A stretch of 63,844 nucleotides of DNA, counting the filler. It is 11 parts of 11 records of this genome, joined end to end, with 100 filler letters (N's around TTAATTAATTAA, not from the genome) between each part and the next. Parts side by side here need not be neighbours in the genome. Positions count along the whole stretch, not along the records: positions 60,711 to 63,844 come from SRR15195285_1442; 10 more parts are not named here. The stretch is one strand, 5' to 3'. Below are positions 1 to 63,844 of the stretch, in pieces. The first letter of the stretch is position 1, and every line of letters begins with the position of its first letter. The position numbers and the translations under genes were made by a program. A model generated the notes under the pieces. That model was given only the letters and a program-made list of their open reading frames with translations. It made no database searches and was not told where the DNA came from.

Positions 1-1
1 C

Positions 2-1786
2 CAGCGAGGCAAGCAGGACCGTGCGCGCGTCGAGGAGCTGAAGGAAGCCCAGGCCGCTGCAGAGGCAGAACAGGCTGCTGCCGCGACAAAAATAGCGGCA
101 ATCCAGCGTGGAAAGCAAGATCGAGCGCGTGTCACGGCGCTGCGGAAGGCCAAAGAGGCGGATGATGCGCAGGCAGAGGCAGAAGCCCAGGCCGCGGCAG
201 AAACGCAGGCTGCAGCAACGGCACAGGCTGCGGCTGACGCCGCTGCAGCTGCTGAGGCCGAGGTGGCGGCAGCCGAGGCTGCGGCCGCTAAGGCTGAGGC
301 TGAGGCTGAGGCCGAAGCGGCAGCAGCGGCGGCCACCGCCGAAGCGGCCGCTGCAGAAGCGGCTGCTGCAGAAGCGGCCGCTGCAGTTGCAGCCGAAGCT
401 GCGCGCGCCGAGGAGTCTGAGCGCGCAAAGCCGCCCGCAGTGGCCCCAGGAAATGTCGACTGGACACTGGTCTTTCCTTTAGAGGATAGGCCACCGTCAG
501 TAGTTTCCCTGGCAGAGCTAGCGCCGCTGTCACCAGAGACAGTCGACGCAGCTACTGCTGGTGACTGCTCAAAGCTAACTGACCAGCTCCAGGCGGCCGG
601 CATTCCACTGCACGCGGCGAAAGTCAATGCTGAGGAGCAGGATCGCCTTAAGTACCTGTGGCCTCGGCCTACTCGTGTGGTGACTGCAGTGGATGCGCGT
701 GAGTCTGAGACGGGGCGAACTGCCCTTCACTACGCCGCAATAGGCGGCTCCAAAGAAGCGATAGAGCTATTGGTGCGAGCAGGTGCAGATGTCAACGCTG
801 TGGACGACAACGGCAACACGCCGCTGTGGGCCAATGTCAACAGTCGCAATGGATGGAGCAACAATCCAGCTGGCTTTGTCGGTGGTGGGTCTATCTGCTC
901 AAAGGCACTAGCGGCGGATGCACTGCTCACACTCGGTGCAGACCCGAACAGATGTGGCTGGACAGACAACGAAGATGGCACACGAAAGCAGACCGCACCA
1001 CCGCTTTTCCTGGCGCTCCTGTTCGAGTCCGATAATGACCAACCAGAATTTGAAGAATGGACAGCTGTTGCCTTGCTATTGCGGCATCATGTCGACCTGA
1101 CAGTGACTGACAGCACCGACACCTTGCCGTTGCACTACGCTGAGAAGCTGGCAGAAGGCTCAATCCTCGCACCGTCTGTCAAGCTCATCTCTCAGGCGGA
1201 ACTCAGACAGATGGACCTCACACGGCTCTGCGCCGCAACACAACGCCTCGCGCTTGCGCGCGTGACCGCCGACCTACAGGCGCGTGGCTTGCACACAGGG
1301 CCGGGAGCCTTTTGGTTTGATCAGATTATACGCAGGTTGAAGTACAGGCCTGTGAATGGTGGCACAGACAAGGGCGTGGACTATATAGAGATTGGTGCCG
1401 AGTATCTTGCGTTAGAAAAGCAGCCAGTGACAGAGGAGGCACCGCCACGCTCCAAACGGCTTGGGGAGCTCCCTGAACGTGCCGTGGTGCTCGCGACAGA
1501 CGCCGAGTTCACCAAGATGCGTGTCCGCGTCAAGGTCAGAGTGCTGAGCGTTCCTGACGGCAGCAGCAGCAGAGGAGCCCAACCGGGGACAGAGGGGTGG
1601 ATCGGGATAGGTCTGTACAATCGGCGCGAAGCAAAGCGGCTACTGCTGCTAGCAGACGGTAGTGAGGACGTTGCCGTGAACTATGGCGAGTGGGAGTGTG
1701 GATCAACCTCGAAAACTGCTGTGCGGTGGGCTGCACAGGTAGTAGCGAAAGGCAAGCGTGCAAATCGAAGCGCAACGGCGCGGTGA
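2..1786 (+). CDS. Ankyrin-repeat protein with N-terminal IQ-like and Ala/Glu-rich region (5' partial)
   Basis: The frame is open from base 2 and repeats QRGKQDRARV with an IQ-like AATKIAAIQRG. Ankyrin motifs are GRTALHYAAIGG..LLVRAGADVNAVDDNGNTPL. There is a possible SH3-like C-terminal segment ending EGWIG. Confidence 0.75.
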   Translation, partial: QRGKQDRARVEELKEAQAAAEAEQAAAATKIAAIQRGKQDRARVTALRKAKEADDAQAEAEAQAAAETQAAATAQAAADAAAAAEAEVAAAEAAAAKAEAEAEAEAAAAAATAEAAAAEAAAAEAAAAVAAEAARAEESERAKPPAVAPGNVDWTLVFPLEDRPPSVVSLAELAPLSPETVDAATAGDCSKLTDQLQAAGIPLHAAKVNAEEQDRLKYLWPRPTRVVTAVDARESETGRTALHYAAIGGSKEAIELLVRAGADVNAVDDNGNTPLWANVNSRNGWSNNPAGFVGGGSICSKALAADALLTLGADPNRCGWTDNEDGTRKQTAPPLFLALLFESDNDQPEFEEWTAVALLLRHHVDLTVTDSTDTLPLHYAEKLAEGSILAPSVKLISQAELRQMDLTRLCAATQRLALARVTADLQARGLHTGPGAFWFDQIIRRLKYRPVNGGTDKGVDYIEIGAEYLALEKQPVTEEAPPRSKRLGELPERAVVLATDAEFTKMRVRVKVRVLSVPDGSSSRGAQPGTEGWIGIGLYNRREAKRLLLLADGSEDVAVNYGEWECGSTSKTAVRWAAQVVAKGKRANRSATAR

Positions 1787-1905
1787 TCAATCAACGAGAT
1801 TGACAATTTTGAATTTCACATCCCTCGTTAGCATGCGCTTAGACGCCTCTTTGACGATCTGAGTGAATATCGCACCATCGCAGTGTCGGTGTGATGACAA
1901 GCTCG

Positions 1906-4086
1906 TCACTCGTTACGCTCATTGAGTTCTTGCAGCGGAACTGAGCCCAGTGAGCCATTAACAGTAGCTTCAGTTTTCGACGAGACTGTCGCTGTCGTCT
2001 CGACCGGGACATATCCACAGGACGCTGTCGAGCTGCAACCGGAGTGTGGAATATCGCGCGGGCCGATACCACCACTCTTTTCTGCTAGCGCAGCATACAT
2101 CATGTCAACCCATCCCTCAGGATCATTCGGAGTCCTTGTCGCCATGGTTTGCTCGCCATCATTGTTCTCATTTGCCGAATTGCCGACACAGTTCTCCGTA
2201 GCAGCGCGATCGGCAGCCGCAGCCGCAGCAGCGGCTCGTGCTTTTGCTTGAAAGCTGCGACATACCCTAGTGATTTTCATCGGATTCGCGAACTTGTGGT
2301 TGTGCACCTTGTAATACGCCATCATCTCGCCCATCACCTTGGCACTAATTGGCTGTGCCACTGTTCTGGTCGCCTTTGCCCCACTTGATCTGCCGTTGGC
2401 GACGTTAGCAGAGCTCTTTGACTCGGCATAGTCACGCAGCTCCTTGGCAAAGAGATCACCTAGGCGTTGACTGCGGCGCCACCAACGGGCTTGCGCAAAT
2501 TAGCATAAAGACAACCATTAAATGAGATTGACAGGTTGTGAGGCATCGTACCCTTCCGCAAGCTTCTGCTCGTCACTCACTCCTGCCAGCCCCAGTCGAG
2601 TATCAAAACCAAACTCTCCGCTTGTAGGTGTATGTCGCATGCTCATCCCGTCCAGAGGAATGTGTTCAACGGCGAAAGCGAAGCGCCTGTTGTCCACCGT
2701 CTCCAACCATTTCCGCACGCGTGCGCGTGACCACTTGCAAGGGTCAGTGCGGCCAGCCTTTCGTTCGGCAACGTCAACCTGCTGTAGAAGCTCTTTGGAA
2801 CGGCGCTCCGCCACAGCGAGGAGCTGTGTGCAATAATCCAAAGTTGACTTCGTGTACTGCGTACATGCTGCCAGCGGAGCCACGTGCGCAATGAAGATCG
2901 TGCGCGCCTCTGGTGCTGTGAAGCACTCTTTCAGCAACATGGTGAGCTTCGAGCGGCGGTATGGGATATGTACCGCTACCCCATCGGCGGATGAAGCTGG
3001 CGCGTCGCGCTGTGCGCGGATGCAATCTTTGAGGCTTGACAGGGACGAGTTGATGTCCCGCATCTCCGCAATGCGCTCCATGCTATGCGCGGAGGCGCTC
3101 TCGTGGCGCTCGCTGCCAGCCAAGTCCACCACGCGCAGCAGTCCTCCGGTGCTGCCGTCTGCACCCTCAACGCGCAGCGAAAGAATCGCGTGCGAACGAC
3201 TAGAATGCGGGTGTGTTTGGGTTGGCGCGGACGCACGCAAAATATTCGCGGCAGCCAACGCTTTGCGCAGCCCCTCCAGCGTGCTGACCGTGAACTCTGT
3301 GAGCCCCGCTACGTGGACCGCCCCGTTGGCATCCTCGCGCAGCGAGACTTTCGCACGCTCATTCTGCAGGTCATAACAGCACTCGCCCTGGTTCTCGAGG
3401 AAGCCCAGCTGAATCGAGCGCCCGGCGGCGGCGGCAAACATGTCAAGTGCTAGACGATCCTGGAGACCTGTCATTGTGAACGTCTTCCCGGCGCCCGTCT
3501 GGCCATAAGCGATGCAAGTCGCGGTGCCTCCCTGGAGAACGAATGGAACCAGGTCGCGCACCGCTGTTTCATACACCGCATCAGTGTCGTCGTTGCCGTC
3601 AAAGGCGTGATCGAATGGACCGTAGCACCTGGTGAGTAAGCCGCCAGCCTCCGAATGCCGCTTCAGCGTCATGACGTCGTTGCCGTCTTGCCACTCATGA
3701 AAGAACGCGCCCGGGCTCGATATCGAGACAGCATCGAAACATTTCACGCAACGGTCGTCGGCCGTGCCCAGCTCCGCCGCCTCTTCGTCCACAAGCGGGC
3801 GCTTGCGCAGACATACACGCATTGGCCGTGCCGACGAACTATCGCCCGGCTCGGGGCTACGTGCCCAGGCCTCTCGGCTCCCCGCCGTCCAATGACCAGC
3901 CTCCTCACCCTTTCGGACCACTCGTTCCGCATCATCGCCCGCCCATCCCCGCGGTGGCAAGCACTCCTGGCGCCAGCACTCCACCGCCGTCACCGCAAGC
4001 GTGGCCGCGCTGGTGGCTGCCTCCACGAGCCCGTCGCGATCCAGGGCCAGCTCCATGATCAGGGCGCCCGGCGTCGCTCCCAGCAC
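1906..4086 (-). CDS. Kinesin motor protein, kinesin-13-like, with SAM-like C-terminal segment; predicted intron 2471-2551
   Basis: Motifs VCLRKRPL, P-loop AYGQTGAGKT, SSRSH, DLAGSER and IPYRRSKLT. A GT..AG intron with a CTAAT branch site joins ORF 2518-4086 in frame to ORF 1906-2361 (KLAEG/QRLGDLFAK). The start codon is uncertain. Confidence 0.85.
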
Positions 4087-4149
4087 CGCGCGCGCGCGTC
4101 TATGAAAATCAATTCATATTTGTACAATAAAGCGCCGGGATGTATTAAA

Positions 4150-4249
4150 NNNNNNNNNNNNNNNNNNNNNNNNNNNNNNNNNNNNNNNNNNNNTTAATTA
4201 ATTAANNNNNNNNNNNNNNNNNNNNNNNNNNNNNNNNNNNNNNNNNNNN
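4150..4249. other. Artificial contig-joining spacer
   Basis: 100 nt of N-run/TTAATTAATTAA/N-run with stops in all frames. The same structure recurs at 9771-9870, 15198-15297, 19966-20065, 32351-32450, 35546-35645, 43639-43738, 52247-52346, 55527-55626 and 60611-60710. Confidence 0.98.
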
Positions 4250-5117
4250 GGGGGGGGGTCAGGGACTGCTAGGGGGAGGGGTTCAGCTGGCCGCCGTTCG
4301 CTGCGTACGCGGCTCGCTCGGAACCTAGCTGTTTTTCCCCACTCCTTGGCCGCTCCTTGGCCCAGCGTCAGCTTCGGCATCCGGCTAGGCGATCTACTAC
4401 ATCTTTCGTGGGCATGGCGTCTGCGAGCGAGGACGCGCGCGACCTGCACATGGGCCCGCGCAATCACTCCACAGCGGCGGAGGCGGACCTAATCGTTGGC
4501 GTGAACGTTTCGGTCTTGTAGGGCCGAATTCCTCGGTTTCTTGGGATCTACATCCACGCCCAACGACTATGCGCCATATCCTGTCGACTCCACTGTGGTG
4601 CCCTCCCACGTCCTCAGTCCGAGTCGCCGGTTCCGTGTTGGATTTGTCTATGGTTCTGCATGGTGACTTCACTATCTTACTCCGCGTTTTGGAGTTTCGG
4701 AGTGGCTGGCAAGATTCCGAGACATCTATCCGTGCATTGGGTTCTAAGATGCTCATGCGGCCCAAGTATTACTGAGCTGGGTTCGGGGCGGTTCGGGGCA
4801 AAGATCAACAGCGCGGCGAAACGGTGACATAGGGCATAAGGCCTCATGTCACCTTGTATGGAGCGCTAGCTAACATTCGCACGAACGCTCACGGCATGGG
4901 CGGATGCGGGATGCCGATGTGGTCAACTAATGACACAGGTACGGCCGAAGAACGGATAAGCATGTCGATGTTCTTTCTTTTGTCAACACGCCACGTTCGG
5001 CTCTCACACTATCTTCCACAGCGAGCGCACAGCCATCGCACATGGCAATATGCACCCACGACCACTTTAACTTGCATTGCTATTACAGAATCCACCCGGC
5101 CACGAAAATCGTTGGAA

Positions 5118-8100
5118 TCAGCCGATAAGCTGGGAGACCGAGGGCAGAAGCTGTCGGACCTGAGCCGGGCTGGCAGGGGCATCGAGCTGCACCCAGCCTT
5201 CCATCTTGGCATCAGCGCGGCTCGCATAGATTGCTTGCTTCAAGGCGAAAAAGACCGCTGCTGCCATTAGGATTGGCGGCTCGCCAATCGCTTTGGACCC
5301 GTGGAAGCCGGTGGGATTGTTCACGTTGGCAAGGAATGACGTTGACCAGCTGATGGGAATATCCATGCACTGTGGTGGCTTGTACTCCCAGGTGTCATAG
5401 GTAAGCAGCTCGCCGGTGGTTGTGTCGTACTCGAGTCCCTCTGTCAGGAAGTGACCGACCCCAATCATGAAAGCGCCTTCTGCTTGGCCAAGGTCAATCT
5501 CAGGAGAGAGGCTCTTGCCGCAGTCGTAGAGTAGCTCGGCCGAAATGATCTGGTTCTCGCCTGTCAGCACGTCAACCTCGACCACAGAGACAGACGCGGC
5601 ATAGCCATTGCCACTGACGGCCATGCCATGATCCCATGATTTGGCGCTCATGTCTACCCCTGCGGCCATCGCAGCCTTAACCTTGTCCTGCCACGTCAGT
5701 GCCTTGGCTTGGCTTTGTTCGAGTAGAGTGACCGTTGGCGCCATCGCCTTGAGCAGTGACTGGCATGCCAGCTGAATGCCGTACGCATTGGCACCTGAGG
5801 TCATCGACCCACCTGTCCCACCGCCGTTGGGATTGATAGATGTGTCAACGGACTGCACTTCGATGAGCGAGGTGTCTGGCAGTCCAAGTGTCATTGCTGC
5901 CACCTGTGCACACTTGGTGAACAGGCCCTGTCCTACCTCCACACCAGTGACGAAAACCAACAGGGTGCCGTCTGGGTAGACGTCAATCTTCGCGCCGTGC
6001 TGCGTAGTGCCTCCCCAGCCACAGTTGTATTCGGTCGGAACCGCTGCCACTCCTCGTTTTTTCCATAGGTTGGCCTTGTTGAACTCGGCGCAATCCTTTC
6101 GTAGCTGTACAATATTACTGGACGCCATGACCGCCTGGAACATCGCGGGGAGCTCCTCAGGCACTGCAGGGCCAGCACCCAGAGCAGTCGCCAGAGTTTG
6201 GTGTGCTGTCGGCGTCATCGGGCGAGCCAGGGTGTCTTGAGCTGAGAGCTGTGGCATTGGCGACATTCCTAAAGCGACGTAGTTGGCCTCGTCATTGTAA
6301 GGTCCTTTCGTTATGTTCAGCGCGCGAATGGCCTCCGCTGGCTTGCCGACCAGAGTTGCGACGTGGTCGATGATCGTCTCGATAAACAGTTCTTCACCCA
6401 GATGAGTTGGAGCGCGCATGGCCGTGTTCTTCGGGGTGTTGGTGTTGCACTGCACACCTTTGACGTCCCAGTTCGCAATGCCGTAGGCCATGGCAAAATC
6501 TGTCGGTGGGCCGGAATTATCACCGTAGCTGGTGCCTGAGACCGCAGTGATTTTTCCATCGCTGTCGCAGCACACCTTGTAGCTGAGTTTGAAAGGGCAC
6601 CGCTTCCCCAACGTGTTCATGTTGTCTCGGATGCCGAGCTGCATTCTGCACTCACGGCGGTGCTTGTGTGCAGCAAAACTTACAGCCACAGCGCCAGGGA
6701 CAGAATTGTCCAGCTTGCCACCGAAGGCGCCACCACAGCGCTTCGTTTCGATTATGACCTTATTCTGCGACACGCCAATCGCACCTGCGACGGCGGTTTG
6801 GATACTCGAAGGAATCTGGGTGGCACAGTGGAGGCGCAGGCCATCGCTTTCCATCGGCACCGCCACGACAGTCTGCGTTTCCACTGTAGACAGGCAACAG
6901 ACAGGCGGCCAGGCGGACGATCAGGCAGACGCTTAGACGGACTGACAGACAACAAGGGACAGTCAGATAGACAACCAGAGAACGTACTATGGAAATGATA
7001 TTGGCCAGAGGAGTAGACAACGCCTTCGCCGCAGTGGGCCGCAGCCTTCTCAGCAGCTGCACAATCGCCACGGGCAGTCTGGATTGGCTCCTCGTTGTAG
7101 GGTGGTTTATGCGACCGTTTCGTTGACGTGATGTACGACCCACCCGCCGCAACAGCATCATCAATCGTCACCACCGGCTTCTTTACATTCGTGTAGGTTG
7201 CCTTGACGCCGTATTTGGCAGCGTACTCTGCATGCTCGCGAGAGTCTGCGAGGATGATGCCTAGCGGCTGTCCGAAGTAGTGAACGCCTGCAGGGGCGGC
7301 ATCAACACCAATCGTGTCGCTGTGCTCGACAGTGTTGGCTGGGTCTGGTTCTTGATCAGCGAAGATCTTGCGCCCACCAAGCACAGTCTTGAGCGGAGTG
7401 ATGACAGGCTGTGTGAAGTTGCGGTCCGGGCCAAGGTCAGCGGCTGAAATGAAGTCGACCACACCCGGCATCTTAAGGGCTTCCGTCGCGTCAATTGCGC
7501 CGATCGATGCGCAGCTGACGGTGGACGGCACATAGGAGGCGTACAAGGCATTGACCCCAGGAACGTTGTCGTCGGAATAAATCGCTTCACCGGCTGCCTG
7601 CCGATGGCTGGCAAGCTTGGGGATGGCATCGCACACACCTGGTGTGTACGACTCAGTCGAGGTCGAAGCTGGGCGAGCAGTGGGAACGCCAGCGCTCTTC
7701 TGATTGGCGGGAAGCGGCATGTTGTGCAGAGACATGATTTCCACCCAGTACTTGTAGAAGAGCGATGAGATTAGTGACTTGCGGTAGGGGACGTCTTTGC
7801 CAGTGATGTCCGCAAACTCAGCTTCCAAGCTGCTCAGCGCAAGTTTGAGTGTCGCCTGGGTGGCGAGGTTCTTTCCGACGAGCATCGCCTCCGTCTTGGT
7901 AGCCCTGGTTGGGTATGGCTTGAGGCCGCCCCACACCAGCACAGGCGCGGCAGTGACGACAAGGCGTGCCTCACCATCCTCGCTGTCAGCAGTAGCCATC
8001 GAGACCGAAGTGGACGGAAAGTCAAAGCCTGCGTTGACAACTGCATGGGCGTTCTGGTGCCGGCGCATAACTTTGTAAGTTCGCAGTAGGCCAGTGGAAG

Positions 8101-9406
8101 AAGCCGGGATCGTTAGCGAAACGATCATCGTAACGCCAGCCGGCGCCATGGCGTAAAACTCTGTGAGAGTGCACTTGGTCAGCACTCCCTTGGCATCAGC
8201 GAGTTGAATGGTAGCACCAGCCGCGGTCATAATGGTAGCAATGTCGCTCTGGAAGGTCGGATGGGCGTGACACAGGGCGAGATTGCCCGCCCAGCTACCC
8301 ACGTTTCGGACCTGGTTGTTTGCGACCTTGCCCAGGTGCTTCGCTAGAACTTCATGGGTGGTGATGCCACCCGCCTCAGAAGTGGTCGCGCTAGACAGCA
8401 TGTCAATGAGCGTGTTGATTGAGGTGGTAGCGCCAACGGTAATGGCGCCGCCGTTCCCACCAGAGGTAACCGAAAGCTCCGGGACCTTGGCTGCGTTCAA
8501 GAACAGTGTGGCTCCGTCATCCGGGTAGACGCCGTGTCCAGTGTTGCCCGCGACGATACGGTACGGGGTCTTAGAAGCCTTGGCCGCCGACACAGCCGCG
8601 CACATGTCCGCGAGCGACAACGGCTCAGACCACTGCGTGCCGCCAGTGCCAGCGAAGTGCTTTGGGACCTTCGGGGCGGCCGCCTCGGACGCACAGGCAC
8701 CCGGGCAGGCCGGACGCCAGCCCTCAGCCAGTAGCTTCTTGAATGAGGCCAGGATCGGACGATAGCCTGTGCAGCGACAGATGTTGCCGTCGATGTGGTT
8801 CTCGAGCTCGAGTGGCGTCAGGTCCTTTTTAGTGGCTAGCAGGGAATGCATGTTCATGACCATGCCAGGCGTGCAAAACCCACACTGCGAGCCATTGCCC
8901 TCGGCGATCGCGGCCTGCACCTTGGAGTAGCCGTCCCGTGCGTTGCCTGTGCCTTCAGTGGTGGTGATGGTGTGGCCGTCGCACGCCACGAGCGGGCGAA
9001 GGCACGCGTTGATCGCCAGGCCTTCCATCATCACGGTGCACGCACCGCACCCGCCCTGGCGGCACGAGCCTTTGGTACCGGTGAGCCCGCTGACCCCGCG
9101 CAGGTAGTCGAGGAGCGTGAGGCGGGGGTCCGGGTTGTTCACGGTGAGCGCCTCGCCGTTCAGGGTGAAGGAGCAGCTGCTGATCGGCGCGGCACCCTTC
9201 GCTGGCGTCGCATCGTCACCGCCGGCGTTCGCGTCGCCGCCGTGCACCAAAATCTCTTCGCAGCCGGCGGAGAGCACGGCCACGAGGTCGGCATCGCACT
9301 CAATCGCCGTAAGGCGGCGGTGCCCCTCCCGCACCGTCACCCATTCTCCATCATCCGGACCCGTCACGGAGTCCACTGCCGCGAAGCACAGACCCTGCTC
9401 CAGCTC
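5118..9406 (-). CDS. Molybdo-flavoenzyme of the xanthine dehydrogenase/aldehyde oxidase family; intron 6884-6987; 5' exon(s) unresolved
   Basis: 2Fe-2S motifs GTKGSCRQGGCGACTV, QCGFCTPG and GNICRCTGYRPI; FAD motifs VAGNT and QVRNVGSWAGN; Moco motifs GGAFGGK, GQAEGAF and SKAIGEPP. Splicing restores GQYHFH/METQ. Confidence 0.93.
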
Positions 9407-9490
9407 CTACAGGTGAGCCCCCACGCACCCGCACACAAAATGCAAAAGCGTGCTGGGTTAGATGCCAAATTCAAAGAAAGGCGTCCAAAT

Positions 9491-9549
9491 AGCGACACAG
9501 ACGGACAGAGCGACACAGACGGACAGAGCGACACAGACTGACAGAGCGA
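9491..9549. repeat. 18-bp tandem repeat, about 3 copies (AGCGACACAGACGGACAG)
   Basis: Units start at 9491, 9509 and 9527. Confidence 0.9.
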
Positions 9550-9663
9550 GGGACCCCAAGCAACCATTCAAGAGGTCACCCAGCCAATGGATTGCCTGGG
9601 TGAATTGCATGAACGCCACGTGGTCATTTGCGCTGACAACCCGCTCCGCTCCGGTAGGGTGGC

Positions 9664-9770
9664 GGGAGGACATATATATACAGAGGTCGGCTGGGGGAGG
9701 ACACACATATACAGAGGTCGGCTGGGGGAGGACATATGTGTACAGAGGTCGGCTGGGGGAGGACGTATAT
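9664..9770. repeat. 31-bp minisatellite (ACAGAGGTCGGCTGGGGGAGGAC...), running into the contig end
   Basis: Units start at 9680, 9711 and 9742, with a partial unit before them. Confidence 0.9.
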
Positions 9771-10026
9771 NNNNNNNNNNNNNNNNNNNNNNNNNNNNNN
9801 NNNNNNNNNNNNNNTTAATTAATTAANNNNNNNNNNNNNNNNNNNNNNNNNNNNNNNNNNNNNNNNNNNNCTGTCGAATCCATTCCGTCTGATCCAATAC
9901 GGCGCCAGACACTCTTTTTTTGACTCTGCTGTGGCGTGAATCCTGAGCCAGGCGGCCTGTGAGGGGTCGCCGCGTTTTGAGCCCTCCATACAATTGAGTG
10001 GCGTTTTCAGCTGGAAGGTCGTCCCG

Positions 10027-12369
10027 ATGATGAGGGGCACGCGCTCCAGCCCGCTCTGGCCGCTCAATGCGGAGACCAAATGGGTGCCGGCGAACGAGCT
10101 GCCGGAGTGGTCGCCGCCGGAGACAGTGGACCCGTGCGTGTTCACTGTTCCGTTTGCAGCCAGCGTCTTGGCGATGCCGTCCGTCGCGCAGTCGCTCCAA
10201 AACGATGCAGAGGCGTTCCTGCCTGCGTATCGCCCAGGCTGTCTGTCTCATGCAGTGTGATTTGGTGCCGCAGAGAGTCTGATGCGACGGAGCAACTGGA
10301 GTCGCCACCCACGTCCCCGGTGAACTCTCCGCCGGCGCTGCGCCAGCGCCGTTTGCGACGGGACACCACACCCGCCGAGCGCCCCGCTGAGCGACCGGCG
10401 ACTTCGCCCGACGTGCTAGCAAACACCGAGTACCCACGCGAGTCAAGCGAGGTATCAGGGATCAGCAGCATCCGGAGACGCTTGTTCGCCGCCATGCCGC
10501 AGTCGGAGGCAAAACAACGATGGAAAAGTGGCAACGACTGCACTGCGGAGCCACAGCTGGTGCGGCGACGTCGGCAGGCAGTGGCCCGGAAGCGCCGCCT
10601 GAAGCGATGCATCAAGAGCACCGCGGAAATAGTCGTGGATGCAGCAGCAGCTGGTGACGTCGCGGCCTTGCAGCACTGGATGAGAATTGACGATAGCTAT
10701 GGCAATTGCGAAGCAGTGCTACCACACGCAAACAATCCAACGTCGCCACTGGTGCAAGCTTCCAAGAACGGGCACGTTGACTGCTGCCAGCTCCTGCTGC
10801 GACACGGCGCGCGGGTTGATGATGTGGCAGCAGCCGCGCCAGGGTGGTCTGCACTGATGGAGGCGGCTGCCGTGGGCCGCGTAAACACTGTGAATGCGCT
10901 GTGTGGCTTTGGCGCAAATCCACTTCTGAGTTCTACGAAGACTGGCTCCACCGCTCTTTCCCTGGCGGCGGTGCAAGGTCATGCTGGTGCCGTGGCTGGA
11001 CTGCTCGCACTTGGAGGCTTGCTACCGCGCGCTGTGGCGCAAGCTGCGTCATCCCTCGGCGAAGTAGCGGCAGCTCTGAATGCGCTCCTGCCCATGCGCC
11101 AGGTCATGGCGCAGAAGGACCGCGACCTGTGGGTAGTAGGCAGGCAATGCGATAGTATGAAGCAGGCAAGTAAGAGATCGGAACAGGCCTGTACAAAGCG
11201 AGTAGCCAACAGAGAATCCCGGGTTGAGTCCGCGATGTTAGCGCGCGCTGGCTTCGTGTGGCAAAAATCTGGGCCCAACATCCGGCTGCGACGGGATTTC
11301 TTCGCGTGGCGAGCTCACGCAGCGGTGCATGCTGCTGAGAAAGCACACCTACGAGACGTCGAGGCGCGGAGGCGCCATGATCGTGCTTACGCCGTGCAGG
11401 AATTTGCCCTGATGGCAGCAGCCGCGGCCCGCCAGGACATGGACGAGACAGTCGAACGATTGCAGAGATCAGTTGAGACGGCAATTCGGCGCTTGAAGTT
11501 AGCAAAGTCTCGAGCTGGGCTGGTTGGCATGATGGTTGCACATGCAGACGTTAACGGTCTAACACCAGTCTGCCACGGTAAGGAACCGCATAAATACCAC
11601 AGTCGATATTGCCAGTGTTGAAAATTTCCAAATGCGGATGACGTGGATTTGCTCGCCGATGCAGCGGCCATCTCTCGAGATCCAGCGACAATTGCAGTGA
11701 TGGCAGCCTGTGGAGCTGGAACTCCAGGCAACCAAAATTTGCCTCGAGCGCTCGCCACTGCGTACTCGCATAAGTCGTTTGCTGCGTATCGCTGCCTGAT
11801 GGCTGCACAGCAGGATGCGCAACGGCTTGACAGCCCGCAGCGGTACGACCACCACCTGTGCCACGGGCTGTTGTCATAGTGTTTAGTTTGCACTCGATGA
11901 GTATCACACGATGGCGTTGGACTACGTCACGCGCAGAGCTTTCGACCTGGATGTGCTAGTGCATCTGCGTGATGAGACGTACGAGCTGCAGATCAAGGAT
12001 GGCGCTTCTCAGCCTTTGAAAGAAGAAAGTGGCGACGCCAGCCAGGTGAACGGGCTGGAGGAGTCGGGGGAGTCGGAGGAGTCTGCTTCAAGGGCGAATG
12101 AAGGTGAGCGTGACTGTGGTATGTGGTGGGCAAGCTGGTTGACACAAGCTCACAATTTTCACCAGGTCACGCAGCGATGTGACGCGGCCACTGGAGCCAT
12201 CGAGCTAGTGGCCACTGCCGCGCACGCGGCAGCAGGAGAGTGGAAATCAGGCCCGGAACAACGTGGGCGAAACGCGGCGTTGCGACAGCAGAGCCGTCGT
12301 TTGCATCGCGAGCTAGTCATGCGCTCCATGGCGAACGAAAGAGTCGCAGTGGACAACAACGCGTTGTGA
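10027..12369 (+). CDS. Ankyrin-repeat protein with coiled-coil C-terminus (multi-exon, boundaries approximate)
   Basis: Ankyrin repeats SPLVQASKNGHVDCCQLLLRHGA, GWSALMEAAAVG and GSTALSLAAVQGH lie in ORF 10080-11621. Flanking ORFs are joinable through GT-AG sites. Confidence 0.65.
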
Positions 12370-12489
12370 GCTTAACTGCCTGGCGCGGATGTGCTGCTGC
12401 TGACGCATCACAGTAGAGTTTCACTACGCCTCGACTGCAACAGCAAGCTGAGCCACACCAACAGGTAATCATTGACGAGGATTTGGTAT

Positions 12490-15138
12490 TCATTTGGCTG
12501 CGAGTGCGTCAACTTTCTTGTTAAGCTGTTCCAACGTGTTCTTGATGGACACCAGATCGCTTCCCTCCTTCTTCTCTTCGGCAAGTACCTCGCGCACGAT
12601 TGCTTTAAGGTCATGTGATACTTTGTCAATCGTCTTCGTGACCACCTATGGGTGAAGACAAATAAAAAGAGAGGGTGGGTTGGGGGGGGGGGGACGTCAT
12701 CCGAAACGCAGTTCTAGAGTCAGTCCATATGTGCACAGAAGGTACTAGGAGCATAGACAGTGTTGTGGTTTGCAGGGTGCGCACCGTCGTGATCATGGCA
12801 GCCTCACTGGTATTAATATCCGAATTATCAGTGATTGCATTGCCAACTTCATCGAAAATGATCCCCTCCTCACGCAGTTTTTCGATTGCTTTTGCGTGGA
12901 TGCGCTCCTGCCTTCGCATCGCCAGAGGCTTCAAGCATTCAATCGCCGCGTCTGGAAGGGAATTAATTGCGTCGCGATTCAGCATGAGCAGATTACAATC
13001 AGTGGCAGCAAAAGCAGAATAATTGCGTGAATATTTCGCATCGTCGTCAATATATAGCAGACATGATTCTCCGAAGCAGTCACCCTTCAGAAGTCGGGCG
13101 GTTTTCGGGGGCTTTGTAGGGTCTTTGGGATCCTTCTGCGTGATGTCGACCATACCTTCTTGGACAATATATATGGACCGATCGTCATCGACACCCTCTT
13201 CAAATATCACTCCTTCCTCTCGGTTTTTCGCCTCGTCGTACGCGACCTTCTTCTGGAAGAATCTGATGCAACCAACACAGCCCTTGTTGCTCGCAGCTTC
13301 ACTGCTGTACGTATGATGTGCATACATGTGCAACGGCCGGAGTGCCAATGCCACCTCTACTTGCGTGAAATACGGCAGCGTATGGAGACGCAGCATTTGC
13401 CAGCATTGCATGTCGAAAACAGCTTTGTCACTTGTGAACATATGTTCAATAAGTGGCTTGACCATCTGATGCGGTAGTTCCCGCAGAATTTCACGTTCGT
13501 CCAACCCTGTCTCGCTTCCTTCGGTGTACAGGGTTCGATAGTACTCGTAAATGTCGCGGCGAAGGTGAACCGGGACAGCCCGCAGCTGCAGCCACTCAGA
13601 AATCTCTGCCAGCCGCGACTTTTTGTTGGACTCGAGTGGGCTAGCCGAGGCGATGATATTCGACAAACTGCCAATGATGATACCAAACATGAAGCCGCCG
13701 ATCAGCATCGCAGCGATGCAGTAGATCTGCTCGGCTCTTGTCGCGGCAGAGATGTCACCATACCCAACGGTCGTCATAGTGGTCATACCCCAGTACAATG
13801 ACATGAGGTACTGATCAAACGTGTTCTCGTCCTTCATACCCTTGCTTGATATCCAGCCTTCTGTGCGGACGCAGCTTTCGCTTCCGTCTGGGGTGCAGTC
13901 GCTGTGCAGTTCGTCCTCGCCAACGAGAAACCAGAAGCAGCATAGAATATGGCCCACTGCGGCAACACACGAACCGTGAGAGCAGGCTGGAGGGCACACG
14001 CTGAAACGACGACAAAATTGCTGTGGGCGCCCACCCAAAAAAATCCCTGCGGTCAGCTTGAAGACTTGAAACGAGTTTCCGGCCGTGCTGTGAAGCACAC
14101 CGAGCACTTGCTCGTAGCGCTCGAGAATGCGTCTGACCCTTACCAACCGCATCAACTTCAGCAGCTTCGTGAACCGCAGCAGGCGAGCAGTTTTGTTCAC
14201 TCGCAGAACAGAGGTAGCGCTGTCCGATCCTGCGACAGGCGACTGAGTCAAGTTCGGGCGACCAGACCAGCCTGGCGAGCGAGCGCATGAACCCGCGCAC
14301 CATCTGTGATAAGAGGGACGTAGTTGATCGGCAGTGACGCTACGAAGTCAACGATGAACCAGGTCTTCAGGTAGTGCTTGGTCACCTTCTTCCGTGACCA
14401 CTCCAGTTCGCCGTCCGAGTGGCGGATGTAAGCGGTATTGAAGCAGAGAATGATGTCCGCCGCGAAGTAGACGTCGACGACAATGTCTGTAATGAAATCC
14501 CATGCCCAAGGACTTGCTGGGCTGTCAAAGCACACGCGGAACGGCACAAAAATCGCGATGTAGAGCAGGAGGACGAGCTGGAGGCCGTCCCATGTGCGGC
14601 GGAACTGGCTCAGCGGGTCCAGCTTGACGCTGTGTGGTTCCAGGGTTGTGTCATTCGGCAGGTGCGGACTAACTGGGCTGTGGCAGAACGTCTCCGGTTG
14701 CTCGACGAGCTCCTGCGTCGCGGGGCGCTCCACCACCTCGTGTTCGAACCACTCGCTTTCGAGCGTCCTGCGCAGATTGTGCAGGCCCTCGGACGCCGAG
14801 AGCACACCCGCCTGCCCCGCATGGCGTGCGCAGCTACAGTGAGCTGATTGCTTGACCCGCAGCAGCGGCAGTACATGTGAGCGAGAGAAGCACTCACGAG
14901 CTGCCGGATGGCCTGGCCGGCCAGGGCAAAGCGCTTCTTCGGCGCGTGTTCGCCGGCCTCTTCCTTCAGCTGCCGGTAGATCTGGGCCGCGATGTGCTGG
15001 GCGTGCTCGGTCTTGCGCCGTGCCTGCGCCGTGCCGTGCGGCGTGCGGCGGCGAATTGAAGCTCAGCGAACTTTGCGTAGCGCAGTGCTCAGGAATTTGC
15101 GGGGCGGCTGCAGCACGCGCTCCGTCCACTCCCACCAC
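12490..15138 (-). CDS. Voltage-gated K+ channel with cyclic-nucleotide-binding domain (KCNH/HCN/CNG-like); multi-exon, 5' end uncertain
   Basis: YLKTWFIVDFVASLP, S4 RLLRFTKLLKLMRLVRVRR, pore TMTTVGYGD, C-linker and GDCFGE cNMP motif. Introns at 14230-14300 and about 13957-14034; the last exon ends KVDALAAK* at 12490. Confidence 0.9.
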
Positions 15139-16124
15139 ACAAACCGCGCGGCCGCAAGCACAACCACGCAGCAGCAGCAGCAGCAGCAGCGGCGGCGNNN
15201 NNNNNNNNNNNNNNNNNNNNNNNNNNNNNNNNNNNNNNNNNTTAATTAATTAANNNNNNNNNNNNNNNNNNNNNNNNNNNNNNNNNNNNNNNNNNNNATT
15301 CTCGTGCCTCTTCCTCCTGCTCCGAAAAAGCCGTGTCACTCGGGTCGAAATCCCGAAAAGCGCCCCCGAATTAGTGAGTGAAATTTATCAAAAGTAGGGG
15401 ATTCCTGGATTTCTTACTGGAAAATGGTACCATTTCTCCATACCGGTACTAGCGGAATAGTACCAGTTGTTCATCAGTAGGTACTGTAGGTCTGTTCATT
15501 AGACCTACTAGTATGATCCCAACTCGTGGTACGCGTGGTACATGTGTACACACTATGGTAGGAATGAGAATCGACCTGCTGGCTGAATGCGCTCGATGCT
15601 GGCTGGGCACGGGAGAAATCGAAGAAAGAGCTCAGCCAGCGGGCAGCCCGAGGAACCTGCTTTCTGTCCCGCGGCTGGCGAAGAGAACGCATCAATCTCG
15701 CAACGCATCAATCTCCATTTACTTCAAGTTTACGCTGAATACCAACATATGCAATATCTCCTGTGTGTATTCAGCCGGAACGGCGAATCTTCCTCATGAC
15801 TACCCATAGGCAGTTGGAACGAAAAATCACGGAGCAGAGTCACCTCATCAGTCACTTATCTGACTTCTCTCGACGAGTTTTACATACAGAAACAGAGCCA
15901 CCCGTCGCAGATAGCTACGAGATTGTACGGCTCCGTCACACTGCCAACAGACGTCGGCGCGGCGTTGGTCCATTCAGTTGGCTGGGGAGAGCGGTCGCCC
16001 TGTTTCTTGGCGGCGCAGTTGGGTACGATCGTGCAGACAGGCGAGCGGGCAGTGTGGTGGACGCAGGGAACGGGGTGCGCTGCGAGAGAGTGCACAGTCG
16101 GCTTTTCACTGCTGCTGCTGCAGG

Positions 16125-19100
16125 ATGGGGCGGAAGGGTCGCTCGGCGGTGGTGACGATGGTGGTGGGGCGGCCGGATGATGCGGGGATGACTCTGCTGC
16201 GCTCGAAGGTCGGGCGTGGTGCTGGAGGGGATAGCGTGCTGGACGTTGGCGTCAAGGACGGCGAGCAGGTGAGGAGGAGGAGGAAGAAGAGCTCCTTACC
16301 ACCCACTAGTTGCTGCGGTTTTAGCCATGGTTTTAGCTGGGTTCTTGGTTGCGCGAGTGCCTTTTGGCTGCCAGTCATTGTTGCGTCCGTTGAATGTTGC
16401 TGTTCCGCCATGCTAATGGGAATGATGGTGAGCAGGTGACGCTCTTGAAGCGCATGGGGATGTGGGCCTTCGTGCGGAGTGCGGATGGTGATGCAGAAGA
16501 TGTGGAGGGCTGGCTGCTGCACGAATACCTGCATGAGCTCAGCGACAAGGAGAAAGGCGACGACGACACGCTCGAGCAGCCCGCTGCAGCGACTGAGGTT
16601 GCAGCAAGCCCACTGGATGCTTCGGGAGGTGACGAGGGCGACGAGGGCGTCAAGCACAGTGACGAGAGTAGCAACACCCCTACTAAGGGCGAGGACACAA
16701 GAGCGCCACGTGACGGCGATGCCGATGCCGATGGCGATGGCGAAGACGGAGAGACGCGATATGTCAAAGGTCCGGGGCTGGAGTCTGTCCAGGGCCGCTG
16801 GGCACAGCTCGTGATCCACTGCGCTCGTGCGCTAAAGCGGAGCGCGAAGAACCTACCGGTGTACGTATCGGAACCAGCGATCAAGCTGCAGCTTGCAGTA
16901 CTCGGTGACGACGCCGTGGGCAAGATCTTGGCACTTGGTGGGGCGTCGAAAGAGCGCGAGCTGACCGAGGAGGAAAGCAAGTACGTCGTGGAGACACTCG
17001 CGAAGGGGATCAAGCACTCGTCTTTGTCAAGTCAGAACGGCGCAAAAGCAGCGCTCAACGCGGTGAAATACATTGCCGGAGCATCACGAGTCGCCGGATC
17101 GAGCGGCGGCCCAAGGAAGCCCAAGAAGCCCAAGGGCCCGACCGTCTCAATGTCTTGTTCGGCCGGAGCCGCCGCAGCCGCAGAGGGCGTCGCGGAAAAT
17201 CTTTCGGCAAAATTCCTGCAGAACGTCCATAATACTACCGATGACGCTAGCGATGCAGACGCAACCATCGATCCGGCCGATGAACCCGCTCTCGGCTGGT
17301 TGACAGGCAGGACCATCACGCGTCCTCCTAGGACAGCTCGCGCAGACGAAAAGTGGGACATCGACGACGTCATCGAAAAGCCCTCGTTCGACGATATCAA
17401 TTCCGCGCTCGACAGTGTCACAATTCCCGTGAACCTCACCCGCTTCAACGTCAAGAAGAGCCAAGACCAGGAAGTCACTGGCATGTGCCTGGGTGTCGTG
17501 AATGCGCGGTCGAACGGTGTAGTTGCCTCGTCATTTGGTCGCAATCGACCGAACCTAACGAAGACGCTCGTGAACTTCGCAAAGCTCGCAGTGCCGGAGT
17601 TCAATTTCACCAGCATTCAGGTCAACAAGAACTACCTATCAGCCATGCACGTGGACAAGAACAACCTGGGACCAAGCTACATTGTGGGTGTTGGAGACTA
17701 CACACAAGGCGGACTATGGGTACAGACGCTGGGGGCAGTGGACTGCAATCGAAAGTGGATTTTGTTCGACGGCAACGTTCCGCACTGTACACTTCCTTAC
17801 ACTGGCACTCGGTACACGCTGATATATTTTTCTCAACAGAGCTTCTCGCGTCTTGGCGCATATCGGCCGCACGGGGACGACAAGCAATGGATGGCGCAGT
17901 GTGGTTTTCCAATGCCGCCGAAGAACGCAAGGAAGCTCGAATACGAACCCGCCGTGTTGCGGCTCAAGAACGCGAAGGCGGCGTTCAGGAAATGGCAGGA
18001 TTGTGTCGAGAAGGGGATAGACTTCGATTGGAATGATCAAGAAGTCAAAACTTGGGAACGGCCAGAGGACGACGTGCAAGAGCGCCGCACTCCAACGAAA
18101 CGCAGTGCTGGGCGCAGCAAGATCTCCGCTGACCTGTGGTCCGACTCTGACTCTGACGAAGAGGTTGACGAGGAAATCGGCACAGGGTGGACGTGGTACA
18201 TTAAAGGACGTAGTGCCGAGCCATTTGCTGGTAAGCCAATCCCGTCGAACTTCGTGAAAAGGCTCGGTCGAAGTGGTGGAGGGCGCCAGCTAGCCACCAA
18301 TTTGCTGCGCCAAGAATTGGGTCTTATCCCAGCCCTGCGGGAACGCAAGCGCGTTCGCCGGTACATGGACGATCACACAGATGATGATATGGACGATTTC
18401 TCTGCTGAAGAAGATGAGAAAAGCTTTGGAGACACATCACGCAACAAGCATGGCACCCGCCGACGCCGACGCCGCCGCCGTGAACGCAACAACGAACCGC
18501 CAAGCTGGATGAAGGGTGTGGTCGCCAACCAGGTGCGGGGGCACGCAGCGAAGGAGGACGAGACCCCTGCCGAAATTGCAGAAGCACTGAACGTCGACGT
18601 TCGCCAACTTGTCTACCTGTCGAAGGAGTGGTACCCATCGATCCACGCGAACTGCAAGCTACTCGTTGGGACTCTGGTGTTGATTCCAGATACACCAGGA
18701 GCGCGGCCAGGCAACTATGTTTTCCCGGCCGAAGAATTGCCAGAGGAAGACATTGACGAACTCGAGCCGGTGGGCACTTGGTACCAGCGTCGAATTGTCG
18801 ATAAGCACACACCTGCGTTGTCTCGCTCTGAGTTACGGCAGCTGGCAGTGAGCGCAGGAGTCGTCAGTTACAAATGGGCGGACAAGGCATTGAAGTTGAG
18901 CAAGCGGCGCCGGGCAGCTGCTGCTCGCAAGCACGAGGCAAAGCTCTCGTCACTCGAGCCAGCCCTGGTCAGCTACTACAGTGGTCCAGAGACGGGTTCA
19001 GGGATGAAAGGTCCTCAGATTGCCTCATTCTACTCCCGCAAAGCACTGGCGAAGCGCAAAGGAGTCCCAATGTCCGCCCTACAGCCGGCCAAACGCCCAA

Positions 19101-19804
19101 AAGTAGAGAAGAAGACAACGAAGAAACAAAAGCCTGGGCCGGCGCGCCCCATCAACGCTTACGTCCTATTCTTAAAGAGTTCTCGCGCCGATATTGCTGT
19201 GGCAAATCCAGGCGTGGGTGCCGGTGAGATCACGAAGATTTGCGTTGCCAGGTGGAAAGCTATGTCGAAGGAAGAAAGGGCTCCGTTTGACGAAGAGGCT
19301 GCAGCTGACAGTCTCCGCTACGCGAGCGAAATGGAGCAATGGCGAAAGGACCATCCAATCGAGACGAAGAAAACAATGCACGGAAGTGAGCCTGCAGTGT
19401 CGCAGCCAGAGAACACTGATACATCTGAAAACAGTGCAGATGGGGATGCAGAGGCACCAACAGACAGCACCAGGGCTCGCCTATCGTCAATGAAGGTCAA
19501 ATTGCGACGACTAAAAGAAAAAGCTCCTGAAGGTTGGAGTATAGAGTTAGACGAGGAACGAAACGAGTACTATTTTTGGCATGAAGAAACCCAGACTAGC
19601 ACGTGGACACATCCAGTGACGGGGCTATTTCCAGACGGAAGTGAGCCTGCACAGCCAGAGGACGCTGATAACTCTGAAAGCAGTGCAGATGAAGATGCAC
19701 GGGCGGACCCCATGGACGTTGACGAATCTGTTGCTGAAAGCAGCACACCGATGGTGGCAGCAGCACCGTCCCCGGCTCCACCCGCTGAGCTCACCTGGTC
19801 GTAA
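16125..19804 (+). CDS. Multidomain chromatin-type protein: SH3-like, TET/JBP-like 2OG-Fe(II) dioxygenase, LysM-like, HMG box, WW; intron 16269-16435
   Basis: Dioxygenase FTSIQVNKN..MHVD..PH..RYTLIYF (about 17400-17840). LysM-like ETPAEIAEALNVDV..GTLVLIP (18542-18690). HMG PARPINAYVLF..WKAMSKEERAPF (19133-19350). WW PEGW..YYFWH..STWTHP (19523-19615). An in-frame GT-AG intron with a CTAAT branch site adds the upstream exon. Confidence 0.8.
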
Positions 19805-20192
19805 TAAGCTGCGTGTGAGGTAGACCAGAAAAAAGAACATCGGATTCGGGCTGGTTGGGAGCGAGAACTCGATCTTAGTCCGCGTTCGTAGGTACCTATC
19901 GACCCGGACCAACCGCGTGGTGTGCGTAGAAAGAACAGCAGCAGTAGCAGCAGCAGCAGCAGCAGNNNNNNNNNNNNNNNNNNNNNNNNNNNNNNNNNNN
20001 NNNNNNNNNTTAATTAATTAANNNNNNNNNNNNNNNNNNNNNNNNNNNNNNNNNNNNNNNNNNNNATCCTGGCATGGGCAGACGCCACGCGCAGCGGTGG
20101 CGCGTTAGGCGCGAGCGTCGCCGGGCGCGGCGGGACGACCGATGCGAAGCCGATTCGGGCCGCGCGCGGCGGGGCGCGCGTACGCCCGATCG

Positions 20193-21462
20193 ATGCGCGA
20201 AGAGGTCTACGAGGTGCATCAGATCGTGGGCAAGCGGAGCACTCCGACGGGCGGAGTCGAGTACCGCATCCGCTGGCTTGGCTACAGCAAGGACGAAGAT
20301 ACATGTGCGTCGGAGCTCGCTCGCACCGCGCCGTTCGTGTGTCGCTCGCCCCCCTCTATCTGCCACGACTCGGAGTCACTAGCATTTCGATATGACTGAT
20401 ATATACCCGCAATGCGACGCGCTGTCGGCCTTAGGGGAGCCCATTGCTCATCTGAATGACGCACAGCGCTTACTCAAGGACTTTGAGAAGCGCTGCGCCG
20501 GTGGGGACGACGGCCTGGGCGTGACGCGCCCGGAGAAGCGTGGGCGTGACGGCGCCCTGCAGCTTGAGGTCGGGACGCATGCCGTGGCGACAAGCAACAG
20601 CGGCGGATCAACCGACGTAGGTGTTGTGACGAAAGTCAGCAATGGCTACTATCACGTCAGATTTGTCAATGGCCAACGCTGTTTGCGGCGGCACCAGCTC
20701 TCTGCGCTCGTGGAGCCAGAGAGGAAACGTCCACGCAGCGCGGAGCCTGCCTCGTCGTGCGCAGACAGCAGCTTCACCGGCATGATAGGGCGCACGGTCT
20801 TTTTGACAGACAGTCGAGCGGGTCTTTGTGAGTCGTTGCAGGGTGGTATCTTGACAGTGAATTTGTACACGTCAAGCGCGCGTGTGGCGCGTGTGAGCAT
20901 TCCGTCTTCACAGATCGACCTGGAGCGTACACAGACGCACGCCGCTGCCAGCACTCGGCCTTCTGTACCCAACGAGATGATGCAAACTAGCGATGTTGGC
21001 AAGTTTGGCCGCCTGCTCAAACGTCAGGCAACAAACCCTTCATACAGTGCGGGCAAGCCCGTTGTTGGCCACTCAACGAAAAAGCCACCCACACGACCGC
21101 CCGACAAATCTGCCTCTGCTCTGCAGAGACTCGCGCCAGAAGCCCGGGCACTGCTGCTTGCAACAGCACAGCGCTTGGGCGCAAAGACAAGTATAGCTGG
21201 AGATACCAGTCTGCAGAGCTACCAGCTTACTAAGCTTGACGTTGAAGAGTTACGTACGATATCGGCTGCTCGGCACACAGATGGCTTTCTCTCTGCGCCA
21301 TCAGACCAGCAACGGGGCGTTTCTGCACCTGCACACGCTAATGCTGCGAACAGAGACCATACTGTGGAGCATCAGCTTTTCTCACGTCAGTCGATCCGGC
21401 AGGATCAGCATGAGCAAAACGCGTCAGGTAGTCAAGAGAAGAGTGCTCAAATGGATGCATAA
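20193..21462 (+). CDS. Chromodomain protein with KOW/Tudor-like segment; intron 20305-20434
   Basis: Splicing gives the canonical chromodomain YEVHQIVGKR..VEYRIRWLGYSKDEDT/WEPIAHL. Confidence 0.85.
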
Positions 21463-21522
21463 ATGGTAATTTATTGCACATGATTGCATTCCAGCGTATT
21501 CCATTTTGGCACACTGTAGTGG

Positions 21523-24500
21523 TCATGAAACAGCCATCATGGGGTTCAGCATAACCGTTCTACCTTCCTCCCCAGCATTTTCATTTTTGCCCACGCGCTC
21601 ACTCGTCTCTACAGCTATCCTATCAGTATCATCGGAGACTGAAGTACTTTTCTCGCCTATGGACGCGTCAGCTGCATTTCTCAGCAACGCTCGCTGATCT
21701 TCGGCGGTGCCTTGATGGGCGTCAGCCCACGCCTGCGCTTTAGTTCCAACAATTTCAGTGGGCTGTTTTTCGCCGAAGTTCAAGCTGTAGTTATCGGCTT
21801 CCCACAAAATGTAGTCTTCGAAGGTGAAGCCAGTGTCTGAGTCAGAACACATCTGAGGTCGTTTGGCGTCGTTCCAGTACCTGCCGACGTATTGCTTTGG
21901 TGACAACTTCGAGTCAACTAGTACCAAACCGTAATGTTTTTCCAGTAGCTTTGCTGCTGCGTTCTGGTCAAGTGGGGCACCGGGGCTTGAAGCAAACGCA
22001 TCGAACACCTCGCGGTAAGCAGCTTTCGTTTCCTCGCTAACATAATTGTCGTCTTCGTCACTATCATCGTCGAAGCCAACGTCACCCATGCCTGTTGCCG
22101 TGTGTGATCCCTGGGCATCCATGTCGTCAAGTACCTCCTCGTCCATAGCTGCGCTTAGTCCATATCCTTCTTCCTCTTCATCAGAGTCCATTGCTTCGCC
22201 CCGCTCCGCTGGGCTGAGTAACGAGTCTCCAATCGGAGAAGTCGGGTCGTCAGCATTCATCATAGGGTTGTTGTAGGACCTGCCAGACGTATTGCTCCCC
22301 TTTCTGGACAAGCAGATGCAGCCAGCATTCTTGCGCCGTGCTCGTCGTTCCGCCTTTGCGGCCTCCTCAGCCTGCTTCTTTTTCTTCTTCGCTTCTTCTT
22401 CTTTTCTTTCTTCGTCGCTCAAAGCTGCAACACGCTGGAGTTCTTTTTTGCGTGCCTCTTCCTGTTGTGCTAACAGAACAGGTTTTTCCTTCTTGACAGC
22501 TCGGAATAAAATTGCAAGCGACTCCAGCCTCATAGATGCTACACCAACCACCGCGGCACGATGTGCCTGCGGCAAGCGTCTCCAAAGGGAATTGGACGGG
22601 TATGTCTCGTAGCGATGGGCATTGGGATCAAACTCGTCTGGTTGCAGCGGTGGTTCTCCTCTAGCCGCACGCTGCTCGTTCTCCTCGTGCAACGCCTTCG
22701 CCGCCTCTTTCTTTACGCGCTTTGCTTCTGCCTTGACTTCTCGTCCTTTACCGTACAGCACTTCGTTTCGACGCGCACCATACCGATTGGCGTGATGCTT
22801 CGGCAGGATTTTGCCAAAAATCCATGCTGAGAGAGCTGACGAAATCATATTCAGAGCTACCTTGTGAAGGTCATGCTCGTACTCCTCGACTTGCTGCTGG
22901 TACATTAGTGAGTGCCGTTTCTCGTAGTGGAGAAGGCACAGGCGACGAAGAGTCTGCATGTAGTTAAGGCCGCGAATCTCGGATAAGTAGCAACCCACGT
23001 GTGCCTGAAGCGCTGCTTTCTGTCGCTTCTTGCCGCTGTTGCGGTTCATCGCGTACATCTCCAAGTTGAACAGCGTGTACAGCAGCCGCTCGCGATTCAA
23101 GTGATTAGAACCGAGAGATCCATGGCTGCTCAGCTCAACGAGCAAGAACCGGGCGCGAGAAAACGGCATTCCAAGCAGGGCTGGATTGTTCTGCACTCTT
23201 TCTACGTCCCGTTCATTTAGAGGTGGCATGGGCATTCGGTCTGGCCGGCTGACCTTCAGGTTCTCCAGCCAGTCACGATGCTGCAGTTCTTCCACCGAGT
23301 GTGAGTTCAGCTCTTTAAGCAAGGCATCATGGAATAACTGCTCCGATCCGTTCGCTTCCGCGCGCGCAAGGATCACGGCAACCAGCTCATCTTTCGATCT
23401 TCCGTCATGTACATCATGGGGGGTTCCAACGGACTGCAACCACTTTAGGGATGCAACCCATGTTGATTTCTGATCAGGGCTCAGGGCTCTGAAGCGGTAA
23501 ACCGACTCGTTCCGAGACTTCCCACCTGCAGAAGTTCGAGCAGATCGAGTGAACTGGAATTCAGAATCTCCCAGCATGGCTGCGTCTCTACCCGCCACCT
23601 TGTGCTCCTTGCCATCCTCCCAGTGGAGTTTCGAATGCACCTCCTTGATCTCCTCGGCATGGATGGTGTGTATGACCAACATGCCACGTCTCCCATTGTC
23701 CTCAAGCTCTGCCTCATCGTCGCACTCCTTGTAGTAGTGGACAGCAGGTTCTCTGTCGGGATCGTGCACAGATGGGATCGACAGCCACATCCATCGGCGC
23801 TCCCATTTGGGGAACATTGCATCACCCCCGCGCTTCCATAACCACCCTTCAATCCCGCAGCCGCCTTGCTTGAAGCTTGTGTTGTCGTTGAATTCGGCCA
23901 TGAAGTCAAATCTGGGCATGGACATGTTTGTCTGGAACACTATTTTGAAATGAATCTCTCCAACCTTAGGCCTGAAAGTCGCCGGTTCGCTGTCAGTCGG
24001 CGTTGGGCTTCGCGAGCCCTTCGGCGACTGCTTCCCTCGAGGCGACTTCGGACTCGACGCGCCTGATCGTGGACTGGTCAGCGCGTCCTTCTTAATTTGC
24101 TCGCGTTCCTCATCCGTTGCTTCGGCAATGGGCTTCCTGTCTCCTAGAAGAGCTAGCGTTATCATGTCAGGCATGAGCACTTCCACGTGTTTGGCAGCTT
24201 TTCTTGTCGAATAGAAGGCTCGACCAAGCTTTTTATCAGAAAGCTGGTCTACGACTTCAAACGCCAGAGATTTCTCTCGGCGGTCGACGGCCACATTGAA
24301 CTCCTCCCCGAACGAGGTAGTAGTGTTTGTGCCTTTGCCAGATGTTTTCGTCTTCACAGTGGTGTGGACCGCTTGAACTCGACCATGTGGCCTCGAATAC
24401 ACGCGTACATACGGTCTCATGTCTGCAAACTTCCCATCGCTGCCTAATGGCAAGCCGGTGATTCTGTCAATGATCACATGAGCGACGCCAAAGGGCCGCT

Positions 24501-27500
24501 TGGCTTCACGCCTTTTCTGTTTCTTCATCGCTGCAAGCCCAACGACTGCTTTAGAACTAGGTGACGAGGATCCGTCGCGCTCATCTTCGTCGTCATGATG
24601 TTCTTCGTCATCGTCATCCAGCAAGATATTATCAATTCCCTGAGCTGCGTTCTCGGCACGTTTTACTGCTTTTGCACCACCGCCCCGCTGCAAGACTGGG
24701 CAGCATCTAGCGCCGACGGTCTGATGTGCCCAAGCGTGTGTGAATATCCACAGATCGTCTGGACCGAGGGTCTGTGCAACTGGGTTTTGTGCAGCAAACT
24801 CATCCAGCACAATCACAGCAAATAGATTTAAGTTGATCATAACCATGATGATGAAGAAGGACATAAAGTACGCTGTCGCCACCATCTCGCTCTTTCCTTC
24901 TGCTCCGAGGTCTGCAGTCAGCCACATGTAGTTTTGACCAAACATCACTTGAAACAGAAGCATAACCGAGTTTGGAAACGTGGCAAAGTTGTTGTTTTCG
25001 TTGTAGTAATCGTGGTCCCATCCCGCATCACCGAACAGCTGCACACCTGCAACTCCATAGAGAAACATAAACACTGACATAATTGCGGCAATAGTAAGAG
25101 CCGGCACTATGCACTTCAAGACCGTGTCGATCATGCTCATTAGCCCAGGCAGCTGTTGCGCCAGCAGGAAGAGGCGCAGTGCGCGAAGAACACGCAAGCT
25201 TTCAATGCCAGAAGTCTGGCTCTGCAGTGCAGAGAGAATAGAGATGACCACGAGCGCACAATCGAAGCAGTTCCATCCTTTGGAGAAGTACCCGCCTAGC
25301 CCGAAGCCAATCATTTTGCATGCCATCTCCACGCTGTAGAACCCTAGAAATCCGTAATCAATGTAGTGCACTGCAAGAGTAAACGACGGGTGCGAAGCAG
25401 GATAATGAAACGCCAGCAGGAGTGTGCAGTTCAACACTATCACAAGCATCTCCGTCGCTTGGAATCTGCGATCGGTGACCAGGTTGAAAAACTTCAACCG
25501 CAACAAGAAAAACCGGACTCCTGGCATCGGTTTGTCTTCATCGTGCTCCTCATCTTGTGGGGTAAACGTTTCAATCATGTAGTTGCACTGCATCCACCTG
25601 CGCTGCAATGTCGTTACAACCAGCGTGCCCGTGCTCTTCGAGAACGCCGTACTCATCACGCCAATAAACAGGTTCAACAGGAAGAAGGTGAAGATTAGGT
25701 GAAACACGGCAAAGTATCCAATCGATGAAAAATGAGATGCCAGGTGATCAGGCGCAAGACCAGGTCCAGCAATGTTAAGTCCTACGTTCTGCAGTGGCAT
25801 GACACCAGCAGTAGCTGCTTTAAGCAGAGACAATATTCCATCAAATGCGTTGTCGAATCCGAACGGCGGTGGCTTCCACTCTACAGCAGCCCCATTCCGC
25901 TGTGCGTTCAGGCATTCCGTTTCATTCAGTCCTGCGTACTCCTCATCGTCATCCATGTACGTGATGCCACTCGTCTGTGGTTCTTGACACGCACCTGTTA
26001 TAGCACCGCCCAAAGCATGGCACATCATCAGCTTATCTGGATCTTTCTCTGGTGCGTCCCCTTTTTGCAATTGCACCAGAGACTCAGGCAATGGCATGCA
26101 TTGTCTCATTCGTCCGTCGCCGAATATCTCAACGCCGATGAAGCCTAGGATGGCCATCAAAAACACAATTGGTACGCTGACCACGGAAATCAATGGCAGC
26201 GCGGATTTAAATGCCCCAAAGATCTTTCTTAGACCTCGATGGCGTGCCAAAGACGCCATTGGTGCCATGGATTGCAGCATTTTAGCGTAATTTTTATCGT
26301 TTCCCTCCAATGTAGGCATCAAGATGCGAGTTGATGTACACACGACAATGATTAAAAAGTCGATCTGGTTAATTCCACTGCGCAGGTACGGCGCACGAGG
26401 ACCAGATTTGAACACGAACCCGCGGCTTATGGAACGCAATACGAATTCGAGGTAAAATATCCCCAGAACCATGTCTTCGATGACAGCAATAGGGTCGAAG
26501 CCTCCAGCACAACCGTCGCTATGCCCCTCAGCAGGACCTTCGGACATCGACGAGTCATCAGTGGCCACCGATACACATCGTCTCGTCATGGTCATGGCCA
26601 AACAGGACGCGAGGACTCCAACGAGGACCATGGTCTCAAATTGCTTGTGACTCTCTACTTTGCAGCAAAATACTCTAATAGGAGACGACAGATAGAACAG
26701 GAACAGCGACTTGTTCTTCTGCTTTTTTGTTTCGCCGAGAGCCAACGCTGCCTCGGCAGCCTGAAACAAGCCGAGCACAGGATCGTCTGCGGAATTGTCT
26801 TCGACCCCATCCGCCGCTTCTGCCTTGTCACGATCGACGACTGCTTGCAGGCTGTGTTTCACCTCCTTGCCCTTTTTTTTCTTGTGCTTTCTTGCTGCAT
26901 TGTACTGCTGCTGCTGTTCTGGCAGCTTCTGAGCTTCGTCCATTGAAAAGTTGAGCAGCAACACAGCAACAAAAAGGCTGAAAAGAACTCCATGGACCAC
27001 AATCCACATGAACATGAAGTATGGTGCAGCATATGCCCCGATAGGGCTGTATCGGTAATACCAAAACATCACTTCACTCCAGTCCTCTCCAGTCATTATT
27101 TGGAACGACGTCAAAAACCCAATTGAGAATGTCTCAAAGTTGGCTTCCGGATACTCACAGTCGCCTGGTGAGTCCCACAAAGTTTCAAGGCGTTCACGAT
27201 TGTAAGCCATCTCACATCCCCCTCCCATGACGTGCATCATAATCAGAGTGCACATGGCCAGAAAGAACACTACAAACATCATCAGCACTACTGCAGTTGA
27301 AGCAGTCTGGAAAACTTTCTTCAGCACCTCACGCATCGTCTTGTACTTGTACGTCATGCGGAAGAGTTGAGTAATTCGAGAAATCTTAACTATGCGTTCA
27401 AACCAGTCATCAGGCAGACGCTGCGTGGAGAATACTGTGATCATTGAGGAAGTAGAGTTCCCGTTATCCCACGAAGAGTCTCCGTCTTGCCCGCCGACCG

Positions 27501-30500
27501 AGGCGACGCCAGAGGATACGAAATCGAGCCCCACGGCTCCAGCTGCGGCAATATTCGCTCGCTGTTCTGCTAGCTGCTGTGCGTTGTACGTCCCGATGTA
27601 ACCAAATATGGTGCACGCAAGAATAGTCAAGTCTAGCCGGTTTTCGCCGAAATGAAGCACACGTCTGCCCAGTCCCAGGACATGCAGACTAAACTCTACA
27701 ACAAAGAAGATCAGCAAAATCAGCTCAATATGTAGCAGCATACCCTTGAACTTTTCGATCGATCCAAAGCTGTCTGTGACCCAGGTTGGGGTCAAATCTT
27801 GTCCCATGATGATCAGAGCGTATGCACAGATCGCAACCATCACCAAAAGCTCGAACACTTTGCTGCCCACAGCAGATACAACGTAGGACCTCCAGCCGCC
27901 CTCCTGCTCGGCTTCATCGAAGATTTCCTGCATCTCTTCACGGTCTTCTTCCAGGTTGTTCAGTCCAATTCCGGGATTGTCCACCAAATTTTCCCTCAGC
28001 GTCTCCACTGTCTTTGTTGTCTTGTCGAACGCAATGCTCAACGTTTGATCTACTGCCGTGGTTGCTTCCTGCAGAATGTCCACCGGTGCATTGGCAGCTG
28101 CTACAACTATACCCGTTGTTCCAGATGCAACCGATGCTATTGCTGAGCTTTTCGGGCTCAGTGGCTGTTCTGTCTGTGCTCGTTCTTCTGTTTGCTTACG
28201 TTCCAGCTGTTCTAGCTGTTCCTGCTTCTCTTTCTCTTTCTGGTCCGCTGCATTCAACTTTTCCTGGATTTGTTTTGCCTCGGCTCGCGAAGACTTAGCT
28301 TGCTCCAGAGCACTGTGGATTTCTTCGAACACGCTACAGCAGATCGCCAGAAACAGGTTGAGCAAAATCAGAGTTAGCATAACTGTCGCCAACGCAAACA
28401 TTGGCCACGTAAGCCAGTGGCTGGTTGTGTCAGCTTCCCACATCGCATTTGGTATGTCCTGCATCCCGTTGTCGCCTGTCATGTGGATGAAAACTGTATA
28501 GAAGGCATGAAAAACGTTGTCGAAGCTTCGAGTTCCGTATTCATCCTCCCCGACGCCTTGCCATATGGGCCTTTTCACTTCCGTTTTGTTCGGACTGGGG
28601 TGAGTCTCGAGCTTAGCGACACACATGATGGGCTTGTCCCAACCCCAGTTCGTGTAGTCAGGTGCCATGTCAGGCTCAGTCACTCGTTCAACCTTTCGCT
28701 GTGAGTAGCATCTCAGTGAGTCGGGACATAAGCGAACCCCGTACTCACTATGTCCCCATATGTCAGAGGTAGGATACTCCGCAGACTCCGCGTGAGCAGC
28801 AGGCACCCATGCTTTGTTTTCGTACACGAGCTTGTCTCTCTCCAAACACGACTCTAAGTAGTCCGACGGAGACACACCCCTCCCAGTGAAAACCTGCATT
28901 GATCTATCTGCCATGCTCGCAGGGATATTTTCCGCGTTCCATGCGTGGACATCATCTCGACACGTGATACACGTGTAGTGCAGCGACCCAGCGAATGAGC
29001 TGATCCCAATCATAGAGAACAGCAAAATGACCAAGGCAGTTAGCAAGATGATGTCACGGAAAAGATGGGCCGAGTGGCTAAGGCATTGGCCAACAATGGT
29101 CAGATCCCCAAGCATCCGCAATGTACGGAGTGGGCGAAGAACTCGTCCAACTCGCAAGACAGAAATAATTTGCGGCTGATGTTGAGTGATTCCAGCCACT
29201 TCTAGCCGCTCTGCGGTCATCCCGGGCAAGTCCAGTAAGACGTTGTAAAACATCGGATAAATCAGGTACATCCAGTACACTGTTAGCACAATCGCATCAA
29301 GGATATGCCACGGATCTTTGAAGTAGCTACTGCTGCGTTTTGCTGAGACTTCACAAACGATTTCCAACAGCATCTCCAGAGTATAGAAAATGGTGACAAA
29401 CGTCTGACAGCTTTGCAGGAACACTGCTTCTGCATCTGTGGGTGGGTATGCGATGCTCTGACAAGCCAGGACATACATAGTCAAGACTACAGAGCACAGG
29501 ACGCTTGACTCGAAATACCATGTCTTGATCAGAATCGAGACGTGCTGTTGGAGCTCCGCGTCCAAACCCAAATGTGACACTACCATCTTGTCCCAGCCGG
29601 TGAGGCCAAGTGCATCCGGTGCATGCATGTTCTTGACCTTGGACGCACCTTGGGCAACGAAGAATTTGCGGCAGTGCTCCTGGCTCATGCCGATCTGTTT
29701 CACTTTCGTGATTTCCAACTGCAGCAACGTTTCCTTGCTCCGAACGCCTAGGGTTGCCATTCGTCGTGAGTACATTTCCAGACCGTGCTCGTCTAGCCAA
29801 AGCTGCACCTCCATAAGGTCTCCAACGTTTGCGTCATCGATTGCTGGCATGGACAGATACTTCCATGCCAGTCGAGCCATAAACAGCTCTAACACAATCA
29901 GCCCCAAACAGAAATACACGATGTACCTCAGCTGGTCGGAGATGAACTCTTCCATGCAAACTTGTGGCTCGCTGCCCTCCGCGCAGTGACAAAGTTCTTC
30001 GTAGTAATTTGTGACGTTTTGTGTAGCATTTCCAGTAGTAATTTCCTCGGTCTCATTCACCAAGCCATCCATTATCGGCGTGATAGAGTTCACTGCAGTG
30101 ACCGCGTGGGTCACAACTGGCTCCATCTCGCATGCCTGGGTCAGGATCGCAGCGTACGTCTCGTTCTGTAACCCCTGCATCGCTACGGATTCGTCCAACG
30201 CGAACATACCAACCACAGATATCTCCGCCGCGACGATGAGCAAAAGCATGAACGAGTACGCACGCAGCCACTCGATGCGTGTGCGGTCTAATCCGTGTAG
30301 GCCTATCCAACATACGCCGATGAACCCCACTTGTATCCAGCACATCACTTTGTTTGACGTAGTTGGCATACATATCGTGCCTGCTGCGCCGTGCAGACCG
30401 ATAGCATCCAGGAATCCACCTGGGCAGTTGAGAACATGATACCACAGCACAAGTGCCGCCACCAATGCCGTAAAACCCAGGGCAATATTGAAGATCCACA

Positions 30501-30828
30501 GCACCAACTTGGCAAGTTTGTCCGCCCCTGAGCTTTTTCTGACCATCAACTCCTCTTTGCGCGCGATAGCCGCTTTTATAGCGCGATATCTTCTGTACGC
30601 TTTCTGGATGCGTGTTGCGGCTTCCATGTGATGTCTTCTAAAGCCCTTCTCGTACGAGTCTGACCACTGGTCCCGCTGACCCTCGCCTGTCTTATAGCTC
30701 GCCTTAACCGCTTTTGCATCGCCTTTTTTCGATTTTTTCGAATTTTCGGCTGCACCCGCTTCTGCTGAGGGTGCCTCGACGTACAGGTCAGGTTGCTGCC
30801 CCGCGTTGTCTGCCTCTGCCCTGCCCAT
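21523..30828 (-). CDS. Four-domain voltage-gated cation channel-like protein (Cav/Nav superfamily) with IQ, extra N-terminal TM block, SAM, C2, PH and EF-hand-like domains
   Basis: A 3101-aa ORF with four 6-TM repeats. S6 motifs LNLFLAI, LFVAVLL, LNLFIGV and LNLFAVIV; DPWHILD and GWNCFD; PH motif EGWLWKRG..WERRW. Confidence 0.88.
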   Translation of the reverse strand: MGRAEADNAGQQPDLYVEAPSAEAGAAENSKKSKKGDAKAVKASYKTGEGQRDQWSDSYEKGFRRHHMEAATRIQKAYRRYRAIKAAIARKEELMVRKSSGADKLAKLVLWIFNIALGFTALVAALVLWYHVLNCPGGFLDAIGLHGAAGTICMPTTSNKVMCWIQVGFIGVCWIGLHGLDRTRIEWLRAYSFMLLLIVAAEISVVGMFALDESVAMQGLQNETYAAILTQACEMEPVVTHAVTAVNSITPIMDGLVNETEEITTGNATQNVTNYYEELCHCAEGSEPQVCMEEFISDQLRYIVYFCLGLIVLELFMARLAWKYLSMPAIDDANVGDLMEVQLWLDEHGLEMYSRRMATLGVRSKETLLQLEITKVKQIGMSQEHCRKFFVAQGASKVKNMHAPDALGLTGWDKMVVSHLGLDAELQQHVSILIKTWYFESSVLCSVVLTMYVLACQSIAYPPTDAEAVFLQSCQTFVTIFYTLEMLLEIVCEVSAKRSSSYFKDPWHILDAIVLTVYWMYLIYPMFYNVLLDLPGMTAERLEVAGITQHQPQIISVLRVGRVLRPLRTLRMLGDLTIVGQCLSHSAHLFRDIILLTALVILLFSMIGISSFAGSLHYTCITCRDDVHAWNAENIPASMADRSMQVFTGRGVSPSDYLESCLERDKLVYENKAWVPAAHAESAEYPTSDIWGHSEYGVRLCPDSLRCYSQRKVERVTEPDMAPDYTNWGWDKPIMCVAKLETHPSPNKTEVKRPIWQGVGEDEYGTRSFDNVFHAFYTVFIHMTGDNGMQDIPNAMWEADTTSHWLTWPMFALATVMLTLILLNLFLAICCSVFEEIHSALEQAKSSRAEAKQIQEKLNAADQKEKEKQEQLEQLERKQTEERAQTEQPLSPKSSAIASVASGTTGIVVAAANAPVDILQEATTAVDQTLSIAFDKTTKTVETLRENLVDNPGIGLNNLEEDREEMQEIFDEAEQEGGWRSYVVSAVGSKVFELLVMVAICAYALIIMGQDLTPTWVTDSFGSIEKFKGMLLHIELILLIFFVVEFSLHVLGLGRRVLHFGENRLDLTILACTIFGYIGTYNAQQLAEQRANIAAAGAVGLDFVSSGVASVGGQDGDSSWDNGNSTSSMITVFSTQRLPDDWFERIVKISRITQLFRMTYKYKTMREVLKKVFQTASTAVVLMMFVVFFLAMCTLIMMHVMGGGCEMAYNRERLETLWDSPGDCEYPEANFETFSIGFLTSFQIMTGEDWSEVMFWYYRYSPIGAYAAPYFMFMWIVVHGVLFSLFVAVLLLNFSMDEAQKLPEQQQQYNAARKHKKKKGKEVKHSLQAVVDRDKAEAADGVEDNSADDPVLGLFQAAEAALALGETKKQKNKSLFLFYLSSPIRVFCCKVESHKQFETMVLVGVLASCLAMTMTRRCVSVATDDSSMSEGPAEGHSDGCAGGFDPIAVIEDMVLGIFYLEFVLRSISRGFVFKSGPRAPYLRSGINQIDFLIIVVCTSTRILMPTLEGNDKNYAKMLQSMAPMASLARHRGLRKIFGAFKSALPLISVVSVPIVFLMAILGFIGVEIFGDGRMRQCMPLPESLVQLQKGDAPEKDPDKLMMCHALGGAITGACQEPQTSGITYMDDDEEYAGLNETECLNAQRNGAAVEWKPPPFGFDNAFDGILSLLKAATAGVMPLQNVGLNIAGPGLAPDHLASHFSSIGYFAVFHLIFTFFLLNLFIGVMSTAFSKSTGTLVVTTLQRRWMQCNYMIETFTPQDEEHDEDKPMPGVRFFLLRLKFFNLVTDRRFQATEMLVIVLNCTLLLAFHYPASHPSFTLAVHYIDYGFLGFYSVEMACKMIGFGLGGYFSKGWNCFDCALVVISILSALQSQTSGIESLRVLRALRLFLLAQQLPGLMSMIDTVLKCIVPALTIAAIMSVFMFLYGVAGVQLFGDAGWDHDYYNENNNFATFPNSVMLLFQVMFGQNYMWLTADLGAEGKSEMVATAYFMSFFIIMVMINLNLFAVIVLDEFAAQNPVAQTLGPDDLWIFTHAWAHQTVGARCCPVLQRGGGAKAVKRAENAAQGIDNILLDDDDEEHHDDEDERDGSSSPSSKAVVGLAAMKKQKRREAKRPFGVAHVIIDRITGLPLGSDGKFADMRPYVRVYSRPHGRVQAVHTTVKTKTSGKGTNTTTSFGEEFNVAVDRREKSLAFEVVDQLSDKKLGRAFYSTRKAAKHVEVLMPDMITLALLGDRKPIAEATDEEREQIKKDALTSPRSGASSPKSPRGKQSPKGSRSPTPTDSEPATFRPKVGEIHFKIVFQTNMSMPRFDFMAEFNDNTSFKQGGCGIEGWLWKRGGDAMFPKWERRWMWLSIPSVHDPDREPAVHYYKECDDEAELEDNGRRGMLVIHTIHAEEIKEVHSKLHWEDGKEHKVAGRDAAMLGDSEFQFTRSARTSAGGKSRNESVYRFRALSPDQKSTWVASLKWLQSVGTPHDVHDGRSKDELVAVILARAEANGSEQLFHDALLKELNSHSVEELQHRDWLENLKVSRPDRMPMPPLNERDVERVQNNPALLGMPFSRARFLLVELSSHGSLGSNHLNRERLLYTLFNLEMYAMNRNSGKKRQKAALQAHVGCYLSEIRGLNYMQTLRRLCLLHYEKRHSLMYQQQVEEYEHDLHKVALNMISSALSAWIFGKILPKHHANRYGARRNEVLYGKGREVKAEAKRVKKEAAKALHEENEQRAARGEPPLQPDEFDPNAHRYETYPSNSLWRRLPQAHRAAVVGVASMRLESLAILFRAVKKEKPVLLAQQEEARKKELQRVAALSDEERKEEEAKKKKKQAEEAAKAERRARRKNAGCICLSRKGSNTSGRSYNNPMMNADDPTSPIGDSLLSPAERGEAMDSDEEEEGYGLSAAMDEEVLDDMDAQGSHTATGMGDVGFDDDSDEDDNYVSEETKAAYREVFDAFASSPGAPLDQNAAAKLLEKHYGLVLVDSKLSPKQYVGRYWNDAKRPQMCSDSDTGFTFEDYILWEADNYSLNFGEKQPTEIVGTKAQAWADAHQGTAEDQRALLRNAADASIGEKSTSVSDDTDRIAVETSERVGKNENAGEEGRTVMLNPMMAVS

Positions 30829-31369
30829 GCCGGGTATTATCTTCTACGCTGTACTGTACCCCCACACCACACTCGACAGCGCCGCGAGACACGCGGAGCC
30901 GTTGTCCAAGGTGCGCTGTTCTGCTAGACAGTCGCTGTTGCTCAGTGCGCAAGCACAGCAAACCTGCCGGTGCCGCCAGGGGCCTGCAGGCCCTCGTGCG
31001 AACAATGCAGCTTTGCTTCGCGATTTGTAGGCGCCAGGGCGCAGGTGCACGGCAGTGTCGTATCAACCGTGATCATTCACTCGTTGAAGCTGCCGTTCCA
31101 TCTCGCCAGCCGTCCGCGATACGGCAATGCAATCCGTTGGCGTTCTGGATAGGAGGGCACTCTCACAACCTGCTGGCCGTGCTTAGGCGCCGCGTCCAGT
31201 TCGGGCAGCGTACGCTCAGGGCCCGGGATCCTCACGCTCTAGTGGATCACGCTCTAGTGGCAAACGCAAACGGCGTGGACAGCCGCTGATGAACACGCTG
31301 CCATGTGGCATGTCACCGTCGCGTGTCTCCTAAGCGTGAGTCCGTCGAGTGAGTGGTGGTCGGTGACTG

Positions 31370-32220
31370 AATGGTGCAGTTCAGTGTCCAGTGCAAAACA
31401 CCGTACCAGTACTACGTACACGTAGTACTAGCTAGTGGAGCCGTACTAACTACTATGAATCGCACTCTAGGAAACCCCTACCAGTGTACTATTGATGGTT
31501 TGCATTACCAGTACAGCCATACTATTATAGTACTGCGAGAGAGCGAGACCCGGAGTAATGGCCCAACGAAGCTGTTGTTCGGACAAAGTTCCATCAAGCA
31601 TTTTAGCATACTAGGAAGTCCTCCTAGTACTACTAGTAGATAGTACTAGATAGTAAACGTACTATTGATTGAGTACAACTGTACATGCTGACTACTACGT
31701 ACTATTTACTAGTAGACTACATGTAGCATACTAGTATTGTCAAGTACCTGGTAGTACTCTGAATGAGTATGGTGAATTGTAGTCTACTAATCTAGTACTA
31801 TCATAGTACGTACAGGTCCTACTACAATTAGAGTACATGCAGCTGTACTACCATCATACTAGTAGTATGTACTACCTACAGTACGTGTAGGTAGTATCCA
31901 TCAATCGATCTCTGAGTATACTATAGTGTACAGTACCTGGTAGTACTCTGAATCGTGAATGAGTACTACGGTATACCAGTATGGTGAATTGTACTACTAC
32001 TACTAGTAGTAGTAGGAAGTAGTCAAGTACTAGAGTAGTCTACTCCGAGGACTACTCGAGTACTATCATACTTCTGTCTGTACATACAGTACCAGTACAG
32101 GTCATACTCAATTACAGCTGTACTACAATTATGGTACATGCAGCAGTAGTGATGTACGTACTACTAGTACTACTATTCGAATAGTTGCTAGTACAGCTGC
32201 ACTATGTACCAGTACTATAA
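31370..32220. repeat. AT-rich low-complexity region saturated with TAG/CTA/GTAC words and short direct repeats
   Basis: 22-bp AGTACCTGGTAGTACTCTGAAT at 31743 and 31932; AGTATGGTGAATTGTA at 31766 and 31978. No credible ORF. Confidence 0.75.
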
Positions 32221-32450
32221 ATCCCAGCGGCTCGTCCAGCAGGAAAATTGGTTGCAGTCGACGTTTTGCTTTTGGTGACCCATCGTGATTTTGACCGACT
32301 CGAGGCATGTCGGAAATCCTGAGAATTCTCAATTCCAGTTTTCATGAGTANNNNNNNNNNNNNNNNNNNNNNNNNNNNNNNNNNNNNNNNNNNNTTAATT
32401 AATTAANNNNNNNNNNNNNNNNNNNNNNNNNNNNNNNNNNNNNNNNNNNN

Positions 32451-35400
32451 CTCCGGCTCCGGCTCCGGCTCCGGCTCCGTTGGAGTGCGATCTCTCGGTA
32501 TGTCTTCTCGCTCCGTTGTTCGGGCTGTTTGATACGCGAACGCAAGCTTTTCTGTGTAGATGCTGAGCTCCTCACCAAACTTTCCTTTCTCCCGTGCATC
32601 GATCAGGTCTTGGCACGCCTTCATCAACGCATCCATGCGTCGTTTATCGTGGTGGCTAGGCGAATATGACAAACATGGAAGCAAAATAATCACGACAGGG
32701 ATCAGCAACCCATTGATGGTACACTTCGCCATGCTGACTCTTCTGCAGAAGAGGCCCAAATACTGAGACGGTCTCACATTCGTTTTTGTGTCGCGTCTTC
32801 GAATTCTCCTTTGACGAGGTCTCGGATAAGGTTCGAAAGCCAGTACACAGCAATTGTATAGAATCCGACAAGCCCGACTGCGACGGTTGTACACCACACC
32901 AATCAGAATGGGGCCAATGGAAACAACGCCTGGTTCAACAGGCCTACCTGAATCCATCTTGTCAAGCAGTGTCGAGAGAACACCACTATCACTGACGGAA
33001 ATCTTGCCGTTGGCCAAAATGAAGCACAGCCCTTCGTAGTCTGGAACGTCGCAGTTGCCTGTCAGGGTAAACCATCCCAGATCAGCACCGAACGAAGCAT
33101 TGCGGTACGTCTCCCCAGCTACGCAGGTCTGATCAAGATGTGGCGTTGTCCATACATGACTGTCATGGCAGATTTGTGACAGTCCGACGTAGTTCCAGCT
33201 CAGATCGACGGTCTTCATGATTTCTGTCTCCAAGATGGAGTTCACGTTTCCCGTAGCCGGAAGCCCCATGTACAGCGGGTACTGAACGATGCCCTTGACG
33301 ACTGGTGTGCTGGTAATCTTTCCAGTGTTGCCGGTGGTGATGGCTTCCACGAGCTGTGACAAGCGATTCATCTGATCACCTGCCAGAGGGTACCAAGCTG
33401 TGTGGCCGGCGATGTCCTCCTGTTTCGATTCTTTAGTTCGTGAGAACGTGTATGACAGCCTGCTGCTGAGGCCTACGCCAATAACAACGAGGGGTCAGCT
33501 GAATCAACGAACACGCGAGTTCACAGGCAGCTGCCTAGCAGACGCACTCGGGCACGACTTAGGGCGTTCCTTTATATCCTTAGACTTGCATTTCGGGTCC
33601 GGGTTCTTCAAAGCTTTCAAGAATTCATCACGCGCACGCGACGTGATGGACCATCCCGACGTAGCATTGTCTTTGCCAATCGTCAAGAGCTGAAGCTGGT
33701 CGTACCTGCGTAAATTGCACACACGTGCCCAAAGTGAACGTACTGCAAACAATCCGTAGGTCTAGACCTAGTTGTTTGTACTTGTAATTTTCCTCCAGCC
33801 GTCCCTGAATGCTCTTTCTTTGTCGTATTTCATCTTCCGTTTGGAAACGGCCGTACATGTCGCCCTTGTCAACCACCGGGGAAATTTTTGCCGAGCTGGA
33901 TGACCACAAGGTGTATGTATCCACTGTGCAGCCGTCCGGGTCCAGGTCAGGCCTATCGCAGACTCCCGCGAGGGCACGCACGTCGAGCTGCACATGGACA
34001 CCTTCCACACGTGCTGGCTTTGTCTGCCCCAGAACATCGGAGGTTGAATAGTAGAAAAGAGGTCCCCAGATGGCAAGCAGCAGCATGACAAGACCACAGC
34101 CCCATTTGCAGCGCTCGTTCTGTGGCGATGCCTTCCATTTCTGTTCAAGTTCTTCGTCTGTTTTGCTGTTGCCGTCCTTTTTCTGCTGTTCGAACTGCTC
34201 TTGATTTTCGTACCTGAAAGGTGTATCATCAGCTATGATAAATCAAATAGATGTGTCAATGCCGCGTCACAACATAAGATTGTGAACGCACAAGTTTGTG
34301 TAGATTTCTTCGACCCTGATATAGCATGAAAGTGGGAGCGCAGTCCGCGTGCATTGCCAGTCGATCTGCACCCGACACACAAGTTTGTGTGTTTCAAATA
34401 CTGTGCAGAGCTCAGAATTCACGCGCAGAAATGAGAATCACGTACCAAATAGACCAACTCCATCAGGAATGGCGTTCTACGGATGAGAAATCGAAGCTTG
34501 TGAAGCATGGTGATCTTGTCCCCAGGCACTTGGTCGTACTGGGTGAAAGCTCGACCATGCTTGCGCTTGAGTTTCCTCTCAAGCTGTGTTGCGGACTTAT
34601 AGAAGTACATGGAGCACGCGACCATCAGCCGGATTGACCAGCTTCCTGTCCAGCTCCAGTTTTCTGATGAGTCAGACTCATCCACAGCCAGAGAGTCGGC
34701 GGTAATCCAGTAAGCACAGAACGCCATCAATGAGAGCCACTGCATCAGAAGCTTCCACGTGCGAGATTCCGTTATATACACGACGCGATCTGCAATGATC
34801 AGCATAAAGACACCACAGCCCAGCGCGACAATGCTCGTTGGGACCGAGCTGCTCTGCGTCACACTCTGGGAGATTTGACTCGCCGATTGGCCTGTCATCT
34901 CGAAGTATAGTGCGACAACCAAGGGTAGTGCAACAAGCTGCCAGCAAAGGATTGGAACGTATCCGTCATCATCTGAAGGACTGGATGCATCCAGTCCAGG
35001 TTGTATTTCTAGTCCCACTTCTACTTTGCCCTCGTCTGCCTTGAGACCTGTGATGTCACACACGACTGCCCAACTCAGTAGACCAACGAAAGTAAAAAAC
35101 AGGCTGAACACCACCATTACTAACAGATAGTGCGGGTTTCTGCTCAAACAGCTGTCCCCGGTTTGGCCCGTCCATACGATGGACCAGTCCTCAAAGTCGA
35201 TGTGAGTAGGAATATCGTCGAACACACACATCATGCCGAGCGATGCTGCCACTAGAACCATCACCAACGAGATCATTGACAAGGTAGATAGTCTCACGCC
35301 GAACAAAGAAGTCAGCTGGACTTTATCTTGGATGTAAACGGCTACGTTTTGTTTCACCGGACGCAGAAGGGCGTCATCCCAGAACTCAAGTGGCGGAAGC

Positions 35401-35545
35401 AGCGAGAACGAGCGATCTAACTGATTTGGTACCAATTGGCTTAAGTCGCTGTTGAGCTCGTCGCTCCATTCGCCCCGACGAAGCAGCCGGTGGCGGTGAA
35501 GCAGCAATACTATAAGCAGAGCAATATCCCACCCCAGATTCAACA
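32451..35545 (-). CDS. Piezo-like mechanosensitive channel, C-terminal part (multi-exon, truncated by both contig ends)
   Basis: Removing intron 34366-34445 yields PFLMELVYL/IDW, the Piezo PF-x2-E-x6-W hallmark, followed by TAL..RVEEIY. Outer helix LAIWGPLFYYS; C-terminal CQDLIDAREKG..EE..LAFAY. Confidence 0.85.
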
Positions 35546-36196
35546 NNNNNNNNNNNNNNNNNNNNNNNNNNNNNNNNNNNNNNNNNNNNTTAATTAATTA
35601 ANNNNNNNNNNNNNNNNNNNNNNNNNNNNNNNNNNNNNNNNNNNNCCCCCCCCCCCCCCCCCCCCCACCCTCTGCCCTCTGCCCTCTGCCCTCTGCCCCC
35701 TTGAGGCGGGTGTGACCACCTCGCCGATGGGTGGGGGGTGAGTGATGGGGGTGCGCCCGCTGGAGTTGGTTCCTGGCGGCAGCAGGTGGGGCAGCGCGGG
35801 ATCGTCACGTACTTTGTAGTTCGCAACGATCGGCGATCTGCGGGCTGGGGTGGCAGGCCACCTCGGTTGGGCTTGGTCGGCTGGGGTAGGAGGTGAGGGT
35901 TGTCCCGGGGGCGAAGTTGCGGCTTGCTGGGGAGACGGGATGGGGTGGTGTGGTAGCTAGGCGGCTGGCTGGTTTGTCGGGGAGTGGGGTCCGGGGCTGG
36001 GGCACGTGATGGTTTCCAGGTGAGGCTCCGTTCGAGCTCCGGTAGCTCCTGGGCATAGGCTGGGTCGCCTTGGAGGTGCTGGACCAGGAGGCGGAGGATC
36101 CGCCGGGCAGCGCGAGCAGCAGGGCAGATGGTTTGGGAGTGAGCGACACGCCTGGCGTGGACGGGTGGGAAGGCCTGTCCACGGGACGGGACGAGT

Positions 36197-39100
36197 ATGC
36201 AGCTCGGGGATATGCGGAGCGACGACAGCCTGCCGCCAGCTGCGCTGTTGGCAGAGTCGACAGAGTCGAAGGGCGTTTTTGAGCAGGAAGCTACGGAGAT
36301 TGGACCGCGCCGCGATACTCCGCGCGTCCTTCGGGCTTCCTGCTGCCGTGAGCTTCCGTCGTCGCTCGGTCCCGACCAGGTCGGGCAGCTGGTGCTCGTC
36401 ACTCATCTGAGCGCGAGGGAGATCAAGACGGTGGACCACCTGTTCTGTCTGCTCGTAGAGCTCTCGCTAGCGATTGGCGAGCACGTCCCCTCGAGGGTGA
36501 TTCCAGGCTCTGACCAGGGTACCCCCCGCGCGGGGAGCGCTAAACTGGCGCCAGGACCTTCCGCGGATAGCCATTGGGCGCTGACGGCGAGACAGCTGCG
36601 GCGGCTGCCAGAATTCTCGCAAAATGTGTTTCTAGAGCGATTCATCCGCGTCGTTTCGGAGACAGGCGAAGACAACGTAACGCTCCTGGAACTTCTCGAC
36701 CTGTACTCGGCGCTTTCCCACCGCGCCAGCCTCGAGTGGAAAGCATGGTTCCTGTTCTGCGTGTTCGACTACGACGAGGACGGCATGCTGGACTCTGGAG
36801 ATATCTACCGCACAATCCGTCAGATGATAGTCAATACGCACAGCATGCGGTTCAGCGGCGGCAGGCGCACAGATGCCGCAATACTGATTCAGGCACATCT
36901 CAGAGGGCGACAACACTGCAAGGAAGCGGCTATAGCGAGAGCCAAAATGGGCGAGCCACCGATACGCGCGCTGGGTCGGTCGCCAACCTTCACCGAGGCA
37001 TACACACGCAAAATCTTGAACAGGTGTCAAAGCGTGCAGCACATGGTGATGGACTTTCGATACTTCGAGACGGTACTGCGAAAGTCCCCATCGTTTCTGG
37101 GCTGCTTCAGGGTCACCATGTGTAAGCCTCGCAGAATCGAGAAGTTGCTGCGCGGGAGCAATCTTGAAAAAGTTGCGGAGCACGAGATGGAGCACTTTCA
37201 GCGAATCAAACAATATTTTTCGGAAGACGACACGGGCGCCGCCCATTTGGACGGACAAGCGGAAAGCACTGTAAACCCGCTGCATCAAAGCAAACCTTCG
37301 CTCGGCAGTTGGGACAGGAATGACGCACTAGCTCGGAGAGTCAAGCACCTGGACAGGGCGATTGAGAAAAGGACCCATGAATTGGATGTGAAATTGGACG
37401 CGGACGACTACGACGTGAGCCGGCAAGATGGCGATGGTCTATGGAAGCCGTACGGTGACATGGGGACAGAAAACGCTTATGGTATGCGCCCACCCGTCCT
37501 AGCCACACGGCTGAGATGGATTGGATTAGATATGCGGATGCTGCGGATGCTGTCCGGAAAAGGAGGCGCGCAGGCGCACATGACTACGCACAAGAGTGAC
37601 CGCTCGGATTACGAGGCAGACAGTGTGGAACAGATATTGCACGAGTTTTCGGGGGGGCGTAAGGGCTCGTTCGTGGGATACCTGGTGAAATCTATGGTCC
37701 GGCGAGTCGAGAGGCTGCATCATGGATTATGGGGCCACGCGCTTGCGGATATCAGCCACAAGCACGGTGCCGGTATCATGGAGCTCGCGTCGATCATGAA
37801 GTGGATGCTGCTGCTGAACTTCGCTCTGGGAATGATGTGGATGTTGCTTGTCGTTGTTCCCCGGGATTTTGATGCCGACAACTCAGTGCAGGCTTCCTTC
37901 CTTACCGTGATGTCAGCCATGGTAGTGAACGGGTCTGACACAGAGCGAAATCTATTTTATGATGGATTTGAGCGGAAGCAGGGGATTCTTGTACACATGG
38001 ACTTTTTCTATTTCACAGCCATCATTGCGACAATCGTGATCAGCTTGGCTGCTATGCTTTGGAAGCTTGGCACCATTCCCATCGGGGGGACAAAGACAAA
38101 GAAGGTCGAGGCTGACGCTGGGATGGAATGGGCCACCATTCTCGCCGCTTACGATTTCACGCAGGTGGACCTGGACTCTGCGTCCAAGATGCGGCAGAGC
38201 ATCCGTGGTAGAATCGAAGACTGGCATGCTGACCTCAAAGAGGCGCTGCTGATCGAGCAGATCGAGCAGGCCTCATGGGTCGCGCACTTAAAGATTCATC
38301 TACGGCTGAAAGTCGGCACGTTTATGACCAACCTTTTGCTCGTGGGCTACGCTGTGGTCTGGTTCTGGATGCTCAACAATGAAAAAGAGCTCACAAAATA
38401 CCACGTGTTGCTGGCGCCTGCCATTCTTGCGTCGTTGAACGCTTCGTCGCCGCCAATCATCAAAGCGATCACAATATTTGAACACCGGGCCAAGTCCATC
38501 GATGTTATGGAAGTGTGCGTGCAGCGTATCTTCCGGGTGAAGATCGTGCAGCTGCTGACAATATACTACACGATCTTCAAAATCATGTCCAGTACGCACG
38601 TACAACAGGTGAGAGAGGATTTTGGACAGTCAACATTTTCAAATTCCACGGAGGAGAGGTTCGGGGGTGAAGGAATATTGGATTCGTGGATTGGCAACAG
38701 CACAGACTATGATGAATGTCCTGAAGCTCGCAGTGGCGCGATTTTCCTTCACCAGCTCGTCATGGACGCCGTGGTTTTCATCACCATCCAGTACTCATAT
38801 CTGTTCATGGTCACGGTTGGCTTCCCGAATTTGTTCACCTGGCGCTCAGCAGTGCGCAGCTTTGGCAAGGGGACCATGACCGAAAAAGATGGATACCAGC
38901 TGCAAAGCAGGATGGTGAACGTTGCCGTGCACGAGACACTGAATTACAGTGCGTTGAAATCTGCGATTTCAAAGAAGAGCTCACTGCGTCAGACCAGGAA
39001 AAAACTGCGCTGGTTCATGCTGGCACCGCACAAAGAAGGCCGGTGGTACAAGCAGGGCGTAATCTCCATATTGCTGGAAAGCTTCATTCACCAGGTAACG

Positions 39101-42100
39101 CGTCAAGGCGCGGACACTGAGGAAGCTAAACATCAGGTGTTGGTGGACAGCTTGCCAAGGTGGCGGGAAAAAGTTGCGCAACATCACCTACATGCCAAGG
39201 ATGAAATGCTCAAAAGTGACTATCGCACAGTGGCACACAAGATATCTGCAATGGGCCTTCTAGACGATGGTGCTGACAGTCGCCCACCGAGTCGACAGCT
39301 GAAGACTGAGCATGTGGAGGTGCAGGAAAGGCGCCATAATCTTGCTCGCGCCATTGTTAACAAGTCGGCAGTGTTTTCGACAATGGACTTGGACGCGTTG
39401 TCCGAACAGCGCCTGGCGGATGCGGGATCGCGCACAGACGTTGAGGAGGAAACCATCTCGGATTTTCGCGCCGCCGCGCACCGATTCAAGGAGCAGGCTG
39501 CACACGCACTTCACGATCTGCCAGACGATGACCCAGATTCTGCTCGGCACAATGTGTCGGGTCTTGAAACAACGAACGATGAGTTTGTTGAACGCATCGA
39601 AGATGCCATGCGAAAGTTGGCTCGGCACGTTTGCGAACTCGAGCAGACTGGTGATGAAGCTATGGCGCATCTTCTGGCGGCTCGGCCCACGCATCGAGAG
39701 CGTGGCAGGTGCAACTGCAGGCATAGTCCGACCGGCCATAAGACTTCCAAAGCTACCGAGATCCGGCATGAGAAGAGGGAAGGAGAGACGCCTGCGCAGA
39801 ATAAGACACGCAAGAACGTGACAATTCTACTCAAGTCTGATGTGCAGTACGCCGCTTCTGCAGAGACCCAGTCGCCGTTGCACGAGTTGCGTTCACTTCT
39901 GTCTGCAGTACCTGCCAGCCAGCTGTGTCTGCTGGTTGAAAGCTGTTCTGGAAGCGACGAAGGCGAGGATAAAGATGGCATTTTGGTGGACTCAGTTAGC
40001 ATTGATCAGGCCCAAGCGTGGCGGTATCATCGTTTCTATCTGAACCAGAGTATCGCGTCTTGGCTAGAGGGAATAACGATACCCTTGTTAGCGACCGTAC
40101 TGGTCGATGGGAAGAAAAAGAAGAGGCGTGTTTATCAGAACTTGAGCCACAAAACACAGAAAGCACTCGTTGATGCCCTGGCAAATCGAGATATCTACAC
40201 TATCGGTGAAATGATTGACAGCCAGTTGGACGACCATGATCTGCAGATGCTTATAAAAGGTGAGAACGGTGAAAAATTCCCGAAGTCCATTGTCCGTCGT
40301 TTACGGGAAGCGCAGGGTGACTGGACAGATGTCACGGCAGCAGTTGACCAGAAGCGGTGGATTCGCATGCCCCCAACCGAGTTGAAGCACGATGAAAGTG
40401 CTAGTCTGATAATTGGAATGCTTTGGCGGCAGGTGTTTGTGTGGGCCGGCACGGCGTTCTGTCCTTGGCTTCCGTTGATGGCATGCGCGCTGCAGATCTT
40501 GATGTTCACGGCTTTACAGCATTGCCTTCTCCACGGGCGATACCTCCCACCGAAGCAGACGTGGGCAGTTGGCGCAACAACGCAGCTTTTCATGCGCTTT
40601 GGCATGCAAACGTTGTTGCTGTGCGTTCTACCGATCACGATGTGGCTCAATGGGAAACCTGCGTGCGGCCCACATGCTGGTATGCAAATTGCGTCGACAT
40701 ATACATTGTTTGAAGAGGAGGTCTTAGTTCCAGCCGTCACGGAGCAGTATTCAGGAAACATCAGAGTGTTGCTCAAATCCCTCTCTTTCGTGGTCCATTA
40801 TATGGTGAATTCAACGTTTCTGCTGCTGATCGTGTTTGTTTTGTGGACACGAGGACGCACTCGCCAGATCCAACTTACTTCGGCAAAGTCGAGGGTGAAG
40901 CAGCTCAAGACGCAGATGCGACTCGACTCTGCCTATTTGCAATCACGGCTGCGAGACGCTAAGACGCAGGCTGACAAAGCCACACAGAAAGCATCGATCT
41001 ATCTGGAGCAGCAAAAGATGCACCAGTACATCATGTCGACTTTAGGTGTGCAGTTGAAAGCGAGGTCTGGTCCAAGTTCCGCGAAGCACAGACAGGACAA
41101 GATCGCGGAGGCCCGTTCGAAGGATAGCTTCTTGAGCATTACAACTCGGATTTGGCCTCTCAGCGAACAGCACGGTCTGGCGCAACGTCATCGGAGGCAC
41201 ATTCCGATCATCTGGTTGATACAGGACACCTCGGTTCCGAACTTCACACAATTCACGGTTCGCGTCAACGATGAAGTTGTTGTTCCCCCGTCGCTGCAAC
41301 GAAACGATCTCTGTGGTGAGGTGTCAGGGGAAGACCATGTGCTTGAGCTTGAATTTGATCTGCCCGAGGACATGATGGCAGACACGTCGCAGAATTCGAA
41401 AGTGAAATTGACAATTACAGCCCCAGATGCAAACTGTTTCCAGAAAATTGGACATGCTTTACCAAGCCACCACCCTGTACCAAACTACCAGTACAACTGC
41501 GTACTCATGCACGACGGCACGCAGTCAATCATGCAGGAGCTACAGGATCGTGAACCCAATCTGGACACACCCATCAACGGCATCTCGTATGGACAGGTCG
41601 CAGTCGACCAGGAACGCTGGGTTGTGCGGATGCCAATCTATCGAGAGGTGGCACAAGCGGCCGACAAAAGCGGCAACAGTGTCACAGACCAGCATGTGAC
41701 TGAATTTCAGGTAGAGCTGCTGAAGTGCACTGTGGAGAGTAAGGATGAGCCACTTGATGAGGATTTTTGTGCAGCACACTTAGAAAAGCTGACTCATAAG
41801 GAGCTGTTGAAACAAGCAACAGCTGCTGGAATAGACGCCCAGACGGTTGCCTCGCACAAGAACAGAACGGGTTCCTATCAGACGAACGCACTTATCGAAG
41901 AAATCGTTAGAGCAGAGGTCGAGCGGCCCAAGAAGAAGGTACCGACGGTGATCGCGAAGTACCGACTCGGGGTGGTATGGCACCGGCACTCGCATTTCAT
42001 CAATCTGTACAATTCGCTGGCGACCTGTCTATCTAAAAAAGAGCAGAAGACGCTGCCCCCGGGCCCGGTTCAGTATCATGACCATATGCACCTGTTCGGC

Positions 42101-42469
42101 AACCACCATGGCCACTTACTCGAAGAACAACGAAAGAACCTCGAGACGTTTATGCAAGATCTCCTAAACCACGGCTCTTTGCAGCCGCATCTCAACCCAT
42201 ATTTTCTCGGCTTCTTGGGAATGTTTGTGGAGTCGACCGAGGACGAGGAAGCCAACAATCCTTACATAGTGAAGACTCGCTGGAAGCTCAGGCATTCTGC
42301 GCACGAGGCCGCAGTCTTGTCCCATCTACATCCGACTGAACGCGCTGAACAGTTCAACGGTGGTCTTGATACCATTCGTGAGGTCGATCGTACAACGCCT
42401 CCTGATATACAGCCAGAGCCAGAGCAGGAGCCAGAGCAAGAGGAAGAGCGAGCGCAAGACACAGTTTGA
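36197..42469 (+). CDS. CIB-like EF-hand domain fused to a TMC (transmembrane channel-like) channel, with C-terminal PX domain
   Basis: Single 2090-aa ORF. CIB-like region 36365-37120. TMC motifs LWGHALADISHKHGAG..KWMLLLN, LFYDGF, CPEARSG..LVMD, RQVFVWAGTAFCPWLP and PACGP. PX motifs VWHRHSHFINLY..LPP..QRKNLETFMQDLL..FLGFL. Confidence 0.85.
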   Translation: MQLGDMRSDDSLPPAALLAESTESKGVFEQEATEIGPRRDTPRVLRASCCRELPSSLGPDQVGQLVLVTHLSAREIKTVDHLFCLLVELSLAIGEHVPSRVIPGSDQGTPRAGSAKLAPGPSADSHWALTARQLRRLPEFSQNVFLERFIRVVSETGEDNVTLLELLDLYSALSHRASLEWKAWFLFCVFDYDEDGMLDSGDIYRTIRQMIVNTHSMRFSGGRRTDAAILIQAHLRGRQHCKEAAIARAKMGEPPIRALGRSPTFTEAYTRKILNRCQSVQHMVMDFRYFETVLRKSPSFLGCFRVTMCKPRRIEKLLRGSNLEKVAEHEMEHFQRIKQYFSEDDTGAAHLDGQAESTVNPLHQSKPSLGSWDRNDALARRVKHLDRAIEKRTHELDVKLDADDYDVSRQDGDGLWKPYGDMGTENAYGMRPPVLATRLRWIGLDMRMLRMLSGKGGAQAHMTTHKSDRSDYEADSVEQILHEFSGGRKGSFVGYLVKSMVRRVERLHHGLWGHALADISHKHGAGIMELASIMKWMLLLNFALGMMWMLLVVVPRDFDADNSVQASFLTVMSAMVVNGSDTERNLFYDGFERKQGILVHMDFFYFTAIIATIVISLAAMLWKLGTIPIGGTKTKKVEADAGMEWATILAAYDFTQVDLDSASKMRQSIRGRIEDWHADLKEALLIEQIEQASWVAHLKIHLRLKVGTFMTNLLLVGYAVVWFWMLNNEKELTKYHVLLAPAILASLNASSPPIIKAITIFEHRAKSIDVMEVCVQRIFRVKIVQLLTIYYTIFKIMSSTHVQQVREDFGQSTFSNSTEERFGGEGILDSWIGNSTDYDECPEARSGAIFLHQLVMDAVVFITIQYSYLFMVTVGFPNLFTWRSAVRSFGKGTMTEKDGYQLQSRMVNVAVHETLNYSALKSAISKKSSLRQTRKKLRWFMLAPHKEGRWYKQGVISILLESFIHQVTRQGADTEEAKHQVLVDSLPRWREKVAQHHLHAKDEMLKSDYRTVAHKISAMGLLDDGADSRPPSRQLKTEHVEVQERRHNLARAIVNKSAVFSTMDLDALSEQRLADAGSRTDVEEETISDFRAAAHRFKEQAAHALHDLPDDDPDSARHNVSGLETTNDEFVERIEDAMRKLARHVCELEQTGDEAMAHLLAARPTHRERGRCNCRHSPTGHKTSKATEIRHEKREGETPAQNKTRKNVTILLKSDVQYAASAETQSPLHELRSLLSAVPASQLCLLVESCSGSDEGEDKDGILVDSVSIDQAQAWRYHRFYLNQSIASWLEGITIPLLATVLVDGKKKKRRVYQNLSHKTQKALVDALANRDIYTIGEMIDSQLDDHDLQMLIKGENGEKFPKSIVRRLREAQGDWTDVTAAVDQKRWIRMPPTELKHDESASLIIGMLWRQVFVWAGTAFCPWLPLMACALQILMFTALQHCLLHGRYLPPKQTWAVGATTQLFMRFGMQTLLLCVLPITMWLNGKPACGPHAGMQIASTYTLFEEEVLVPAVTEQYSGNIRVLLKSLSFVVHYMVNSTFLLLIVFVLWTRGRTRQIQLTSAKSRVKQLKTQMRLDSAYLQSRLRDAKTQADKATQKASIYLEQQKMHQYIMSTLGVQLKARSGPSSAKHRQDKIAEARSKDSFLSITTRIWPLSEQHGLAQRHRRHIPIIWLIQDTSVPNFTQFTVRVNDEVVVPPSLQRNDLCGEVSGEDHVLELEFDLPEDMMADTSQNSKVKLTITAPDANCFQKIGHALPSHHPVPNYQYNCVLMHDGTQSIMQELQDREPNLDTPINGISYGQVAVDQERWVVRMPIYREVAQAADKSGNSVTDQHVTEFQVELLKCTVESKDEPLDEDFCAAHLEKLTHKELLKQATAAGIDAQTVASHKNRTGSYQTNALIEEIVRAEVERPKKKVPTVIAKYRLGVVWHRHSHFINLYNSLATCLSKKEQKTLPPGPVQYHDHMHLFGNHHGHLLEEQRKNLETFMQDLLNHGSLQPHLNPYFLGFLGMFVESTEDEEANNPYIVKTRWKLRHSAHEAAVLSHLHPTERAEQFNGGLDTIREVDRTTPPDIQPEPEQEPEQEEERAQDTV

Positions 42470-42769
42470 GGACGCCGAATGGCGTTTAACGTGGGGAAGG
42501 ATTCCGTGGCGGTCGCCTCCGGTGCTCGGAGCTGCCCGACTTGAGTTCTACGGAGAATTGTGCTAGCGCGCTGTGACGCTCTCATGCGCATGCTCTTCTT
42601 GTAGTGGACTTGTGCCACAGAAGTACCACTGGCGGAGCGCAGCCCATGTGCACGCCACTGCTACGCTGCGCCTGCGGTGCCTCTGCAGAAATGCACGCGC
42701 AGAACCATTTGCGGTCTGCCAGCGTTCTCGCCCAGAAACCAAAATCAATGCTTTTTTGTACACACGAAG

Positions 42770-43430
42770 TCACACCATGGTGTTGCCGGCTCCAACGTGT
42801 GCTGTTCCATAGCTTGCATATTGAGGGTTTGGGCTTGCTTCGTCCGCCCCCGTCGGTGGAATAGATGCGTAAGATGCTGCGCCTTGCCCACCACCCTGCA
42901 GCCCTTCCATGCACCCACCAAGGGCCCCTCCACGATTCTTCATATCCAGTAGCAGTGATGGCACTATGATTGTAAGCAGCGACAAACGAGTACCGCGTGT
43001 GAGGTTGAGCTGAACTGCTGGCCATGGCGCGCGCGACCAGAGCGGCAGCCACTTTCAGGCACACTGAAAACAGCTGTGTGTGGTGGCTAGAACCGGCGCG
43101 CGTACCGAAAAAGGGCTTCGCGGCCATCGAGAAGCACGCCATTGTCAGTGAGAACGTCTGGCCAGGTGAGAGACCTGCATCCGTGATACTGAAGCAAATG
43201 ATGTCGTTCACGATGGTGAGTGCGTACAGGCACACGCAGACCTCGGCGATCTGTGTCGACGGCTCAGTGGCTGTGGGCGGGGTCTCCAGTAGCCGTAGCA
43301 TCAGCAGTAGCACGAACACATTGGTCCACAACCACGACGCAGACAGCGGAGAAACCCACATGGCAGCGGTGAATAGAAACAGGTGGAAGAGCACGATGGT
43401 CTTTAGTGGGACTGTCGGGATCTGTGGCAT
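42770..43430 (-). CDS. AGTRAP-like small multi-TM membrane protein (one predicted intron)
   Basis: MPQIPTVPLKTIVLFH..SWLWTN..TIVNDII..FSLTMACFSMAAKP parallels the AGTRAP pattern (LKxIxxxH, YxWxN, TIxxDI, MAxxSxxxKP). Confidence 0.6.
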
Positions 43431-43773
43431 CCTCGCTGGCGGCTCTCGGGCGGCTGCACGCGGGAGCTGCCACACAGAGACACGCACAGACAGAGCTGAA
43501 AACTGATGTCGGACTGACAAAGGCGGGGACTCTGAGATGCCAACGAATCGGCCCGCCACGCACGCGCGCGCGTGCGCCCACACATGCAGACGCGTATACA
43601 AACAGCAGAGAGAAGGGGGGGGGGGGGGGGGGGGGGGGNNNNNNNNNNNNNNNNNNNNNNNNNNNNNNNNNNNNNNNNNNNNTTAATTAATTAANNNNNN
43701 NNNNNNNNNNNNNNNNNNNNNNNNNNNNNNNNNNNNNNAGACCGCGGGTGCAAAGCAGTTCTGTGATGACGAG

Positions 43774-45926
43774 GTGCATCTAGGTTCATCGATGTCAGGT
43801 ATCGCATCTGTCATGAAATTTGTTCGGTCGTTGCCCACAGGTTTCTTTGAGATCAAGCAAATGCTGCAGTGTGTCAGGCTAGCATATACTGTGGAAGGTT
43901 TCTGCGATGCAGGCACATCAACTCATTGTAGGTCTGCGTGTGTTGAGGCTAGATGTCTGTTGGGCTGGTCGCTTGCGATCATATGCACAAGCAGAAGCAA
44001 CCCGAAGGTGCAATCAGCAGTGCCTCTAATTGATGCTGCATTCAGACGGTTTTTGGACTGGCCGGTTGTTGTTTCTGAAGACGATAGCTGCCCCCATATG
44101 AGACAGTACCGCGATGCTGTTATGAACTTCATGAGGAGCATTGCGACAGACGTTTTAAGGCATGATTCCATCCAGCAAATGCTGCCATCTGCTTTTGATA
44201 TCGAATCTGTCCAGCCAGGGTCAAGCAGATGGTCTGCTTTCTACCTCACAGCATTTTTGAAACAGGCAAATAATGAGACTGAGGCTAGGTTACGGGTGGC
44301 CACGGGCAGCCCCCGTCGTGAAGACAAGTTTGCTGCAGGCATCGCGCGTCCACAACTGGTACCGACGGATGTAGTAGCATGCACAGCAGTACTGGAGCAC
44401 TGCACGAAGCTGATGTCGCAACTTGATTCCACTGCGGGCATCAACCACCGGTGTTCGTCCACGCACCTGCGTGCCATGGCAGCGCTGTTAGATGCCCGCC
44501 GAATAATGGCCAGTAGCTCAGTCGGCAAGTCCGGCGGTCTTCTCGGCTCGGAACTTGCAGAATCTGTTTCGATGGCCGGCAAGCTCCTAACCTTGGATGA
44601 CGTTGACCAAGACGTACACCAGTCGTGCTTGGAATTGATTGCTGCAACGACGCGAGCACTCCAACTGTTCGAGCCACAATTGTCGTCTCGCAACCTCGGC
44701 TGTTTGCTAGCTGTGGTATTTCGTGTTCACTCCAAGATATCCTGCCCACAGAATAAGCAGCTAGGACTGAAAGTGTTCGAAGGCGTGGTGATCGGGGCTG
44801 GGGCAGAGCACGTCGAGTTGCTTCTCCTAATCGTCCAATCCGAGTTGACGACCTGTACTGCTGGTGACAGAGCCGATTTGTGTCGCGTATGGACAGCCAT
44901 CGAAGTGCTCAGAGTTGCTGAAGCAAGCATTCGTTCGCACAGTTTACGCTACAAACCATTACTTCAGAACCATGCGGCAGGCCTGACACAAGCTTTGCTT
45001 CACCAAATCTACGAATTGCAGTATGTACGCACACGAGGTAAAGATGAGGCGGGGGAAGCAGAACTACCGTGGCACACTGTAATGAGTGCCGCAACGCGAA
45101 GCTTGGCGCGTCTGGTGCATTACACAGCGACAAGTGGAATCCGCGAGGCACGACAGACTGGATGTCTGTTGCAGATCGCCGAACGAACGTCGATAGCTCT
45201 GAGTGGGTGCGAAGGATCCGTCACCCTGGCTGGTGTAACTGGTGTATTGGAACTCCTGACTGAAATGGTCAAGATGTGCGCTCGAGACGTGTTGCAGTGC
45301 ATGCCGATGTTCATTTCTTGCACGCGTAAGATTCTGACTATAATCTGGAGCTTGTCGTCGTGCTCGCACACGGACATGCACGCACACCCTGGCCACAAGG
45401 AGCTGTGGGAAACAGCTGCGGCCCAGCTCTGCAGCTTGTACGAGCTCCTTCCAAAGGCACTGAATGCATCGGCACTCCGGCGATATGTTCCGTACTTACT
45501 CTCAAATTATATTGACGCGGCTCTTTGGCACGGTAATCACTTCTGCTCAACCTGCATCCATCTCACTTGGGACATACCGTCCTCGCTGATGCTGTTAACG
45601 AAATATTACATTGCACCCCTCGTGTCTGGTCTTGTTTGTTCTCAGCACGCACGTCTAGTCGGCGGGCACACCAGATCAATGCTACCCGGGATCAGGATCA
45701 GGGCGGATCGTCTTCGTCACCCTCTGCCGCAGCCACAGTAGCTGTTCGGAGCTCGCTGCTTCGGGGGCTTTACACCTTGCTCAGCGTGTGTTCTTCGCAC
45801 GAGCTGAGGCAGCTACACACGGTACGTACCCAACGCATGATGAGCACACATGCGTCTGATCTACTGTCGAAACCAACAACACTGACGTCGCATCGTCCGG
45901 CATCAATGATTCCCACAGGTACTTGA
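43774..45926 (+). CDS. Urb2/Npa2-like ribosome-biogenesis protein, C-terminal part (5' partial, intron near 3' end)
   Basis: Helical ORF with ALRRYVPYLLSNYI and a downstream exon VRSSLLRGLYTLLSVCSSHELRQL resembling the Urb2 C-terminal domain. The end coordinate is approximate. Confidence 0.55.
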
Positions 45927-46509
45927 CAGTCAGGGGCGCGTGATCCTGGACAGTCTAATGGAGGGGCACCGGAATGAGTGGGCATTCAAAGGCAACTGAT
46001 GGCAACCCTATTTTCTATGTGTACCAAGATCTAGATAGATCTGACGCCCACGAAGCCGGGCAGCATACTGGATACAGAGCGGATGAACCTACAAGATTGG
46101 ATGTACAGTATCGATACATCCGGGTGTAGACTGACCCTGCAATTGATTGAATAGAATCTGCTCTACTTAGACCCTACAGCAGCTCTACCCAGGGCCTCCT
46201 AGCTAGGGGGTGGTTGTACCTTTCAGGCACTTCACTCCAGCGGTGCTGAACTATATCGGCCGGGTAGTTTGCTACTGTTGGTCCGCAGAGAAGAGCTGAA
46301 CTAAACAGGAGAGTAGAGCAGTAGTCGATACGATCTTTCCTGGAAACACGACACCGCATCGTGGTGTAGAATTCAAGACGGGCGGGCGGCTGGTGTTCCA
46401 GTGGTTTCAGGGCACTCTGAATTTGGGAACTGCTGTGCTGATGGTGGCAAACAGGGCTCATAAACGAGTGCATGAACGCTCCAACTCCGCTGTGAACAGA
46501 AATGAACAT

Positions 46510-47714
46510 TTACCCGCGTCCAAGGGTCTGACCGCCACCACCCCAGTTGTAGCCGCCGGACCATGTTGTACGACCGGATTGTGCAGCGCCTGGGGCTGGT
46601 GTTCCGTACAATGAGTGTCTATGGGTGCAACAAGGCAGCCGCACGTCGGGATGAGTCAATCAATGAGGTCAGCATCGGGGTTGGGTCGGGTGTGTGTGTG
46701 ACGTGCGGGCAAACGGCGATCGCAGCGACTAGCCCAGAGAGGGCACACATAAGATAGACGGGTGGCGCAGCCAGAGTGTTGCAGGTATGCGAAAGACGGG
46801 TCGCACAGGAAGTTAGGAGTCCACAGCAGCGTGCGGTTGTACTGCGCCGGGACGATCTTGTCAACGAACACGTAAAAGTGCCCCGCTGCGATACCCATGA
46901 GATGTGGGACAGGCGACTGTCCCATCAGCATGGCCAGCCCAACGTATGCCCACGGCAAGTAGAAGGCCTTGAATTTGGCCAGGTTGAACACAAAGTTCAC
47001 CTCCTGGTCGGCGTTCTCCTTCGCCCACACGTACACGATCGAGAAAACCAGCCCCATCCCCAGGAACGGCATGCCCATGAACGCGCCCATCACCAGCAGC
47101 GCAGCACCGCTAACGATCAGCATCACCAAGAAATCTGCCGGGGTGCTGTAGCTGTTGGACTCCAGCTGCGTGCAGTGCTGTTTCCTGTTGCGCGGTGCCC
47201 CGGCAGCGTCATCAGGATGCTGGCCCGCGTTGGTGTGGCAGCTGGCGGGTCTCTCGCAGGCGCGCGCGCGTCACGAGTGTGGGAGCTCACAGGATCATCA
47301 TGTGCATCAGAAAGCCGAAGCCGAGCGGACCGAGGAAGAAGAAGTTGGTTACCATGCGCCAGATCTGTACAGGGCCCAGCCCTCGGTCGTGAGGTCGCGT
47401 CGGCCAAGCCATTAGCATTTGCACGCGGAGCGCGCGTTGGTGGCGGGACCTACTTGAAACTTGAGAACCTTCTCAGGATCAAAGTACAGCAGATCCATGG
47501 GCGCCAGACCAAAGTTACCGGTTAGCGTCACGACCAGCATCAGCAGCATAAGCCAGCGGGTATTCACCGGCACTGCGCAACCAGCACCAGCACACGCGCG
47601 CGCGAAGAGCACGTGGTTTCAGGTCAGAGGTCGGTGTCGGGAGTGTGAGTCTCAAGTGAGCAGCGGAAGCGGTGGGCGGCGCGTACTCTCGTTAAACGCA
47701 TCGTTCAGCGACAT
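46510..47714 (-). CDS. Derlin (ERAD rhomboid pseudoprotease), multi-exon
   Basis: PVNTRW, YVWAKEN, KAFYLPWAY, LMGIAAGHFYVF..P..TPNFL, and a C-terminal SHP-like NWGGGGQTLGRG*. Confidence 0.9.
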
Positions 47715-47920
47715 CGCACAGCTGTTGCGCTTGCTGGTGCTCTCGCTGTGCACACTTGCTCTACTCTACCACTTGCTCTGGTCCCGTCTGCTGCTCCCAG
47801 CTTGCTGCAAAATGAGGCAGGCAGCCAACCACACAGCTCGCTCTGAGTTCGAAACCGTCGAAATCATATGGTGCCTCGCGACGGGATCGGTGATGGATTT
47901 TTCATTCTAGCGCTAGCGAA

Positions 47921-47956
47921 GACGCGTGCCGTGCTTGCGACGCGTGCCGTGCTTGC
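47921..47956. repeat. 18-bp perfect tandem duplication in the divergent derlin/NPRL2 intergenic region
   Basis: GACGCGTGCCGTGCTTGC at 47921 and 47939. Confidence 0.85.
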
Positions 47957-48035
47957 CCCAAACGTGGAGGTGGGGATCCTGGTGGTGCCGACGAGCTCCT
48001 GCGCGCAGCAACAAAGCCGTTGTCTCGTAGCGCTG

Positions 48036-49989
48036 ATGGACTGCGTGTTCTACAGCGAGTTCGACAACGAGGCGGGCCCAGTGCTCCGCTACCAGGCGCC
48101 GCGCGGGTGCGGGACCGCGCCCTTCGCCCTGCGCACCCGCTGTGAGCTGACGCGAGATGCCCGCAATCCGCACGCAGGTTCATCACCCCAGACCAGTTTG
48201 ACAGCATCTCGCAGTACCTCATCACGAAGCAGCGGTTCTGTGGCCGCCTCATCACTCTGTGCGCGGCCCATCCCCACCCACGCGGCTGGCTGGATGACGC
48301 AGCCGCTACTATCTATCTGTCCACCAGCACCTGTCCCACTGGCGTCCTTGACTGGACACAGATTGAACCCGGTGAGCGTACCTTGTGGCTGCATCAGGAC
48401 AGCTTTTGGGCGTAGAATTATGGGCTTTCCTGTCTGCATCGAGGACCCAAAATACGGTCGCAATGCGCTGATATTCAACGCAGGCGTGGTGCTGACACCT
48501 CGCTCGGAGCACACAAGCGACCCAGAAGATTTTGGGCCAGTTGTCATAAAGCTAGCGAGCATCCTGCATACGCTCGAGGTGACCCATCGCACACCCAGTC
48601 GTTATGTTTTGGTTCTAAGCACGTCGCGGCTGCTCACACATACGCGCTCGTGTCTTGGCCAGTGCGAGTCAGGTACGCTGTCAGATACGGACAAGAAAAG
48701 TCAGCTTGAGCGGATTCTCCACACAATTCACGCTGAAATCAATCTTCACGGACACTGCGCGGTGCCCGTTGGTGCGTGTGCACACGGACCAACCGGTGCC
48801 CGTTCAACCCACCTCTCTTGCCCATACTACCAGCTTCCGGTTGGGCAACATGGAGCCCAGGTGGTGGGTGATGCTTGCATGTGTTGTTGTCTGACGTGGC
48901 AGATGACATCAACACCATACACCTACAAATTAGTGTCGCGGCAGATGCGTTGCCGCCTGCCGACGTCCGTCAGGTGCCCGTAGTGGTGGCAGAGGCAGCT
49001 GACATCCCCTGCAGTTTTGATTTCCCTGGCGGTGGTAGGGTGTCCAATCGAGCACACGACCTTGATCTTACACTGAGAAAGGTCCGCAGACTTTCGTTTG
49101 TGATAGCCACCACGAGATCTGGTGCTGCTCACTGCAACGTCGCATGATAAATTGCGAATCTGGTCAGCTGATCCGGTCACTGCTTTGCAAAATGCGCCGG
49201 TATCCCGGCGCGTCGTAGATTTGGCGACATATCGATGGTGTCCGCTCTATCGAAAGCATTGCGCAACCTGATGCTGCCGACGTTGACGTCGAGTTGGTGC
49301 GAGGTTGCGTCCAGCATCTAGTGTGAGTATCAGTCTCCTCTCGCAGCAGCGTAACCATGTCCTGCGATATTCTGTGACGCTATAGCATACCAGACCCCTG
49401 CCTGCCAAACATCAGGTTCTGCCTCGCTGACCTTAGCTCTACTGACTGCCAAATGCAGAGCTCGGGGGATAGTTCGTCTGACCGACGTGTTTCAGGTCTG
49501 ATTTCGTCCCAGCTTGCATGATTGTCCAGTTACGCAACGCTCGCACTGCATTTGCTGCTGGCGTGCACTCACCTGTGGTTTTCGTGTTTTGGATTGCATC
49601 AGTTCTCCAACGTCTACACACCCGCTCCAGGAATGAGACATTTCGCAATCGATCCCACAATGCAATTGAACTGCGCCCGATTCGTCAGCACCGCCCCTGA
49701 TCTGGCTACAGGTGATCGACTTTTAAGGCTGTACAGCGGCATGTCAGCAGGTTTGCAATCCGTGATGCCTCTCTTTGTGCCGCTGTTCTTAGCACACTGC
49801 CTGGCTTAACAAAATATGCGGCTGACTGATTACGCAGGCATCAATGTGGCAGAATTTTGTGTCCGCAATCGTAGAGAGATACAAGCACTGGGTATCGACG
49901 TACGGAGGCTGGTGGCTTTTGGTACTTTGAACCGGTTCATTCTTCTCAGAACCGGTTCATTCTGGGCTTCTGGGCAGAATGACTTCTGA
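48036..49989 (+). CDS. NPRL2: Nitrogen permease regulator 2-like (GATOR1 subunit), multi-exon
   Basis: MDCVFYSEFDNEAGPVLRYQAP, IMGFPVCIEDPKYGRNALIFN, DLTLRK, FSNVYTP and IDVRRLVAFG. Confidence 0.88.
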
Positions 49990-50485
49990 AAACCAGATGA
50001 TCGAAGGCCGGCCGCACTAAGTCACCGTTAGTGTACGATATGTCACCAAGGGTGCGGCAAGCACCGCCCGCACTCAAGGACGATGGGCCCTCTCCGAACG
50101 CGTGGGCCCATTAGATCTGTACCAACGACAACACGCGACGTGATTTTAATCATTAGTTGTGAGGTGCACCTGGCCTCCTGTACACTGCGATGGGCGACCC
50201 TCTCGTTATGGTGGCATGGGATTTCGTCAGAGGCGCATAGCAACGCGACTGCTGTGGTCGTACAAGACTACAGTCCAACTCCGGCACAGTCACCACAGTG
50301 ATCTGCATTGAGTCTACTGGGTCCAGTGCTGTACTGGACTCATTCTTGGCCCGTCGTCGATGAGTTACGGCGCACCGGTACGTACTACTGATGGTGGCTA
50401 GCCGACTGTATACCAACTGGTGCAAGTGTGTGAAAAAATGACACCCGTTTCATTACCAGTGATTCTTTCTTCAGGCCCAACTGTA

Positions 50486-52201
50486 CTAATTGTAGACCAT
50501 GTACTTCGGAGTCGCGCTGAACTTCGCGTATCCTTTAATCACCTTGTTCACGGCATCGAGGAAATCCTTTTCACTGATCGTCTTTCGTCGCGCTCGAATA
50601 GCGAACATCCCAGCCTCGGTGCATACGCTGCGAATATCTGCGCCGGTGTTGTTTGGGCACAGCCGTGCCAGCAGCTCGAAGCGAATATCTCGCTCACAGT
50701 TCATCGTGCGTGAGTGAATGGTGAAGATCCTGGTCCTCCCCTCCAGGTCAGGCAAACCAAACTCGATCTTACGATCGAGGCGACCGGGCCGAATCAGGGC
50801 CGGGTCAAGAGTGTCCGGCCTATTAGTCGCCATGAGAACCTTGATGTTGCCCCGCGCGTCAAACCCATCCAACTGGTTGACCATCTCAAGCATAGTGCGC
50901 TGCACCTCATTGTCTCCGCCGGCGCCATCATCGAACCGAGCTCCGCCGATCGCGTCAACCTCGTCGAAGAAGATGATGCACCTGCGCATGTGCCCGCGAC
51001 GTGCCAAGCACCGAGATTGTGATATCAGGCAATCTTGTTGCTCGGAATGGTAGACTGTAGCAGGTGAAGGGTGGATGACGCAGCTGCAAGTAGGGTTGAG
51101 ACAAGCTAGGACAAAGAGAGCGGCGCAAAACGGGTTGATCCGGAGCGCTCACGCTTTTTTGGAACGCGCCATCTGGAAAAGCTCTCGGACCATACGGGCA
51201 CCCTCTCCGACATACTTTTGCACCAGCTCGCTGCCGATTACGCGGATAAAGCATGCATCGGTGCGATTGGCCACGGCTCGAGCCAGCAGCGTCTTCCCTG
51301 TGCCAGGCGGCCCGTACAGCAGCACGCCTTTTGGCGGATCGATGCCCAATGCCACGAACCGCTCCTGCACGCGCCGCGCTACCTCAGTAAGTCCACGCAA
51401 TCGCGCACGCACCTAGGTCTGCAAGTCAGGGTGCGCACCGGATGCAGCATCGGAAGCTCTACTACCTCCCGCATTTTCTCGATTTGCTCCTTGTTGCCGC
51501 CGACTTCGTTGTACGTCACGTCCGGCTTCTCCTCAACCGTCATCATCGTCACTGTGGGATCGATCTTCGGGGGCAGCGGGATCTGGATCTGGTGCTTGGT
51601 GCGATCGGTGCCGACACGCATACCCTCCTCGATGTCCGACGGAGCTACCTTGTCGCCCAATGCGACCACGAATTTGGCAATCTGCAGGAGAGAGCCAGTG
51701 TTTCAATTCAAACGGGCGGGCGGATTTGGTGACACGCGGCGTCGAGGCTGGCGGGGCACACCTGTTTGATGTTGATGACATACTTCGCATCTTCGGTTCC
51801 GGGATTGATGATTTTGGTGCAGCGCGCGACCTGCAGGGCCTGCTCCTCCTGCATCATTTGCTTGTCGGCCGCCAGGTCCCACAAGCTGGGCGGCCCCAGC
51901 CCAGTATCAGACTCCTTGATCCCCGCGAGCTCCTTCACTTTCTTGGTGGCAGCCTTGATGTCGTCCTCTGCCTTCTTGATGTCCTTGGTGTACGGCCCAA
52001 CGCCCTGTCCAGCACACGCATCGACGCAGAGCACTCGGCGTGAGGCAGATCGCGGGGGATGGACAAGCCCGTAGCCGCTGGCGAACCACACAACGAGCCG
52101 AAATTTGCTGGGCGTACGTAAGATTTGAGGAGAGCAATGTCGCCGGCATCCAGCGCCTGGACGGGCTTCTCTTCGGCCTCAGGGTCATCGGCGTCCGGCA
52201 T
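50486..52201 (-). CDS. RPT1: 26S proteasome regulatory ATPase subunit 7, multi-exon
   Basis: [54 protein letters not shown] and [11 protein letters not shown]. Confidence 0.97.
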
Positions 52202-52414
52202 CGGTAGGGTGCCCTAACTCCCCCCCCCCCCCCCCCCCCCCCCCCCNNNNNNNNNNNNNNNNNNNNNNNNNNNNNNNNNNNNNNNNNNNNTTAATTAATT
52301 AANNNNNNNNNNNNNNNNNNNNNNNNNNNNNNNNNNNNNNNNNNNNACGGGACGGAGTGCAGCCGGCTGAAGTGCATCTACACCGCCTTTTTACAAAGTA
52401 ATCCGCTGGCCAGG

Positions 52415-55400
52415 ATGCAGGCCATCGAAACAGATTGCAGCGGCAAGGCGGAGATGGAGCGTACATTGAATGCATGTGGATACTGCCTGGAACCTTTGGA
52501 TCCAGCATATGCAGACTTGTGTCAGTTGCCAGACTGTGACGACACAGTCATGGGCTCGAAGACTCTCGACAGTTGTGGAGCGTGCAACGACGTCGACGAT
52601 GCTGCGAGGGACACTTCTTGCGTCGACTGCGGCGGCGCGCCGAACGGTCCGTACATGGCTGACGAATGTCTCAGCTGCCTGCACCCGTCGGACCCTTTGG
52701 TGAATTCAGTATGCAAAGACTGTAATGGGCTGCCGAATGGCGATAGCAACGAAGATCAATGCGGACACTGTATGTCACAGAGTGATGCAGCCTACGGCGC
52801 GGCCTGCAGAGACTGTGCCGGCGCATTCCCTGTAACCAGCAGCCTGGACTCGTGCGGGGATTGCTTGATACTATCGTCACCCACGCGTGGGTCCGGCTGC
52901 TTGGACTGCCGAGGGCTTCACCGCTCCAGCCCAGACTCTGGCGCTCGGATTGATGCTTGTGGTGTCTGTGGCCGCGAGGACGAGCCACAGTTCGACGGCA
53001 CCTGCAAAGACTGTCTTGGTCTGCCAAACGGAGATGCTGCGCCAGATGCATGTGGCACATGCAGGCCCGCCGCTGACCCTCAGCGCATTAGCGAGAAGCA
53101 CGCAACCCTGGCAGTGGCAAGCTCGACCAGCAGTTCTGCAGTAGAGCTACTTGCTCGTAGTAGCACTTCTCAACAAGGGACCGCAACACAAAAGGCGATG
53201 AAGATGACCATGCTGCCTGGCATGCCAGCTCCGACCGTGGCTATAACTAGTGGTCCTACTGCACTCGCCGACATCACATTTTTGGATGGAATTAGCCCGA
53301 CTCTGTCTGTGACGGGTAGCATGCAAGTAGGTTACACGGTAGATGCTTGCGGTATGGTGTCCATCAGCCTAATGATGTGCAATGGCGGTTGCATCCCCAT
53401 ATCAGAATGCAGCCAGGATGGCGATGTCACCGAGCGCTTGCTGTCGAGACTTCCGACACGCCTTCGGGTGGCTGCGGATTCGACGACTGAGCCAGAGCTC
53501 AACTTACGTTGTGGTGCGGACAAAGATTGCGTGTTCCGTGTGATGGGCGATAGGAACAGGATGGCTTCGTTTTCGTTGGGTGCGTCGGACGTAGCTGGCG
53601 ATCACAGGTTTGAATTCGCTGAAAACGGCGCGCGGAACTCGCTACAACTAGGCGCTGGGCGTCGTTCCGAAGGTGTTTCACACGCATTGTCGCCGGTTGT
53701 CAGCCCAGAGCAGGCTTTGCGGGACGACACAGAATTATTCATGGAAATCCTCCCTATACGCAACACGGGGACCGCTGTCGACGACAGGGATCGCACCTGC
53801 ATAGCTAAAGATCCGACAGTTGCTCTTGATACTGTTGACGTCGCAGACAGCTGCACGTCAGTTGCCGTGATCGATGGCGCCGTGACGACCACTGACACGA
53901 CCAACTGCGTTTTGACTCCAACTGTTGACTTCGGTATTACGCCTGGTTCGTGCGCCGATGCTGACTCCGCGACGGCGACCTGTGAATATGTACCAGGGAT
54001 ATTCTCAGCGAGCGCGTACACGTGCAGCACGCCAGCCAATGGTGCAACTGAGTGCCCTGACAACGCAGATCACTGTGTGTTCACCGCCGATCTAAATGGT
54101 GGGACGCAGGGCAGCTGCGCCCTGACACCTCAGGCAGACTGCACAGGCGCTCTACACATTGACACAGATGGGACAGAATGTGCTAGGCTGAAGTGCACCT
54201 ATGATGAGTGGTACCACGAAGGCCAGCTGCATTTCACTGGCCACTCGAGTATTCATGGTGGACTACTAAGCATACTCTCGTCTGATGTCTCGAAGCTTGC
54301 TGTGGAAGCTGACACTAGATCTGGTGCAGAGTCCTACTATGGAATCACGGGAGATGCTCGGGCTGTGATTGAAGTAGAAGAGGATGGAGATGCTTTGGTG
54401 ATGCTGAAGGATGGGCAGGAGGGAGGCGCACTCGAGTGGGCTAATCCGTTTTATAAGAGCAATCAGTACTTGGAGGATTACGGAATCGTCAAGAGAAGAC
54501 TCACTGGCATTACAAGCAGCAAAGCTGCTAGAAGCTGTACCGCCAAGGCCTCTGCTGTAGTCGCATGTTCGCAACCTGCTGACGGGGAAACGGTCTGCCC
54601 TGATAACACCGAGCACTGTGTTTTCACCGCAGGCAGCGGCTCGCAGGGTAGCTGCGCGCTGACATCTCAGGCAGGCTGCACGGCTGCTTTGGATATTGAC
54701 ACTGACGGAACACGCTGCCGAGAGCTCAAATGCACGTACGATGACTGGTATTTTGATTATTACAAACAAGCGTGCCTTGATGAACCGACCTTTGGCAACT
54801 GCGGTCAGGCATCAGCTAGCAGCGAAAATGGAATTACTACAGGCGCTGAGTTCGCGTTCAGTTCTGATCCAGACACTACATGGGAAAACGACAACGCTCC
54901 CGGCGCTTACCCTAACTCATGGCTCACCTACAACCTTGGAGAAGTGCGGCCGATCGTCATGTACAGTCTAGCCACGACCGATATTGACTGTCCAAGGGAT
55001 TTCACTTTCGAAGGCGGGGACAGCGACAGTGGGCCGTGGACTGTACTAGATACCCAAACCAATCAAGCTTGTGACGAAGTGGCCGAGCGCAGCTGCACAG
55101 CGAAAGATTCCGTTGCGTGCAGCGCGCCGGCTAATGGTGCACTTGAGTGCCCTGACAATACGGAACACTGTGTGTTCACCGCCGATCCTGACGGCGGTAC
55201 GCAAGGTAGCTGCGCCCTGACACCTCAGGCAGACTGTGTGGCTGCTTTAGCTGCTGATTCCGACGGAACGGAGTGCGCCCGGCTGAAGTGCGCTTACGCC
55301 ACTCCGCGTATGTATGAGGTGCCAACACGACTCTGCACAGCGAAGGATCCTGGCACATACACTTGTGGCCAACCCGCAGACGGCGCAACTGTCTGCCCGG

Positions 55401-55526
55401 ACAATTCTGAGCACTGCGTGTTTGTTCCAGATTCTTCCACGCCAGTTGCGGCGACTAATGGCGCCGGCTCTTCGGACGCCAGTGCTCCTGCAAACTCCAA
55501 TGGCCTTGGTGAATCTACACTTACCA
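52415..55526 (+). CDS. Large Cys-rich repeat surface protein with discoidin (F5/8)-like domain (partial at both ends)
   Basis: Repeats D-x-C-G-x-C..DCxGxPNG in the first ~220 aa; three and a half ~60-aa Cys repeats; F5/8-like AFSSDPDTTW..WLTYNLG..PRDFTFEG..WTVLD. Confidence 0.75.
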
Positions 55527-55803
55527 NNNNNNNNNNNNNNNNNNNNNNNNNNNNNNNNNNNNNNNNNNNNTTAATTAATTAANNNNNNNNNNNNNNNNNN
55601 NNNNNNNNNNNNNNNNNNNNNNNNNNTTTGAGCGCCGGTACTAATTCAAAATGAATCTTCATCTCAGAACCCGGACTTTCCCTACTAGATCTATCGATAG
55701 TACATGTAACATGACCCATGAGTCCCTCGCGCGCGGGGATCGCGAGCTTAGGTGCGCCCTCGCGCTTCTGCGGGCTGCGTGTCGACACAGTATGGTGGTC
55801 CGG

Positions 55804-58800
55804 ATGCGCGCAGTGTGGCCCGCGGTGTCGCTGCTGCTGGGGGTGGCGGGCGTGGGCGCGCAGGTTGATATCAACGGCTTTACGCCGCCGGTCGTGGGCA
55901 GGTGCATCAGTGGCCACAACCAGGGCGGCAGCTGTGAGTGTCTTTCTGTTTCCATGAGGTCTGAAGGAGGGGGAGGGAAAGAGCGAGCAACAACCATGTG
56001 CGATGTACGCTAACCTTGGGTGCCTTTTGACAGACGGCGATGGCAGCAACCTCGACCTGCCTGCATGCCAACAGCTGTGCCTGGACGATCCGCAGTGCGT
56101 GTCTTTCGACTACATCCCGCCCCCGAGGAACCAGGCCAACTGCTTCATCTCGTACGATCGCAACTCCGACCCCGGCCTTGAGATCAGTGGTGACGCTGCG
56201 TGCCAGTACTTCGAGCCGCTGTTCCCGTACGGCCAGCGGACTGGCACAGGTGACTGCGAGGCACGCGACTTGACGCGCTTCCCCGGCTACTCCGTGGCCG
56301 CGACCCACACGCAGACGAACTACGATGCGGCGTTCGTGGTTGACAGAGACCCGAGCACCAGCTGGGCGTATGGCGGCTGCGACCAGGCAGCCGGAGCTTG
56401 TGCCAGGGGCTCAGACTGCGCTTGCCCCGTCATGTCGGATCGCAGCTCGTATCCCAAGATCGCAGTCCTCTTGGAGAGTACCGAAGTGCTCGACAACGTG
56501 ATCTTCAACAGTGGATTCGCGGGCGCTCATGGTTACCACCTCACTGGCGGATCAATCTGGTACACCATGGACTCACCGGCAACGCTGGATTCTACGTGGT
56601 TGCCCGTCGGCGGCCTTGAGTTCGGCGAACCCGTTGACGCTGCCGACGTCTCTTCCAACAGCTTTCGCACACCCTCGCATCCCGACGGTCCGTTTGACAT
56701 TTCGCTCCGCTTCAGTCCTATCCGTGCGACGGGACTTATGCTGGACATCTTCGAGACGGACGCTGCCAACAACAACGTCATCTTGAGCGAGGTCAGCATT
56801 CTCACCGCATGCGCGGGCCCACCGCCAGAGTCCGTGCAAGAAGGATCTGAGTGGTTTCTTGTCGCCGAAGAGGCAGTTGGCGACGGCGGCAACGATGCTC
56901 TGCGTAAACTGGAGATCGACGTGCCCGACTTCTACAGGGTGAGAATGGAGTGGGGAAGTGCGGATGACTTCGTTGAGTTCGACGTGCCGAGGGGCACATC
57001 GATCTTTGGCGACTACGTCGACCCGTCAATCCCGCTCACCAATATCGACACAAACCAAGCGATGCTACAGGATGGAGCAGTCTTCTGCAAAATGTGCTCG
57101 AGCTCGTCTGCTCAACAATACGGGGACACTTGCTGGGCAGTGCTGCCAGTCGGCGAGGAAAACCGTGACTGTGGCTGCAATTCTGGTGGTTGGGCAGGCC
57201 ATGGAATCTACTACGGCGGCTTTGACCAGTGCAACACCTGTGGGTGCCGCAGTCCAAACGCTTTCACTGGCCCTACAGACAACGGCCAGGCAAAAGGTGG
57301 AGTGCCGAGTGCAGGTCTTCGGATCTATGTCAAGGCAGAGCAGGAGTGGGCTTTGGAAGATCTAGGTGCCGTCATTATGGACACTACCTCGGACCTGTCG
57401 CAGGAGGCTCCCCAATGTGTTGGTAACTTGCACAATCTGATGAACCCAACTCCAATCCACACGTGTGAAGGCGAGTGCGTGGAGGATTGCCAAGGTGACA
57501 CTCGGTTTATGTTCGGCACAAATGATCCGGACCAGACAATTCTCGTGGACCTTGGACAGGAGCGATATGTCAACCGAATAGGTGCAGAATACTCCATCAC
57601 GGATCGCGAGGTGTGGGAAGTTGTAAGTTTTGAAGTCTCAATAGATAACCAAGACTGGTATACTTTCGGGTCCGTAGGGAACGATGACGACCAGCCTGAT
57701 ATCGTCGACGCCGAAGCGTGGGTCTCGGCTGGAGAACCGATTAAGACTCGCTACGTCAAGTTCCATTTCGGTGGGCATTCGGCAGACTGGGGTGGAGCGG
57801 GCAGCGGCATTTTCCGACTTCATGTCCAGCAGGTTGGCGGGGTGCCCGAGGAGCATCCATGGCCACAGCCCCTCGTGGCTGTTGACATCGACGACACCGG
57901 TGCGATCCTCGTCAGTGGCTCTTCAGGGGTTGAAGGTGTCGTGCACGGCACACCCAGCATTGTGCAAGGCCCAAGCGGTGAGCTGGACGCAGTGCAGTTC
58001 GGTATCGGCAGTTTTGTGCAAATGGGCACGGAGGGAGTGGACACAGACGAGACTTGGACTATTGACTGCTACATCCAAATGGACCCAGATGTAGACCCTT
58101 CGTTTTGGGGAACGCTAACGCGCGGCCATGACGGTGACCATCAGATCATCGAGCAGAACGGAGGGACGGAGCTCGGTGGGTATGAAAATGTCGACGGCCG
58201 CGGCTTCGTCGGCAGCGGCTTCGATATGGCGACATTGGGAACGTCGTGGCATCGGCTGACTGCTGCAGCCCAGTGTGTCGATGATGCGTGCGCACAACGC
58301 GTGCTGGTTTTCTACATTGACGGTGAGGAAGTTGCTCGCACGGATTACCACAGTGAAAGCGACTTTTTCGCCATCGGCAACTACCAGGACGGACAGCAGC
58401 CGTGGCGTGGGCCTATTCATCACTTCCGCATTTACGATGAAGCCTTTTCTCCCGCTGACCTCCAGGGGACAGATGATCCTGATTCTACGGTTCTAAATGT
58501 TCCCCAATATACCGTCGCAACTTTGTCAACCACAGAAAGGCCGATGGGAGTGACTGAGACGCGCCGCTCCTGCTCCAATGCGTTCGCAGATCAGCAGAGC
58601 AACACAGATCCAGTCACGTTCTGTGCGCAGCTGTGCTATGAAGACGAAGACTGCAACTTCTTCAGTGCCTACCCAGTCACATTCCGCCACCCGGGCCGTT
58701 GCTGCTTCTACGGCTCGTCAGATCCGAATTCCGCTACTGAGGCTACGTCTGGCGGCTTCTATTCTATTTCGCGTCCTATCGCGCACGGCTCTGGCGGAGG

Positions 58801-60559
58801 TGGATGGGCCGACGTCATGGCGCACATCGCCGCTGAAGGCTGCAGCTGGGACGACTTTTCTGCTCGTCTAGAAGCCGTAGACGCAGCGTGTTGCTCGGGT
58901 GACGCAAGCTGCCCAACAGGGATACCGACAGAGTGCGACTTCTTCTGCGCGGAGAAATATATTCCTCTGTACGATCGCTGCCATGACCTGCTAGTTGAAA
59001 TGGTGGGTGACCAGCTGCCAGAATTTGACGGACTGGTCGACACGTGCCTGGCCGGTGATGCGGACACGATCCAGGACGTATTCAATGAGCTGAGGAATCA
59101 TGACCACTGCATCTATGACAGTTCTTTTGTAGATGATCGTGACGTCAGCTCAAGTCCGCCACCTCCCGGTGGTGGTCACCGCCGGCACAGGCGCCGCCGT
59201 GTTCAGTTCGGCGGATTCGGAGGCCATTCTGCGGGCAACTCACGTTGCCCACTTCGAGGCTTCGATGACCGTGCAACCCTTGTGGACTCAGCTTGCCAAA
59301 TGGGACAAGGTCTTGGGATGCCAACTTCTTGCAGCACGGCCTGTGCCCTCGAGCTGAAACCGTTCTGGGATGACTGCCATGACCTGATCGAGCGCTTCCT
59401 GGATGACGAAATCGACGAGTTCGATGCGCTGCACGCCGAGTGTGCTGACAAAGGGGTTCGCGCGGTGCTGTATATGGTGGAGAGTCTGGACTGCGATGCA
59501 ACCCCTTACCATCTCACTAGCGGCGGGCGCACGGACTCCGTCATTGCTGATTACCCTGCGAACAATGGAGAGACGAACACGGTGCAATCCTGCGCCGATA
59601 TGTGTGACGATACCGACGGATGTGTTTCCTTTGCGCTCCCCGCAGATGGAGACACTAAGCAGTGCCAGATCCTGAGCGAGCCGCCGACCAGTATAAACGA
59701 CCCCGCTTGGGAAGTCTTCTCGATCCTCCCGACCGTCCCCGATGAGGGCGGGCTGTACGTGCTTGTTGACAGCCCACTGACATGGGACGACGCCCGTGCC
59801 TTCTGCACCGACCGCTATTATGACCTGGCCAGTGTTCACACCGAGGCACAGGCAGCGGCCACTCAGGAGCTCTGCCTTCGATCACGCATTGGCGGGGGCT
59901 GTAAGGTTGGGCTGCATGACGACACCCGCGCTGATACCATGCTTGACTTGAGCGGAGGAACAGGCGGCCACACGGGCGAGACAGTATATACCGTTGACAG
60001 TGCGGGAATGACGCTCACTTCCTCCAACCCTGTGTATTCCAATCAGGACTACTACTACATGGGATACATGTTTGATAATGAGTTCGACAGCCGGGACTCG
60101 CACCGCGATTACTGGCTTGGCGCAGCGAGTGTGGACACTGAGTTTACGTTCGACTTCGAGCCGGCCGTTGACCTCACCCGAATCAGACTCGCGCCGAAAT
60201 GCCGTTCTGACTCGGTTGCTCCTGACTTTCAGGTGACGGCGGTGAGCGACGAAGGCCCGAGGACGATTTCGAATCGCATCCACCAGCCGGATACGGCCGT
60301 CGGAGTGTTTTACGAGTTCCCCATCAACATGGAGGTGACGCAACTTACACTCTTCATCTCCCTGGCAGGGGGAGGAAACTACATCACTTTCAATGAGATC
60401 CAACTGTTCCAGGCAGACGCAGAGGCGGCGGCGCAGGGGAAGCCAGAGCGTCCGGAAGCCTGGTCAGACAGGACGCCGACAAATGTGCCGTTCGATCGCA
60501 GCGCGCTGCCGCGCGATGACACGCCATCGCCGTTCATATGCGAGAAGCATGTGCCATAG
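55804..60559 (+). CDS. Secreted multidomain lectin-like protein (PAN/apple, discoidin, LamG, C-type lectin); intron 55934-56033
   Basis: Signal peptide MRAVWPAVSLLLGVAGVGA; PAN motifs CQQLCLDDPQCVSFDY and CAQLCYEDEDCNFF; LamG WHRL..FYIDG..WRGPIHHFRIYD; CTLD TWDDARAFC..LASVH..PFICE. Confidence 0.8.
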
Positions 60560-61329
60560 AGCACGCACACTATAATGTAGCTCTGTACTGAGCGCTTACA
60601 CGCCAAAGCCNNNNNNNNNNNNNNNNNNNNNNNNNNNNNNNNNNNNNNNNNNNNTTAATTAATTAANNNNNNNNNNNNNNNNNNNNNNNNNNNNNNNNNN
60701 NNNNNNNNNNAATGGTCATAAAAATGTATCGATACCGCCACCGCCCGCTGCATGATGGACTCGACGAACGAGGTGTATTTGAGTATGTCACTGAACAGGA
60801 ACTGGTCGCTAGAGGGTACAGCAAGCCAATTCCGATGCAGTGCTTATTCGACACGGTGTATTTATATATATGTGTTTATATTCGACACACGGTGTATTTC
60901 GATGACTCCTCGGCAGATTGAGAGATTTGGGGTGGATTCTTGTAATTGCATGCATGTGTCAACACATGCACGCGTGGCGCGCGCGCGCGCGCCGGCCGGG
61001 TTGCATGCTGTTGCGCTGGTAGCCTGATACATGTACGGCGACGCAACTACCGCCTGTTCGAGGTGTATGGGCCGGGTAACGCTACAACAACTGCTCACGC
61101 CAGTGTCCACGCTACACGGGCCACCTGTCTGGTACATCCGCACTCGGAAACGACGAAATCGGAAATTTCGGGGAATTTATTATTAACCAGTAACCTTGAA
61201 CTGTCTTTTTGAGTGCGATCTTGGTAGCTGCACGCGCACTACAATCATGATTGTAGTGGTCGTGTTAGCGACAATCTGGCACCAGGAACAACATCTCACA
61301 TTATGGCGTTTTGTCTCGCGTGCTATCAC

Positions 61330-63843
61330 TCAGTCATACAAGATTCCGTCGTTGCTAGTGCTGTCTGCGAGAAGCTCTGGCTCCGCCTCATTGCTACTAT
61401 CATCGCTCGCAATAAGCTCAGGTTCCGGTTCCAACTCTGGCTGCAGCTCAGGTTCACATTGCGACAAAGCCAAGTCGGGGATCTCCTTCAGAATACGGCT
61501 ACAGAGTAGCTTACAATTGGCCTCAAAGTCCTTCTGAAATAGTGGCTGGCGAGGTGTGGGCAAGCTGTTCATTGTCAGCTTGGCCCGAAAGAACCCAGCG
61601 AGCTTCTGCTCCTTAGTCGTGTCGCCCAAAAACGCTCCCTTTGGTACGTTGCCTGTAAACGTGTCGTCCACGCGGACAAGGAAAATATGGGATTCCGGGA
61701 GTGTCTTCAGAATCTTCTCAAGTTCCTTGCGGCATTGCTTGCTCTTCCAGAACGCGTCAGACGGCATGACGATAGCAAACTTAGCCTTGTCCAGGCAACC
61801 AAACCACTCAACCTCCCAGTCACGGCCTGCCGGGACCATCTTGCCGTTGAACGTTGTGATCTTCTGCTGCCGCAGTGCGTTGGCTATCGCCCACATGCGC
61901 TGCTTGCCACGTTCGTTGTCCGTGCCAGAGGCGTATGAAAAGATGCCACTCGGAAAGTCGGTTTCGCAGTCGAACGGAGTCGCATCGTATTCTGGTGAGC
62001 TCGCATCTACTTGCGCTGGCTCCGGCTCCGTCCCGTCCCGCAAGGCCTCCGGAGGCAGCCCCTCACGAATCACTTGCTTGTTTGGAAAAGCTTGCCGAAT
62101 AATCTCTTTCAGCATGGCTGGAACTTCGTGCTCCTGCCTGCGGAAAGAAGGCATGAGGATGAAGCAAATATCATCCTTCAGCCGCAGATTCGCCTCGACA
62201 TATTCATGCACAGCACCACCGTCTTTGCCGCCAGTGCGCGCTCGCGACTTCTCAAGTGCAAAGTCCGGCTTGCCGTGCCGCAGTTCCGTCTCCATGACGC
62301 CGACGAAGCGCAGATTCTGCTGGCGTGCCATTCTCATCTCCTCGTGACAGAACCACCGTGTGAAGGTTCCCTCGTACTCGCCCGCCGCGTCCGCGACGCT
62401 CTCACCTGCTTGCACAGATTCTTTGCGTCCACTCAGGCAGATCAGCAGGCACTCCGATTTGGTCACGCCGTCCTTCATCCCCGCCAGGTTTCGCTTTGTC
62501 GCAGCCACGCCATTGTCGTACCACACCTTGTATCCGAGTTCTTGCAGCTCCAGACACAGGAGGTTCGACTGATCGCCACCTGATCCTTGGTGGTGGCAGA
62601 TGAAGAAGTGGTACTGCTTGCCTGCTGAGAGTGCTGCGACTTCGAGAAGCTGAAACTCGCACTGTCGCTCATTGGGCGGAGAGACCGGTGGCGACGGTTG
62701 ATCAGCGGAGACCACCTTTAGGTCAAAAACCAGCTTGCCTTTCCGGTCGCCGTTCACGTCGATGAACGCGTTGCAGCCGTAGACGTCTGGCTCCGCTCTG
62801 CGAAGGCACCGGACGAGAAACTGCGCGTTGCCTGTGCTGCCATCCCACTTGAAGTTGTCGACGGTATCTTCGACCTCAAAAGCCTCATCAGGCAGCATCA
62901 ACGTCACCGTCACGTCCACTCCGACCGCCAGGTCGAACTGCTTGCGGGTGCTGGCCTCCACTTTGGGTCGAACTGCTTGGCGGGCAGCCTGGACCACAGC
63001 GTCCACCTGAGCCGCCACGAAAGCCTTGATGTCCATGCTGAACACCTTGCCGTTGTTAGGGATTGTCGCGGGCGCGAAGCACGAGAAGTTCACCAAGCCA
63101 TGCGGCTCACACGCCGGCTCAGGCTCCGGGTATCGATACGGGTGCAACTTCTCCGCTCGTTGGCGATGCAGACACTTTCTCTCCTTCGCCGTTTTTGCAT
63201 AGCTGCACTGCGGACAAATGAATGCTACGTCGTCCCGACGTGCATCATCGTCTGGATCGTCCCAACGGCGCATGCACCTGATGCAATTTCCACTCGTGTT
63301 ATGCACAAGCACACCCCCTGCGAAATAACAGTTGGTTTCTGCTACCTCGAAATTAAATACATCGTAGCGTTCCTCAGTCTCTTGCACAGACACAATGGTG
63401 CTCTGTAAGCCGCCAGAATTCAGCAGCTTCGCACCAACACACAGTTGTACCGGGTCGACAATCTGGTCGGTTACGAGTTTTGGTGTATGGGCAGCCCAGC
63501 AACACTGATCCACGAGCCAGTACGGATGATTGGAGGTGCAGACGATCTGCGTTTCAGCGCCACCGCTGTCACGGATAGTGACCAGTACGATGTTTGGTAG
63601 TTGTGACCTCGCCGTCGTCGAAACGACGAAGCTAAGCCGCTCCTTCTTCTGCAGGTGATCGTAGCTCAGCACAGCGTCGCCCTGGCGCACTAGCTCGATT
63701 GCCTTAGTGGTGCCGTCAGCCATCGTAATCGTCGTCCCAGCGACAAAGCAGCCGCCTCTTAGTCTCACAGCCAGGTGCAACGTTACCTCGGAGTCATACT
63801 TACGAGCTTGAAATTCTGTCGCTGTTGCCTCTGATAGCTTGTC
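61330..63843 (-). CDS. Ubiquitin-like tail / Hint domain / Zn-ribbon / beta-sandwich / TIR / TIR protein (5' partial, frame open to the window end)
   Basis: The frame reads ..YDSEVTLHLAVRLRGG-CFVAGT..CTSNHPY..VFNFEV..GVLVHN-TSG. TIRs: HFFICHHQG..WFCHEE and IFSYASG..SKQCRKEL. Confidence 0.88.
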   Translation of the reverse strand, partial: DKLSEATATEFQARKYDSEVTLHLAVRLRGGCFVAGTTITMADGTTKAIELVRQGDAVLSYDHLQKKERLSFVVSTTARSQLPNIVLVTIRDSGGAETQIVCTSNHPYWLVDQCCWAAHTPKLVTDQIVDPVQLCVGAKLLNSGGLQSTIVSVQETEERYDVFNFEVAETNCYFAGGVLVHNTSGNCIRCMRRWDDPDDDARRDDVAFICPQCSYAKTAKERKCLHRQRAEKLHPYRYPEPEPACEPHGLVNFSCFAPATIPNNGKVFSMDIKAFVAAQVDAVVQAARQAVRPKVEASTRKQFDLAVGVDVTVTLMLPDEAFEVEDTVDNFKWDGSTGNAQFLVRCLRRAEPDVYGCNAFIDVNGDRKGKLVFDLKVVSADQPSPPVSPPNERQCEFQLLEVAALSAGKQYHFFICHHQGSGGDQSNLLCLELQELGYKVWYDNGVAATKRNLAGMKDGVTKSECLLICLSGRKESVQAGESVADAAGEYEGTFTRWFCHEEMRMARQQNLRFVGVMETELRHGKPDFALEKSRARTGGKDGGAVHEYVEANLRLKDDICFILMPSFRRQEHEVPAMLKEIIRQAFPNKQVIREGLPPEALRDGTEPEPAQVDASSPEYDATPFDCETDFPSGIFSYASGTDNERGKQRMWAIANALRQQKITTFNGKMVPAGRDWEVEWFGCLDKAKFAIVMPSDAFWKSKQCRKELEKILKTLPESHIFLVRVDDTFTGNVPKGAFLGDTTKEQKLAGFFRAKLTMNSLPTPRQPLFQKDFEANCKLLCSRILKEIPDLALSQCEPELQPELEPEPELIASDDSSNEAEPELLADSTSNDGILYD
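63298..63750 (-). other. Hint (intein-like autoprocessing) domain, 151 aa, no endonuclease
   Basis: Cys1 at 63748-63750; block B TxxH (TSNH); block F VFNFEV; terminal His-Asn at 63298-63303; Thr+1 at 63295-63297. Confidence 0.92.
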
Positions 63844-63844
63844 T

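Follow-up and report, generated by a model that had tools for sequence, protein, structure and literature searches.

A Hint domain between a divided ubiquitin and two TIR domains in a predicted protein of a marine protist

In the immunity of animals, plants and bacteria, TIR domains act as NAD-consuming executioners and signal generators, and the way in which they are restrained and activated differs by lineage. To our knowledge, E1-independent activation of a ubiquitin-like protein is known from one case, a ciliate protein. The locus analysed here raises the question of what a Hint domain does when it lies directly between a ubiquitin C-terminus and a pair of TIR domains.

The window, i.e. 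the whole stretch of DNA that was analysed (63,844 nucleotides), is a pseudomolecule of contigs, several with poly-G/C ends, joined by N44-TTAATTAATTAA-N44 linkers. On its minus strand, a frame of 837 codons (61330-63843) crosses all domain boundaries in the window uninterrupted by a stop codon and is open at the window end. The first-pass annotation had read a ubiquitin-like end (...LRLRGG), a Hint domain, a CxxC..CxxC motif, a beta domain and two TIR domains in that order; the ORF bears this out, and all of these features lie on the minus strand in a single frame where they had been placed, with only the extent of the ubiquitin-like part to be corrected. The full-length product in the database is P0188 (1682 aa), a eukaryotic protein of a marine protist that is known from metagenomes, and the window ORF, P0001, is its C-terminal half; residue numbers refer to P0001 unless P0188 is named. 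Other contigs in the pseudomolecule carry eukaryotic genes, e.g. NPR2, Urb2 and Piezo, and because the window is a linker-joined contig set, the genomic neighbourhood cannot be used as evidence. In P0188, the order is Ubl-Ubl-Ubl-[ubiquitin 1-63 / seven SH3-like repeats / ubiquitin 64-76]-Hint-CxxC..CxxC-Ig-like-TIR-TIR, and Pfam finds four ubiquitin stretches, PT-HINT and TIR_2. From the N-terminal end of the ORF, the features in the window are:

63808..63843, minus strand: end of the seventh SH3-like repeat of ~70 aa, DKLSEATATEFQ (residues 1-12; the string recurs in P0188)
63751..63789, minus strand: C-terminal strand and tail of ubiquitin, EVTLHLAVRLRGG (ubiquitin 64-76, as aligned to the ubiquitin of P0031)
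63298..63750, minus strand: Hint domain of BIL/PT-HINT type, Cys32 to Asn182 (Pfam PT-HINT, PDB 6Y75/6TMM, alignment A1)
63295..63297, minus strand: Thr183, at position +1 to His-Asn, potentially the nucleophile for splicing (translation, motif search)
63205..63285, minus strand: CxxC-(19)-CxxC with C187, C190, C210 and C213, candidate zinc ribbon or knuckle (motif)
62710..63102, minus strand: Ig-like beta-sandwich with one helix, residues ~248-378, of no known family (AF2)
62080..62628, minus strand: TIR domain 1, residues 406-588, with adjacent Glu501/Glu502 in W-x-C-H-E-E (VIA-align)
61450..61959, minus strand: TIR domain 2, residues 629-798, with Glu707 in S-x-x-C-x-x-E (Pfam TIR_2, VIA-align)
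61330..61449, minus strand: acidic, Pro/Glu-rich C-terminal tail and stop codon (ORF translation)

The Hint domain and the divided ubiquitin

The Hint domain comprises 151 residues (32-182). In the window ORF it matches PT-HINT (PF07591) over residues 41-182 with 35.4 bits against a cut-off of 27.7 (E 1.5e-8; 33.7 bits in full-length P0188), while the Pfam models Intein_splicing, Hint and Vint all stay under their own cut-offs. The best sequence match in the PDB by phmmer is 6Y75/6TMM (E 2.4e-9, 40.6 bits, 155 residues), and the alignment of query residues 2-156 with chain residues 2-148 takes in LRGG and (C)FV. The catalytic set consists of Cys1 (C32), the block B residues C-T-S-N-H with T103 and H106, and H181-N182; Cys1, T-x-x-H and H-N are invariant between the window protein and its four nearest relatives (alignment A1; 48-59% identity), and H-N is present in all 25 ubiquitin-abutting Hint copies with a visible C-terminus. 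Thus the T-x-x-H, His-Asn and Thr+1 noted at first pass can be extended to the statement that every canonical Hint catalytic position is intact.

Immediately before this domain, the ubiquitin-like tail ...SEVTLHLAVRLRGG stops at residue 31 and Cys32 follows with zero spacer (63748-63756), so that the junction reads ...TLHLAVRLRGG and then Cys1; Gly31 is the predicted thioester site. The first-pass annotation had taken ~30 aa before Cys1 as the visible part of a Ubl. In fact, 13 of these residues (19-31, EVTLHLAVRLRGG, the end of the N-extein) are ubiquitin and the start of the frame is the end of a repeat: DKLSEATATEFQ recurs at P0188 683-694, inside an earlier repeat, and is not ubiquitin. 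Consistently, the window ORF has no PF00240 match even at E up to 1, while in P0188 this model matches four stretches (E 3.5e-95), of which the fourth is truncated at ubiquitin residue 63. The check for a complete beta-grasp fold showed none directly upstream, an outcome that the first-pass annotation had listed as counting against its idea: ubiquitin 64-76 alone adjoins the Hint domain, and ubiquitin 1-63 is found at P0188 261-323, 540 residues upstream, beyond seven SH3-like repeats and preceded by three further Ubl domains. Because seven of the eight most similar Hint copies (at least 45% identity) carry a full ubiquitin with a ...L.L.GG end directly before Cys1, the ubiquitin-like tail is not a chance resemblance; the eighth is a 41-residue partial match. 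A candidate intron at GTAAGT in codons 14-16 was rejected: straight translation yields the conserved tail of ubiquitin, and an intron ending at any AG close by would be just 17-40 bases long.

According to the alignment, the two parts of ubiquitin would make a normal molecule of 76 residues if the insert were removed. We tentatively suggest that 64-76 may pair with 1-63 across the 540-residue insert. Complex prediction gave 0.50 for this reassembly against 0.00 for the best control, where scores of 0.60 or lower discriminate poorly; the partner had a pLDDT of 82 and the runs shared at least 71% of contacts. Of 78 solved complexes, 51 reach the mark used, as do 2 of 108 mismatched pairs, and passes at 0.60 or lower include 5 of the 78 solved complexes and all 4 passing mismatches (of 180). 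The pass may also reflect the model's memory of ubiquitin structures.

The insert itself contains seven repeat units across P0188 324-863 (phmmer with one unit as query). Similar repeats lie upstream of ubiquitin-Hint in P0123, P0252 and P0256; BLAST E values of 0.036-0.14 between the insert and the repeats of P0123 and P0256 are suggestive. The Pfam match to SH3-C_UBE2O belongs to P0256 and not to P0188, and an Atlas search with the repeats reached 0.79 to Mind-bomb SH3 repeat clusters, which, being below 0.9, is a lead only.

The module behind the Hint domain

Downstream of the Hint domain, BLAST found no ubiquitin match; the chain continues with TSGNC..., the CxxC motifs, the beta-sandwich and the two TIR domains. 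The first-pass reading of a Zn-ribbon holds for the motif, which is present, and not for the fold, for which the AF2 model (pLDDT 48-63) offers no support. The beta-sandwich is modelled with 10-residue block means of 82-97 across P0001 ~245-384. Foldseek returned only generic Ig-like, MG and MSP matches (best E 8.7e-4) and assigned no family, and the best Atlas values of 0.84-0.86, to unnamed bacterial clusters, are leads only at below 0.9. The sandwich is kept in nine homologues that have no Hint domain, and the module of sandwich and first TIR (Mid-TIR1) is also free-standing in P0019, P0020 and P0004; these relatives occur without any N-terminal ubiquitin part.

Both TIR copies fold as TIR domains in the models (AF2 mean pLDDT 83) and keep a candidate catalytic Glu, in line with the two TIRs annotated at first pass. 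TIR1 superposes on the TIR of SARM1/TIR-1 with Z 15.1 and an rmsd of 2.5-2.7 over 136-140 aligned residues (VIA-align). Among 44 family members, C499 is kept in 44, E501 in 33 and E502 in 38, and the equivalent Glu is either of the latter two. TIR2 superposes on a plant TIR (RPPT) with Z 15.2 and on the SPARTA TIR with Z 14.3-14.6 (VIA-align), and E707 and C704 are each kept in 25/25 family members. Pfam TIR_2 (PF13676) is matched in two stretches with 50 bits against 28 (E 5e-13; best 649-727). Sequence similarity of the TIRs to solved structures is marginal (E 0.55-0.92 for TIR entries), and the alignment of Glu707 with the Glu of the Roq1 WC..EL motif is a weak match (E 0.55). A separate sequence match of the TIR query to BstC (E 0.0099) covers 46 residues only. 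The labels "immune" and "NADase" are our inference, drawn solely from the fold of the TIRs and their conserved Glu.

Does the combination of Hint and TIR recur? Ubiquitin abuts Cys1 in 22 of the 66 proteins with an aligned Hint N-terminus, and the junction is present in 28 Hint copies of these 22 relatives. In the closest Hint relatives, which are proteins of protists, ubiquitin-GG immediately precedes Cys1, and none of them carries a TIR domain; the cargo after the Hint domain in relatives includes ubiquitin, PARP-like plus WWE, ART, MORN, A2M and GRDP, a variety that is as expected of a release or transfer cassette. Hint plus TIR was found in 0/166 stored relatives and 0/47 metagenome loci, only in the window's own protein among the 120 matches listed, and in no architecture described in the literature searched, and the fusion is known from one record only. 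A first metagenome scan with a single protein query gave 69 pattern matches and no confirmed relatives, and an exact 35-base search of viral_contigs gave no match. The first-pass suspicion that a Ubl-Hint-TIR-TIR architecture is undescribed thus agrees with the relatives, metagenome loci and literature searched. Its assignment of Ubl-Hint fusions to ciliate BUBL proteins stands in so far as the best solved relative is BIL2, and was too narrow in that many proteins from protists and metagenomes also carry the fusion, with diverse cargo. Because of these proteins, the ubiquitin-Hint cassette itself is not new; what is new is that Hint and TIR domains are combined in a member of this little-known family, whose proteins attach ubiquitin without enzymes.

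Processing, splicing and the integrity of the locus

Based on the sequence and the models, we lean towards autoprocessing of the BUBL kind, with a thioester at the Gly-Cys junction and release of the TIR module by Asn cyclisation. Given that Cys1 and T-x-x-H are intact and that the domain is homologous to BIL2, Cys1 would attack the Gly-Cys bond in an N-S acyl shift, and the ...LRLRGG end of the whole upstream part would become a thioester without E1 or ATP. This thioester could be hydrolysed, or it could be attacked by Thr+1 or, as has been reported for BIL2, by an amine on another protein. Because His-Asn is invariant, the terminal Asn would then be expected to cyclise, cutting the chain after His-Asn and freeing the CxxC-Ig-like-TIR-TIR module. 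Processing would be a one-shot maturation or activation step. Since both TIRs keep the Glu used by NAD-cleaving TIRs, the freed module would most likely be an NAD-consuming signalling or suicide effector, a proposal built on one conserved residue and the fold.

Canonical cis-splicing would begin with the same thioester; Thr183 would attack it, Asn182 would cyclise, and the Hint domain would leave as a free mini-intein. The ubiquitin-like end would be peptide-bonded to CxxC-Ig-like-TIR-TIR, and this linear fusion of ubiquitin tail and TIR could then go to deubiquitinases or to the ubiquitin-fusion-degradation route. The class 1 intein set is present (C32, T103..H106, H181-N182, T183), i.e. all four canonical positions are kept, and in the nearest clade (at least 45% identity, visible C-terminus) the +1 residue is Thr in five of seven copies, namely those of the window protein, P0031, P0169, P0052 and P0005. 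In the other two, however, it is Lys (P0168, 60% identity) or Asp (P0003, 50%). Across the 25 ubiquitin-abutting copies with a visible C-terminus, Thr accounts for only 8 (10 with Ser), next to M 7, A 3, N 2, K 2, S 2 and D 1, and the +1 residue is Met or Ala where ubiquitin is the next domain. This lack of conservation argues against obligate splicing. Moreover, there is no conserved host protein to be restored, since the flanks are the tail of ubiquitin on one side and, on the other, a TIR module unrelated to it, and the product reported for BIL2 (PMC8616854) is an isopeptide bond to lysine rather than a peptide bond at +1. Altogether, we think splicing unlikely.

We also considered that the architecture might be an artefact, in that ubiquitin-repeat-Hint and Ig-like-TIR-TIR come from separate genes or transcripts or in that the 540-residue insert is an intron. 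Contigs of 33-515 bases from four sequencing runs were aligned to the window; none bridges 63104-63220, between Hint domain and beta-sandwich, and none covers 63753-63806, although a hole alone proves nothing. Because the window is made of joined contigs and 63104-63220 is not bridged, a chimeric Hint-TIR join is conceivable. The existence of Mid-TIR1 proteins without a Hint domain and the lack of a second Hint plus TIR protein in the sets searched fit such a join, and removal of the insert would leave an ordinary ubiquitin-Hint protein. Against this, the 837 codons stay in frame with no stop across domain boundaries, the insert is an open frame of seven recognisable repeats of a kind that also precedes ubiquitin-Hint in three relatives, the bases before the ubiquitin tail, read by eye, contain no acceptor-type pyrimidine tract, and in P0031, the nearest relative, His-Asn is likewise followed at once by a Cys-rich stretch. 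In view of these points, we regard an artefact as improbable. Two contigs of one metatranscriptome run match the window at 99% or more (61539-61807 and 62938-63103), which hints only weakly at expression. Two DNA contigs (X1 record 8, X2 record 13) extend past the window end.

Finally, we think it improbable that the Hint domain is inactive as a catalyst and has only a structural or binding role, with the protein working unprocessed as a large TIR scaffold whose ubiquitin-like and SH3-like domains mediate interactions. The interrupted ubiquitin fold beside the active site might disturb N-extein geometry, but the residues for both cleavage steps are all kept, and their invariance in relatives at 48-59% identity would be difficult to account for unless catalysis were under selection.

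Returning to autoprocessing, we mention an extended version that, taken as a whole, we consider a long shot. Here, split ubiquitin, Hint domain and TIR pair would form a single-use switch linking ubiquitin activation to ADP-ribose chemistry. Binding by the SH3-like repeats would decide whether the ubiquitin fold is completed; with completion conditional, the thioester geometry of the Hint domain would be conditional too. The E1-free ubiquitin-like end might go to a target lysine or to a ribose hydroxyl derived from NAD in the neighbouring NAD-binding domain, and Asn cyclisation would free the TIR NADase. If this were true, ubiquitin-Hint with ART, PARP-like/WWE and TIR would represent an ancient enzyme-free link in protist immunity or cell death.

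Control of TIR domains by a self-cleaving Hint domain with a ubiquitin-like end would add an irreversible mode to those known, and would carry E1-independent ubiquitin-like activation beyond ciliates to marine protists and an immune-type effector. Given that ubiquitin-Hint is repeatedly paired with ART, PARP-like/WWE and TIR, recombinant protein would allow a direct test of whether ubiquitin activation is linked to NAD/ADP-ribose chemistry. If real, a natural ubiquitin broken at 63/64 by a 540-residue array would be a curiosity for work on folding and split ubiquitin.

Comparison with known systems

The closest known system is the BUBL1 locus of Tetrahymena thermophila, of which 6Y75/6TMM is BIL2, reported to attach the upstream Ubl to lysines independently of ATP (PMC8616854). 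The best solved relative of the Hint domain, BIL2 shares with it in the alignment the LRGG before residue 1, C-T-x-N-H and a G-V-L-x-H-N end, and its upstream partner is likewise ubiquitin-like; conjugation of the Ubl to targets through an E1-free thioester, one of the outcomes suggested by the first-pass annotation, is the reaction reported for BIL2. An NAD-using domain likewise closes the BUBL1 locus, for which the PDB gives the molecule name NAD(P)(+)--arginine ADP-ribosyltransferase, and Pfam matches to ART occur in the ciliate-like relatives P0156, P0186, P0085 and P0258. Classical BUBL proteins are described as Ubl-BIL-Ubl with the acceptor lysine in the downstream Ubl (PMC8616854), whereas the C-extein here is CxxC-Ig-like-TIR-TIR with Thr at +1 and no downstream Ubl, the upstream ubiquitin is split by the repeat array, and the host is a marine protist from metagenomes rather than a ciliate genome.

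In bacterial polymorphic toxins, PT-HINT sits before a variable C-terminal effector and is proposed to release it (PMC3113570, PMC3417536). PF07591 is the best-scoring Pfam Hint model here and the Hint domain lies just before the effector. However, those toxins are secreted, carry trafficking and pre-toxin domains on the upstream side and have neighbouring immunity genes, while ubiquitin-like and SH3-like repeat domains lie upstream here and the host is eukaryotic.

Both TIR domains superpose at Z 14-15 on NAD-cleaving TIRs (SARM1/TIR-1, RPP1, Roq1, L6 and SPARTA TIR-APAZ), and each keeps a Glu at the position of the catalytic-Glu motif, which we take to be that of SARM1 and plant TIRs. Differences lie in the marginal sequence similarity (E 0.55-0.9), in the tandem TIR-TIR arrangement behind a Hint domain and in the absence from this protein of the usual sensors (ARM/SAM, NB-ARC-LRR, Argonaute). 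With mini-inteins and the Hedgehog Hint domain, the protein shares the fold family and the N-S acyl shift at residue 1, and with mini-inteins also the terminal Asn and a +1 nucleophile; unlike mini-inteins, it has no homing endonuclease and interrupts no host enzyme, and unlike Hedgehog, it has no sterol-recognition region.

Domain anatomy of the window's product

The gene and its product P0001 have the following features, in P0001 numbering:

61330-63843, minus strand: single open frame of 837 codons, open at the window end, encoding P0001
Residues 19-31: ubiquitin tail EVTLHLAVRLRGG, with Cys32 immediately after
Residues 32-182: Hint domain, Pfam PT-HINT at 35.4 bits versus a cut-off of 27.7
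Cys1, block B C-T-S-N-H (T103, H106), H181-N182 and Thr183 at +1 (the residue directly after the Hint-terminal His-Asn): complete set of Hint catalytic positions
C187xxC190 and C210xxC213: Cys motif downstream of the Hint domain, pLDDT 48-63
Residues ~248-378: beta-sandwich with one helix, 10-residue block means of 82-97 across ~245-384

The sequence confirms the ubiquitin tail–Hint–TIR–TIR feature, subject to a single correction. The order proposed in the first-pass annotation, i.e. ubiquitin tail, Hint, CxxC..CxxC, beta-rich domain and two TIRs, is borne out by Pfam models, catalytic positions and predicted folds. The Pfam models Hint, Vint, Intein_splicing and Hom_end_hint were all under cut-off for the Hint region. 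Of the Zn ribbon claimed after the Hint domain, the CxxC..CxxC motif was found but confidence in the fold is low and, therefore, the ribbon stays a motif-level reading. In Foldseek, the beta-sandwich gave generic Ig-like, macroglobulin and MSP matches only, a single one of which had E ≤0.001 (8.7e-4).

Residues 401-800 are predicted to fold into two alpha/beta domains with a disordered linker between them (mean pLDDT 83.1). Using VIA-align, residues 406-588 superpose on the SARM1/TIR-1 TIR (Z 15.1, rmsd 2.5-2.7, 136-140 residues aligned) and residues 629-798 on plant TIRs and the SPARTA TIR-APAZ (Z 14.3-15.2). Among family members excised by BLAST and aligned, C704 and E707 of TIR2 are kept in 25 of 25, while in TIR1 C499 is kept in 44/44, E501 in 33/44 and E502 in 38/44. 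Elsewhere, the TIR1 subtype is fused to ankyrin repeats, protein kinase domains and an LRR-Roc-COR module (P0021, P0022, P0023, P0030), and these varied partners indicate that the TIR repertoire of these protists is shuffled.

A putative interrupted ubiquitin and the integrity of the locus

A word-index search returned P0188, a 1682-residue protein with 100% identity across the entire query, which we took as the window's own product; P0001 corresponds to its residues 846-1682, so that Cys32, Asn182 and Thr183 become Cys877, Asn1027 and Thr1028, and the conserved TIR Glu residues become Glu1346/1347 and Glu1552. Its Pfam content is four ubiquitin stretches (E 3.5e-95), PT-HINT and TIR_2. With the first 76 residues of the relative P0031 as ubiquitin query, BLAST placed three Ubl copies at P0188 17-87, 99-168 and 182-247, the third of which extends, on reading of the sequence, to ...LRLRLRGG at residue 260. 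The fourth copy, at 261-323, matches ubiquitin residues 1-63 with 86% identity and ends there; ubiquitin residues 64-76 lie at 864-876, abutting Cys877. The 540-residue insert consists of seven ~70-residue units, each with a helix and an SH3-like strand pattern. The string DKLSEATATEFQ, which the first-pass annotation took for ubiquitin that had diverged, closes one of these repeat units and occurs again at P0188 683-694. A contiguous beta-grasp fold, the absence of which was to count against a ubiquitin-Hint fusion, is indeed absent upstream, but this objection holds only by half because two complementary pieces of one ubiquitin exactly flank the insert.

Predicted as two chains, P0188 261-323 and 855-1030 scored 0.50 versus 0.00 for the best control, giving weak support for their pairing, with a partner pLDDT of 82 and at least 71% of contacts agreed between runs. 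In the benchmark, the complex-prediction mark was passed by 51/78 solved complexes and 2/108 mismatched pairs, and scores of ≤0.60 comprised only 5/78 solved complexes versus all four passing mismatches of 180. The pass may reflect ubiquitin structures remembered by the predictor.

Similar repeats lie upstream of ubiquitin-Hint in the relatives P0123, P0252 and P0256; those of P0256 match Pfam SH3-C_UBE2O (E 5.7e-7) and an Atlas search with the insert repeats pointed to Mind-bomb SH3 repeats (0.79), both of which are leads only. Upstream of the window, P0188 543-696 and 697-860 each hold a double repeat unit of ~154 residues and are nearly identical, save that at one place the first has three residues and the second ~10 extra. 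Tandem duplication of recent date, a slip in the assembly or a small intron left unspliced could each explain the pair.

The window is divided into 11 pieces by ten identical 100-nt spacers:

4150-4249, 9771-9870, 15198-15297, 19966-20065, 32351-32450: 44 N, TTAATTAATTAA, 44 N
35546-35645, 43639-43738, 52247-52346, 55527-55626, 60611-60710: 44 N, TTAATTAATTAA, 44 N

Several pieces end in long runs of G or C. Because the window is a pseudomolecule of linker-joined contigs, gene neighbourhood across spacers is meaningless, and because the gene's own contig starts at 60711, genes on the other pieces show only that the record is eukaryotic. On one of these, a 1518-residue ORF (56003-60559, plus strand) with PAN, F5/8 type C, Laminin_G_3 and Cys-rich stretches resembles a secreted lectin or adhesion protein.

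We also considered that an artefact, either a chimeric contig or an insert that should have been spliced out, may lie behind the architecture. The window itself is non-contiguous and the Mid-TIR1 module stands alone in P0019, P0020 and P0004. Moreover, near-identical fragments are present in aquatic and seawater metagenome runs, and a metatranscriptome run contains two contigs of ≥99% identity at 61539-61807 and 62938-63103, yet none of the aligned pieces of 33-515 bases bridges the ubiquitin-tail/Hint join or 63104-63220, between Hint and beta-sandwich. Against an artefact, the frame is continuous throughout, the insert repeats are protein-like, and the Cys-rich stretch after His-Asn is also found in the nearest relative, P0031.

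Relatives of the Hint domain and their cargo

The best solved sequence relatives of the Hint domain are 6Y75 and 6TMM (E 2.4e-9), with an alignment running from LRGG to G-V-L-x-H-N. According to the CASP14 paper (PMC8616854), these structures are BIL2, encoded in the polyubiquitin locus BUBL1 of Tetrahymena. The paper reports that BIL2 attaches its upstream Ubl, with no need for ATP, to lysines in Ras and in the downstream Ubl, and that zinc activates the block B histidine.

When all 1.84 billion representative sequences were scanned, 4283 matched at E ≤0.001, 490 at ≤1e-10 and 71 at ≤1e-30. Of 166 relatives dissected with five domain pieces, not one carries a TIR or the beta-sandwich together with Hint. 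For the junction census, 178 relatives yielded 126 Hint copies with an aligned N-terminus in 66 proteins; a ubiquitin end abuts Cys1 in 28 of these copies (22 proteins). Among copies of at least 45% identity this holds for seven of eight, the eighth (P0013) being a 41-residue partial match. A further metagenome search, queried with an alignment, returned 47 loci, seven of which have ubiquitin abutting or adjacent to Hint and none a beta-sandwich or TIR. From the relatives and metagenome loci surveyed, the ubiquitin-Hint cassette is widespread among protists and the TIR cargo is not.

The cargo after Hint is a further ubiquitin in P0123, P0145 and the metagenome locus L005, SAM and WWE in P0123, and a PARP-like domain (E 6.5e-4, below cut-off) with WWE (E 3.1e-16) in P0229. 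ART was found in the ciliate-like P0156 (27.6 bits versus 22.3), and precomputed PF01129 assignments place it in P0186, P0085 and P0258 too. Other domains in ubiquitin-Hint relatives are MORN further upstream (P0005), A2M (P0145) and a GRDP-like domain (P0256). NAD- or ADP-ribose-linked ends (PARP-like, WWE, ART) recur in P0229, P0123, P0252, P0003, P0166, P0168, P0156, P0186, P0085 and P0258; together with the TIRs described here, this cargo suggests a recurring tie of the cassette to NAD chemistry.

L005 (1469-5345) contains four Ubl domains, LRLRGG|Cys1, Hint, an HN|MQIF ubiquitin and a long unassigned tail. Its Hint domain is interrupted between about 2815 and 2892 by a frame change that is probably a short intron. 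Judged by domain order, L005 is BUBL-like in the classical sense and lies outside the ciliates. Other relatives (P0032, P0034, P0078, P0119, P0131, P0189) carry up to seven head-to-tail Hint domains in which ...VHNKGG|CF... leads straight into the next Cys1; some of these proteins are source-labelled as archaeal MAG (Nanoarchaeota, Thermoplasmatales) or Omnitrophota. We know of no description of such arrays.

Proposed processing and comparison with known systems

The catalytic residues of both cleavage steps are intact and conserved across relatives. Our working model is that an N-S acyl shift at Gly31-Cys32 would generate a thioester on the ...LRLRGG end, to be resolved by water, an external amine or Thr183, while cyclisation of Asn182 would release CxxC–Ig-like–TIR–TIR, the TIRs of which would then cleave NAD. 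All 25 ubiquitin-abutting Hint copies with a visible end have His-Asn, followed at +1 by T (8), M (7), A (3), N (2), K (2), S (2) or D (1); in the nearest clade, five of seven copies have T there, with K and D once each. This pattern makes it more likely that the conserved function is cleavage or transfer than that it is obligate splicing, although P0001/P0188 itself may splice.

In passages of PMC3113570, PMC3417536 and PMC3482391, Hint domains are described as peptidases that release the toxin domains behind them, and ubiquitin-Hint fusions are unmentioned there. Searches of the openly accessible literature gave no description of a ubiquitin-Hint-TIR protein. Within the reach of these searches, neither the TIR-TIR cargo nor the interrupted ubiquitin has a precedent. 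By analogy, we suggest that the protein would work like an autoprocessing cassette of the BUBL/BIL2 type, but it is not a member of the classical Ubl-BIL-Ubl group: P0188 shares with BUBL/BIL2 the homology of the Hint domain and the intact catalytic residues but differs in its TIR-TIR cargo and its interrupted ubiquitin.
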